Shown here one piece after another: positions 1 through 64,000 of a stretch of DNA of 64,000 nt. This DNA comes from Eledone cirrhosa (taxonomy: Eukaryota): positions 246,016,001 to 246,080,000 of the forward strand of contig OZ024740.1 of NCBI GenBank assembly GCA_964016885.1, written 5' to 3'. The position numbers were made by a program, and so were the translations under genes. The notes under the pieces are model-generated. The model made no database searches. It was given only the letters and a program-made list of their open reading frames with translations, and was not told the origin of the DNA. Numbering within the stretch: position 1 is the first letter of the stretch; every line of letters starts with the position of its first letter.

Positions 1-77
1 CCCACTGTAAACCCTTTGCCTCTTATCCCTTTGGGTCAAGGCACCAGTGAAGTATTGAGTTCGGTTTCTATTCCTAT

Positions 78-262
78 ATTAGTTTATAATTTAGACACAA
101 GGGCTGCGATTTTGGTAGGAGTTAGTCTATTATATCGATCACAGTAATTTAACGATCCCAGGAGGACGAAAGGAAAAGTTGATCTTAACGAGATTGAACT
201 CACCAGAAACAAATGCTGTAAAGCATTTTGTCCGAGGCTCTGTCGAAATCGTTAATCCCCCC
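78..262 (-). mobile_element. Decayed tRNA-derived SINE (family with GACTTTGCCTTTCATCC..GGGGTCGATAAAA core)
   Basis: Degenerate match (ggacgaaaggaaaagttgatcttaacgagattgaactc) to better copies at 28580-28755, 29672-29860 and 48837-49015. Confidence 0.55.
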
Positions 263-354
263 CATATATATTCTCTTATAATGCAGCCAAGATTTGATTA
301 GAATTATAATAGAAGAGACAAAAGACTTCGCGTCTGGGGAAGATAATATATGTA

Positions 355-632
355 CCAGTTAGTTTTCAGCCTTCCTTGAACCTAGAGGCTCATCAGGTCT
401 GAGTTTATCCCGGTATTATGTGGTATTAAGCAACTGAGAGTACAAGATTCCTTCTTGGACAGAACATCCATCTGTTGCATGGTTAACTTTCAGATGCTGT
501 TATAATTCATATGTTAGCTGAGTAAACTGGAACAACATGAAATGGAGTACTTTGAACACGAACATAACACATCTCCTAATCTAGAACCTTACAACCGAGA
601 AATCAACGCTTGATCACTAAAACACACGCCGT
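355..632 (-). mobile_element. Decayed CORE-type SINE
   Basis: agctgagtaaactggaacaacatgaaatg matches the central part of the SINE at 61028-61373 in reverse orientation. Confidence 0.5.
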
Positions 633-666
633 CATGTACTAAGGTAGAACGAATCAACTATATACT

Positions 667-1150
667 TGTAGCGACGTGGTTAGTCAGTCTGGTCACTACT
701 TCTGATCAGATTTGAGAATAGCCCTTAGAAGGACTGTTATCGCATACGGTCTGATCGGATCTGAAGATAGCCCTTAAAAGAACTGTTGTCACATACGGTA
801 AGGATGAACAGATGAAAGCACAAGTTGAAAGGACGAGCAAGGCGAGAGATGTAGTTTCGATCAGCTATTTATTTTCACATGAAGCGACGATACAAGGTAC
901 AAGGCGTGTGTGAGTGACAAGCGTGGCAGAGGCGAGGAACAACGATACGCGGGTTGACTCTGCCAAAATCGACTGGCGAAAGTGTTTGGAACCACTCTAT
1001 TTATACAGAAATAATCGTTTGATGTTTAGCTGCTGCGTAGGCGTTTTATTCTGGTGGATTTGAAGGGTTGTTTGTTTCACGGTGAGGTAGCTAGCTAAGC
1101 AGATAGATGGAGCTGTTTATTTCACAGATGTTATTTCCAGTGGCTGTACA
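667..1150 (-). mobile_element. Solo LTR (Gypsy-like)
   Basis: TGTA...TACA termini and a perfect 4-bp TSD, TACT (663-666 and 1151-1154). The minus strand has TATAAATA (about 997-1004) followed by AATAAA (about 868-873). There is an internal ~50-bp tandem duplication at 701-800. Confidence 0.85.
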
Positions 1151-1499
1151 TACTCATGCTAGGTCTTACGCAATGTTCCCTCTAATTTGTATGCTTGCAC
1201 TTCTTTCACAAGCCACTCATGTACCACCAGATCACATATCTTAGAATTCTGCCAGGTGAACGAGAGCTAGATATAGTAGTTGCTTAACCTTTGATAGGTC
1301 AGTTTAATTTAACTCTTTTATTTCTCGAATTAGTTGTGTTAATACTCTTTCTGTCACTTTCACATCTCGAGCTATCAGTGTCATTCTCCAGTGGTTGTAC
1401 CTTTCTAAAGCATGACCTTTTCCCTTCTGACAATTACCGATCATACTATCATACCATGGCAGTCATTGGATATGGCAACATCCTATAATACCCGATTGA

Positions 1500-2190
1500 T
1501 TATACGAGTGACTGTCTCGACTCCTACTTCAGATGATTTCAGCATGTCACCGACTATCTGACAGTTCAGCTGCTTTACCATTTTCCATCTCCCTGATTGC
1601 TTCTTTGACCTTGTAACTGTTATCTTCGATAACCAGTCCCTCTGTTAAGTCAACTAGAGATAGTCCTTCTTCCTTCCACTCATGTTCTAAATTCATCAAC
1701 CTCTCATAGTAACGTTTCCAAATTTTTTTCTGAGCATCATTGAGGCTAAGTGCACCAGTATTATTCCAAACATGTCCCCCAACAACATCCTGGTTCACAC
1801 TGACACACTATTTTGCTATGCGAAACATTTCACGCTTCTTTGCGTGCTATGTAAATCTGTTGTCTATTGTTCTTTATTGCCCCCTTTTTCTGGGCTTCCT
1901 ATGCTCGTCTTTAACATTAATGTGCTGTTCCATCACCAGGTCACCCATCGTTTAGCTGGTACCTTGCTCCAGTCGCTGGGGTTGTCCCGTAGAAATTTCT
2001 AATTATCCTGTAAGTCATATCTATCCATCTATAACCTTTCTCGTTATACACGTTACGTAGAACTTTTCTAAACTTATATTTAACAAAGAGATCTTTTAGC
2101 TTCCATACTCTCCAGATTTTCATGTATTTCTGATTTCGTTTAGTTCTTATTCTGACGTTACAGATAATTAACTTGCGTTGAGCTGCGCAT
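1500..2190 (-). pseudogene. Degenerate RTE-clade LINE ORF fragment (EN-RT linker)
   Basis: NQDVVG..WKRYYERLMNLEHEW..EAIREMENGKAA is homologous to the RTE ORF at 57774-59984; stops and frameshifts are present. Confidence 0.8.
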
Positions 2191-2323
2191 TCTTCTCATG
2201 GTTTTTTCTGGTAGGATGCCATTCCTATCATCAACCGCCCTACAGCACGAATTAGGTGCATTTTATCGTGTGACCAGTGCTAGAGAGGTTGTCTGACAAA
2301 ACTTAAGGGTCCTCTCTAACCTG

Positions 2324-3201
2324 TAGTGGGTCCGGGTATGATTTTACATTCATTTAAATTATTGATGTATTGATTTATTGATATTTTTTATCTGATTGTC
2401 CCGAATCTTCTATTATCGATTTTTTATCGTATGGTTGATTTTAGACTTGTTCTATGTGTGACGGTATTTTAACGATAGTTATAGCTCTGATTCATCTGAA
2501 TTATTGAGCCCTCTGCCGCTCATTTCGAATTTTGTTTATCGTGAACTCGTGCGCCGATTTTTCGATACTCGATCATTCTAATATTTTTAGCTCTGGACAT
2601 AGCTATCCACCAGTTAATTTTATTGCTCATTTTTTGTCGATTCTATTGAATGATGAATAGCTCCTGTTTTATTTTAACATGTCTATTGAGCACTTTTATT
2701 CGATATGTGTATTTCCACATTTCCTCGAATAGTTTTCGCGGATGTAGAGGTTATCTCCCTTGCCGGATTCCATGTGCGTATTTTGCTTGTAGTTAGCCTC
2801 TTATCCGCTAGGACGAAGCTCGTTGAAGAAGTAAACTTCCAGTCCGCTTGCTCTAGAAGTCTTATATATTTATATGTGAGCTGATAGAGTACAGTCTAAG
2901 GATTTACAGAAACCCAAGAAGCTAGATTTAACACCTTTCTAGTGGGTCCGGGTATGATTTTACATTCATTTAAATTATTGATGTATTGATTTATTGATAT
3001 TTTTTATCTGATTGTCCCGAATCTTCTATTATCGATTTTTTATCGTATGGTTGATTTTAGACTTGTTCTATGTGTGACGGTATTTTAACGATAGTTATAG
3101 CTCTGATTCATCTGAATTATTGAGCCCTCTGCCGCTCATTTCGAATTTTGTTTATCGTGAACTCGTGCGCCGATTTTTCGATACTCGATCATTCTAATAT
3201 T
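2324..3201 (+). repeat. Non-coding element with identical 262-bp direct repeats (period 616 bp), resembling a PLE partial tandem
   Basis: 2324-2585 equals 2940-3201 with no visible difference, and the element ends in (TA)n. The terminal ~75 bp recur inverted at 60128-60202, also within (TA)n. Confidence 0.85.
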
Positions 3202-3337
3202 ATATATATATATATAAGCAAAAGGGATATTCAATTTGTTGGTAATTCAACAAATATAAATGTTTATAACTGATTCAGAGTGCTCGACAAGTTTTCTGGA
3301 GTATAATATTCAATGATAATAAATAAATGGAAACTAT

Positions 3338-3428
3338 ATTTATAAAACCATATTTATTCTATTATATATATTTCAAGGGTACCAAAACTTTGGTACGCTT
3401 TCATCAGATAAAATACAAAGTTTGTTTT
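3338..3428 (-). ncRNA. Hammerhead ribozyme (inverted pLTR copy)
   Basis: Reverse complement of the 5641-5735 motif; TCATCAG at 3401-3407. Confidence 0.8.
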
Positions 3429-3509
3429 ATACATTTTGACATAACCAAGAAAAAATACCTTAACGGTTCAGGTTTTCCTTGGATAGTGAAGGGATAAGAG
3501 AAGAAAATC

Positions 3510-4497
3510 TAAATTACTGATCATCCTAGAAATATTAAAAACACTATTGTCAATAGCGTCCAACAACGGATTTCACGCATCTCCGCTAATAAAAATATTT
3601 TTGATGATAAGGCAGAATATTACAATGAAGCTTTACATAGAGCAGGATACTAGAATAAAATTAAATACATAGATAACAATAACATGACAATTCATCCTAG
3701 AATTAACTATAATAATAATAAACAATTTAACTTAAACACTAAACCCACCAAAAATCTAGAACTAGAAATATTATTTGGTACTCTTTCCCATTCTCATTAA
3801 GCGTTAAAACACCTTTAGCAAATCTATTCTTTAAAGCACTAGATAAATGTTTTACTAAAGCCCACAGATACCACTCTATTTTTAACAGACACACTATAAA
3901 ACTATCCTACTCTACTACTACGAACATAGCACAAAATATAAATAGAATTAAAAATAGAAACTTAAATTTAAACTCTAACCAAACTAACCAAAATAACAAT
4001 AATAATATTTCTAACAACAATATTCAGAATAATAGTACCGTTCCGAACAACAACAACTCCAGAAAATGTAACTGTAGAATTAAATCAAACTGCCCTTTAC
4101 AAAATAATTGCTTAGACAAAAACGTATAATTTATAAATGCACAGTTAAAACTAGAGACAAAGTATTTAACTATATTGGTGCCACTTCTACAAAATTCAAA
4201 GAACGCTGGTATAACCATAAACACACATTTAATAGATCCGATAAAAAATCTTCCACTTCACTTTCACATTTAATTTGGAACTTAAAAGACAACAATATAG
4301 ACTATTCAATATCTTGGGGAACAATATCGAAAGCACCTGCATACCGAAATATGGCTCTCTCAAGATTCTGTAACTTGTGTATCGGGGAAATTTTTTATAT
4401 AATTAATTGTCAAAACTCTATTAATCTTAAAACAGAATTATTTTCTTCTTGCAGACATCGTCAAAATTCCACTTTCAGAAATATTTTAAATTTATGA
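3510..4497 (+). pseudogene. PLE RT thumb, Cys-rich linker and GIY-YIG endonuclease (disrupted)
   Basis: HPRNIKNTIVNSVQQRISRIS..YYNEAL; CNCRIKSNCPLQNNC; IYKCTV..YIGATSTKFKERWYNH..CNLCIGE..SSCRH. Confidence 0.9.
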
Positions 4498-5640
4498 TAT
4501 TCATTACACTTGACTATATCTTATACATCTTCAAAATGATCCTATTTTCTTTAAAAATTTAAATTTAAATTTAAATGTAAATTCTTTTAAATGATCTTCC
4601 TTCTTAATTTTTTAATATTTCTACTATTTTTACCTTTTGACATTAATTTAAAAAAATATTTTTTACTTCTGACATTATTATTTTCCTAACGATACCCCTC
4701 TAAATATATTTGTTTAGATGTAGATTGATAATCTCTAATTGACATTCTGAAAATTTATCTTCTTTACGATAGTTCTTCGAAATGCACATTACGTTTTTCC
4801 TCTCCTTTTGATCTTCAAACTTTCACGCATCTTTCGACTAAAATAATTAATCTCACACAAAATAATATATAATTTTCTCTATTTATTTTCTGAGTAAATC
4901 ATTCATAAAATTTAACGGTTAACAAACAGGATTGGAGTTATCTTTCTCTTTTCAATCGTGCAAACATAAACATGATATAATATAATATAATATAATATGT
5001 ACGATAAAATATATAACTTCGCTAAATTAACAATATTCTGAAAACATTTTCAATGCTGGAACAAAATATTCGAATCTGCAAATTGTTCTTAAACCACCTG
5101 TTTTTTTTTAATGTAAAATGCAAAATCAACGTCCTTTGTAACTCATATTAGAAATGTAAACAACTAATAATTGTAAATTATTTCTATTTCTATAATACTT
5201 ATACATGCACAATTATTAATCTATATAGATATTTATATACTTATAACCTATTGTAATGTAATAAGATAAACTATACTTACAACCATAATTCTTCATATAA
5301 TCTAATTGATTATATATACAATATTATAACTCATAATATAGCTAAATAAATTTAAATTCTGGAATCATATTCCACCATTCCCCCAAATTGTTAATTCCTT
5401 TTAAATTAACGTAAATACAAGCTCTTCTTCCTTTTCTTCTTCCTACTCATACATACATATATCCTAATTATTTAAATTCTGCATAGCGTCTAAAATAACG
5501 TTTTTTTTCAGCCCTATACTTCAACCTCATTTGCATACCCATCTTAATAATTTGAAATATCTGACTTTTCTTCTCTTATCCCTTCACTATCCAAGGAAAA
5601 ATTGAACCGTTAAGGTATCTTTTTCTTGGTTATGTCAAAA

Positions 5641-5735
5641 TTTATAAAACAAACTTTGTATTTTATCTGATGAAAGCGTACCAAAGTTTTGGTACCCTTG
5701 AAATATATATAATAGAATAAATTTGGTTTTATAAA
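5641..5735 (+). ncRNA. Type I minimal hammerhead ribozyme in PLE pLTR
   Basis: Stem I TATTTTAT/ATAGAATA, extended by TTTATAAAAC/GTTTTATAAA. CTGATGA at 5667-5673, stem II AAG.GTACCAAA/TTTGGTAC.CTT, GAAA at 5700-5703, palindromic TATATA, and NUH = ATA (5709-5711). Confidence 0.85.
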
Positions 5736-5758
5736 TATATTTTCCATTTATTTAATAT

Positions 5759-5814
<56 letters not shown>

Positions 5815-5820
<6 letters not shown>

Positions 5821-6505
5821 CTACACCACCGGGCATCTCTCCAGCCATCCACTCCATAACATGAAAAATATCCAGCAACTCTTCTCACACTCGATGGAAC
5901 TACCTCAGGAACTTACCCACGAACATACACTCACATTTTTTTCGCACCACGCCACCCACATCCACACTACATATAAACACAAACACACACGTGCGTACCC
6001 CCACATATACACACTCAACCTCTGGAGTCCACACGCCCCCTCCTCCACCCTTGACCCCCTCCTTCCACACGCACGCACACACCGACTTACACCCCACCCC
6101 ACGCACACACCTTTTCCTGAACATGGAACCTCGTTCTTCCTCCAACTCTCACATTCACATACACACGCACACACACTCACATACACCTACACACATACAC
6201 AAACACCACCTTCAGCCTTCCCCGCTTCGACCCCCGCCTCCCTCGCCCAACTCCATCCGCCACCGCCATTACACGCCTCACACCCTTCCACCACTTGTTC
6301 ATCTTATTGTTTTTTATGTTTATTTTTACGTTTATTTTTATTTGTTCTCCTTCCCCCTTTTTTCTAAATGTATTTCTACACACCCTCGGAACTCTGTTCC
6401 TAACCTATTTATCCTGAAGAAGGGCTTATGCCCTCCCACTCTCAAGAGCGTGAACCTAATAAACCTTTATTTGTCTGCCTCTCTGTTTTGTTCCCGTCTA
6501 AATTT
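5815..6505 (+). mobile_element. PLE-derived fragment with AC-rich body and decayed hammerhead end
   Basis: CTGAAGA-A-GGGC-TTAT-GCCC at 6414-6433 lacks GAAA. It is followed by gcgtgaacctaata, the same terminus as at 41339-41440 and 50504-50610. Confidence 0.55.
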
Positions 6506-6540
6506 GCTCTCTCTCTCTCTCTCTCTCTCTCTCCCCCCCC

Positions 6541-6608
<68 letters not shown>

Positions 6609-6648
6609 CGAAGTCGATGTAGAGATTAAAGAATCCTTTATTAACAAA

Positions 6649-6729
6649 GCTGTTATACATATTTCAATGATGATCGTGTCTACGTCATTGTTCCATCACG
6701 TAACCGGTCACACGATATCATCAGACAAC
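6649..6729 (-). ncRNA. Hammerhead-like motif with long stem II
   Basis: Minus strand: GTTGT-CTGATGA-T-ATCGTGT..ACACGAT-catcatt-GAAA-TATGTA-TA-ACAGC. There are 7 extra nt before GAAA. Confidence 0.55.
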
Positions 6730-6799
6730 ATCTTTATTCAATGAGGTTACGTTTCCGAGGCAATCCAATTGCATCATTATTTACTAATTGGTGCGTTGC

Positions 6800-6887
6800 A
6801 TACACAACCCCGTTCAGTCAATATATTTACCTTAAGTATGATATATCATACTTAAGGTAAACATATTGACTGAACGGGGTTGTGTAT
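6800..6887. repeat. 88-bp near-perfect palindrome (44-bp arms, 1 mismatch, no spacer)
   Basis: atacacaaccccgttcagtcaatatatttaccttaagtatgata|tatcatacttaaggtaaacatattgactgaacggggttgtgtat. Confidence 0.95.
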
Positions 6888-6910
6888 ACATACATACATA
6901 CATACATACA

Positions 6911-6946
<36 letters not shown>

Positions 6947-7104
6947 TGTGTGTGTGTGTGTATCTTGTTATACTTTGGGAGGGTCATGTTGCCAATAAAA
7001 ACACATGCACCTCTTAGTTTTCACTTCACTTTTCCGGTTGGTTGGTTCAATAATGTTTTTGGTGTAGGACAGAACAAAGGAGAGACACACAGAATAAATG
7101 CCTA

Positions 7105-7147
7105 GTCACTGAGGAGGTCAGAGAATGTGTGACGAAAGAGCTTTGCC
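7105..7147 (+). ncRNA. Minimal hammerhead-like motif
   Basis: CTGAGGA (7109-7115)-G-GTCA..TGAC-GAAA (7134-7137)-GAGC-TT-TG. Stem I is weak. Same layout as the 19453 motif. Confidence 0.55.
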
Positions 7148-7363
7148 AATATATAAACAACCAACCGTAAGTGTATTGAACCAACCAACCGTAAGTGTAT
7201 AATAAATTGAAGTGAAAAATACACACTGAAGCAGAACGTAAGTTCAGTGTGTATTTTTCCCCGTTATTTTATTTTATTTCTTATCTTTATTTTATTATAT
7301 TTCAGCCTCGCTTTCAATTGTAATAGCTTTTGTTTTTAAATTCATATCTTACGTCCATATTAA

Positions 7364-7439
7364 ATTTTCATTCTGATGAGCGATTTCAGACGTCTCTGTT
7401 GAGCTCGTCTGTCTTTGTGAAACCTCTGGTAAATGGAAT
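7364..7439 (+). ncRNA. Type I hammerhead ribozyme
   Basis: Stem I TTTCATT/AATGGAA, CTGATGA at 7373-7379, extended stem II (GCGA..AGACG..CGTCT..TTGT), GAAA at 7419-7422, stem III CC-TCT-GG, NUH = GTA. Confidence 0.75.
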
Positions 7440-7470
7440 AATTGTCTTATGTTGTTTATTACATAAATAA

Positions 7471-7589
<119 letters not shown>

Positions 7590-7603
7590 CATATATATAT
7601 ATA

Positions 7604-7758
7604 TATCATAAAACATGTCTATAGAATCACCAGATAAAATATATACCATTTCCTCTCCCAATTAGCATAATTAACCATATAAAAAAGCGAATAGACCAGG
7701 CTATAAGAATAAGGCTTCTATGAAGAAATCTCCAACAAATAACCGAAACTAGCCCTTC
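7604..7758 (-). repeat. Second copy of the terminal repeat at 8370-8525
   Basis: Reverse complement of 8370-8525 with a few substitutions; ends in (TA)n. Confidence 0.85.
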
Positions 7759-7877
7759 ACGTCGGCGGCGACGGAATATTTATCGAATATTTCGACAGCG
7801 TAATCGCCCAGATATACAGTCAATTAAACAGAATTAGGTGTAAAATAAACTAGGAGAAAAGAGAATACATTTATTTA

Positions 7878-7951
7878 CCTCGACCATGGTTTCGTCCGCA
7901 TTTTGAGATTTCCAATAACTTCGGAAACTCGAGCACCGGACTCTTCAGGAG
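7878..7951 (-). ncRNA. Type I minimal hammerhead ribozyme
   Basis: Minus strand: CTC-CTGAAGA-GTCCG..(GAG.TTTCC..GGAAA.CTC)..CGGAC-GAAA-CCATGG-TC-GAG, followed by AATAAA. Confidence 0.75.
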
Positions 7952-8154
7952 TTTGCTCAAATCTCGACAATAAATTTTCCAAAGTGATCGCGCTAAGAAT
8001 ACATTCAAAAATGGGTAAGAATCGTGACGTAGCAGCGGTCAGGTTGGAAAGAGTGTGGTTAGTTGCTTACGGCTGGTGGCTTTTTGCTAGAAAGCACAGC
8101 ACAATACAGCCAAATTTGTATCTCAACCCAACAGGAGATTATTACATATAAAGG

Positions 8155-8590
<436 letters not shown>

Positions 8591-8635
8591 ATGTATATAT
8601 GTATATATATATATATATATATGTAAACCTTTATA

Positions 8636-8708
<73 letters not shown>

Positions 8709-8750
8709 TAGCAGTGGTACCCGGCGTATATATATATATATACTTTTATA

Positions 8751-9347
8751 CTAGCAGTGGTAACCGATGTTGCACGGATAAGGTATTTTGGAACGCGGGC
8801 CGCCAACAGACCTAATCGTGGAAAAACTGCATGTCTGGACAATATGTAAAGAAAATAAACTGAATACTCTGATGGGTGGATAATCTTTAAGATTTTCCTC
8901 GACGAAGCAAGAAAAATGCAGGTTTTCACCTAATGCGGGCCCTGGGGGATCAAGAAAATGAATTTTTTTTTATGTGCATAATATGCCTTGGAATTTCGGG
9001 AAAATCGGCTAGACGTAACACCCCCAAAAAGCCCTAAAAAGCTGAAAAAATGAAGTTTTTCACCTAATGCGGGCCCTAGGCCATAAAAAAGTTGGATTTT
9101 CTTTGATCACGGTATGAAGAACAGCCTGACTAATACATAGTTACAATTTCAAGGAAATCGGTCTGACGTAACACCTCAAAAGACCCTTAAAAAGCTTTCA
9201 AAAACGCAGTTTTTCACCTAATGCGAGCCCTAGGAGATCAAAAAGTTGAATTTTTTTATGTGCATAACACTCCCTGAACTATAAGTAATACACATGTAAA
9301 GTTTGAAAAAAATCGGTTGGGTATTTCTCGAGGTTTAGGGAGTCAAA

Positions 9348-9426
<79 letters not shown>

Positions 9427-9724
9427 ACATCCTCAGGGAAGTGACGTAATGCAGACAGCCTGACATACATACAGATATTATAAGGACGCGACGTTATATG
9501 TATGTATCTATCTAAAAAGAGAAAGACTAAGAATTATAGAGAGAGATCGCTAAATCGCTTAATGTGGTTCCTAGGGCATTGAAAATTTGAAATTCTTTTT
9601 ACTCAGAAGACTCCCTGAAACATAAGTATTACATGTATAAAGTTTGAAAACAGTCGGTTGGGTGGTTCTCGAGTTTTAGGGATTCAAACTCACACACAGA
9701 CAGACATCCTCAGTTTTATATATA
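8751..9724 (-). mobile_element. Non-autonomous Helitron(s)
   Basis: Reverse-complement 3' end (CTAG plus subterminal hairpin ccg.tgttgcacgg). Three internal repeats of tttttcacctaatgcg.gccct. The 5' region has ..acagacagacatcctcagttttatata. An extra 3'-end stub lies at 8708-8727. Confidence 0.7.
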
Positions 9725-9726
9725 TA

Positions 9727-10985
9727 CTAGCAGAATGGCCCGACGTTACTCGGGATTTGTATTTTAAAAATCTGGCGGGGATAATGTAGCAGGAGTTGCC
9801 TCCCTTGTTGTGACACTCACATCACCAATAGAGTAACGCTCTCTAGACAGGAAGTAGCTGGAGTTGCTTCCCGTTGGGGTGATAGAACCCTTTTTATCAC
9901 TTCCGGCAGAACCCTATAAACCGAATAACTTTCAGCTTCCTTTCTCTCATTTGCCTTTTCGGCCAGGCGCGTTCGCCTGGCGACCAAACGGTAACTAATA
10001 ACTTTGCTTCATTTTCTCATTGACATGTCAACTATACTGTTCTATATATCCACAAATTGTTGATTAAATATTATACACACAAACCACGTCTCCCTGTTAT
10101 ACTTATACAACCCAGTACACTGTTATAGTGGTAATGATAAAATGAGTATACATGACATACGAGAAAGTCTGATGTTCATATGCTGGTTAGTGAAATTTGT
10201 TTTGATTGGTGGGTTAATTCTGAGGGATGTTTTCGCCTGTAGCGAATGGGTGGGGGTGAATGTGGTGATTAGTTGGTCGTGTGGGACATAGATTGAAGTG
10301 GGTGGCAGTGTTTGGCGTTTTGACTGTCACTAGTCAGCTTGGCGTGTACTTTGGAGGGGGGGGGGCTGATTTTCTGTGTGGGTGTGGTGGTGGTGCGGTT
10401 TATGATACTGGATGAAAGGTTGCGGAGTTTACGGTGGGGTGTTGGGTGTGGTAGGGGATTGTTAAGGGAACTCATCTTATAAGGATTTAATGGTCAGAGT
10501 GTATATAATTATATATAGTCCCGAGAAGAGGACTAATAATAAGAAATATGAAAAATAAGGTAAACATTAACACAGGTAAATTAATTTATAATCGAGTTCA
10601 AAAGAACGAAGAAAAGAAATTAATATAGTTAAAAGGAAACGAGTTTGAATTGCCGCTGAAACAATCGAGGTCAAAGGTGAAGTGTGGAGGTGTAACTGAA
10701 AACGAGGCTGTTACCACCATGGCGAAACTACGAAGAAGGTAAGCGCTTTATGTCATGAAACAAACATTGAAATAGATACATATATCATAAACAATTTGTG
10801 AATACCGCAACAACATGTTAGAAAATATGTAGTAAAGATAGCTGGCGTCAATAGCAACTAAAATAATAATAATAGCGACGGTAACGACAAAAAGAACGAA
10901 GGGTTTTTAATGTTTTATTTCATTGACCAGCTAGCTACCGAGCGATCTGCCTTGTTTTGTCGGTATCTAAACTTCTATGTATATA
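9727..10985 (-). mobile_element. Probable non-autonomous Helitron (distal boundary uncertain)
   Basis: ctagcagaatggcccgacgttactcggg is the reverse complement of a Helitron 3' hairpin plus CTAG. Confidence 0.45.
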
Positions 10986-11869
10986 TATATGTAATTTATT
11001 GTCATATAACTCGCCATGGTATTTTCTCAAAATAGCCTGTTATGTTATCACTCTATCTGATGGGTTGTGTATAGCTTACGTATGTGTGTGTATATATATA
11101 TAACAGAAACTCTTGCCACTATATATGTATTTATAAATACCACCCTATTGTATATTGAGATAGCCATCAAGCTTGGTTAATTTTATTTACAACACAATGT
11201 TTGTATGCACACACGCACACACACACACACAGAGAAAAGAACATAATTTGAAATGTATATATGTATGGTTCATTTGTGATTGTTAATAATTGTTAGTCAG
11301 GATATCAACTTTTACAGTTGTTTAGTCCCAGGTCACCATCAATTGAGCACATATATGATCAAAGGCATTCGGGCTGTGACCATCTCGTTCTTTTATTATT
11401 ATATTTTATCAGAGACTACATTGTCCAGTGTATTCTTTCTTATGGTAGGGTATGGTTTTGGGGATATATAGCTACTATTTCGAGCATGTGAATCGATCAT
11501 AGAGGCTCATCGTTTTCATTTTAGTTTCACTGTTCTAGGTCAATCCTGATCAGAAGCATCTCAACCACAACCAGCCTCTTTTTTGTTGTTGTTTTTTTAT
11601 GACGGTAGGATGTGATTTGCTGCCACATTTTGTAGATAGGCCAGATAGAATGGTCCTACGATTTTGAGGGTGTCAACTCGCTCCAAGTTTTAATTCTTTT
11701 TTTTTGTTCTGTCGCTTGTAAGTACATACATTATTTACACTACATGTAACACAGGAAGTGCGGTGCTCTATTGGATGTTACATATATTGCAATGTGTTGG
11801 TGTGTGTTCTTGAGCTGAAAGCAGATTACTCTGGTGAGTGGTTGAATTGGTCCAATTGACTTTAGTCCG

Positions 11870-12868
11870 ATGGTCAGCTTCTTGCTGCCCTGATGTCTCT
11901 ATACGAATGCTCGAGTATTTGGGTTCGGATAAATGGTGTTAAATCGAAACCATCCAATGTGGGAGTCGGAGTCCGCCGAGGGTACGTACTGTCACCTCTC
12001 CAGTTAATTATTTTCACGAACAGGATTGACATGCGCAGCTGGATTGGAAGTTGTATCATGACTGGTAGGTGTAAAATCAGTCAACTGGAATTTGCAGACG
12101 ACATGGTGTTACTTAACTCGACAGAAGGTGATCTCCGACTTACACTTGATAGGTTTAATGCTGAGTGCTGCATTGCTGGAATGAAAATCAGTGCTGGGAA
12201 AACGGAGACACTCGTCCTCTCAAGGAAGCTTGTGCAGTGCACGCTACATGTGAATGCAGTTTCACTGAAACAGGTAGAGAAGTTCAAGTATATTGGGTTT
12301 GTGTTCACGAGTGATGGAAGGCAAGAGGCTGAATTAAGTGCAAGAATTGCAGGAGCTGGTGCAGTAATGCACCAGCTTCAGCATTGGGTAATCAGAAGGA
12401 AGTTAGGTGTAAAAGCCAAACTCACTATCTTCAATTCGGTATTCGTGCCAACCCTTACCTATGGTCATAAATTTTGGGTAGTGACCGAAAGAATACGATC
12501 ACGAATAAAAGCGGCTGAAATGGGGTTCCTCCAAAAGGTGTTTGGCGTAATGTTATTTGTTATAGTGCGGAGCTTGGAGAGTCACTCCAGGTAGAGCCAC
12601 TACTTATCCGAATTGAGAGATCACAGTTCCGATACTATAGGCATATGGTTAGAATGTCTCAGGAAAGAATCACAGATTTTATGGGCAAAACCAACTGGGA
12701 GTAGACTCTGAGTAAGATGGTTGGATAACATCCATGAGCTTTGCAGGTCTTGCTTGGGAATTCAGCTGGATCAGTTGGAGACAGTTGCTTCAGACAGGAT
12801 CTTATGGAAGGAGTGTTTGAGGACTCTGCCCCTATGAACTTCTCAAGAATAAGTGGGTAAAGAAGACG
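11870..12868 (+). pseudogene. RTE-clade LINE (REX3/Expander-like), 5'-truncated RT
   Basis: VGVGVRRGYVLSPL, LEFADDMVLL, VEKFKYIG, VPTLTYGHKFWVVTERIRSRIKAAEMGFL, then frameshifted VEPLLIRIERSQFRYYRHMVRM. Confidence 0.88.
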
Positions 12869-12869
12869 A

Positions 12870-14270
12870 TCCTTCTGGAACTCATCATTGAGGTTCCAGA
12901 CATTGAGAGGAGTGGTGATGTTCCATGCAATGCTGTCCACCCCAATAACGAAGAGGAGTGGGCCCAATGGACGCCTGTTGAGGATGGTATTATCTTATCC
13001 ATGATGAGGAGCATGCTCAGGGACCAGTATGATAGGTAGGCTAGTGGGTAGGTGGATGGGGCATGGCTGAGGCAAGCCTCGAGCATGTGGTCGTAATGCA
13101 GACAGTTGAAGGCGTTTCTCATCTCAAGCTTGACAATGAAAGGCCTGGGATCGCTCAGGAGAACAGTTTTTAATGAACTGACTAGCAGCTCCCTCGCACC
13201 TGCTGGCCATGCTAACTTCCAGCTGCATAGGGCTGAGTTTCTCGTCTTGCTCAAGTGCAATATGATCTAGGCTGTGAGCTTCCAGAAGTTTTTAACTACT
13301 GCGATGGGGCTTATTCCACAGTCATTCTTCCTGAGAGCGGTGAGTCGGGCCAAAAAGAAGAGGCCTTGAGAATAAGGGTCACTGTGAATGAATCTGTGGA
13401 CCCCAGCTTCAACAGTGAGGAGGACACACCAAGTCTTTGATGTGGCTGGGCTGGAGACCATTGGTACCTCTGCTGCTGCTGGCAGGGAAAGACCTCAGAG
13501 CAGAAATGATGTCCTCCTGGTAAGCCACGTAAAGTGGTTGAGTGTCAGGTGGGTGTATGTGTCTACAGGTGGATATGGATGTTTAAGCTGAAGAGTAGCC
13601 AAGACCTCAGTGCGGTAGAGGACGGTGTCAGAGGCGACAGCTCTGACAACAGCCAAGACATCAGCTTCGATGAGTTTGGTGTTTACAATTTGGGCTTCAG
13701 GGGTGGAGGATTGTGGACACACGAATGTATGGAATGTGACCTGCTCAGACACACTGGGTAAGGACATCAACTCGAAGATCGAGATGTTGGCCTTGACCAG
13801 GATCGCTGTTGACAAGCTGCCTCAATCAGCATCAGAGTTGGAGTGACCAAGCGTGAATGGAGCAAAAGCAAACAATTGGTCCCAATCAGTGTGACAATCG
13901 GAGCCCAAGGCTTTGCAGATGGAAGCCGTGAGGGCATCGACCACTGATACCATGTCTGAATTGAGCAATATTGACTAGCGAGGGTTGGGCATCGGACAGG
14001 CATGCTGTGTTATCTGGGGGTGTTGTGGGGAACTGCAGATGCTCAGGCGAGAAGAGGCAGCTGCTGCATCTGCACATTGAGAGACCATTCGAGGCGTGGC
14101 GTGCTAAGCTGATACAAGAGAGGTGATGGAAAATGTTGCATGCTGAACAGTTCTGGCTTCTCTTTTGCTGTTTATGGTAGCGCATGTATTACAGGTAGCT
14201 CCCTGTGAGGGTGGTGATTGGGGCAGGCATCAGGGATTGGAGTGCTGTTCAGCAATGTGGGTGTTGACAT
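12870..14270 (-). pseudogene. CRE-clade non-LTR retrotransposon remnant
   Basis: FFLARLTALRKNDCGISPIAV, VKLEMRNAFN, SSTGVH/GPLLF and LNVWNLND correspond to the CRE RT motifs (L.AL.K.DGG.RPIAVG, KLD..NAFN, GVQQGDPLGPLLF, WYLDD). An upstream Cys/His cluster reads CSACNIFHHLSC..CSSC. Confidence 0.8.
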
Positions 14271-14619
14271 GTCGTTCAAGTTGGGACATTGATTGGAATC
14301 TTGAAAGTAGGTGAGGGATGGGTTTATATTCCAGTTGTGATAATTCAGTCTCTCTTTTTTAAATGATGGTATATCTAACGTTATGTTATCTTTTTTTTTT
14401 GAAGATTCGAAAGAAATTTGGCTGCTTTTTCTGGCATTTCAAACGCTTATTTAATGGGTTTGTGGTTTGATAATTCCTTTACATTTCTTGAGATGCACAA
14501 TGCTTGTTCTCTACCTCCAGAGAATTGATGAAATTGCCTATATTACATAACTAAGTCCCCCATCCTCCTGTATGTATATATATGTTTGTGCCAGGAAAAG
14601 GCACCACTGATGCCCACTT

Positions 14620-15386
14620 CAAAAGCCTTTGACAGAGTGCCTCGCGTTATAATCTGGTGGGCTCTTGGAAAACTAGGAGTAGATGAATGGCTTGTGAAAG
14701 CTGTACGAGCAGTCAGCAAAGTTAGGGTTAACAATGACTATAGCGAGGAATTTAGCATACAAGTCGGTGTCCACCAGGGCTCTGTTCTTAGCCCTCTCCT
14801 GTTCATTATAGTATTGCAGCCAAAAACAGAGGAGTTTAAGACCGGATGCCCATGGGAACTCCTGTATGCAGGTGACCTCGCACTTATAGTTGAATCTATG
14901 GTAGATCTAGAGAACAAATTCCAAACATGGAAGCAGGGACTAGAAAGAAGGGGTCTCAAAGTCAACCTGATAAAGACTAACGTCCTTGTAAGTAGACGAA
15001 AAAACAGAACCATTCTCTGCCCCAAATGCAAACAATGGGTACACAAGAGATGTAGTGGGATCTCAGGAAGCTTAACTAAGAATGTAGGCTTCACATGTAG
15101 CAGTTGCGCTGGGACAGCAATCAGCCACAGGAAACAAGCACCACCAAATTCTGGGAGGGCTCTGTAAAATCAGTAGACAGCTTTTGTTACCTAGGTGACC
15201 GAATTAGCAGCGGAGGTGGGTGTTCGGAAAGTACAATAACTAGGGTAAGAACGGGATGGAAGAAGTTCAGGGAACTATGCGTCTGCTAGCTCAAAATGAA
15301 AGGCAGACTGTATGATGTGTGTATATGAACAGCAATGTTACATGGTAGTGAGACCTGGGCGATGTCTGTAGAAGACTTGTGCAGAT
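14620..15386 (+). pseudogene. RTE family A fragment with multiple small deletions
   Basis: [28 protein letters not shown]; close to 23450-25792 but missing several blocks. Confidence 0.9.
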
Positions 15387-18370
15387 TATGGTGCTAGGAT
15401 GTAAATTACCCTAAAATTTGTTTTAACCTATCTCAGCTAGGGGGAAGGTTTAGCAGGGTGAGCCTAATTCAGTAGGTGATGGGCAGTGTCTTGGTAAAAG
15501 TCTGATGGTTGGTTGATAGCGTCATTAGACGCTGCACTTTGGCCTACCTATTGCAGATAGACTAACTGGAGGTGCGATGCAGATAACTGCGGGGATAGAA
15601 TTTTATTCCGGTTCTGGAGACCGCTTGTAGAACGAGTGTTGTAGTCTGTGGCCGCAATTGATGACTGTTTCAGCCCGACTATTAATGAGTTCCTGGGGTG
15701 AGTTCAATATATAGTATGTTTCCATTAGGCGGAGCTGGCAATTTTTCCTAAAATTATATGGGGTTGCTTGATCAACTATTTCCCATTGTGTGGTGTAGCT
15801 AATGTTAGATTCAGTTAATTGTGTAATATAATTTGCGAGGGAGGTAGAGAATCTGAGCTTCTTATTTCTAAAGGAGTGGAGATGTGATCTAAATCTAGTC
15901 TTGAACTCATTAGAAGTGGAGCCTATGTATGACCTATGCTATTATAACTCGTCACAGTGCATTTGTAGATTACGTTTCTAATCAAGCAGTGGTCCTGGAG
16001 CGGACAGTTGTTTGGGTTTCGGCAATTGCAATTTCTAGTGTGGTGAGGTCCACTGCTATCATTACTACTATCATTACCACTATCACCATTGTCGTCATTG
16101 TTGCCGTTGGCTTTATTACAGATATAGTTTTGCGACATGGTATTATTTCTATTGTTCCTATTATGGCCCCTTCTACAGCTGTTGTTATCGCTGCCATGAT
16201 TCTATCCTGGTCACTAGTTCCACTATTAATGTTGCGGCTAGTCTCTATAATGTTGATATTATTGCTATTACTATCATTATTATCCTGGTTTCCATTATTG
16301 CTATTATGGCTACCGGTGTTGTTATGGTTATTAAGGTGGCCAGACACTCTAATGTTGGCATTACAAGATGGCTTTATTCCAGTGAGCTTTCTGTGGTTAC
16401 TAAGTGCTATGAGATTGGCTAAGTTAGGTGTAGTAGAGTAAGAGATTTTGACATTACTCTTGTTGAGGATCTTGTGGTACCTATGGTTAGGTGGGAAATT
16501 CATCTCTAAGGTGTTGAAGAAGATTCTGGGTATGTTTGAGGCTATACTCCTAGAATAGAGGGGAAGGAACCATATGACATTACGCTGGCGTTTCCGTGTT
16601 GCCGTTGGGTTGGTGAGGGCGTTTAAGCCCTGGTGGGTGTTTCTACTGTGGCATTTGGACTGCTGCCTGTTGTGCACTCTGTTCCTATTAGTCCCATGTG
16701 TTCACCTACCCACTGAGGGGCCTACCCGGGTTACCCTATGCTTGCTGGTAGGTGTTGGTAAGATACCGTCTCCATTGTTAAGCCTGTATGCGGGGGAATT
16801 TTTCTAGTAAGCTATTTCTAGTTACATTTTATAAATTAGATTGGCACCGGTTTAGGGATCTACCTGGCCTACCACCATTGCTGTTGTGATGCCGGCCTAG
16901 GCCAGTCGCAATGCTGGTTCGACTCGTATATTTCCCATTAACAAGCCTGCTGCCAAGGTGGTTATTGGTGCGCCACGCCATTACACTGGTCCTATGGGAG
17001 GTGGACCTAGTAGAACCAGTGTCCTGGATGTAAGAAATCCTACTGCTATACCCTGATTCAGTCAGTGCTTTGTTGTAGTAGTCAACAGTTTGGTCGAAAA
17101 GGTCCTCGTTGGCCAATAGCCTCGAGATTCTGTGCGAGATGTTACTAACTATAGAGTTAAGCGTAGAGTTGGGGTAGTTAGATGCTTTGTTAATGTAAGA
17201 CAAGACCTCACCTGGCTTGTGGTACGGTCTGTATAGGCTAATATTTAACTCCAATGTTACATCTAGGAAGTTAACTACCTTATGGTTATGGTCTATTGTA
17301 ACTAAGAGGCCATACGTTTTAAAGAACTTAGGGATATGCTTATTGAGGTTCTCTATCCTACGGGGGTTGTGATTCCTTACAGTAAATAGGGCATCGTCCC
17401 TATATGCACCTCCTTGTAGCGTGGGGATCTCTTCCTTGAGCTTATGCAGGAGGTATATTCCGACCAGATCGGTTACCTGTGTAGAGTCACTCGACCCCAT
17501 TGTAATATCGAAATTATCAGGACGGTTGACTCGGGTCCAATATGAGCCTTCGAAGTGTATGATGGTTCGACTAGCTGCTAGTACTATGTCTAATTCTTTT
17601 TTAGTTATAATAGTATTAGACCTAGCTAAGTTGAGGGCCTTATTTAGGAGTACAGGGGGAGATAGAGGCATAGTAATTATCTATGTCGAACTGAATAAAT
17701 TTTAAAGAACACTTATCTTGTATGTTTGTGAACCATTTGATGACCTGGTCAGTATTATTCCAAAGAAGGACCGTAGCCTTACTGTTTAGCACAGGTATTA
17801 TCCTAACGAGGATCACTTTGCTAATGCTGCCTATATCAGAGGTGGAGGGGCATATTAATCTAACAGAAGAGTTTTCATTAAAGTTACATTTGTGATCCTT
17901 AAGAAACATACTATATATTGAACTCACCCCAGGAACTCATTAATAGTCGGGCTGAAACAGTTATCAATTGCGGCCACAGACTACAACACTCGTTCTACAA
18001 GTGGTCTCCAGAACCGGAATAACATTCTATCCCCGCAGCTATCTGCATCGCACCTCCAGTTAGTCTATCTGCAATAGGTAGGCCAAAGTGCAGTGTCTAA
18101 TGATGCTATCAACCAACCATCAGACTTTTACCAAGGCACTGCCCATCACCTACTGAGTTAGGCTCACCCTGCTAAACCTTCCCCCCAGCTGGGATAGGTT
18201 AACACAAATTTTAGGATAATTTACATCCTAGCACCATACAGTTACCTTAATCTTTAAGTGGGTCTTTCCACTTAAAGATTAAGGTGGTAGAAAAGGCAGG
18301 AACTACCATAAAATCCCTGATCAGCAAAAGATACTCTTTTAAGAAAACCCACTGTACTAATAGGAAATGT
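15387..18370 (-). mobile_element. Penelope-like element with RT, GIY-YIG and inverted pseudo-LTR
   Basis: Minus-strand FLKDHK, FIQFDIDNYY, FDITMGS.D, YRDDAL, VNFLDVTL, VIWF.P.YS and CNCRNPNNCPLQDHC. The inverted repeat is 15387-15722 versus 17903-18238. A perfect 18-bp hairpin lies at 18244-18285. Confidence 0.92.
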
Positions 18371-18371
18371 A

Positions 18372-18839
18372 TCTTAACTATAATAAAGGAAGATCTGCGG
18401 GATTGCGTCCAGAATATATTTTTTACCCCGTTTGTAAAATAAGTTGGATTACTTTGAATAAATAATGAATGAATATTACATAATTTATGTGCTAAATTTC
18501 GTGGCTGTTGGTTAAATATATTTTATAGCTTAATCTTTGAAATTCACTTCTTTAAAATTATCAAATGTCAACACTTCCGGTTAGCGGCCATTATATTATA
18601 ACACTTATAATCGCATATATTTCCGTCGCTAATTTTCTCCTAATGCAGTTTATATATAATGTCGTATTTTTTTTAATATATCATGGATTACTGATTACAA
18701 AAGACAGTTTAACATAGGCTTTGTTCAATTTCTGTGTATATTGTCAATTACGATTTTATTTGATATATCATATTTACATGCATATATATTTGTGTATAAT
18801 ATCAATATACACACTACACATGCTAGCAGAAAACCACCC
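18372..18839 (+). mobile_element. Non-autonomous Helitron, 3' end clipped
   Basis: A|TC start; highly similar to 44527-45025 and stops inside the terminal hairpin. Confidence 0.8.
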
Positions 18840-18859
18840 TTAAAGTAAACCCCCAGATA

Positions 18860-19680
18860 AACTGTAAAACTAGAAAGGTAGTCTATAGCATAAGATGTAC
18901 AGAGGGTACTTGCAGAAACATGACAATAACATATATAGGCGAGACAGCTCGTAGCATAGGTGAAAGGATAGACCAACACTGGGGGGAACTAAAAGGACGA
19001 AAAAACCGTTCGGTACTATACAAACACGCCAGACAACAACATGACGGTAACATAGACAACATAGAAATTAAAATAATATCGAAACATAGAAATGACCCAG
19101 CAGAGAGGCAAGTGAAATAGAACTTAGAAGGCCAAAGCTAAACAGAAAAAAATGAATGGAATAACAACAACACCCAAACAAACAATACTGACCTAAGAGA
19201 AATATAAGTAAATATAAATAAATAAGAAATATAAGTAAATAAATACATAAGCACAATAACAACAAACACATATAAGCACACACTAGTAAACTAAGATAGA
19301 ATACAATAACCCAAACGCGAACACACACCAAACACTATACACACACGCAAACGCATGCGCAGAGAAGAAGACAAAAAATAAATAAATAAATAAAGAGATT
19401 AAATAAAGATGGCGTAGATATACAATACAACAGGAGGAACATAATAGCACCACTGACGATGTTGCAGATGTGCAACGAAAGAACTTTGTTAGACTATATA
19501 TATGTGTTTATATCTATATTATATCTGTATTTTTGACCGGTGGTCAGTCAATGGTAAACATTGAGGACCAAATGAATTAATGATATAAAAGATACAGAAG
19601 CGAAAACCAACCAAACAGTGAGTGTGTTCTGTTATTAATTCCAGCAATATTATTACAACAATATGATCCTCCCCAAGTAT
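18860..19680 (+). mobile_element. PLE 3' fragment of a different family (GIY-YIG plus pLTR)
   Basis: YIGETARSIGERIDQH..SVLYKHARQQH at 18920-19120, with a hammerhead-like motif downstream and then (TA)n. Confidence 0.75.
19448..19490 (+). ncRNA. Minimal hammerhead-like motif
   Basis: CTGACGA (19453-19459)-T-GTTGCA-GATG-TGCAAC-GAAA (19477-19480)-GAAC-TT-TG. Stem II is a perfect 6 bp; stem I is weak. Confidence 0.6.
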
Positions 19681-19684
19681 AACA

Positions 19685-20193
<509 letters not shown>

Positions 20194-20736
20194 CACATGG
20201 CTTAGTGGTTAGAGCATTGGACTTGCAATTGAAAGGTTGTGAGTTCAATTCTCGGACCGGGTGATGTGTTGTTTCCTTGAGCAAGACACTTTATTTCACA
20301 TTGCTCCAGTTTACTTAGCTGTAGAAATGAGATGATAGGACTGGAGTCCCTATCATTCCACTGCAAAGTGGTTGTGGAGGTGCCACGGCAAAAAAGCACC
20401 CAGCTCACACCACACTGTAAAGTGGACGTGTAGGCGCAACAGACAAATAGCACCCAGCACTCACTGTAAATGAGGTTGGTGTTAGGAATGGCATCCAGCT
20501 AGTTTATAGGCTGATTATGAAGGAGAGATGCTAGGGTTGTGAAATCTTGTATACATTAATTTCAACTCTTCTTATTAATAACTGCATTGTTTCTTTCCGG
20601 GGACTGTGTTGAATAATAAACCTCATTTGGTCATTCCACGAGAGTATCAGCCGACCGGACTGCCTACAACAGGACAACCTGTCTAACCCATGCTAGCGTG
20701 GAAGAATGGACGTAAAACGGTGATGATGATGATGAT
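20194..20736 (+). mobile_element. tRNA-derived CORE-type SINE with RTE family A tail
   Basis: A box TGGCTTAGTGG, B box GAGTTCAATTC and ccttgagcaagacacttt core. The 3' end ..ctaacccatgctagcgtggaagaatggacgtaaaacggt(gat)n matches the RTE end at 23450-23520. Confidence 0.9.
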
Positions 20737-20781
20737 TTATATATATATATATATTTATATATGTGTATATATATGTATATA

Positions 20782-20822
<41 letters not shown>

Positions 20823-20828
20823 GTATGT

Positions 20829-21545
20829 ATCATCATCATCATCATTTTACGTCTGCTTTTCCCTGATTGCAAGGGTTGGATGGGTCCTATTCAGCACAGC
20901 ATCTCTCCACTTGTCACGGTCCTTCGTCATCTCCTCCGTGAGTTTCAGCGATCTGAGGTCTGCTCTCACCACCTCCGCCCATGTTTTTTGTGGTCTACCT
21001 CTACTGCATCTTCCTTCTACTGTGATTTCTTGGCACTTCTTTACCCAGCGGTCATCCTCCATGCGCATCACATGTCCATACCATCTCAGCCTTCTCTCCT
21101 GCACACCACAACTTATCCCTCTTATACCCAGTTTCTTTCTCAACTCGTATATGCTTGGTCGTTCACGCACATTGACATTGCACATCCAATGGAACATACT
21201 TGCTTCATTTACCTCCAGTTGTCGCATAACCTCTGCAGTTGCTGCCCACCTCTCACTACCATGCAGCATCGCGCATCTCACACAGGCATCATATAACTGT
21301 CCTTTTATATGCAGGAAGAAACCCTTCTTTGTCAACAAAGGAAGCAGCTTCCTAAACTTCTTCGAACCCGTCCTTATTCTAGATACTATGGCCTTGGAAC
21401 ACCCCCCTCCCATGCTAATCTGATCACCTAGGTACCGGAAGCTATCAACCACTTCTATAGAACCCACCTGCATTGAAAGAATGTGTCTATCACTGCGATT
21501 ACTACTGCCACTTTCCCTGTACATCTACTGCATACGTATTCTATT
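20829..21545 (-). pseudogene. RTE family B 3' fragment
   Basis: ORF 20847-21524 is closely similar to the C-terminus of 57774-59984; (gat)n tail. Confidence 0.92.
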
Positions 21546-21880
21546 CTAGGGCGGGTAAAATTCCCGAGATCCATGGACGAGTTCTCTCCAGCGGTCTCTG
21601 TCCCTCATTATCGCTGCCATGTCCTTAGGGCATCAACATATGTTAACCTTGGTCTTCCTCTTCCAGTATGTCCATGTAGGGGCTCCCACAGGAGCACTGA
21701 GTGCAATGTCAACTCTGGATGTTGGTGAGCATGTCCAGCTAACCTCAGTCTTCTCTGTGTTACTTTTGAGCTGACTTTTGGGAGGCTCCCATACAGCTCT
21801 GAGTTTTTCATCCTCAGTGTATGCTGATTAATGTTCAGAGCCATCCTCAGCATTCTTGTGTAGAACCCATCCACCATCTG
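21546..21880 (-). pseudogene. 3' fragment of a third RTE-group LINE (family C)
   Basis: YTRMLRMALNI..RRLRLAGH..LLWEP..GRPRLTY; the same end occurs at 57548-57752. Confidence 0.8.
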
Positions 21881-21945
21881 AGTATGTATGTATATATATA
21901 TATGTATGTATATATATATATATATGTATGTATATATATTTATGC

Positions 21946-21981
<36 letters not shown>

Positions 21982-21984
<3 letters not shown>

Positions 21985-22590
21985 AGGTCACCACTTGGTG
22001 CTACTGGTAACATGTATCCCAGTACAACCTGTCTCATGGTCGGGTCGTTGGCGACTAAACTGGCAACCCCACCAAGGTTTCTTGGTGAGGAGGGTGACTT
22101 TGGACATCCTGCAGGACTAAAAACAAAATCTGTCAAAGGGCAAAGGAGCTCTTAAGAGTCAATGGCCATCCAAAATCACTGGGAGAGATGACCCCTTAGC
22201 CTTTGTCAAGGCAGAATTCTAGGAGAGGGAAAACTCTGATATAACACCTGCAACCCTGATGGTATCCAATGATGTTGACTTGTTCTTCTTTTTGGTAAAT
22301 ATCATCTTGGTTAAGAGAGTGGGACTGGCTTTGTGCAGTGCCTTTGCTCACTATAAAAGCTTCACGGCACAGGCATTGCTTTATATCTGGAGATCTCTCT
22401 GCACTTGTCGTCGCATGGTACCATGGGCCCAGCACTATGTGTCAATAATTGTCACAGGTGTAGTGTTTGTACCAGAGTTTTCAAGTCGCTGGCTGGACTA
22501 AAAAGTCACACTCGTTCAGCGCATCGGTAGGGGTTCTCCTACATGGATATAAAGTAGTGGCCGTACTCGAAAACGAGTTGGCAGCCACCA
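21982..22590 (+). mobile_element. Short bipartite non-autonomous RTE derivative (5'UTR-like part fused to 3' end)
   Basis: 22453-22530 encodes HRCSVCTRVFKSLAGLKSHTRSAHR*, an RTE-type C-terminal C2H2, followed by hairpin ACTCG-AAAA-CGAGT. Upstream ctaggagagggaaaactctga resembles a recalled RTE 5'UTR motif. The element is flanked by (TA)n. Confidence 0.65.
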
Positions 22591-22632
22591 TATATATATA
22601 TATAAATATGTATGTATGTATGTATGTATGTA

Positions 22633-22673
<41 letters not shown>

Positions 22674-22677
22674 ATTC

Positions 22678-23435
22678 GTACCGTTTTACGTCCACTTTTT
22701 CACGTTAGCATGGGTTAGAAGATTTGTCCTGTTGTGGCCAATGTTAGGTCCAGCGGTCATGTCTTGCCTATACAGAACTGATTTTGGCCCTGTGTCTACA
22801 GCTGGATGTCCTTTCTAACGCCATCTTCATTTACAGTGAGCACTGGGTGCTTTTTGTTGACACGTACATGACCACTTTACAGTGTGGGCTGGCGGCTTCA
22901 CTGGATGTATACTTTGGCCTATCCGCCTGGGAGATGTATGGGAGGTTGGAGTGGGGTGGTGCGTACTGTATATATGCTTCATCTTTGGCCTTGGGAAGTC
23001 AGTTCTTCTGTATTACTGCATAACGCCAGAGATCTCGGTGCTGTGTCATCACCTTTGAGAGGTGTAATTGGGCAAGGTCTGCTTTTATCACCTCATCCCT
23101 AGTCTTCCTAGATCTCCCCATTCCAAGGCTTCCATCGACTTTGAACACTCTGCACCTTTTTATGCCGCTGTCATCCTTCATAAGCATCACATGTCCATAC
23201 CAACATTATCTCCTCTCATACACACAACATTTGATTCCTCTTATGCCTAGTTTCTCTCTCAGTTCGTTTATGCTTTGCCGTTCATGTATATTACTATTAC
23301 ACATCCATTGAGGCATGCAAGCTTCATTCTTTCCAATCTACTAGTTTTCTGCATATAGCACCCAGGCCTCACTACCATGCAACATTGTTGTTTGTATGCA
23401 TGCATCATACTGTCTGCCTTTCATTCTGAGGGAAA
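22678..23435 (-). pseudogene. RTE family A 3' fragment (older copy) with 3'UTR
   Basis: MKDDSGIKRCR..RDLWRYAVI plus a 3'UTR homologous to 23450-23748. Confidence 0.88.
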
Positions 23436-23449
23436 ATTAATAAGTATGT

Positions 23450-25792
23450 ATCATCATCATCATCACCGTTTTACGTCCGTTCTTCCACGCTAGCATGGGT
23501 TAGACGGGTTGTCCTGTTGTGGGCAGTGTCTGGTCGGCTGACCATGCCTTGCTCATACAGGAACTGATCTGGCTTGGTTTCTACAGCTGGATGCCCTTCC
23601 TAACACCAACCTCATTTACAGTGAGTGCTGGGTGCTTTTTCGTGGCGCCTACACGTCCACTTTACAGTGTGGGCTGGGTGCTTTTTTGCCGTGGCACCTC
23701 CACGACCACCTTGCGGTGGGGGGTGTGGGGGCATATTGTTTATATGCTTCAGCATGTACCCATGGGAGGTCGGGTACTCTGTATTACTGCGTGACGCCAG
23801 AAGTCACGGTCGTGTGTCATTGACTTTGAGAGGTGTAATTGGGTAAGGTTTGCTTTTATCACCTCATCCCAGGTCATCTTGGGTCTCCCCACTCCGCGGT
23901 TTCCATCAACTTCTAGTGCTCTGCACCTTTTTATGCAGCTGTCATCCTTCATACGCATCACATGTCCATACCAGCGCAACCGCCTCTCCTGCACACAGCA
24001 TTTGATTCCTCTTAATGCTCAGTCTCTCTCTCAATTCATTTATGCTTTGTCGTTCACGTATATTACTGTTACACATCCATCGGAGCATGCAGGCTTCGTT
24101 TCTCTCTAATCTACGTAAGTCTTCCACCTTCAGCGCCCAGGTCTCACTACCATGCAACATCGCTGTTCGGATACACGCATCATACAGTCTGCCTTTCATT
24201 CTGAGGGAGAAGCCTTTTGCAGCTAGCAGTGGTAGTAGTTCCCTAAACTTCTTCCATCCCGTTCTTACCCTAGTTATTGTACTTTCTGAACACCCACCTC
24301 CGTTGCTAATTCGGTCACCTAGGTAGCAGAAGCTGTCTACTGTTTCTACAGGGCCCTCCCAGAGATTGGTGGTACTTGTTTCCTGTGGCTGTTTGTTGCT
24401 TGCTGTTTCAGCACAGCTGCTGCATGTGAATCCTACATTCTTAATTAAGCTTCCTGAGATCCCGCTACATCTCTTGTGTACCCATTGTTTGCATTTGGGG
24501 CAGAGAATGGAGTTCCTACCTACACCTTTCCTACATACTGAGCAAGGCCATTTCCCTGAGGGGATCTGGGTTCTGTTTTCTCGTCTACTTACAAGGACCT
24601 TAGTCTTTGTCATGTTGACTTTGAGACCCTTTCTTTCTAGTCCCTGCTTCCAGGTTTGGAATTTATTCTCTAGTTCTACCATAGATTCAGCTATGAGTGC
24701 GAAGTCATCAGCATACAGGAGTTCCCATGGGCATCCAGTCTTAAACTCCTCCGTTATTGCCTGCAGGACTATGATGAACAGGAGAGGGCTAAGAACAGAG
24801 CCCTGGTGGACCCCAACCTGTACGCTAAATTCCTCGCTATACTCATTGCTAATCCTAACTTTGCTGACTGCTCCCCTATACATGGCTTGTACCGCTTTCA
24901 CAAGCCATTCATCTACTCCTAGTTTTCTAAGAGCCCACCAGATTACAACACGTGGAACTCTGTCAAAGGCTTTCTCAAGGTTGACAAATGCCAAGTAGAG
25001 TGGCTTACTTTTAGCTAGGTACTTTTCCTGTAATTGCCTCACAAGGAAGAGGGCATCAGTGGTGCCTCTTCCTGGTACAAACCCAAATTGCATCTCGTCT
25101 ATTTTCACCCGGTCCCTAATCAGCTGTGCTATAACTCTTTCTGTTACTTTCATGACCTGGTCCATCAACTTTATACCTCTATAGTTTCCTCTATCTAGTG
25201 CATCGCCTTTACCTTTGTAGCAGTTGACAATGATTCTACTGCACCAATCTTTTGGTATGGCCCCTTCTAGTATTACCTGGTTAACGATACGTGTGGTTAT
25301 AGTGTGACCTACAGACCCAGATGCCTTCAGCATCTCGGCAGCTATACCCGATGGACCGGTTGCCTTCCCCATCTTCATATCTTTGATTGCCTTACTACGC
25401 TGCTGCTGACTTGTACTGCTGGTCCCTCTATAGGGTCTACTTGGGGTAGGGTCTCTTCTTCCCATGCATTCTCCTCATTTAGTAATCTATCATAATGACT
25501 CTTCCATGCATCTTTCTTCTCAGCACTTGTGAGGGCAAGCTCACCTTTATCATTCCGGATACACTTCTCTCCAATGACATCACAACTATCTCTGACACAC
25601 TGCCTCGCAATCTTGAATACCTCCTGTTTCTGGTCCTCGCGTTGTAAAACATGCTTGAATTTTCTATCCTCTGCTTCCCTCCTAGCTAAGTATACTTGTC
25701 GCCTAGCTTCCCTCTTGGTCTCTATGTAATGTACCCTGCTCCCCCCGTTCTTCCATTCTTTCCATGCCTGTCTCTTGGCCTTAACTGCTTCA
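23450..25792 (-). mobile_element. RTE family A LINE, 5'-truncated, few frameshifts
   Basis: ORFs 23942-25465 and 23749-23994: [38 protein letters not shown] and a PHD-like Cys cluster. About 300-nt 3'UTR and (gat)n tail. Confidence 0.95.
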
Positions 25793-25921
25793 TATATATA
25801 ATAGTAGTAGTAATAACAGTGTTATTAAACAGAGTAGTTAAACTGCTTTACCAGTTGATTAAAAGCTCAGTGCAATGAGGGTCATGCAATTTCAAAAACA
25901 CCAAAGATTCAAGACATTGTC

Positions 25922-26016
25922 AAACTGACATATGTTTCTGCCGGCCTGAAATCTTCATTTAACATTTTATAACTTAACTCACAAGTGTTGATTCAGTGTT
26001 GGCATCATCAGAGTTT
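25922..26016 (-). ncRNA. Type I hammerhead ribozyme with large stem II insertion
   Basis: Minus strand: AAACT-CTGATGA-TGCC..CTGAA..TTCAG..GGCA-GAAA-CATATG-TC-AGTTT. The core is perfect and stem III is palindromic. Confidence 0.82.
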
Positions 26017-28485
26017 ATTTATGTATCCTCAATATTTCACATAAGTTAAAAGTTCATTACTTTAAGTACTTATTTATCATTCATTATAATAATAGATTAC
26101 AGGAATATAAAAAAAAATTTTCAAAGAATTAAAAAAAAAATTTTCAAAAATAATTTTAAAGCAATAACTTTAAAAATCCATTCAAAAATAGTTTAAGTTT
26201 AGCAATGCTATATTTTCTACGTTTTTGAGATTTAGAGAGAATTTTCCATTGTTACAATTATAGAGCTCTCCTCAAGATATATTTTCATGATTTCATTACT
26301 GAAAATCTTCTTTTAATAATGACTCTAAGCATATAAATCTTTCAAAGTAAAATCCCCTATAATTGTAACATTTGGCCTGACCATACTTGACCGCTCATCA
26401 TCACTCTTTATTACTATGTTCACCACTCCACTCTCTCTTATATAACTCCCTCTTTCACTTTCACTTTACTGTTTCACCCCACTACACTTGTCATACATCC
26501 GTTTCCATCTTAACTATCCCCTTCTATTCTTCTTACTCTCAAACACATTTGCCTTGCAACAAAATAGCCTTCCTAGTTGGAGCTATTATAAAATGCACCT
26601 GGTATATTCTGTAAAGTGGTTGACATTCAACCGATACCAATAGAGAGTAGGGAGAGCTCTTCATTTAAGTGAGTTACCTGATAACCTCTCTAGTGCTGAT
26701 GCCATAATAAAATGTACTTAATATACTCTGTAAAGTGAATGATGCCAGAAAGGCCATTGAGCTGTAGAAACCATGTCCAAACTGGAATGTATATAAGCAA
26801 GACTTAGCTTCCTGCTTAAGTTAGTAGCTCTGATTAAGTGCTGACTTGGTTTTTAATGAGCCTTCTAACTCATGCCTTCATGGAAAAACGGACTTAAAAT
26901 GATAATGATAATGATTCTACATAGTTAATGTTTGACTGTCTTTATGAAGGATTATACATAAAACACGTCCACTTCTCCATGTTGCTACAGGTTGGATGGG
27001 AGTTTTTACAACTGAGTTTTATAGCCAGAGGCCTTCGCATACACATATATGTGGTTATTTAAGGTTATTTTGAAATGAGTGTATGTGGGTAATCTGAACA
27101 TCAGCTTCTACACCCTTCCCCCTCTGTCTCATGTGAACCTATCAAATGTAAAACTGAAATATGTGTGAAAAACACAAACTAGTAGAAGAGAGGAATTTTT
27201 GCTGTGGGATTTCATACCTCCACTCCTCCTCTCCTACTGCATTTCCTCTGGAGTGCCAAGTACATTTGCAGGTGAGCTGTTGGTAATAGTAGTAATGGTA
27301 GTATCCAAGCTACTTTTCTATCTAGTTGGATTAAGGTCAAGGTGTTCTTCTTTTAACGTTCCACTTTTTACCATGCATTGTATTGCTGTTACCACCATCA
27401 TTCATGACAACTGCTGCTAATAATACTACTATCACTACCACCAGCACTGTTACAACAACAACTACACCACTATTGACTAGGTGGCAGAATCATTAGGTGA
27501 TCGGAATAAATAATACCTTGCAGTATTTTTCTGGTTCTCTGGGCTCTGAGTTTACATCCTGCGACAGTAACTTTGCCTTTCATCCTCTTGGGGTTAGTAC
27601 ATAGAATAATAGTTCAGGATGGTGGAATTGTTAATATATTAGATGGAATGAGCCATAACAACAATATCACTATTGAGTAGAGTTTGTAGTTGTCCCAAAG
27701 AAAGATGCTCTTGATCAGGGATCAGTATCAGGAGGACAGTTACCTACTGGTGGGCCTTGGACCATTTCAAATTTTTATATGTAAGATATGATATAATACA
27801 TGTGAGTATCTGGTTTAGACTAGGTACACCATATGCCTATGTATCATAAAAAGCGACTAAAAGGTGTAGTAGCAAGATGAGCATCCGGCAGTAAAATATT
27901 GCCTCGAAAGGTCCTTTCCAACTCATACCAGCATAGAAAAGTTGACATAAAAATTGTGATGATAGTGATGATTATAAATAAGGGTGATGGGCAAAACTTA
28001 AAAGATCAAAAATTAACCATTACAAAAAGAAGTTGTTGATCCCTGCTCTACATGGTCACTTGATTTGCTAGAAATAGCGACCAAATCACCCTCCTATAAC
28101 AGCCTACTGACTAAAAGAAAAAAAAAGCAAAAAAAAGCAAGGACATGTTGGAATATGTAGTATGAAAATTGTATAGTCAATGCTGGAATGCTTTTGATGA
28201 TTAATCTGATCCGTAATGACCTGCGATTAAACAACAACATTTTATTACTCGTAGTAATATTACTACCACCACAATTACTGCTTCTGCTACTACTACTAAT
28301 AATAATAATAATTTCTGATTTAGGCACAAGGCCAACACATTTAGGAAAGGGATGTCGATTAAATCGACCCACTTTATTTTATCGACCCTGTAAGGATGAA
28401 AGGCAAAGCTAACCTCAGCGGGATTTGAACTCAGAACGCAAAGGGACGTAATTCTATGCCGCAAAGCTTAGTGTCCGATGCTCTA

Positions 28486-29222
28486 TCTATACTATAATAA
28501 TGAGAAGAGTGCGGGACAGCATCCGTTTTATATTTTTTAATCAGTTAGTAAAATAAGTTGGATTACTTTGAATGAATAATTGTTTCTACTTTTGGCACGA
28601 GGCCAGCAATTACCCAGTGCATTACTGGTACTTTATTTTATCGACCCTGTAAGGATGAAAGGCAAAGTTAACTTCGGCGGGATTTGAACTCAGAATGATA
28701 AAGGCCGTAACTCTATGTCCGACCCTCCACCGACACTGCCAATCCACCACCCCTTTACTTTGAATAAATAATAAATGAATATTACATAGTTTGTGTACTA
28801 AATTTCGTTGATGTTGATTTAACATAAATATTCTTATATATAATGATTGCTTATTTCAAGATTCACTTCTTCTAAAATTTTCAAATGTCAATACTTCCGG
28901 TTATGATGTAACGGACGCTATATCACATATCGCTTATATAAACATTCATATATTTGCATTGTTATATCATAATGTTTATATTTCTGTTGCTAATTTTCTC
29001 TCTTTTTGTTTTCATTACATTTCACCGTAATGCAGTTTATATATAATATCGTCTTTTTTAAATGTATCATAGATTACTTTACTGATTACAGAAGCGAGTG
29101 TAATACAGTCTCTCTTCAATTTCTGTGCATATTGTCAATTACGATTTCATTTGATGTATCATATCTACATGCATATAATATTACTAGCAGAAAAACCACC
29201 CGAATGATGGTTTTTCTGCTAG
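28486..29222 (+). mobile_element. Non-autonomous Helitron containing a nested SINE
   Basis: A|TC...hairpin (ctagcagaaaaacca..tggtttttctgctag)-CTAG|T; related to 44527-45025. Confidence 0.85.
28580..28755 (-). mobile_element. tRNA-derived SINE with ~18-bp TSD
   Basis: Flanked by ttactttgaat(g/a)aataat on both sides. Same family at about 28305-28485, 29672-29860, 38975-39138, 46505-46665, 47812-48020 and 48837-49015. Confidence 0.85.
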
Positions 29223-29867
29223 TAATAATAATAAAGGCAATCAAGGACCAAATGAATCAAATATCCCTCTAACAATTCCTCATATTCACTGCCCTGGACT
29301 AATACTTCGTTTAATCAACCCCCCGAAGGTAGAAGTTGAACTCAATGTAAAAAGCCAAAACAAATACTACAAGGCATCTTGTCCTTTGGACTATTGATTC
29401 TGCCAATTTACCTATGGATAAAAGACAAAATTGACCTCAATGAGATATCTATATATGGTCTGCCTGTCTATGCCTGCCCAGCTACCATGTCTCCCTGTCT
29501 ATCTGGTTACGAGCTTGTTTGACTCTATCATTGTGTTTATGTCTGTCTGTCTACTTGTATGTCAGTGTGCCAGTCTGTCTACCATTTTGTCTGCATCTTT
29601 GACTACCTATAAAATTGATGGTCTCTATCAATGGTCCTGTATGTGTGTTTTATTTAAAATAAAATAATAATAATTGTTTCTACTTTTGGCACAAAGCCAG
29701 CAATTATCCCTGTGTATTACTGATACTTTATTTTATCGACACCGTAAGGATGAAAGGCAAAGTTAACCTCGGCGGGATTTGAACTCAGATCATAAAGGAC
29801 CATAATTCTATGCTGCAAAGCATGGTGTCTGACCCTCTACCAATACTGCCAATCCACCACTCATGCC

Positions 29868-30088
29868 ATGCTCAGGTGCACTACAACTCATCAAAGGTGC
29901 TTGTATAGTACATAGAATAATGTACAAATGTCAAGAAAGTGAACAGTGTATGAGTCCTGATATACACGCAGACACACATACATATGCATGTGTGTGTATG
30001 GAGGGGGAATATCAGGTGTAGTGTTGGTGAATTTCGGGAAGCATGGAAGTTTTGAAGGAGGTAGTGTCCCAACAGCTAACAACTGGTC
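29868..30088 (-). mobile_element. CR1 3'-end fragment
   Basis: Homologous to 31430-31650. Confidence 0.8.
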
Positions 30089-31406
30089 TGTGCATATGTT
30101 TGTCTGTGCTTATCTAACATGCTATCTACTACCTTGTTAACTGTCTACCTTGTGTGTGTCTCTCTCTTTATATATATGTAAATAAGACCTTTATTGCTCC
30201 AATCAGTTCCCAAACATTTAGCAAACACCCTAAACCGAATGCCAATCTGAACTCATGACTCCTACTAAACCAACCTGTGACTCACCCACCTTCCCAAACT
30301 TGGCATACCGAACCAGATCACAACAGCCACCAAATGGGGAAGACTGATGTTATCAAGTTATAGCTGTCATATTACGTAGTTTCTGAATAATAAAAATATG
30401 ATCTGTAGCAACTACAACGTAATAGGCCATGCTCTACCTTCTCCTATTGTCTCTTGACTTTAAACCGACAAACTATCCACCTAGATGACGTGATGTCATG
30501 CATTGGGACATCAAGTTTGTACAACATAGCATTAAAAATAAATACCCAAACCATTAAAGAAATAAGTGAAATGAACCGAAGATGAATATCATAAATATGA
30601 TATCAAAAGGTGACTCAAAATGTCATTATTTACATACATATAAATATACACACATGAATGTAAAACATAGTTACGGTTAAAACTAAAACATTACAGTATG
30701 TTAAGAGTTATAAAAAAAAAAGACTGGATTTGAGGAACTCTGCCTAAAATTCTGGCTTTGTACTTATTTTAGAAACAATTATGCATTGTTTAGGAGAAAT
30801 ACTACAGCATTTTTCATCACATCTTTTCAGTTTTTCTTGACATTGTCACCATCTGATTAGATTCATACATCAGCACCTACTCAATTACTCACTCCTACTC
30901 TGTCACCTCCCTCACATACATCTAATTGTCCTCAACACATCAACACTGTCTCAAAAATAAGTTCTCTAGCATTGGGAACTTATTTGATGAACATACAGAT
31001 TTAGATAACCTTCAAGACAGTTTGGAATGTGTTCAGTTGGATTTTGTAAAAGTTAACTTTTAACTGAGAAAATGAAGAACACATAGGCAGTGTATTTCAA
31101 TATGGATATTGGAAGAGTTAAAGCTGTCACAGTTTTTGTCATAAACAAATGAAATAATATGACCCATATGAGGGAAAAAAAAATGTTTCCCTATAGATTT
31201 GAATATTTTAATCCTTTTTTTCTTTAACCCGTTTGATAGCAAGCCACCTGAAACCACCCTGGATTTATGATACAAAATTACTCATTTTAAAATGTTTATC
31301 CTTATACTAAAGCTTTCTGTCATAATTTTATTTATAAATTTTTAAGTTTATGTTCTAAATATCAGTTTACTAATGAAAAACTGAGTTATTTTATATTTTG
31401 TTATCT

Positions 31407-33330
31407 TCATAATGATAATGAAAATTGTGTGCAGTGCTCAGGTGCACAACAACTCATCAAAGGTGCATGTATAATATATAGAATATGTACAAAAGTCAGG
31501 AAAGTGAACAGTGTATGATATACACACAGACACACACACACATGCGTGTGTGTGTGTGTAGCGGGGGCAATATCAGGTGTAGTGTTGGCAAATTTCGAGA
31601 TGGAATGAAGCTTTGAAAGATGCAGTATCCCAACAGCTAACAACTGATGCAAGTAGTTTGTTCTACGCTTCAGTAACTCTGAGTGTGAAAAAATGTTTCT
31701 GAAAATTATGGGAGCTGTACTGTTTTCTGATTTTGTTAGCATGTCCTTGGGTGTTAGACATGGAATTCAAAAAGGTTGTTGTTGGGAAGATAGTTAATAA
31801 TCTTGTAGGTGTCTACCAAGTCAGTTGCCAGACATTGGAGCTTCAATGTATTCATGCCCAGGGAAGCAAGACATTCAAAGTATGGTAGATGCCTGATGGA
31901 GGGTATTCGTTTGGTTACGTATCTCTGAACAGTTTCCAGGAGATCAATATTCTGAGTAAGATAAGGGTTCCAGACTGGTGATGCAAATTCTAAGTGTGAA
32001 CGCACCATAGCTATATACAGCTTTAAATTGATAGCTGGAGAGCGGCTGACAAAGGTCTTACTGAGTGATGCTAAGACACACTCTGCTTTCTTGACAATTT
32101 AAAGAAGTGCTTTGTCCAATGCAAATTGCTGTTGACAATAATGCCCAGATCATGTTCACAAGAAGACTTCTTGAGATTGGTGTTGTGGAGGGAGTATGTG
32201 AAAGCTGGATTTTTCCTCCCAAAATGCATGGTGGTACACTTGTCCACAGCCAGCTTGAGTTGCCAGTCTGTAATCCATTGCTGCATTGTACCCATGTCTG
32301 ATTGCAGGAAAGATCTATAACTTAAAGGATCTGTTCTTTTTATCTCAAAGTACAGCTTGATGTCATCTACATATCTCAGCAGTGTGGCATTCTTCAAGCT
32401 GTCATTAATATATTCAACAAACAAAAGGGGACCAAGAACAGGTCCCTGTGGTGCACCAGATGTCATCTCATAGGGTGAAGAATGCTGCCCTAGAACCGTG
32501 ACTACTTCTTTTCAACTTACAATGAAGGACTTCAACCAGTTAATAAAGAGCATTTCTCACACCCATTGCAGAGAGGAGTTTGGCCATAAGTCTTTTGTGT
32601 TTCACAGAATTAAAAGCTTTAGCAAAGTCAAGATAAATAACATCTACCCATGAGCTGCCATCAGTGATTCAGGTAATGTCTTCAAGAAAGTCGATGAGTT
32701 GGCATCAGCAGCTGGAGTTGGGGATAAATCCAAATTGCAAGGGCTGGATAAGGCTGTGAGAGTTCCAGAATTTCTAGAGTGTTTCTCTGACACAGGACTC
32801 CATCAGTTTGGCAGCTAGTAATACTGATTGGACAATAGTTGACAGGAGACATGTAATCACCCTTTTTGAATAGAAGAATGACAAGGGCAGTTTTCCACTG
32901 CTTTGGTGTAACACCATTGTAAAGGTAGAATTGGTAGAAGAGTGAAAGCTTGTGCAGAAGAAAGTACTCACTATGTTTGAGAAGCAGGTACATAACACCA
33001 TCAAGACCAGGAGAGGCATAGTTGCGCTTATTCTTGAGGTCGTGTTGCAACATTGTAGGTGTAAATTCCATAGTTGCTATAGAATTTGATGTCAGAGGTG
33101 GTGGAGATGGTACATTTTGGTTGTCAGCAGTAAAAGTGCCTGCATAGCATTCAGCAATAAGTTATGCGCATTCTTTGGGATTGTCAGTAATCCGGTTAGT
33201 GTGGGGATTGTGAAGAGGACCAACTGGAGAGTGAGGTCTCTGCTTTGAATATACATATTTCCAGAACACTTTGCTGTCAGAGTTGGTTGCTATACACTGT
33301 TTAAATTCAAGCATTCCCTTTTTTGTCACC
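31407..33330 (-). pseudogene. CR1-clade LINE, degenerate RT and 3'UTR
   Basis: SPGLDG, NYCPISITS, SGAPQGPVLGPLLF, RYVDDIK, HDLGI, VRSHLEFASPVWNPY, LETVQR. Confidence 0.9.
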
Positions 33331-34160
33331 TGCTTGGTTAGATGATCTATTGCACTTTTTTCTATTAACCTTTGATCTAACCAGTCTGTATTCCTGTTCA
33401 GCATCACAACATTCTTTCCTGGCAAGATGGGAATGCTGCACTCATTGGCCATTTGGAGCTGTAAATTAATATTGTAACAGTACTAGCAGATAGCTAGGTA
33501 GAGTTATTGTGAAGGTGGATGGAAGGTAGTTATTGATTTTCTGTTAATTTTATCCTTCATTCAGCCAGAGTATAAATGTAATAAATACCAGTAATATAAC
33601 TAGGCCTATTGTATTTAAGTTTTTTTTTTTTTACACTTGCTTTTTTTATGTTGACATGGGCTGAACAAGACATTTTCAGGCATATTCTATGGCCTTATGG
33701 TCTTTTTGATGCTGACCCTTCTTTTTTTTTTCACTGATTTCTACCTATTGAGTCACTACGCTGTGGGGCGCATTGTTTCTGCAAGAAGTAATGTCAATGT
33801 GAAGACATACATTGAGATAAATATGCATCCAGGGCTTCCGTCCAGTTTCTGTCTACCAAATTTCATTCATAAGGTATTTCTGAACTGAAGGCCTGATACT
33901 TGCTGGGATTGAAGCTGAAACTATGTTGTTGCTAAGCAAACTTCTTAGTCACACAGTCTTGTCTGCATCTGTATACACAAAATAAATCAATTTTTCAGTA
34001 TTGGTAATTGATCATTAACAATCGTCTATATTCTAGATCTTTCTTTTCTTTTGGTTTTGGAAATTTGGTTTGAAGAGGAGAAAAAAATATATCTATTTTG
34101 TTAAATTTCTATAACAGTTTTAATTTAAATATCTCCTCTTTCCCTCCCTCTTCATCTATT

Positions 34161-34211
<51 letters not shown>

Positions 34212-35659
34212 CACATCCCTCATCTCTTTTTTCTACATTTCTTCCACTTATACCTTTTCTCCCTTCTATTCTCCTCTCTTGCTCACTCTTTTTTCCTTCT
34301 ATTCCTTTCACTCACACACTATCTTCTACTGTCTACCTTCTTTCCTCTTCCTTTTCTCTCACTCTTGCTCACCCTTTCTCCATCCATTCTCTTCATTCTT
34401 CTTCAAGCAGATATGTTTCACACACACACTTGATTGTGTCTACATATCCATGAGTGAACTTGTGTGTGCATACATGAGCATGTATGCATATATGCATACA
34501 TCCATGTGCATGCTTATTGTAATGAGCATGTTTTTTTTCTAAATGTGGGTGCACATGATTGCCTGTGTTTATGTGAGTCTATGTGAATGCATGTTTGTGT
34601 GCTTGCATGTTTGTATGTGTGTAAATGCATGTTTATGCACATGTATGTGTGAGTGATTACAAGTTACATATGTATGTTTATATAGAATGCATGTTTGTGT
34701 GCAAATTTGTATGTGTGTGTGTCCCTGTGTTTGTGAATGTATGTTTGTATGGAATGTATGTTTGTGTGCAAATTTGTATGTGAATGTATGTTTATATGGA
34801 ATGTATGTGTGTAGCTCTGTATGTGTGTTGGTGTATGTATATGTGTGTAGAATGATTCTTTGAGTGTCTACACATGTTCAAGTGTCCTTGACAATAACAT
34901 TTAAAAATATGCCATTCTCATTAATATTTTGTAATTTAAATTACCCCCATTTTTACACAACTCCTTTCAAAATTAATGTTTCTTTTTCAAGTAGTTTATT
35001 TTAAGTTTCTTCTTTGAATGTATACATTAAAAAAAACAAAAACAACAAAAAAAAACGGAAATAAGCTGATACTCATTCAATGATGATACTATCTGCCAGT
35101 TGCAACTCCTGGCAGGAGGCGGGATTTGAACTCAGAATACAGAGCTGAAACATAGTGCAGATCATCCAGTTGTGTATGTACATGTGTGTGTGTGTGTGTG
35201 TGTATATATATACACACTTGTTTATGTATATATTCATACGTGTGTGTATATATTCTCTCTCTGTGTCTCTGCCAGTCATTGGTTTATTAATGGATGTAGG
35301 CATGGCCATGTGGTTAAGAAGTTTGTTTCATAATCATGAGGTTCTAGGTTGGCATCATGGACAACTGTCTTACTATAATCTATGTTGACCCAAACCTTGT
35401 GAGGGAAATTGGGTTATGTATTTGAACCTGTAATTCAGAGATCTGACCTTGATACATAGTGTCATGATGATGGGAGCTTATAATTACATTAAGGGTGCAA
35501 GTGTCTGGAATATTCAACCAGTTATACTATAATAACAAACATTAGAATTAAATTACAATGGAAAAAGATAAAAAAACCATGCAAATATTAAACGTATTCA
35601 TATAAGGAAAAATATTTCACTCTTCAAATCCTGAAAATTAACTGCAGTCAAACTGTAGA

Positions 35660-36340
35660 TAACATAACAGTTATCCATATCACTGACATCATCAGAGTCG
35701 TAAATGCTGTCTGAAGTGTCACTATTTTCAAACAGAATGCCATCTTCTATGTCATTTAATGCATTACTGATGCCACATCTTTTTAAAAGATTTTACTACT
35801 ATTACAATTTTCACAGCATTCCATGATTTCAGGACCCACTTGCACACCTGAGCAATTGTTGGCTTTTCAAACAACCTGTTGATATTAGGTCATGGTCCGT
35901 GGCCCTCATCCACTGATTCCACTCTTCATTCATAAATGCCTTAAAGGGCTTTTTGATTGATATGTCCAGTGGTTGTAATTGGCTTGTTAAATCACCAGGT
36001 ATCACTGCCATTTTTGTTTTCAATTTCTGCACCCTTTCTTTAATAGTCATTGTTTTGTGGGCACAAAACTGGTCCCACTCAAGAAGGGAGTTTTTTTTAA
36101 GGAGGCCACCATAACGCCTTGACCAGACCTTATCTAACCATAACTTCACTCCTTCTTCATCCATCCACCTCTTTGGATGAACGTGAACAAAAATTCCATG
36201 TGATTTTGTCTTTTGGAAAAGTTTTCCTCTTGAAAATAAGCAGCAGTGGCAGTTTTTTTCTATCAGCACAACATGATAGTAGCGCAGTATAATGGGGTTT
36301 CTTATGTCCAGCTGTCTTTACACTTATGGTTTTGGACTAA
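35660..36340 (-). pseudogene. pogo/Tigger-family DDE transposase fragment
   Basis: WMDEEGVKLWL, LLEWDQFCAH, VIPGDLTSQLQPLDISIKKPFK and an acidic tail. Confidence 0.85.
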
Positions 36341-37279
36341 CTTTGCCTTCCATCAGTCTTGGGTAGATATAATAAGTACCAGGTATGTACCAGGGAGGTG
36401 AATCAATCAGCCTCTTCTCCCCATCTTTGGTATATAACTGGTCTTGTGTTGAAGTTAGGATTTGAACACTGAGAGTTGGAACAAATATTGCAAACTATTT
36501 TATCTGATGCTCTGATGACACTGTCAATTCTGAACTCCTTCACCAACATTCAACAGCAGTAGCAGATGGTCACAATCCTTTCCCACTAATTGCAGCTTTC
36601 ATAAGCAGTTGTGGTGCTCTGATTAGCTCTGGTCTTCAGTGGGATTTGAATCCTCAAGTGGAGTTTGAACTCAGAATGCAAAGTGTAGAAACAGATACAA
36701 GTTATCTTGTCTGATGCTCTAACAATTCTGTTAATCAATTACCATGAACTGATACTTTATTTTATCAAACCTGAAAGAATGAAAGGCAAAGCTGACTTCA
36801 GCAGGATATGAATTTAGAGTGCAGCATACTGGTACAAATACAAGTTATTCTATCCTACACTCTTTATCATCTTTAAACATGTTAGAAAATATGAGATTGT
36901 TGTAGTTAGTTTGCTCGAAACATTGTAGAAAGTGTTTTTTTTTTTTTTCCAGTGTTTTAAAAATGTATTTTGTGAGCATTTTCTACAATCTTTTGTATTT
37001 GGTTTAGAATAGGTGCACCATATACTTGTGTGTCTTAAGAAGTGACTAAAAGAGTTGGAGACGGTTTTAGGGGCCTAGCATAAGGTCATAGGGGTTGCTA
37101 TGTTTTCTGACTAAGCCAAATTCTTTTTGGCAAGAATTAGCAGTCATTAGAGTTTAAGACAAAATTTCCATAATGTATTTGTTCTGGTTCTCTGCACTAA
37201 GTAGTAGTAATTCAACCATGGCTTTAGGGAGAATTTATAACATTTTATTAGTTTATTGTATGTTTCAACACTGGAAGAA

Positions 37280-38620
37280 AAATCTATAGATAGGGATGAT
37301 TAAAAAAAAAGATTTTTATTTAGTAATATACCAGTACGTAAAACTAATATAATGTTACAAATTCTCCTTAAACCCTTGGTTAAAGTATTACTTATATAGT
37401 ATAGTATAGTTATCTTCAACATGGTTTTGTTGCTACCTTTCGTTTCCAACCCCACATTTGGCTTAGTTTGTGCGTTTGCGCTTCTGCATGCAAAACCTTC
37501 ATTCAGGTAACTATAAAACAATGATGGTTGATGTTATTTGTATGAGATCTCGTTTGTTGCAAGGGGGATAACTCTTGCTCATTTTGTGTTTATTTTGTTA
37601 AGCTTATTATTATATTAAGGTGTGTTTGCATACACATACATACATATACTACGTTTCACAAATATACGTATCCTGGTTTGTGGTTATTTAAGGTGATTGT
37701 AGGTTTGTGATATTACTGGCCCATACTGAGAGTAGGTACGTGTTCATGTGTGGGCATTTTCTAATCATCTCATTTTATTGTTTAAATATTTGGTGGCAGA
37801 CTTCAAACCCTGCAATATTCTGTATTTCACACAAAGTAAACACCTTTTTGTTCTTTTAATGTAGGGTTTGGTCTTCTCCAAGCTCTACATTCTATCTTGT
37901 AGTGTATATTCTTGTCTTTAAGCTCCCATACTTGGGTGGCCAGTACTATTATTCTTCTCATGTGTTTAATGATGCAATGTGTGAGTAGTAACACTGTTTA
38001 ATGTGGTCATGTGTCATGCCCACATATTATTCATTTGTGGCCAGTTGGACGTTTACAGTTGGTATAATTGTGGCTTCATAGACTACTGATCTTGTGTTAT
38101 ATTCTTGTAGGGGGCATTCCTCCTTTTTCCTATATGAGCATCCTGGGTTGTCCTGTGGTTTTCTTTTTGCAGTTACTTTTTAGCTCATCAATGGGCTGCA
38201 AGAGTAGCTAACTTTCATTGGCTAGCTGTTAAATATCTTATTATACCTATGCTGAGATGGGAAGTGCTTATCTATTTGTTGTAAGAATTTTCTACCTATG
38301 TTAGTCTTCACTGCTAGGGAGTGGAGTTGTTGAACCAGATCTTTGTATTCCTGTTCTTTTATTTTAGTTGGTAGTCTTTGGTATATATGTAACCCTACCA
38401 CTAAGTGCTTTATTATAGTATGGGATGGCCTGATTGAATATTTCTTTAGAGGAAAATAAATTTGAAATCCTACAACTAATGTTGAGGACAAGGTTTTTGA
38501 ATACTACTGGTAGGTGGCAGGACCCGCTGTTAGTATATCTTAATTTTTCCTTGGGCTTATGATAATGTTTATTGGTTCCTGTGGTTAAATCTAAATTAAC
38601 GTCTAAGAAATTTGCATTAT
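37280..38620 (-). pseudogene. Degenerate Penelope-like element (RT end, GIY-YIG)
   Basis: NFLDVNLDL..YHKP, ISCRISNL..YYNKAL and VKTNIGRKFLQQIDKHFP..YNKIFN. Confidence 0.85.
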
Positions 38621-39152
38621 TTAAGTTAGTGTCAGTGGATTGGCAGTATCGGTACAACGTCAGACACCATGCTTTGCAGTTATATCAAACCCTTCTTGCG
38701 GGATTGGAAACTAATAGTCGTATTGAAGATAACTATACTATAATGTTCCAGCTCTGCATATTGTATAGAGCACTCAGTTACCTTTATCTGTACTATGGAA
38801 TCATTTAACACTACTTATACAAATATGTGTGTGTGTATATGTATGTATGGTCCTGTAACTCCTGATAGAATCGTAGGGGCGCTGTATTGACATACAGTGT
38901 TTCTTGGACATTTTAAGCCTGGGGCGGAGCCCAACCCTCTCCAGGCCTGAGTACAGCAAATTTCTTCCAGAGAGAGGAAGAATCGACCCCAGTAATAGAC
39001 TGGTGCTTTATTTTATCGACCACAAAAGGATGGAAAGCAAAGTTGACCTCGGGGAGATTTGAATTCAGAGAGCAGAGAGCTGGAACGAATAACGTAAAGC
39101 ATTCTAACTGACTTTCTAATGGCTCTGCCAATTCACCGTTTATATATATATA

Positions 39153-39954
39153 TCATAATCTATAAAGCTCAGTGTGTGGTCATGCTCCTTCGTTATAGAA
39201 ATCTACGATATAGAATTTCTTCAATTGAAATTTACAATTCTGTATTCGAAATAGTTTTGATTGCGTCTTGACGCAGATAATTTTTCAATTTCACCCACAA
39301 TTACTCAAAAAATAGATAAAACTCAATATTTTACGATTTTTCTCTCTCATTTAAACTGCTGAACTCTTTCTACTACCATTCAAAATCTATACAACTTCAT
39401 ACTTTCTGCTACTTTCTCTTTCCAAGCTTGATGGTGATACTGTCCATTCACACCACTCCCTACTGTCTTAAATTTAGAAAACACATATCCTCTATGAGGA
39501 CACTAAATCTGCTAGAAACAGCAGCTAACTCTCCCCCATATCACACCACTCCCTACTGTCTTAAATTTAGAAAACACATATCCTCTATGAGGTCACTAAA
39601 CCTGCTAGAAACAACAGCTAACTCTCCCTCATATCACAACTCTCCCTACTGTCTTAAATTTAAAAAACACACAGACAACCATGCAGAACAACTCCATCGC
39701 AGCTCTGTTGTTCGGCTGGCATCGTCTACGCGCGTGTTGCGCAAGTACTGTGAAACAATAAATTTCAACACTTTTTTGCACAGATAATATCCATAGGCGA
39801 AACTACAATTGTCACTGCTGGCGCAGCTCCTGCTTCCAGGTCTGCAATTCATTCACCCAGTGCCTGGCAGACAAAAAAGTGCTACCATAAAATGGGTGGT
39901 GCAACCTAACTTTGGTAACTTAATGACCCCGAGCAACGCCGGGCTTTAATGCTA

Positions 39955-39955
<1 letters not shown>
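39153..39955 (+). mobile_element. Non-autonomous Helitron with internal 93-bp tandem repeat
   Basis: A|TC start; 3' cccgagcaacgccggg hairpin plus CTAG|T. Repeat units start at 39448, 39541 and 39634. Confidence 0.85.
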
Positions 39956-39984
<29 letters not shown>

Positions 39985-39987
<3 letters not shown>

Positions 39988-41442
39988 CCATCTACCCACT
40001 GACCCACCCCTCCACTAATACACTAACCTCTTCCCCCACATCACCAACCACCCACTCGCACCTTTCTTTCTCCCATCACCTCCCCCTACTATTGCCACTA
40101 ACTCACCACCACACACATCCACCCATGTCTCCTACCCCACCCTTGGTTTAGTTCTTTCCCTCTGTACACCACAAAAAACACACACGCATTTACACCCTGA
40201 AAGACACACACACACACACCAGTATATATGCTCACGCATTTGTACACATCAAAACTGATTGACAGCGCCTTCCCACACACACCTACAATATCTCCTCGCA
40301 TGTCCACTACGCTTTATACACACACAAACACATACTGCCATACACACACTACTCTCAGCCTCTTCCGCCGACACACACCTGCCTGTATACATAGCCATCT
40401 ACCCCTCACGCACACACATAGTAGCCATAATCGCTCTCTCCCACCATGTTCTCTTTTGTTGGCACTACCTCCTCCCTTCCCTCTCATACACTTGTCCTGC
40501 CATCATCACCCTCTCCTGCCACTCTTTTAACTTGGCCACTACTTCCAGTTGCACGCGCCACACTGCCATTTCACTTCCTCATCACCACTTTTCTCTCACT
40601 CCGTCTTGGCTTTTACCTCTCGATGCCATCTACGTCACCTACCCCTGGATTTTTACTATCCACACACATACGCCAACACCCATACAGAAACATAGACACA
40701 CACAGACATGTGCACCATTTCCACACACATGAAACTACGCTCCTTACACTAACCCACATCATCCATAGACATACCACGCACACGTCTCTACTCACTATCC
40801 AACTACGCTCTCACACACATTCACTTCTTTTCAACCACATACACACGCACATCTACACATAACACCCACACTTCACCCCATATTGCCTCCAGATTTGACA
40901 TGTTCTCATCCTATCTGGCTTCCTCCATCCACACACACACACACATACACACCAACACCCATACAGGAACATATACAGACACAGACATACACCACTTCCA
41001 CACATACGCAATGTCTTTTCAGAATAAACATTCAGATATACTCGCTTCCTTTTAGACTCTCATACTTACACACACACACACCTTACCTTCTGCCATTCCC
41101 GCTCGGACTCTGATTATCTTGCTTCTCACCCACCTTTATCTGCCCCTCTCCACCTCCACCCACCCCTATACACCTAACACACTACCATGCCCTTGTAATC
41201 CCCCACCCCAGACCTATACACCCCTCCCACCTTTATTTTCACTTTTTTGTTTCTTATATTTATATTTATTTTTCCTTTTCGTGTTCTACACTTGTTAACT
41301 TCCCTCCTTACAACCTCTCAGAGTTCCTCTCAATTTTCCTGATGAAGGACTTACGTCCGAAACGTTGAAATCTCCACTTCCACCAAGCGTAAACCTAATA
41401 CAACTGTGTACAATTGACTCCTGCATTTTGTTTGTTCTTTCC

Positions 41443-41445
<3 letters not shown>
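39985..41445 (+). mobile_element. AC-rich non-coding element ending in a hammerhead-bearing terminus (PLE pLTR-like)
   Basis: Strong C/A strand skew, terminal hammerhead, terminus shared with the 6414-6505 and 50500-50615 modules, and (TA)n on both sides. Confidence 0.6.
41335..41370 (+). ncRNA. Minimal type I hammerhead ribozyme
   Basis: TTTC-CTGATGA-A-GGAC-TTAC-GTCC-GAAA-CG-TT-GAAA; palindromic AACGTT at stem III. Confidence 0.82.
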
Positions 41446-41483
<38 letters not shown>

Positions 41484-42112
41484 CCAGAGAAAATAAGTAG
41501 TCAGTTTTTTTTTTGTGTGAGTGTGAATTATTGATTTTGTTTTTCAATTGTGTACGTTTTAATACACTGAACATAGTGTTGCTTGTAAGATTTGAAACCT
41601 TAATCTTTTGGTTCATTATTCACCTATCTAATCCATTCAACCACAGCAGCTCCTGTCTTAAATGGATGACTCCCTGTATCAGCTTTTTTATTTCAGAAAT
41701 TCAAGTCTGACCTAAATGTTATTAACAAAGCTTACTTTACACAATCATTAATTCATATTATAGTATCAATTGTACTTATTTGTGGACAGAGACATGGTTG
41801 AGTGCTTTTAAGAAGTTCTCTTCACAATCATTAGGCTCTGGATTTGATTCCACTGCATGTTATCTGGATGAGTATCTGGTCAACCCAAGCCTTGTGAGTG
41901 AAATTGGGTTGACAAAATCTGCTTGGAAGCCTGCTGAAGAGATTTTACCTGTAATTCAAAGAACTAGCCTTATCATAACATGTTACACTGAATCTGCTTG
42001 AGAATTATGTTAAATCTACATATGTTTGAATAATGTTCAGAGATTAACACTATAATACAAAATGGACTTTATCACAGTGTCATGCTAATTCGGCTTGACA
42101 ATTATATTAAAG

Positions 42113-42450
42113 CAAAGGTTCTCAAAGTGGGCGCTACTATCCTTGGCGGGCGTTGAGAAGGTCTATGGGGGCGCTGGGGCCTAAGGGGGAGGTGTGGGTA
42201 GTAATGATATAATAGTATATTAAAATATCGAATGATACATATTGTATATAAATATAGTAAAATAAAAAAATATATATTTATTTATACATAGTATATCTTA
42301 TATTATTTATTATATATAAATTGATGATTTAATTTATTATATATTATTTACAAATAGCATGTAGGCAAATCTCTCTGGAAATAATGTTGAAGGGTATGAG
42401 GGTATTACATGGCTGTGAGGGGCGTAGCCCAAAAAGTTTATGAACCTCTG
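42113..42450. mobile_element. hAT (Buster/Charlie-type) MITE
   Basis: TIRs CAAAGGTTCTCAAA / TTTATGAACCTCTG and an 8-bp TSD TATTAAAG/TGTTAAAG with central TA. Confidence 0.8.
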
Positions 42451-44384
42451 TGTTAAAGGAACACACCTGTGTGGAGTACTTAGCCACTTACACATTAATT
42501 TAATTAATTGACTGTTCTGTTGACTGAACTAAAGAAGCACTCATTGTTGAAGGCAATCATGATCTATTTTATTTCTGTCTTCACCATCTATAGAGCTTCT
42601 GTCTTTATTTCATTTAATTCTATCCAGATTCTTTGTGCCAGTTCCTTCATTGTCCAATTTCTGGGTTAAATTTATTAATTCTCATTCCTCTAGATTAGCC
42701 TGAATTGTGAGAATCTCTTACACTCTCTGCTGGAGAATTAAGTGTTGTTTTATTTGTTTATATTCCATCATAAATAAACCTGCTGTTTATTTGTTAGAAA
42801 GGTTTGTGATTTCCTTTAATTACTAAATAGTTTCTATTAGTTGCTACAATATAGTTGACTACTTCACACAGTGCTTTGTCAGCTGATCAGCTTTATTATT
42901 TCAGCATTACAATTATCATCATCACCACCATCAACATTGTTATCATAACCATCATTATTGCCATTATCATCATCGTTATCAAATATTTTGTCCATCATTC
43001 ATGACAACTATTTTATATGTATGTCATTAGAGCAAGAATGTAAATGATGTTGTGTGTTGTCAAATATCTGGTTTAGCCAGTTCTTCCAGATTTAGTAAAA
43101 GTTTCTGAATAATCAACAACACCATCATCACCATCATCATTTATATGTCCACTTTTCCATGTTGGCATGTTGTCACTCAACAAAATATATGGAATTAGAG
43201 TATAGGTTTTCTGGTTGCACACTATTGCTAATGCCAACCACAATATTTGAGTAAATCAAAAAGAAAAATATAATGGTTGTAGTAGTAGTTTAGCTCTAGG
43301 ATTTTCCAGGGTTAATGAAATAAATATTAGTCTAGAACTAATGATGATTGAATTAAAACCTATGAAATTTGGAATGCAGTTATTTCTAATAGTTTGACAT
43401 TGGGTTAAAATTATCATTCAAAAAAATATTTCTTAGTCTAGTCTAGAAGAAAGGGCATTTTTTTTATTTAGTCAGGTAGTCAGGGATGCAAGGGCAGTGT
43501 CCATGACCCTTTTCAGAATTTCCAAGATTAGTGAAAGAGAAGGAAGAAGGTATCCTCAAACTGGAGACTTGGTTGAAATGTTTACAACAGAATAGACTCT
43601 GCTAAAGGCACAGGTGTTTTTATTAAACTAGGTGACTGAAGTAGGCCACAGCAGGGTTTTAAGACAGAATGCAAAGAACTCAAACAAATACCACAAGATA
43701 TCTCATCTGATACTCTAAAAATTCTGCCAAATCCACCACCTTAGATTCATATATTATTTTATCAATCCTGAAAGGATGAAAGGCTAAGTTGACTGGTGAG
43801 ATCTGAACTCAACGCACAGATATGGAACGTACTGCAAGGAATTTTGTCCTATACTGTAATGGCTCAGTCAATACACCACACTGCGGACCAGAGGCCACTG
43901 TATTTTGAGTAGAAAAAGTGGAGAGAGAAGAGGAGATCCCACATCTGCAAGTTACAGGCTGGAGTGTAGTTGTGAGTGACTTTATGCCAAACATTAGAAA
44001 TCAAGTGTATTGTTGTAACTATAATAATACCCAATTAAAATCAAAATGTAGGTTAGTTTTCCTATACAACAGTAACTAAACCTATCAAGGTTGGTTTGTG
44101 GTAGTGAGTTCTCACTATACCAATTGGTGACCCACTTTTCTTGAAGAGGTTCTCTAACCCAAATGACTAATATCTTTGTCAGTAATGTTATGGCTAAATA
44201 GATAAAAGTACTGAACTGTTTGGCTCATGTCCTCACTTCACATTCTGCTGCAGATGTTTCTGAGCAGGGCATATAATCCTACATTGCTTTGATCCACCGA
44301 TTCTTGAGAAAAGCAAGGAAGCTTAGGGAGAATTATTTGTTATTGACGAGAATCTTATTCAGGGAAGGTGTGTGTGTCTGTGTA

Positions 44385-46054
44385 CAGAGTGTATCAGGTA
44401 AATTGGGACAAGTTTCAAATGGGTATATTTCTAAATGTATGGATTTTGTTGGAGTATAAATTTTAAATAGCAGCTTGAATAATCACTTGCACTATTTTTA
44501 AAATCTCAGATTGAACAAATTATGAATCTTAACTATAATAAAAAAAGGAGTGCGGGATTGCGTCCAGAATATATTTTTTTACCCCGTTTGTAAAATAAAT
44601 TGGATTACTTTGAATAAATAATGAATGAATATTACATAATTTATGTACTAAATTTTGTGGCTGTTGATTAAATATATTTTATAGCTTATTTAAAGACCTT
44701 TAAAATTCACTTCTTTAAAATTTTCAAATGTCAACACTTTCGGTTAGCGGCCGTTATATTGTAACACTTATAATTGCATATATTTCCGTCGCTAATTTTC
44801 TCCTAATGCAGTGTATATATATCGTCTTTTTTTAAATGTATCATGGATTACGTTACTGATTACAGAAGACAGTATAACATAGACTTCGTTCAATTTCTGT
44901 GTATATTGTCAATTACGATTTTATTTGATGCATCATATCTACATGTATATATACGTGCGTATAATATCAATGCACACACTACACATGCTAGCTGAAAACC
45001 ACCCGTTGGGTGGTTTTTCTGCTAGTGTTAATAAAAATTTAAACTGTAGAAGTGTAATTGTCAAATTATTCTGTGATGGCAAAGTGCTGGGGAGATTGTT
45101 AGAGCCACAAAGTATGCCAAATCTACTGTTTTTAGAGTTGTAGTCAATTTGAAGAAAAGTCAGGATGTTCAGAGAAAGCCTCACCGTGATCTAAAATGGA
45201 CACTTCACTTTTTAGCAGGACTTAAAAGTTTGATTGTGTTGAATCCATCAAAATTGATGGCGAAGGTGGCTCAAGATCGAGGAATCAATAAAATGACTTT
45301 TTCTAGGGCTGTGTGACAAGACCTCCATATGAAATCATATGTGAGTAGACACTATAACATCCTAACTACCTGCTCCAAATTCATTTGAACTGAAAAAAGT
45401 CCCAAACTTCTTAGTCATCTGAGACATCGTGGCAGAGACATCTGCCTCTTCGTGGATGAAAAGAAGTTCATGGTAGACAAAGTTGCAAATGGTCAAAACT
45501 CATGAGTGATAGCATACGACCATTCCCAAGTTCCTTCAGCTATGCATGGCAAGAATCCGGCTTCCATTATGGTCTTTGGAGTTGTTGCAAGTGATAGGAA
45601 ATTGATACCTCCTCATTTTATTGAAGTGGGTCTTAAAATCAGCTCTTCGAAAAGAGTGCAAGAACTTTTGAAGAAAGAATTGCCCGTGTTTGTCCCTAAA
45701 GATATCTGGCCCTTTAGCTTGCCAGATTTGAATCCGTTTGATATTTGGCTATGGGGCGCAGTTGAAGCAATATCCAATGCAACTTCTCACAACTGTGTGT
45801 CTTCACTGAAGGCTTCAATAAAGCAAACATTTGGTAAAATGAAAAAGGAAGAAATAGTTAAGGCATGTGCATCATTTCGTAAACGGTTTGAACTGGTCAA
45901 GAAAGCAAATAGCACCCACATTTAACTGAAATATGTGCTAAACACTCCACAATGAATTGGCATAAACATAAAATTTGCAGTGTTTGACTTTTCCAAGTTA
46001 TACCAATTATAATAAAGGTATTTAAATGATCCCAGTTTACCTGTTAACACCCTG
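44385..46054 (+). mobile_element. Tc1/mariner-superfamily transposon (maT-like), decayed
   Basis: TA-flanked TIRs CAGAGTGTATCAGGTAAATTGGGA / TCCCAGTTTACCTGTTAACACCCTG; transposase remnants FVDEKKF, IMVFGVV and WPFSLPDLNPFDIWLW. Confidence 0.9.
44527..45025 (+). mobile_element. Complete non-autonomous Helitron nested in the Tc1/mariner element
   Basis: A|TC...aaaaccaccc-gtt-gggtggtttt hairpin, then CTAG|T, with no TSD. Confidence 0.9.
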
Positions 46055-46958
46055 TATATAACCAGTATATTAAACACAACCCTCTCTCAGCCACCATGTT
46101 GTGTTTTGAAAGTACTCTAGTTGTAAATTATTTGTTATCACCCAAATCCCCTCACCATTCTATATTGAAATTTTCTTAGCAATTATAATAAAGAAATTCA
46201 TAAAAAAATTAATGATGCATTGAGTTAATAGACCTTAGTTTCATATAGAGACAACTATCACAAGGTATTTCCATGGATATACACCCATCTCTTTGTATTG
46301 TGCTTGCAAAATAGATACAAAATAATGATGATAATGATATGAAGGTATTTGCCATGTGGTTAACAAGTTTGTTTCACAATCACATGGGGTTCTGAATTTG
46401 ATCCCGTTGTGCGGTACCTTGGGCAAGTGTCTTCTATAGCCTTTGGTTGATCAGTATCTTGTAAGCATCTACCAGTACCTTGGTAGATGGAAACCCCAGA
46501 GGAAGAATTGACACAAGTACTAGACTGGTATTTTTTTTATTGACCTGGAATGGGTGAAAGGCAAAGTAGATCTCAGTGGGATTTGAACTCAGAGAGCAAA
46601 GAGCCAAAACGAATACTGCAAAGCATTCTATCCGATATTCTAATGACTCTGCCAATTTGCCGCCTATGATTTGACAAATAGAGATCAATAAAATGAGTAC
46701 AAGACTGAAATAAGTACTAGAGTCAAACTGGTGCCCCTGTATGTCTTGAGAGACAATGGAATATGAACCTTTCGTTATCTTACAAATACTATCTTAATAA
46801 TGAAATAATTAATAATTTTAGTTAATCCATCTAAATTCTTTATTAATTGAAATACTGTAAATATAGTTATGGAAAGGTTATCAATTATGCTAATCTACAG
46901 CTGGAATAAATACTGTAAGGTATTCTATCTGCTGGCTAATTTTGCAGTGGACTAAATA

Positions 46959-47177
46959 CCCTTTAGCATTCACATTACTCTATATATACTATTGTATTTT
47001 TGTAGTAAACACTTTATCTTACATAAGTATCTCACATAATATCGAATCTGATATTTTGATATTATTTATTTTGAGAACAATACATTAACATCAGTATAAG
47101 CGGCCAGTTTCAACTGGTTTGAACAGAAAGAGGTGAGACATTTCTGGCCAGATACGGCCGGTTTGAATGCTAAAGGG
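46959..47177. mobile_element. piggyBac-type MITE
   Basis: 13-bp TIR CCCTTTAGCATTC / GAATGCTAAAGGG; flanks are degenerate TTAA. Confidence 0.7.
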
Positions 47178-50100
47178 GTAAGGCATTTTTCCTACATGGC
47201 TGATTGAAGACAATGCCCCAGTATGACCACTAAGTCCAATAAGTGCAAGCTAGAATAAAATTGTGCGGTGTGTGTGAGAGAGAGAGGTGAGGAATGTAAG
47301 TTGGGCAGAAAAATTGTATCTTTCTCCACCACCACCTTTGCCTTTGCTCTGTGTGTGAGTCACCTATAGTGAGTGATAGGATATCAGGTGTGAGTGAGCC
47401 AGCACCAGGCTGATCTTTCTAGTGTGACTCATGTTAGTAATTTTTCACCCCCATACATTCCTCCTTCACTATTCACATTATTAATGTTTCTCTTCTTTTC
47501 TATATCCTTCCCTCTTTCTCTTTTGCTACTCTTTCTGTTTCACTCCCTTTTCCTCTTGCACCATTTTTCTCAATCGTTTTTCCCTCTTTTTCACACACTT
47601 TTATTCACTATCTCTTTATTTAAACTCTGTGCCATTCTCTGAACTCACACTATTCATACTCTATCTCCTTCTGCACTCTCTACTCACACTGTGTATCTCT
47701 CTCTCTCTCTCACACACACACAGTCCCCCTCCTTTTCCCCCTCAATATGATATTTGGGGAAACTTCTTAATTTTGTCTTCCTGAATAAAGAAGTCAACAA
47801 CAATTAATAATAATGTTTTCTGATTTAGGCATAAAGCCATCAATTTTTTGGGGAGGGGAAGTAGGATTAAATCAATTCCAGTGCCTTACTGGTACTTTAT
47901 TTTATCGACCCCCCCCCCCTCCCCAAAGGATGAAAGGCAAAGTTAACCTTAGCAGGATTGGAACTCAGAACGTAAAGGCCACAACTATATGCTGCAAAGC
48001 ATGTTGTCCAATACTCTAATAATAAAATAAGGACAAGTACAGCATCAATATTTCCTATGTCATATCGCTGTGTCTCCAAAGCGGCAACATAAAAAAGGTT
48101 GGCATCAAGAAGGAATCCTGCCATAGAAATCTAAAAAAAATTGCTCCTACCAGAGGCTCTGGAAAAGCTTGTGGGCACTATGACTTCACTTAACTTAGTT
48201 TTTCTTGGGCCAAGAAGCTCATCAGGCCAGACCTTAACTTTGTTTCATGTGGCATTGACACATGTCTGTTGCAAGGTTAATCCCACCACGTCTAGGACAC
48301 ATTTGACACACTGCCATGTGTATTTCTAAAAGACAGAGCAAGGTCCATACCATTCTTGTAGCACAGCCAGGCTAAGGAGTTTTTGGAGATTTGCCATAAT
48401 CTACAGCCTGAATATCCATCAGTAAAGTATGTTCAGTTTATCTCAACAATGATTAGAATTTCCCCAACGGTATTGTTGCTCAATGTCACCAGCATTTTTC
48501 TAAGCTGGTTGATTAATAGAATCATTAGAGTGTTGGATAAAATGCCTCCTGTTTTTAGTTATTGTTCATTACTTTCTGAGTTGAAATTCTGTCATGGTCA
48601 ACTTTGCTTTTCAGTGTTGATAAAATAAAGTACCAGTCAATTTAATATTCTTATAAATGAGTATACAGATGAAAGAAAAGGAGCACTCAGTATGATTTAC
48701 AGAGTTTATATACATTTGTTTGAATAAAGAGAATTGCATTATTTTGCATGAGTGGCTTGTGAGTGAATTTGGAAGATGAAGACTGTACAAAGCCCGCTGT
48801 GTGTGTGGGGAAGGTGTTGTGTTTGTACACATATATAATTGTTTCTACTTTAGGCACAAGGCCAGCAAATACCCAGTACATTACTGGTACTTTATTTTAT
48901 CGACCCCATAAGGATGAAAGGCAAAGTTAACCTCGGCGGGATTTGAACTCAGACTGTAAAGGGACGTAATTATGCTAGAAAGCATGGCGTCCAACCCTCT
49001 ACCGATCCTGCCAAATGAGCGTATATATGTGTATATATTCCTCTGTTTGTCTTGTTCCCTTTGCTTAGCATTTGATATCATTAATGTAGATGGTGATATT
49101 TGTTTATGTTCTACACGAACAGAAATCCCCTGGCCCAGTCAATGGATGTTCAAAGATCCATATCTTACTTGGCAACTGACCAAAAATGAGGTGAAAAGTT
49201 ATGCGTGTGTTTGCGTGAATGTATGTCTGTCTTAGTGTATGTGAGAGTAGCAACAATTTATTCATTTGGACAGCAACAAAAAAATACACAGTGAATATTG
49301 TTTACTTTAAGGTGCTTCAAGATTGACAGATTTTCATTTCTAAATTCTATTATCATTACAATTTCAATATTTAAAAAATAAAATATAGAATATTTTGAAA
49401 TAATAATTATGAGAAAAAAAACATATCTTCATATTTATTGTTTACTAATTGAAGAACAGCAGCAGTAACCCGGGCAACGCCGAGTAATTCAGCTAGTAAT
49501 ATTATAAAGTAATTGTCTCTAATACCTAAGCATCTTAATGAAAGGAAAAGATATATCAATAAATTGATAAACTAATAATCCACTCAGAGAAGTATTAAAG
49601 ATATTAAATTTAATCCCAAATCACACTTTGTGGGGGAATACAAGTCCAATTGGCTAAAGGAGCCAATTCCAACCTATATATGATAAAACTTCACTTCTCC
49701 CAGCATTAGTTATTACAATGTCTTGAAATTCAATGTACTGGCTCTTTGAGCTTTTGGAACCATAGCTGGGGCACTATACAGGTGGGAATTGACTTCCTTT
49801 AGCTAAGTTGACTTGTATGTGTGTGTTTATATGTGATGGTCATCCTCTCACCATTGTATTAACACCGCGACTCTTGATTTAGAATTTAGGACATTAAATG
49901 TGTGTAGTTTGATTTATGAGTTAGAATTTAGGCCATAAAATATGTGGGAGCTTTCCTTATTTAAAAATATTTTACTCCACTGGAAGTGTTTTGTAAGGAA
50001 AGCTGACTACTATCATCAGTATAGGTTGAGTTAGTAACTATGTAGAAGCTGTGTAGTTAGCTTGATAACATTGATGGTGATGATGATAATAGTGATGAAT

Positions 50101-50499
50101 TTTCCCCTCAAGGCTGTTACAGTACAATGTCATCCAAATGATTTAAAAAAAAAATTATAGCTTTATTTTACAGCTCCAGACAAAATTCCATTAATGTCAT
50201 TCCCCCCTCTTCCCACCCACCTCATTTTACCACTCCACCCTATCTCATCCCACCTTATTCCACCTCCATAACATTCCACTATATTTGTCTTTAATGAATC
50301 CATTAAGCTTCTGTTTAGTAACTTAGTCATGTCCTCTAAATGGCATTTTACTAGCCCAACCTCGGTGATTTCAAATAAGATTGTGTTTCTACTGATTGTT
50401 TTGGTCTTATATATATATATTACCTATCTTTCTCCTCCCAACTTCCTTTTTCTAAACTTTCTCACACTATTAATACGCCTGTTCTCTCCTTATCTGAAC

Positions 50500-50535
50500 T
50501 TTCCCGAAGAAGGACTTCTGTCCGAAACATTGAAA
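50500..50535 (+). ncRNA. Decayed minimal hammerhead (same family as 41335)
   Basis: TTTC-CCGAAGA-A-GGAC-TTCT-GTCC-GAAA-CA-TT-GAAA; core U>C and stem III CG>CA changes. Confidence 0.65.
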
Positions 50536-50652
50536 CCTCCTCCACTTCCTCCAAGCATGAACCTAATATAACTGTAATTTTGCTCCTTGTGTTTTGTTTT
50601 GTTCCATTTATTAACTATATATATATTCATTTATATTAAGGCTAAAAAGTGA

Positions 50653-50704
50653 GTCTTGTTACTTTGGAGTTTTGCCTGTTTATCACAGGATCATCAGACA
50701 AAAA
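50653..50704 (-). ncRNA. Decayed hammerhead
   Basis: Minus strand: TTTTGT-CTGATGA-T-CCTGT-GATAA-ACAGG-C-AAAA (for GAAA)-CT-CCAA-AG-TA-ACAAGA. Confidence 0.6.
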
Positions 50705-51569
50705 CTAACATTTCAATGGTAGACACAGTATAAAAGAGGAAGACTTGGGTGGGGGAAGGAGGATTTAATTGAGATGGGGTAATTATGATAGGATGAGCAG
50801 TTGATGGTGGAAGAAGTTAATAAAGTAGTGAGTGTAGCCATAGAAAATTGGAATTTAGTCATAGAAACTTAACTGGTCAGTAGAAGGCAGGTGGTGACTG
50901 AAGTTGGGTGTATAGTGGGGGTTAGTGAAAAATGTTGGTCGGATTGGAAGTATAAAGTGGATAGACTACACGCCCGAACCATCACATATGTAGTCTTCTC
51001 CAACATCATTCTAGGTCCATCTATAACTTACGAATTCCAAAATTTAATATAAACAACAGCTCTATCCTATTTCCATGCTTCCTATAAACATCGGATCTAC
51101 CCTATTTCATGTACCTAATCCATGTATCCTATCAACAATAACTATTTATTTATTTTATTTCTTGTCTCCTGTTCAATTAAGTTCACTGTAATTGGTTATT
51201 CTGTCAGGATTCATTCCCAACAGCTCTATCCTATTTTCATGTATTTCCTGCTTCATATAAATACTGAACCATTCACTTAACATGCCGTTTTCCTCCCACA
51301 CACTTCCTTACACTCTTAGACCAATCAAACCACAGCAATACAAAGATACCTTCACCCACTATCTGTAGCACTATCTTTTCTGTTCTTGGAGATTTTCATT
51401 CATTATGGATGGGCTGAAATGATGGAGCAACCCTAAATATAAATATTAATCAACGCGTTTCCAGGCGATTATGCGAACCTTCTTTATTTCAGATACAGGA
51501 AGCATACACCTACCTCAACCCTTGAAAATATCCACCTCCATATTCCTCCTCTACCACTGATGGCAAATA

Positions 51570-52166
51570 TCCAAACTTTCTGAATATGCACCATCAATGT
51601 GAGCACAAGGAAAGGAAGAACAGGAGAGATTGTAGAGATGCTAGAGCTGAAGAAAATTTATGTATGCTGTGTACAAGAGACTAGATAGAGAGAAGAGTCA
51701 GCTAGACTTCTTGTAGGCAAAAAACAATGCTACAAATTTTTCTATGTGGGAAATGACAATGTACTGGGGAGAGTAGGTATCTTATTAGCTGACAAATGGG
51801 TAGATAAGGTAATCTCCATAAATTGAGTGGAAGTGAGAATCATTAAACTCTGACAAGTCCTAACTAGAACAATGACCACAATTATATCTGCTTATGCACC
51901 CCAATTGGGTTGATAGGTTTTACAAATTCCTAAAGGACAACTGCACAGACGGATGACTGACTTCCTAATCATTGTGGGGGACTTTAATGGACACGTTGGA
52001 AAACACTGTGGCAGCTTCTACAGAGTCCATGGAGGCTACGGGTTTGGTGCAAGAAATGAAGAAGGTTTCAGGCTCCTAGAATTCTGTAACACCTATGACC
52101 TATCGATATGTAACACAAACATCAAAAAACCCGACAACCACCTGATCACCTATAGATCTGGTGAAC
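51570..52166 (+). pseudogene. RTE apurinic-type endonuclease fragment
   Basis: CTINVST..CCVQETR, ISAYAPQ, IVGDFNGHVG..HGGYGFGARNEEG..LLEFC. Confidence 0.85.
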
Positions 52167-52167
52167 A

Positions 52168-52199
<32 letters not shown>

Positions 52200-52877
52200 C
52201 TAGCAGTAAAGCCCGGCGTTGCTCGGGGTCGCTCAGTAGCTGTGTTAAAGTTACAATGTTAAGTTTCTTTTTTGGCTTAAAAACTGTAGTGTCTACTGTG
52301 CAGACTTGCATGTGGTGTTTTTGATTAATATTCCCTCAACCAACAATATGCCTTATGAAGTTAAGAAAACATAACGATAACCCAAAGGTTATAACAAAAG
52401 AGGAAATATTTGCTTGTTTTACGTAGTCTTTAAATAGACTTGTTTTCAAGTAAAAATATTGTTTTAAATGGAAATGAAGCAAAACGGAAGCTTAGTGTTC
52501 GAACTGATGAATTTTGCAGGTCAAAATTTTGCTGGCTCGACAACTGTTCGTGTATTGTGTTAATGTCATTTTAAACGCTGAGAAAGCCAGCGTAATTTTT
52601 TTAATTTTTGCACGCAGAAAATGTAAACAGAACGTAAGACGCTCAATGTAAACAGAACAAAGGGAAATAACTCGTCACTTACGCTCAAAAATCGATACAT
52701 TAGATTCGATTTCGTCACATAGGGTGGGTCAATTTGAAATATTTTTTTTCCGATGTCTTCGCTAGGGCTCAATGTACAAGTATAGCAATTTTGGTGCAAT
52801 TCCGTCAGAGATTCTAAGAGGAGATGTGTGCCAAAAATCGATAGACAGACAGACAACCACAGCTTTATATATATAGA
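52200..52877 (-). mobile_element. Non-autonomous Helitron (extra 5'-end copy extends to about 53040)
   Basis: Minus strand: TCTATATATATAAAGCTG..tctgtctgtc start and cccgagcaacgccggg..CTAG|T end. Confidence 0.85.
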
Positions 52878-53033
52878 TGACATAATCAAAAACAAGAACT
52901 TATTTGAAAATTTATTTGACCGATGGTTCCGGCGGACCTTCATCTATAAGTGTAGCAATTTCACCGAAATTTGAACGTACGGTTTAAGAGGAGATGTGTG
53001 CCGAAGGTTTTAGTAGACAGACAGACAACCTCA

Positions 53034-53112
<79 letters not shown>

Positions 53113-53113
53113 G

Positions 53114-53164
<51 letters not shown>

Positions 53165-53187
53165 GTATATATATATATTTGTATATA

Positions 53188-53221
<34 letters not shown>

Positions 53222-53224
<3 letters not shown>

Positions 53225-53537
53225 TTTCATTTCATCATTTCATTTTACGTCCACTTTTCCCTACTTGCAAGGGTGGGACGGGACCTGATGCTGGCTTGAT
53301 TTCTACAGCTGGATGCCCTTCCTAACACAAACCTCATTTACAGTGAGTGCTGGGTGCTTTTTTGCTGCGGCACCTCCACGACCACTTTGCAGTGGAATGA
53401 TAGGGACCCCAGTCCCTATCATCTCATTTCTACAGCTGAGTAAACTGGAGCAATGTGAAATAAAGTGTCTTGCTCAAGGAAACAACACATCACCCAGTCT
53501 GAGAATTGAACTCACAACCTTTCGATTGCAAGCCCAA
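53222..53537 (-). mobile_element. CORE-type SINE with RTE family B tail (head clipped)
   Basis: Close reverse-complement match to 61028-61373. Confidence 0.9.
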
Positions 53538-53607
53538 TATATATATATATGTATATATATATATATTTGTATATATATATATATATATTTGTATGTATAT
53601 ATATATT

Positions 53608-53652
<45 letters not shown>

Positions 53653-53697
53653 ATATATATATATATATATATATAAGTATATATATATATATGTATG

Positions 53698-53775
<78 letters not shown>

Positions 53776-53939
53776 TATATATATATATATGTATGTATAT
53801 ATATATATATATGTATATATATATGTATATATATAAAGTTGTATATATATCTATATATATATATGTATATATATGTGTGTGTATATATATATATATATGC
53901 ATATATATATATATGTGTATATATATATATATATATGTA

Positions 53940-56279
53940 CATATATATGTACATTGCTGCCATTAACAAACAAACAAATTAACAACACACCAAAACAATT
54001 AAAACCATCCACTCTCGCCTCTACATTTTTGCTTAACGCCCAAGGCATCAGCCCTTCCACCAATACTCAAAAATGGAAGATCAAATTCCTGGAGGACTGG
54101 ATTGATGTCCATCCAAACCACATCCCTTTCTTCGTCCTCACTGAAACCCATCTCAGTAACCTCCACTTGGAAGCCGAGGTGAAAGTGAAAAATTTCAAAG
54201 CCATCCGTGCTGATCGCGCTGGCAGAAGAAAGGGCGGGACTGCCATTTATGTCCATAATTCTTTCTCAACAGAGGCTATGAACATATTCACTAATGGATA
54301 CTGTGAAGCAGTCACTGTATTCAGTCAAACCAACAACCTAATAGTAGTTGGGCTCTATAGGCCACCCCAAACGCCTGTACCATGCTTCAAGGAATGCCTC
54401 AACAGCATAAAGTGTTTCATCCAAGAGTGTCACCCTGACAACATCTTAATGATGGGGGACTTCAACCTCCCCGGAGTTGACTGGTCCACAAACAGCCTGC
54501 CACCAGGTTCTTCTGCCTCAACCTCTGACAGGGAAGCAGTGGAATCGCTTCTTGACTTCATGGATGATTTCTTCCTATCCCAACTGGTGCTCGAACCAAC
54601 GAGGTGCCACAAAAACGTCCTAGACTTAATTTTCAGCAATCACACTGACAATATCCTCAATATTGCAGTGGAGAAAACTCTACTCTCTGATCATGACATG
54701 GTTCTCTGTGATCTGAGATTCCACCGTCCAATATACAAACCCAATGTCATCTCTCATGTCCATCCGTTTGACGCTATGGATTTCCACAATGCAAACTGGG
54801 AAGCGATCAGTCATGATCTTGCACATGTCGACTGGTCCTTCACGCACACTCATACACCCACTAACATCAAAAAGTCCTGGCAGACATTTGTGGACACTGT
54901 TACAAACATATGTGCAACACACACCCCATTAAGAACTATAAACAAATCTACGAGCAGAATCCCTAGAAATAGAAAAACGCTCATCAGAAAAATTAAGAGA
55001 ACGAACAAAAAAATCAACAAGCTGAAATACTGTCAGCAGCAACACATCAACTTGACTGCCATTTCATCACTAGAGATTAAAAAACATAACCTCCAAAACA
55101 ACATAATGTCCCTCATCAACAATCAGAGAAGAGCAGAAGAGGCCTGGGCCATTGAGAAGATCAAACTCAATCCCAAAGTGTTCTTTTCATTTGCAAAAAA
55201 ACACAAAATCACTGGCTCGACTGTTGGCCCTCTAATTGATGAAAATGGCACTCTTCAAGACAATGCGAAAACCATGGGTGAGATACTGCAGAAACAATAC
55301 TGCTCTGTTTTCAGCAATCCTGATATGGCCGATCTGGGCTGTATCGGCGATGTTACTCCCCATTACACCTTATCGGACATAACGTTTGGCGCCCCTGATG
55401 TCTTAGCGGCAATAAAGGAAATCAAGCATAATTCAGCAGTAGGTCCCGATAGGTTCCCTGCTTGTGTCTTGAAGGCGTGTCAACACCAACTTGCATCTCC
55501 TCTTGCCAATCTGTGGCGGAACTCACTGGATGCTGGATATGTGCCAGAAAACCTTCTATCCCAGTCTGTTGTCCCAGTTTTCAAAAAGGGAAACAAATCC
55601 CTTGCCGTGAATTACCGTCCAATCTCACTCACCTCTCATATCATTAAGGTATTTGAGAGAGTGGTGAGATCGCGAATGATCCACTTCCTTGAGAGTAACA
55701 ATATGCTGAACTCCAACCAGCATGGATTCCGTAATGGAAGGGATTGCCTGATGCAATCACGAAAAAGATAGATGGCATGTCAGACCTTGACTACTGGGGT
55801 CGACTAGAAAACCTGAAACTTTACTCACTCCAACGTCGCCGTGAGCGTTATATTATCTGCATGATGTGGAAAATGTTCCATCATCACTGCCCAAATGATG
55901 TTGGCATCGCCTTCAAGATACACCCAAGGCTTGGGCCCCGTGCTATCCGTCCCATTCAAAAATCTAAATCGCAACTCATAACAACAATACGGCACAATTA
56001 TTTCACCTCAATCGGCCCTGCTCTCTTCAACATCACACCAGGACACGTCAAAACAGAAACTGACCACACAAAATTCAAGAAGTCTTTGGACTAATTCCTC
56101 CAAGTAATCCCGGACAAACCACCCACACCCGGATATGTCTCCGCAAACAGTAATTCTCTTCTCGACTGGGCCATGGTGCCCAAATCCTGAATTGAAAGAC
56201 TTCACCAGGTGGTGCTATTAAGTTAGACATGGCCTGGGCCAATACTGGCCAAAACATTTCAAAGTTATTCAAAGTTATA
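53940..56279 (+). mobile_element. CR1-group LINE with intact endonuclease and linker but RT core deleted
   Basis: About 600 open codons: LNAQGI, LTETHL, GGTAIYV, LYRPP, GDFNLP, SDHD, NYRPISLTS and QHGFR.GRDCL. This joins directly to the C-terminal AITKKI..LYSLQRRRERY; tail (ttcaaagtta)2. Confidence 0.92.
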
Positions 56280-56401
56280 TATATATATACATATGTATAT
56301 ATATATATACATATGTATATATATATACATATGTATATATATATGTATATATATATATTTATATATATATACATATGTATATATATGTACATATGTATAT
56401 A

Positions 56402-56440
<39 letters not shown>

Positions 56441-56441
56441 G

Positions 56442-56512
<71 letters not shown>

Positions 56513-56520
56513 GTATATAT

Positions 56521-56752
56521 AGGAACGAGTAGGACCCCGACGGCTGAGCTCAAGCCGTTTCGACGGCTAATTCTGGACTAAATGAACATTTTTATTGATA
56601 AAAATTTTCATTTAGTCCAGAATTAGCCGCCGAAACGGCTTGAGCTCAGCCGTCGGGGTCCTACTCGTTCCTATTACCCACTCTACTACCCTAAGTATTG
56701 AGTACTTTGGTGCGTTAAGGTCCATCTGGTTCCTTACCACATTTCCTTCGTT
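56521..56752 (+). mobile_element. Miniature fold-back copy of the PLE terminus of 61447-64000
   Basis: 56521-56591 is inverted relative to 56601-56672; 56601-56752 matches the pLTR end; (TA)n on both sides. Confidence 0.88.
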
Positions 56753-56757
56753 ATATG

Positions 56758-56788
<31 letters not shown>

Positions 56789-56833
56789 GTGTAGATATAT
56801 ATATATATGTGTATATATATATGTATATATATA

Positions 56834-57180
56834 TCATTTCATCATCATCATTTCATTTTACGTCCACTTTTTCCCTACTTGCAAGGGTGGGACGGGAACT
56901 GATTCTGGCTTGATTTCTACAGTTGGATGCCCTTCCTAACACCAACCTCATTTACAGTGAGTGCTTGGTGCTTTTTTGCCGTGGCACCTCCATGACCACT
57001 TTGCAGTGGAATGATATGGACCCCAGTTCCTATCATCTCATTTCTACGGCTGAGCAAACTAGAGCAATGTGAAATAAAGTGTCTTGCTCAAGGAAACAAC
57101 ACATCACCCGGTCTGAGAATTGAACTCACAACATTTCGATTGCAAGGCCAATGCTCTAACCACTAAGCCACGTGCCTCCA
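56834..57180 (-). mobile_element. CORE-type SINE with RTE family B tail, full length
   Basis: Reverse complement of 61028-61373 with scattered substitutions. Confidence 0.92.
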
Positions 57181-57206
57181 TATGTATATATATATATGTA
57201 TATATG

Positions 57207-57237
<31 letters not shown>

Positions 57238-57504
57238 GTATATATATATATGTATATATATATATTTATATATATATATGTATATATATATGTATATATA
57301 TATATGTATATATATATATGTATATATATATATGTATATATATATATGTATATATATATATGTATATATATATATGTATATATATATATGTATATATATA
57401 TGTATATATATATATGTATATATATGTATGTATATATATATATGTATATATATATATGTATATATATATATGTATATATATATATGTATATATATGTATG
57501 TATA

Positions 57505-57547
<43 letters not shown>

Positions 57548-57549
<2 letters not shown>

Positions 57550-57752
57550 TGACATTGCACTCAGTGCTACTTTGGGAGCCCCTACATGGACACACTAGAA
57601 GCGGAAGACCAAGGTTAACATATGTTGATGCCCTAAGGACAGACACTGGTCTGTTGGAGATGCAGGATATGGCAGCGATAATGGGGGACAGAGACCGCTG
57701 GAGAGAACTCGTCCATGGATCTCGGGAATTTTACCCGCCTTAGATAGATAGA
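57548..57752 (+). pseudogene. RTE-group family C 3' fragment
   Basis: [35 protein letters not shown]; matches 21546-21710; (taga)n tail. Confidence 0.82.
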
Positions 57753-57773
57753 TATGTATATATATATGTATAT

Positions 57774-59984
57774 GACGAAAAAGAAGACGATTTAGAGACG
57801 TATGACATAGATAATAACTGGAAGTTCTTACGTGACAACTTGCTGAAGGCTACTGATGAAACTTGTGGCTGGAGCAGAGCCCCAACCAGACAGAGAGTGA
57901 CCTGGTGGTGGAACAGCAGTGTAGATAAGGCTATTAGAGACAAAAGACTAGCATGGAAGGCTTGGAATAAGGGTGGGAGTAGGGAAGAATATACAGCCAC
58001 TAAGAGAGAAGCTAGACGTCAGGTGTACTTAGCACGCAGGGAGGCAGAGAGTAGGAGGTTTGCCAATGTTCTGCGACGGGAAGATCAGAGGCGTGCGGTG
58101 TTCCACATTGCAAGGCAGTGTGTCAATGCAAATCAGGATGTTGTTGGTGATAAATGTGTCCGGGATGATGCCGGTGTACTTAGTGTCACGAATGACCAGA
58201 AAAAGGAGGCCTGGAAATGCCATTATGAGAGACTGATGAATGTGGAGAACGAATGGGAGAGAGAGAAATTACCCTTGGTAGATCCGACAGAGGGACCAGC
58301 TATTGAGATTGACGAATATAGGGTCCAAGAGGCGATTAGGGAAATGAAAAATGGTAAGGCGGCCGGACCATCGGGAATAGTTGCTGAGATGCTGAAGGCA
58401 TCAGGGGACGTAGGCACTAAACTGGTTGCACGCATAATCAATCAGGCTATATATGGTGGTGTCATACCCAAAGACTGGTGCAGCAGTATTCTCATAAATT
58501 GCTACAAAGGTAAAGGGGATGCTTTGGAGAGGAGCAATTATAGGGGTATAAAACTGATAGATCAGGTTATGAAAGTGGCAGAAAGGATTTTAGCACAACT
58601 AATTAGAGAAAGGGTCAAACTAGATGAGATGCAGTTTGGTTTTGTGCCTGGGAAGAGTACAACAGATGCCCTCTTCTTGGTGAGACAAATGCAAGAGAGG
58701 TTCTTAGAGAAGAATAAGCCACTATACTTGGCCTTTGTTGACCTAGAGAAGGCCTTTGATAGGGTACCCCGATCTGTCATCTGGTGGTCCCTAAGGAAGC
58801 TGGGTGTTGAGGAATGGCTTGTAAGGACAGTGCAAACTTTGTACAGAGGTACTCTCAGTAAAGTCAGGGTAGGAATGGAGTTTAGTGAGGAATTCCAGAT
58901 ACAAGTAGGAGTACATCAGGGTTCGGTCCTCAGCCCGCTCTTGTTCATTATAGTCCTCCAAGCCATAACAGAGGAGTTTAAGACTGGCTGTCCATGGGAA
59001 CTTCTCTATGCTGACGATCTGGCTCTTATGGCAGAATCAGTAGAGGAGCTAGAGAATAAATTCCGGCTATGGAAACAGCAGTTGGAAGCAAGAGGACTGA
59101 GAGTAAATCTAGCTAAGACAAAAGTGTTGATGAGTAGAAAAGAGGACAAAACCCTGATTCCGTCAGGGAAATGGCCATGTTCGATATGCAGAAAAGGAAC
59201 TGGCATAAATTCTATAAAATGCACACAATGTAGGTCCTGGGTACACAAGAGATGTAGCGGGATAGCAGGCAAACTAACAGGTAGGGAGAAATATGTATGC
59301 AGTAGATGTAGAGGGAAATTAGACAGTAGAAGTCGCACTGATAGACACATTTTTCAAATGCGAGAGGGCGCTATAGAAGTGGTGGATAGCTTCCGGTACC
59401 TAGGAGATCAGATTAGCATGGGAGGAGGGTGTTCCGAGGCCATAGTATCTAGAATAAGGACGGGTTGGAAGAAGTTTAGGGAGCTGCTTCCTCTGTTGAC
59501 GAAGAAGGGTTTCTCCCTGCGTACGAAAGGCCGGTTGTATGATGCCTGTGTGAGGAGCGCGATGCTGCATGGTAGTGAGACATGGGCAGCTACCGCAGAA
59601 GATATGCGACGGCTGGAGAGAAATGAGGCAAGCATGCTCCGTTGGATGTGCAGTGTAAATGTGCGTGAACGACCCAGCATAAATGTGTTGAGAGAGAAAC
59701 TGTGTCTGAGAGGGATAGAATGTAGTGTACGGGAGAGGAGACTGAGGTGGTATAGACATGTGATGCGCATGGAGGATGACCGATGGGTGAAGAAGTGCCA
59801 GGAAATGCCAGTTGAAGGAAGACGTAGTAGAGGTAGACCACGAAAAACATGGGCGGAGGTGGTGAGAACAGACCTCAGATCATTGAAGCTCACGGTGGAG
59901 ATGACGAGGGACCGTGACGAGTGGAGAGATGCTGTGCTGAATAAGACCCGTCCCACCCTTGCAAGCAGGGAAAAACGGACGTAA
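57774..59984 (+). CDS. RTE family B reverse transcriptase, 5'-truncated but uninterrupted, with internal PHD-like finger
   Basis: Open frame from 57774 with no EN domain or ATG. Motifs: [55 protein letters not shown] and FRYLG. The stop is directly followed by (gat)n. Confidence 0.95.
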
Positions 59985-60023
59985 AATGATGATGATGATG
60001 ATGATGATGATGTATATATATAT

Positions 60024-60073
<50 letters not shown>

Positions 60074-60092
60074 GTATATATATATGTATATG

Positions 60093-60125
<33 letters not shown>

Positions 60126-60127
60126 GT

Positions 60128-60202
60128 ATATTAGAATGATCGAGTATCGAAAAATCGGCGCACGAGTTCACGATAAACAAAATTCGATATGAGCGGCAGA
60201 GT
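60128..60202 (-). repeat. Terminal fragment of the 2324-3201 element
   Basis: Reverse complement of about 2511-2585 with one visible mismatch; embedded in (TA)n. Confidence 0.9.
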
Positions 60203-60211
60203 GCTCGCTGA

Positions 60212-60223
60212 TATTTGTATATG

Positions 60224-60272
<49 letters not shown>

Positions 60273-60361
60273 ATAGAGATGTATGTATATATATGTATAT
60301 ATGTATGTATATAGAGATGTATGTATATATATATGTATATATGTATATATATGTATATATG

Positions 60362-60438
<77 letters not shown>

Positions 60439-60483
60439 GTATATATGTATATATATGTATATATGTATATATATGTATATATG

Positions 60484-60518
<35 letters not shown>

Positions 60519-60669
60519 ATATATATATATATGTATATATATATGTATATATGTATATATATATGTATATATGTATATATATATATATATGTATATATAT
60601 ATGTATATATGTATATATATGTATATATGTATATATATGTATATATGTATATATATATATGTATATATG

Positions 60670-60704
<35 letters not shown>

Positions 60705-60837
60705 GTATATATATATGTATATATGTATATATATATGTATATATGTATATATATATGTATATATATATATATGTATATATATATGTATATATGTATATAT
60801 ATATATGTATATGTATATATATATATGTATATATATG

Positions 60838-60869
<32 letters not shown>

Positions 60870-60895
60870 TGTATATATATGTATGTATATATATG

Positions 60896-60927
<32 letters not shown>

Positions 60928-60939
60928 TATGTATGTATA

Positions 60940-60988
<49 letters not shown>

Positions 60989-60989
60989 G

Positions 60990-61020
<31 letters not shown>
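60212..61020. repeat. (TA)n/(TATG) microsatellite, about 800 bp
   Basis: Direct inspection; similar arrays at 53037-53221, 53538-53940, 56280-56520 and 57181-57548. Confidence 0.98.
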
Positions 61021-61021
<1 letters not shown>

Positions 61022-61027
61022 CTAGAT

Positions 61028-61373
61028 GAAGGCACATGGCTTAGTGGTTAGAGCATTGGCCTTGCAATCGAAAGGTTGTGAGTTCAATTCTCAGACTGGG
61101 TGATGTGTTGTTTCCTTGAGCAAGACACTTTATTTCACATTGCTCCAGTTTACTCAGCTGTAGAAATGAGATGATAGGGACTGGGGTCCCTATCATTCCA
61201 CTGCAAAGTGGTCGTGGAGGTGCCACGGCAAAAAAGCACCCAGCACTCACTGTAAATGAGGTTGGTGTTAGGAAGGGCATCCAGCTGTAGAAATCAAGCC
61301 AGAATCAGTTCCCGTCCCACCCTTGCAAGCAGGGAAAAGCGGACATAAAATGATGATGATGAAATGATGATGA
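61028..61373 (+). mobile_element. tRNA-derived CORE-type SINE with RTE family B tail
   Basis: A and B boxes plus CORE-like ccttgagcaagacacttt..ctcagctgtagaaatg. The 3' cccgtcccacccttgcaagcagggaaaagcggacataaaa(tga)n matches the RTE end at 59947-60010. Confidence 0.93.
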
Positions 61374-61381
61374 TATATATG

Positions 61382-61446
<65 letters not shown>

Positions 61447-61447
<1 letters not shown>

Positions 61448-64000
61448 AAACGAAGGAAATGTGGTAAGGAACCAGGTGGACCATAACGCACCAAAGTACT
61501 CAATACTTGAGGTAGTAGAGTGGGTAATAGGAACCAGTAAGACCCCGACAGCTGAGCTCAAGCCGTTTCGACGGCTAATTCTGGACTAAATGAAAATTTA
61601 TCCTGGTATTTAAATAGCCGATCTTCTCAAGGGGTAATTCCATATATGGTCAAAGTGATTGTCAAAAATCAGTAGTAATTCTGTGGTTGCAAATTAGTAG
61701 GGGAGATGGTGGCTAAACCTGCCAGTAGGAGAAAGAGGGGAGGGGGTGGAATAGACACAATCAAGCGTTTTTAGTGCCAGCTACAGCTGGGCATGAGGTC
61801 AAAGAAGATACAGGGGAGGGGGAGGAAGTCGGAACGGTAGGTAGAACAATGGGGGGTAGAAATATAGGAAAGAAAAAATACTGAGAGTGAAGAAAAGCAA
61901 ATAAGTGTAAAGAAAAAAGTAAAGTAAATTAAATTCTACGATCTAGGTCTCTAGCTATTGGTAGGCTAGAATAAATAAATAAATAAAGAAAGAAGTAAAG
62001 AAAGAAATAAAGAAATAACGAAATAAGTAAAAGAACTAGGTGGGACGGAATAGGCGAGGACCCTTTTAAGAGGTATAAGTACGTAAATGATACGGTGACG
62101 GGTCAACAAAAGGGGCCAAAATACTAAAGAGACTACCACGAAATAAACAATAAAGGTTTCCATCCCGGGCACAATTCCAGCAACCACCCAGTGCAGCAAA
62201 GTGAACTAATACGAGATAATAATTCTGAGTCCCGAGAAAAATATATACTAATGGCCCCTTTTGTTGACCCGTCACCGTATCATTTACGTACTTATACCTA
62301 AATAGCAGTGGAGAACCGACCAGGAGGTGTAACTGCCCGGATAGATCTATTTGCCCACTCGACAATAGATGCAGAGACCGTAATGTGATCTACCAGTGCA
62401 ACGTGAGGACGGATACCTCCAACAAAGCCTATATAGGACTTACCGCATGTGACTTCAAGACTCGGCTATACCAACATAGACATACCTTCCGAAACCCGGC
62501 CCGGCGTCATGCCACTACACTTTCGGGCCACATATGGGACCTCAAGGACAACAACATCACCTATGATCTCACTTGGAGATTACTGGCCAGAGCCAATTCT
62601 TACACGGGAGGACGCCGTCCGTGCAATTTATGCTCGGAGGAAACTTTACAAATGCTGTTTTCGACGGACCAACTCCTAAACAAGAAAGATGAACTGGTTA
62701 CTGCATGTAAACATAGATTGCGTAGGACTTACCTCGCCCTCAAACCCCATAATGACCCGGGGGGGTAGACTAGGGCTATAACACCCCACTTGCCGATTTT
62801 GCAATGGGTAACCCCTGCTTGCCAAGGGAGACGTAAGATCTTCTTTGTATTCTTTTATCGCTTCCTTTATTTCCTTCCTTCCCCCCTCTCTCCTTAGTCC
62901 TTCTACCCCAGCTCTTCTCCTTTGTCGGCGTCTTTTCTCGCCCACCCGAGGCTGCCCTTTGGCCCCTTGTAGCCTTAGTACCCCCACCCCCTCCCCTAGT
63001 CTAGGATAGATTTGGCGGACTCCGCCCTTTATAGCAGTTGGTTTAGACCCCGGATACTTGTCCCCTTTTTCCGACCGCTCCCACTATTCTCTGTGCCCCC
63101 TATATTTCTTAGTGGCACTTATGCCTTATTTTTTCGTTTCAGTATTTCTTTCTTCGCTTTTCTTTTGGGCGGGGTGGATTCTGAATTTATTCTTCCGTAT
63201 TCTACCTTTACTTCGTACGAACTTTCATGTAGCTTGTTTTAGATCTTTTAGAGTTAGCATTAGTATATATTTTTCTCGGGACTCAGAATTATTATCTCGT
63301 ATTAGTTCACTTTGCTGCACTGGGTGGTTGCTGGAATTGTGCCCGGGATGGAAACCTTTATTGTTTATTTCGTGGTATTCTCTTTAGTATTTTGGCCCCT
63401 TTTGTTGACCCGTCACCGTATCATTTACGTACTTATACCTCTTAAAAGGGTCCTCGCCTATTCCGTCCCACCTAGTTCTTTTACTTATTTCGTTATTTCT
63501 TTCTTTACTTCTTTCTTTCTTTATTTATTTATTTTAGACTAACAATAGCCTGAGACCTAGGTCGTAGAATTTAATTTACTTTACTTTTTTCTTTACACTC
63601 ATTTGTTTTTCTTTACACTTATTTGCTTTTCTTCACTCTCAGTATTTTTTCTTTCCTATATATTTCTACCCCCCATTGTTCTACCTACCGTTCCGACTTC
63701 CTCCCCCTCCCCCTCCTCTGTATCTTCTTTGACCTCATGCCCAGCTGTAGCTGGCACTACAAACGCTTTATTGGGGCTACTCCACCCCTCCCCTCTTTCT
63801 CCTACTGGCAGGTTTAGCCACCATCTCCCCTACTAATTTGCAACCACAGAATTACTACTGATTTTTGACAATCACTTTGACCATATATGGAATTACCCCT
63901 TGAGAAGATCGGCTATTTAAATACCAGGATAAATTTTCATTTAGTCCAGAATTAGCCATCGAAACGGCTTGAGCTCAGCTGTCGGGGTCTTACTGGTTCC
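61447..64000 (+). mobile_element. Penelope-like element 3' part with long inverted pseudo-LTR (runs off the window)
   Basis: 61447-62253 is the inverted copy of 63258 onward, with a GIY-YIG ORF in between. Confidence 0.92.
62301..62768 (+). CDS. PLE Cys-rich linker plus GIY-YIG endonuclease (5'-truncated, open)
   Basis: RCNCPDRSICPLDNRC..VIYQCNV..YIGLTACDFKTRLYQH..TTLSGHIW..CNLCSEE..LNKKDELVTACKH. Confidence 0.88.
   Translation, partial: NSSGEPTRRCNCPDRSICPLDNRCRDRNVIYQCNVRTDTSNKAYIGLTACDFKTRLYQHRHTFRNPARRHATTLSGHIWDLKDNNITYDLTWRLLARANSYTGGRRPCNLCSEETLQMLFSTDQLLNKKDELVTACKHRLRRTYLALKPHNDPGG

Follow-up and report, generated by a model that had tools for sequence, protein, structure and literature searches.

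Twin hairpins lie behind the two fixed ends of Hydra-clade Penelope-like elements and may place paired starts of reverse transcription

Penelope-like elements (PLEs) of the Hydra clade carry the same small bulged hairpin twice (H1 and H2) between their hammerhead and their start codon, and the ends of their genomic copies fall just 5′ of one hairpin or the other. What we observe directly is the pair of hairpins with their covariation and spacing, the places where element ends fall, and a rule by which the two ends of an insertion are one of each kind. A hairpin behind each fixed end, together with one end of each kind, suggests that the hairpins direct the starts of a paired enzyme. We consider it probable that they are RNA binding sites that place two starts of reverse transcription for a protein dimer, in what amounts to programmed twin priming. 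Our analysis covers a 64,000-nt stretch of DNA (the window), whose features are listed in Table 1, together with searches of a 3.0-Gb animal genome and of foreign loci encoding related proteins.

A preliminary description of the window proposed a bipartite motif (blocks 1 and 2) shared by the terminal repeats of three families, A, B and C, and the strings it quoted are all present where it placed them. Global alignment bears out the likeness of A and B (z 5.6, matched by 0 of 1000 shuffles), leaves that of A and C marginal (z 2.2, p 0.021, with hand-picked borders) and gives no significant likeness of B and C (z 1.4, p 0.083). The pattern of block 2 has 9532 matches in the genome, against 4 for a reversed control pattern, and its variants change in matched pairs, consistent with one hairpin. 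Block 1 was rejected as part of the motif, since 7/7 loci from sister families of A lack it and 2 of 93 foreign loci have it. Two hairpins had been drawn around TTGAGC; instead, GCUC pairs with GAGC after UU, so that block 2 is a single bulged hairpin with the consensus GCUC-Y(stem-loop)R-UH-GAGC-ACU, in which Y and R pair, the stem-loop is variable and the two-base bulge is led by U. The motif is thus real but not bipartite, and it is likely no ribozyme. A coding explanation was also rejected: in C, in D (a fourth family, outside the preliminary description) and in the foreign loci the motif precedes the start codon, and neither A nor B matches a Hydra protein.

Table 1. Positions of the hairpins, hammerheads and element copies in the window.
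Feature	Positions	Strand	Basis
Family A, one non-coding tandem monomer of 616 nt and a partial copy; ends at S2 before (TA)n	2324..3201	+	genome matches, no Hydra protein match
A hairpin H1, first copy	2484..2512	+	pattern and covariance model
A hairpin H1, second copy	3100..3128	+	covariance model
A hairpin H2, stem halves 2590-2600 and 2679-2694 around an inner domain of ~90 nt	2590..2694	+	compensatory changes
A hammerhead-like relic that retains GAAA, stem III and GUC but has a disrupted 5′ core	2881..2948	+	
Family D insertion; inverted arm to S2; direct arm with endonuclease remnant and hammerhead (5667), to S1 (~5765)	3218..5765	.	
D hairpin H1; its inverted arm ends at S2 (3218)	3279..3302	-	
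Family B long arm, ending at S1 just ahead of H1	7604..8138	-	
B canonical type I hammerhead	7878..7951	-	
B hairpin H2, variant with U-A outer pair	8118..8138	-	
B hairpin H1	8526..8564	+; also 8298-8336 on -	
Minimal fold-back C insertion, S1 left, S2 right; H1 at 56680-56706 (+)	56519..56754	.	
C insertion, Hydra clade, endonuclease remnant 62268-62768; both ends S2	61447..64000	.	
C hairpin H1 in inverted arm; + copy just past the window end (L091)	61495..61521	-	
C predicted type I hammerhead, U3-A8 core (the C motif of the preliminary description); predicted cut after 63983	63895..63988	+	

C is an autonomous element with a 3557-nt unit and a single ORF of 720 aa, in which a reverse transcriptase (RT) is followed by a C-terminal GIY-YIG domain. 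Homologs of its protein share 38-53% identity, and structure comparison places its fold closest to TERT and other RTs; Pfam gives no match for five proteins or fragments, and a search of viral contigs gives no relatives. Read by eye against the hallmarks given in PMC8557442, the protein has RWR/RWI (RWK-type), DKT and a CxCx5C linker and has no CCHH. C inserts into (TA)n, and it shares with the Hydra clade as described in PMC8557442 these protein hallmarks, the (TA)n targeting, the pseudo-LTRs and a tail that is often at one end only. It departs from that clade in the U3-A8 core of its hammerhead and in its 3.56-kb unit, as against a length of generally under 3 kb, which PMC8557442 treats as a tendency; the tails reported there are 30-40 nt long, whereas ours are about 60-110 nt. 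C is also very active, with 150 scored matches, many of which have open frames of 780 codons (window 63895-63988; L092). A search of RNA runs with C gives no run that contains it, a result with no bearing on expression.

A and B have no match to Hydra proteins, their longest ORF being 59 aa. The genome search with A gave 144 matches in 39 scored of 2058 candidates, mostly at 96-100% identity; its arrays have one fixed end position and variable 5′ ends, and reach 20 or more monomers. The monomer of B is roughly 640-660 nt long and has a canonical hammerhead. As non-coding tandem monomers derived from Penelope-like repeats, both resemble the non-LTR retrozymes of PMC7229834 and preprint 10.64898/2026.07.22.740005. 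An intact type I hammerhead, as expected in each retrozyme monomer, is present in B, and A, unlike those elements, is without an intact hammerhead core. The parts of these two sources available to us mention no hairpin or stem-loop signal. Both hairpins are retained in A and in B, which probably rely on mobilisation in trans.

The hairpin recurs beyond this genome, in Hydra-type elements from unrelated marine samples. From a foreign test set of 93 loci encoding related proteins, drawn from metagenome and genome contigs, we used the 38 with 150 nt before the start codon, 35 after removal of near-duplicates. At least one hairpin is present in 30 of these 35 loci and two in 21, compared with 0 on the reverse strand and 0 in the ORF interior, and 100 shuffles give a mean of 1.06 loci (maximum 6) with at least one hairpin and 0.01 (maximum 1) with two. 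For covariation we chose 70 hairpins by sequence anchors only, with no requirement for inner pairing. Inner pairs 1 to 3 are paired in 66/70, 51/66 and 39/46 hairpins, as against 48.9, 27.9 and 19.6 in shuffled controls, and thus the stem pairs of the block 2 hairpin covary. An alignment of 63 of the 70, which leaves out six mis-anchored rows and one long row, has 99% paired cells and 28 double changes, counts that ignore kinship among the sequences. Conservation covers about 14 nt of a single helix that has a two-base bulge. The inner length ranges from 6 to 24 nt, and to about 90 nt in A, with pairing maintained.

Using a covariance model built from the foreign loci alone, we found that the top five matches in the window are the H1 hairpins of D, A (twice) and C (twice). 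B's H1 and H2 are not among the matches when the window is scanned with the short covariance model. The H2 of A starts about 5 nt past the position where A copies end, and across the sister families of the A group its outer pair and first inner pair both show compensatory changes, although the inner pair is lost in one of six copies. Rfam has no match at the hairpin in the window or in 12 foreign loci, in a search whose sensitivity is limited, as it missed the hammerheads too. The published sea cucumber consensus Hydra-1_Ajap (PMC8557442) begins, by eye, with both hairpins, and Hydra-2_Ajap ends with one plus a tail. In another PLE clade of about four families, Neptune-like by our own reading, the hairpin is found in 0/22 parsed loci (30 fetched). 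A model scan of those 30 loci gives four matches, three of them inside neighbouring Hydra-type insertions, one of which has both hairpins ahead of its start codon; the fourth match is unassigned. We also noted a further autonomous Hydra-type family (L338:2741-3264) with both hairpins before the start codon and a long inner segment in H1, and a lone good hairpin match in the window (38751-38775, E 0.053) with no obvious element around it.

The hairpins hold a fixed place. Along the element the order is hammerhead, H1, linker, H2 and start codon, with a median spacing of 64 nt between H1 and H2 (55-72 nt in 23 of 24) and with 34-68 nt between H2 and the start codon. At -10 to -3, 54/70 hairpins have a TAT/ATA tract, compared with 13/70 on the 3′ side. 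Element ends lie 0-8 nt 5′ of H1 (site S1) or of H2 (site S2), where TA microhomology blurs the exact base, and the known optional tail is therefore H1 plus the linker. In 40 C copies selected by their ORF, 39 direct ends are at S1 or S2 and one falls short of S2 by 15 nt. Few ends in C are at other UA-rich tracts. All 27 ends scored in family A are at S2. For D, an H2 was predicted past the fixed end and is found in 7/9 pattern matches, followed by the start of a Hydra-type ORF.

Loose ends of C at (TA)n in public contigs, perhaps of the same species, fall at S2 in 290, 15 and 1 records (three runs) and at S1 in 62 and 7 records (two runs). The ends of foreign elements give a weaker picture. 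Nine of 24 foreign loci have mappable ends: four are clean, 3-4 nt before the hairpin, one is doubtful, one fits by eye only and three do not fit.

An inverted arm is present in 33/40 C copies and absent from the other seven. Among the full-length copies with an inverted arm (n=33), 32 have one end of each type and none has two ends of the same type. The first 16 inverted arms comprise eight S1/S2, seven S2/S1, none alike and one near-S2 (Fisher p 1.6e-4, on 15). For 17 further copies, whose 5′ part initially lay off the fetched DNA, we predicted mixed ends first, and 17/17 matched. A survey of all own-genome C loci (n=44, an overlapping and partly end-selected set) gives 38 mixed, one S2/S2 and five untyped; the B fold-backs (n=19, likewise overlapping and partly end-selected) include ten mixed and nine untyped, two of which may be S2/S2; and the D fold-backs (n=7) include four clean mixed, one probable and two untyped. 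No fold-back of family A appears in this survey; by coordinates, one fold-back A locus has S1 and S2 ends (C2:79582194-79585208).

The two arms of one C insertion differ by 0.6%, compared with 1.6% between insertions (20/22), indicating that the arms share a template. One C locus outside the 33-copy set (L095) is a true exception, with S2 at both ends and arms 0.5% apart. The window's large C copy, also outside that set, is S2/S2 with arms 2.1% apart and perhaps represents two events. The linker between H1 and H2 of B (window 8580-8640; L036) is a self-folding, TA-like tract of variable length where some B arms break. In another locus (L389) the inverted arm contains short tandem duplications of the hammerhead-H1 segment, which suggests repeated template jumps near the start sites.

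In the mechanism that we favour, a protein dimer would bind H1 and H2, one subunit per hairpin, and its endonucleases would nick both strands of the (TA)n target. Each DNA end would then pair with the UA-rich tract 5′ of one hairpin and prime a cDNA at S1 or S2, and the two cDNAs would be joined head to head into an inverted and a direct arm, exactly one of which has the tail (H1 plus linker). H2 is never contained in a cDNA started at S2, and neither hairpin in one started at S1, from which we infer that the start signal acts on the template or a precursor. Counting against the proposal, the two arms of an insertion overlap over kilobases, so that a single RNA would need to serve as template twice, with strand displacement.

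A biochemical parallel is described in PMC11167929, where the Poseidon PAc protein, a predicted dimer, starts in vitro at two internal RNA sites bounding the tail, extends both DNA strands and requires RNA 3′ of the first site. As here, two internal starts bound an optional tail. The PAc start sites, however, are inside the ORF, one of them in an AC-rich stem-loop, whereas ours are upstream of the ORF and the same hairpin follows each. The portion of PMC11167929 available to us reports neither a repeated hairpin nor a one-of-each rule.

The hairpins might instead act in DNA, where the endonuclease would recognise them in a tandem DNA intermediate and cut just 5′ of them, resolving the intermediate into the two ends. 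PMC8557442 attributes the tail to resolution by the endonuclease, and PMC11167929 refers to previous experiments where plasmid cutting by the Drosophila Penelope endonuclease depended on the tail. The strands of the hairpin themselves are poorly distinguished (3 G-U versus 5 A-C wobbles, folding energy 27 versus 32), so the caveat of the preliminary description that wobble does not agree on strand still applies, and it leaves room for DNA. Against this stands the wide range of inner lengths over which pairing is kept, which calls for a single strand; cutting a DNA intermediate also gives no obvious ground for ends of one kind each, and in PMC11167929 the borders of the tail are RT starts on an RNA template. 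We therefore regard action in DNA as unlikely.

Two RNAs of one source locus could also form an asymmetric complex in which priming takes place at S1 on one RNA and at S2 on the other, with the hairpins still serving as protein-binding sites. This would give arms overlapping over kilobases with no need for strand displacement, and the likeness of the arms fits one RNA or two RNAs from one locus equally well. Each RNA, however, has both hairpins, so an additional source of asymmetry would be needed, and the tight H1-H2 spacing fits two sites engaged on one molecule; a two-RNA complex thus seems improbable to us.

A further alternative holds that the hairpins direct RNA cleavage just upstream, as a new small ribozyme or with the help of protein, and that the RT starts at the new 3′ ends in a LINE-like manner. 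The ends are indeed sharp and at a fixed place before each hairpin, and A forms its long arrays with no intact hammerhead core. Against this, the conserved part is a single short helix with a two-base bulge, no Rfam ribozyme matches it in the window or the 12 foreign loci, and one end of each kind would demand that two differently cut RNAs be paired every time. Hammerheads moreover occur alongside the hairpin in B, C, D and many foreign loci, which also speaks against the earlier idea of a new ribozyme substituting for a missing hammerhead; the other function then proposed, an RT-recognition or priming structure, fits the evidence. Cleavage at the hairpins is, in our judgement, quite improbable. 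That they serve translation, export or an internal promoter, with ends set only by UA-rich tracts pairing with the (TA)n primer, would agree with their place in the 5′ untranslated region and with the UA tracts at the ends, but is very improbable given that non-coding A and B retain both hairpins, that other UA-rich tracts are little used in C and that one end of each kind goes unexplained.

In LINE-1 twin priming, both ends of the target DNA prime cDNA and a 5′ inversion results; the choice of the second site is opportunistic there, and the arms are non-overlapping. Programmed twin priming by the PLEs would likewise use two DNA ends, but a repeated structure would fix both of its sites, and its arms do overlap. 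Stringent LINE proteins recognise 3′ stem-loops shared with partner SINEs, single structures inside the copied region near the RNA 3′ end. The PLE hairpin is similarly short, kept in non-autonomous partners and, by analogy, likely bound by the RT protein, and it differs in its placement, since each copy is 3′ of the corresponding start site and so falls outside the cDNA primed there. For Penelope elements of Adineta vaga, PMC3846280 proposes self-priming on an antisense template; it addresses the same head-to-head inverted arms and notes a tail on one inverted repeat. Twin priming from sense RNA would explain this arrangement without an antisense template.

The conserved bulge offers a lead on how the RNA might be held. 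PMC6189040 describes the arginine sandwich of HIV-1 TAR and 7SK, and in 7SK two-base, pyrimidine-led bulges make such pockets. Judged by sequence alone, our hairpin resembles it in having a paired purine and a bulged U followed by G-C and A-U pairs, and differs in that the strand order is permuted and the A-U pair is swapped in 2/70 hairpins. The bulge is UU in 47 of the 70, UC in 14, UA in 8 and UG in one, its first U being part of the search anchor; the first inner pair is C-G or U-A in 63/70, and the A-U pair is kept save in GUGC variants. The N-terminal helix of the C protein contains conserved basic residues (K28, K34, R35 and R37), and a link from the hairpin through an arginine sandwich to these residues is offered as a lead only. 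In a bolder form, which we put forward tentatively and with some leaning against it, one RNA with two identical, arginine-sandwich-like hairpins would load the subunits of an RT-endonuclease dimer, each of which would prime from one end of a double-strand cut, and the RNA would be copied twice. Programmed twin priming of this kind, if true, would explain the tail and inverted repeats of all endonuclease-positive PLEs, and a twin-hairpin cassette of about 150 nt would suffice for the insertion in trans of any RNA upstream of it.

Penelope-like RTs are the sister group of telomerase, and so their grip on the template bears on the origin of RNA recognition by telomerase. For the origin of the PLE tail and of the head-to-head inverted repeats, published work has proposed resolution by the endonuclease (PMC8557442) and self-priming on an antisense template (PMC3846280), and has described internal starts without explaining them (PMC11167929). 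A short conserved RNA signal behind each start, together with a near-strict one-of-each rule, points to one mechanism that is testable with few mutations. The motif also marks the ends of Hydra-clade elements and their non-coding derivatives, and the smallest cassette needed for RNA-templated insertion may be defined by it. Published work already describes the tail at one end and the two start sites (PMC3846280, PMC8557442, PMC11167929). The literature searched, which covered few subscription papers, contains neither a hairpin repeated behind each site nor a count behind a one-of-each rule; the main text of PMC8557442 contains neither the word "hairpin" nor "stem-loop". The twin hairpin is thus a real cis element, apparently undescribed so far.

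The preliminary description also saw no hammerhead in A or C. In C the block in question has a three-way junction with a U3-A8 core as its minimum-energy fold, a core variant described in Schistosoma PLEs (PMC4209133), and is predicted to be a type I hammerhead; C is therefore not without one. The 5′ strand of its core is kept in 84/84 copies, 82 of them identical over 20 nt. Since this segment is the hammerhead itself, the proposed covariation between A/B and C (GGTTR/TAGCT versus TGGA.TTA/TAGTCCA) compared parts that are not homologous. The three-way alignment was likewise rejected for C, whose own hairpin sits further downstream of the hammerhead block. Its hammerhead has a loop 2 of about 40 nt and a stable, palindrome-capped stem III. 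For A the statement holds in the strict sense: the A group has a hammerhead-shaped junction in which GAAA, a covarying stem III and GUC are kept and the 5′ core is broken, differing among sister families. This relic may be either a dead, unneeded hammerhead or a non-standard catalytic variant. The earlier remark that B is contiguous with a hammerhead was correct, and that hammerhead is canonical (Table 1).

Other remains of related elements were seen along the way. A decayed Hydra-like element on the reverse strand of the window (15380-18300) has a long asparagine-rich insert before its endonuclease, and its 3′ part recurs upstream as a direct repeat; the hairpin model scan gives no match near it. 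Contigs with Hydra-clade PLEs in bacterial bins of sponge, coral or clam symbiont type (L253-L268) are most likely host contamination. Further fold-back pieces and hammerhead-like cores of other, unassigned small families lie in the window at 6797-6890, 7109-7150, 19453 and 41339.
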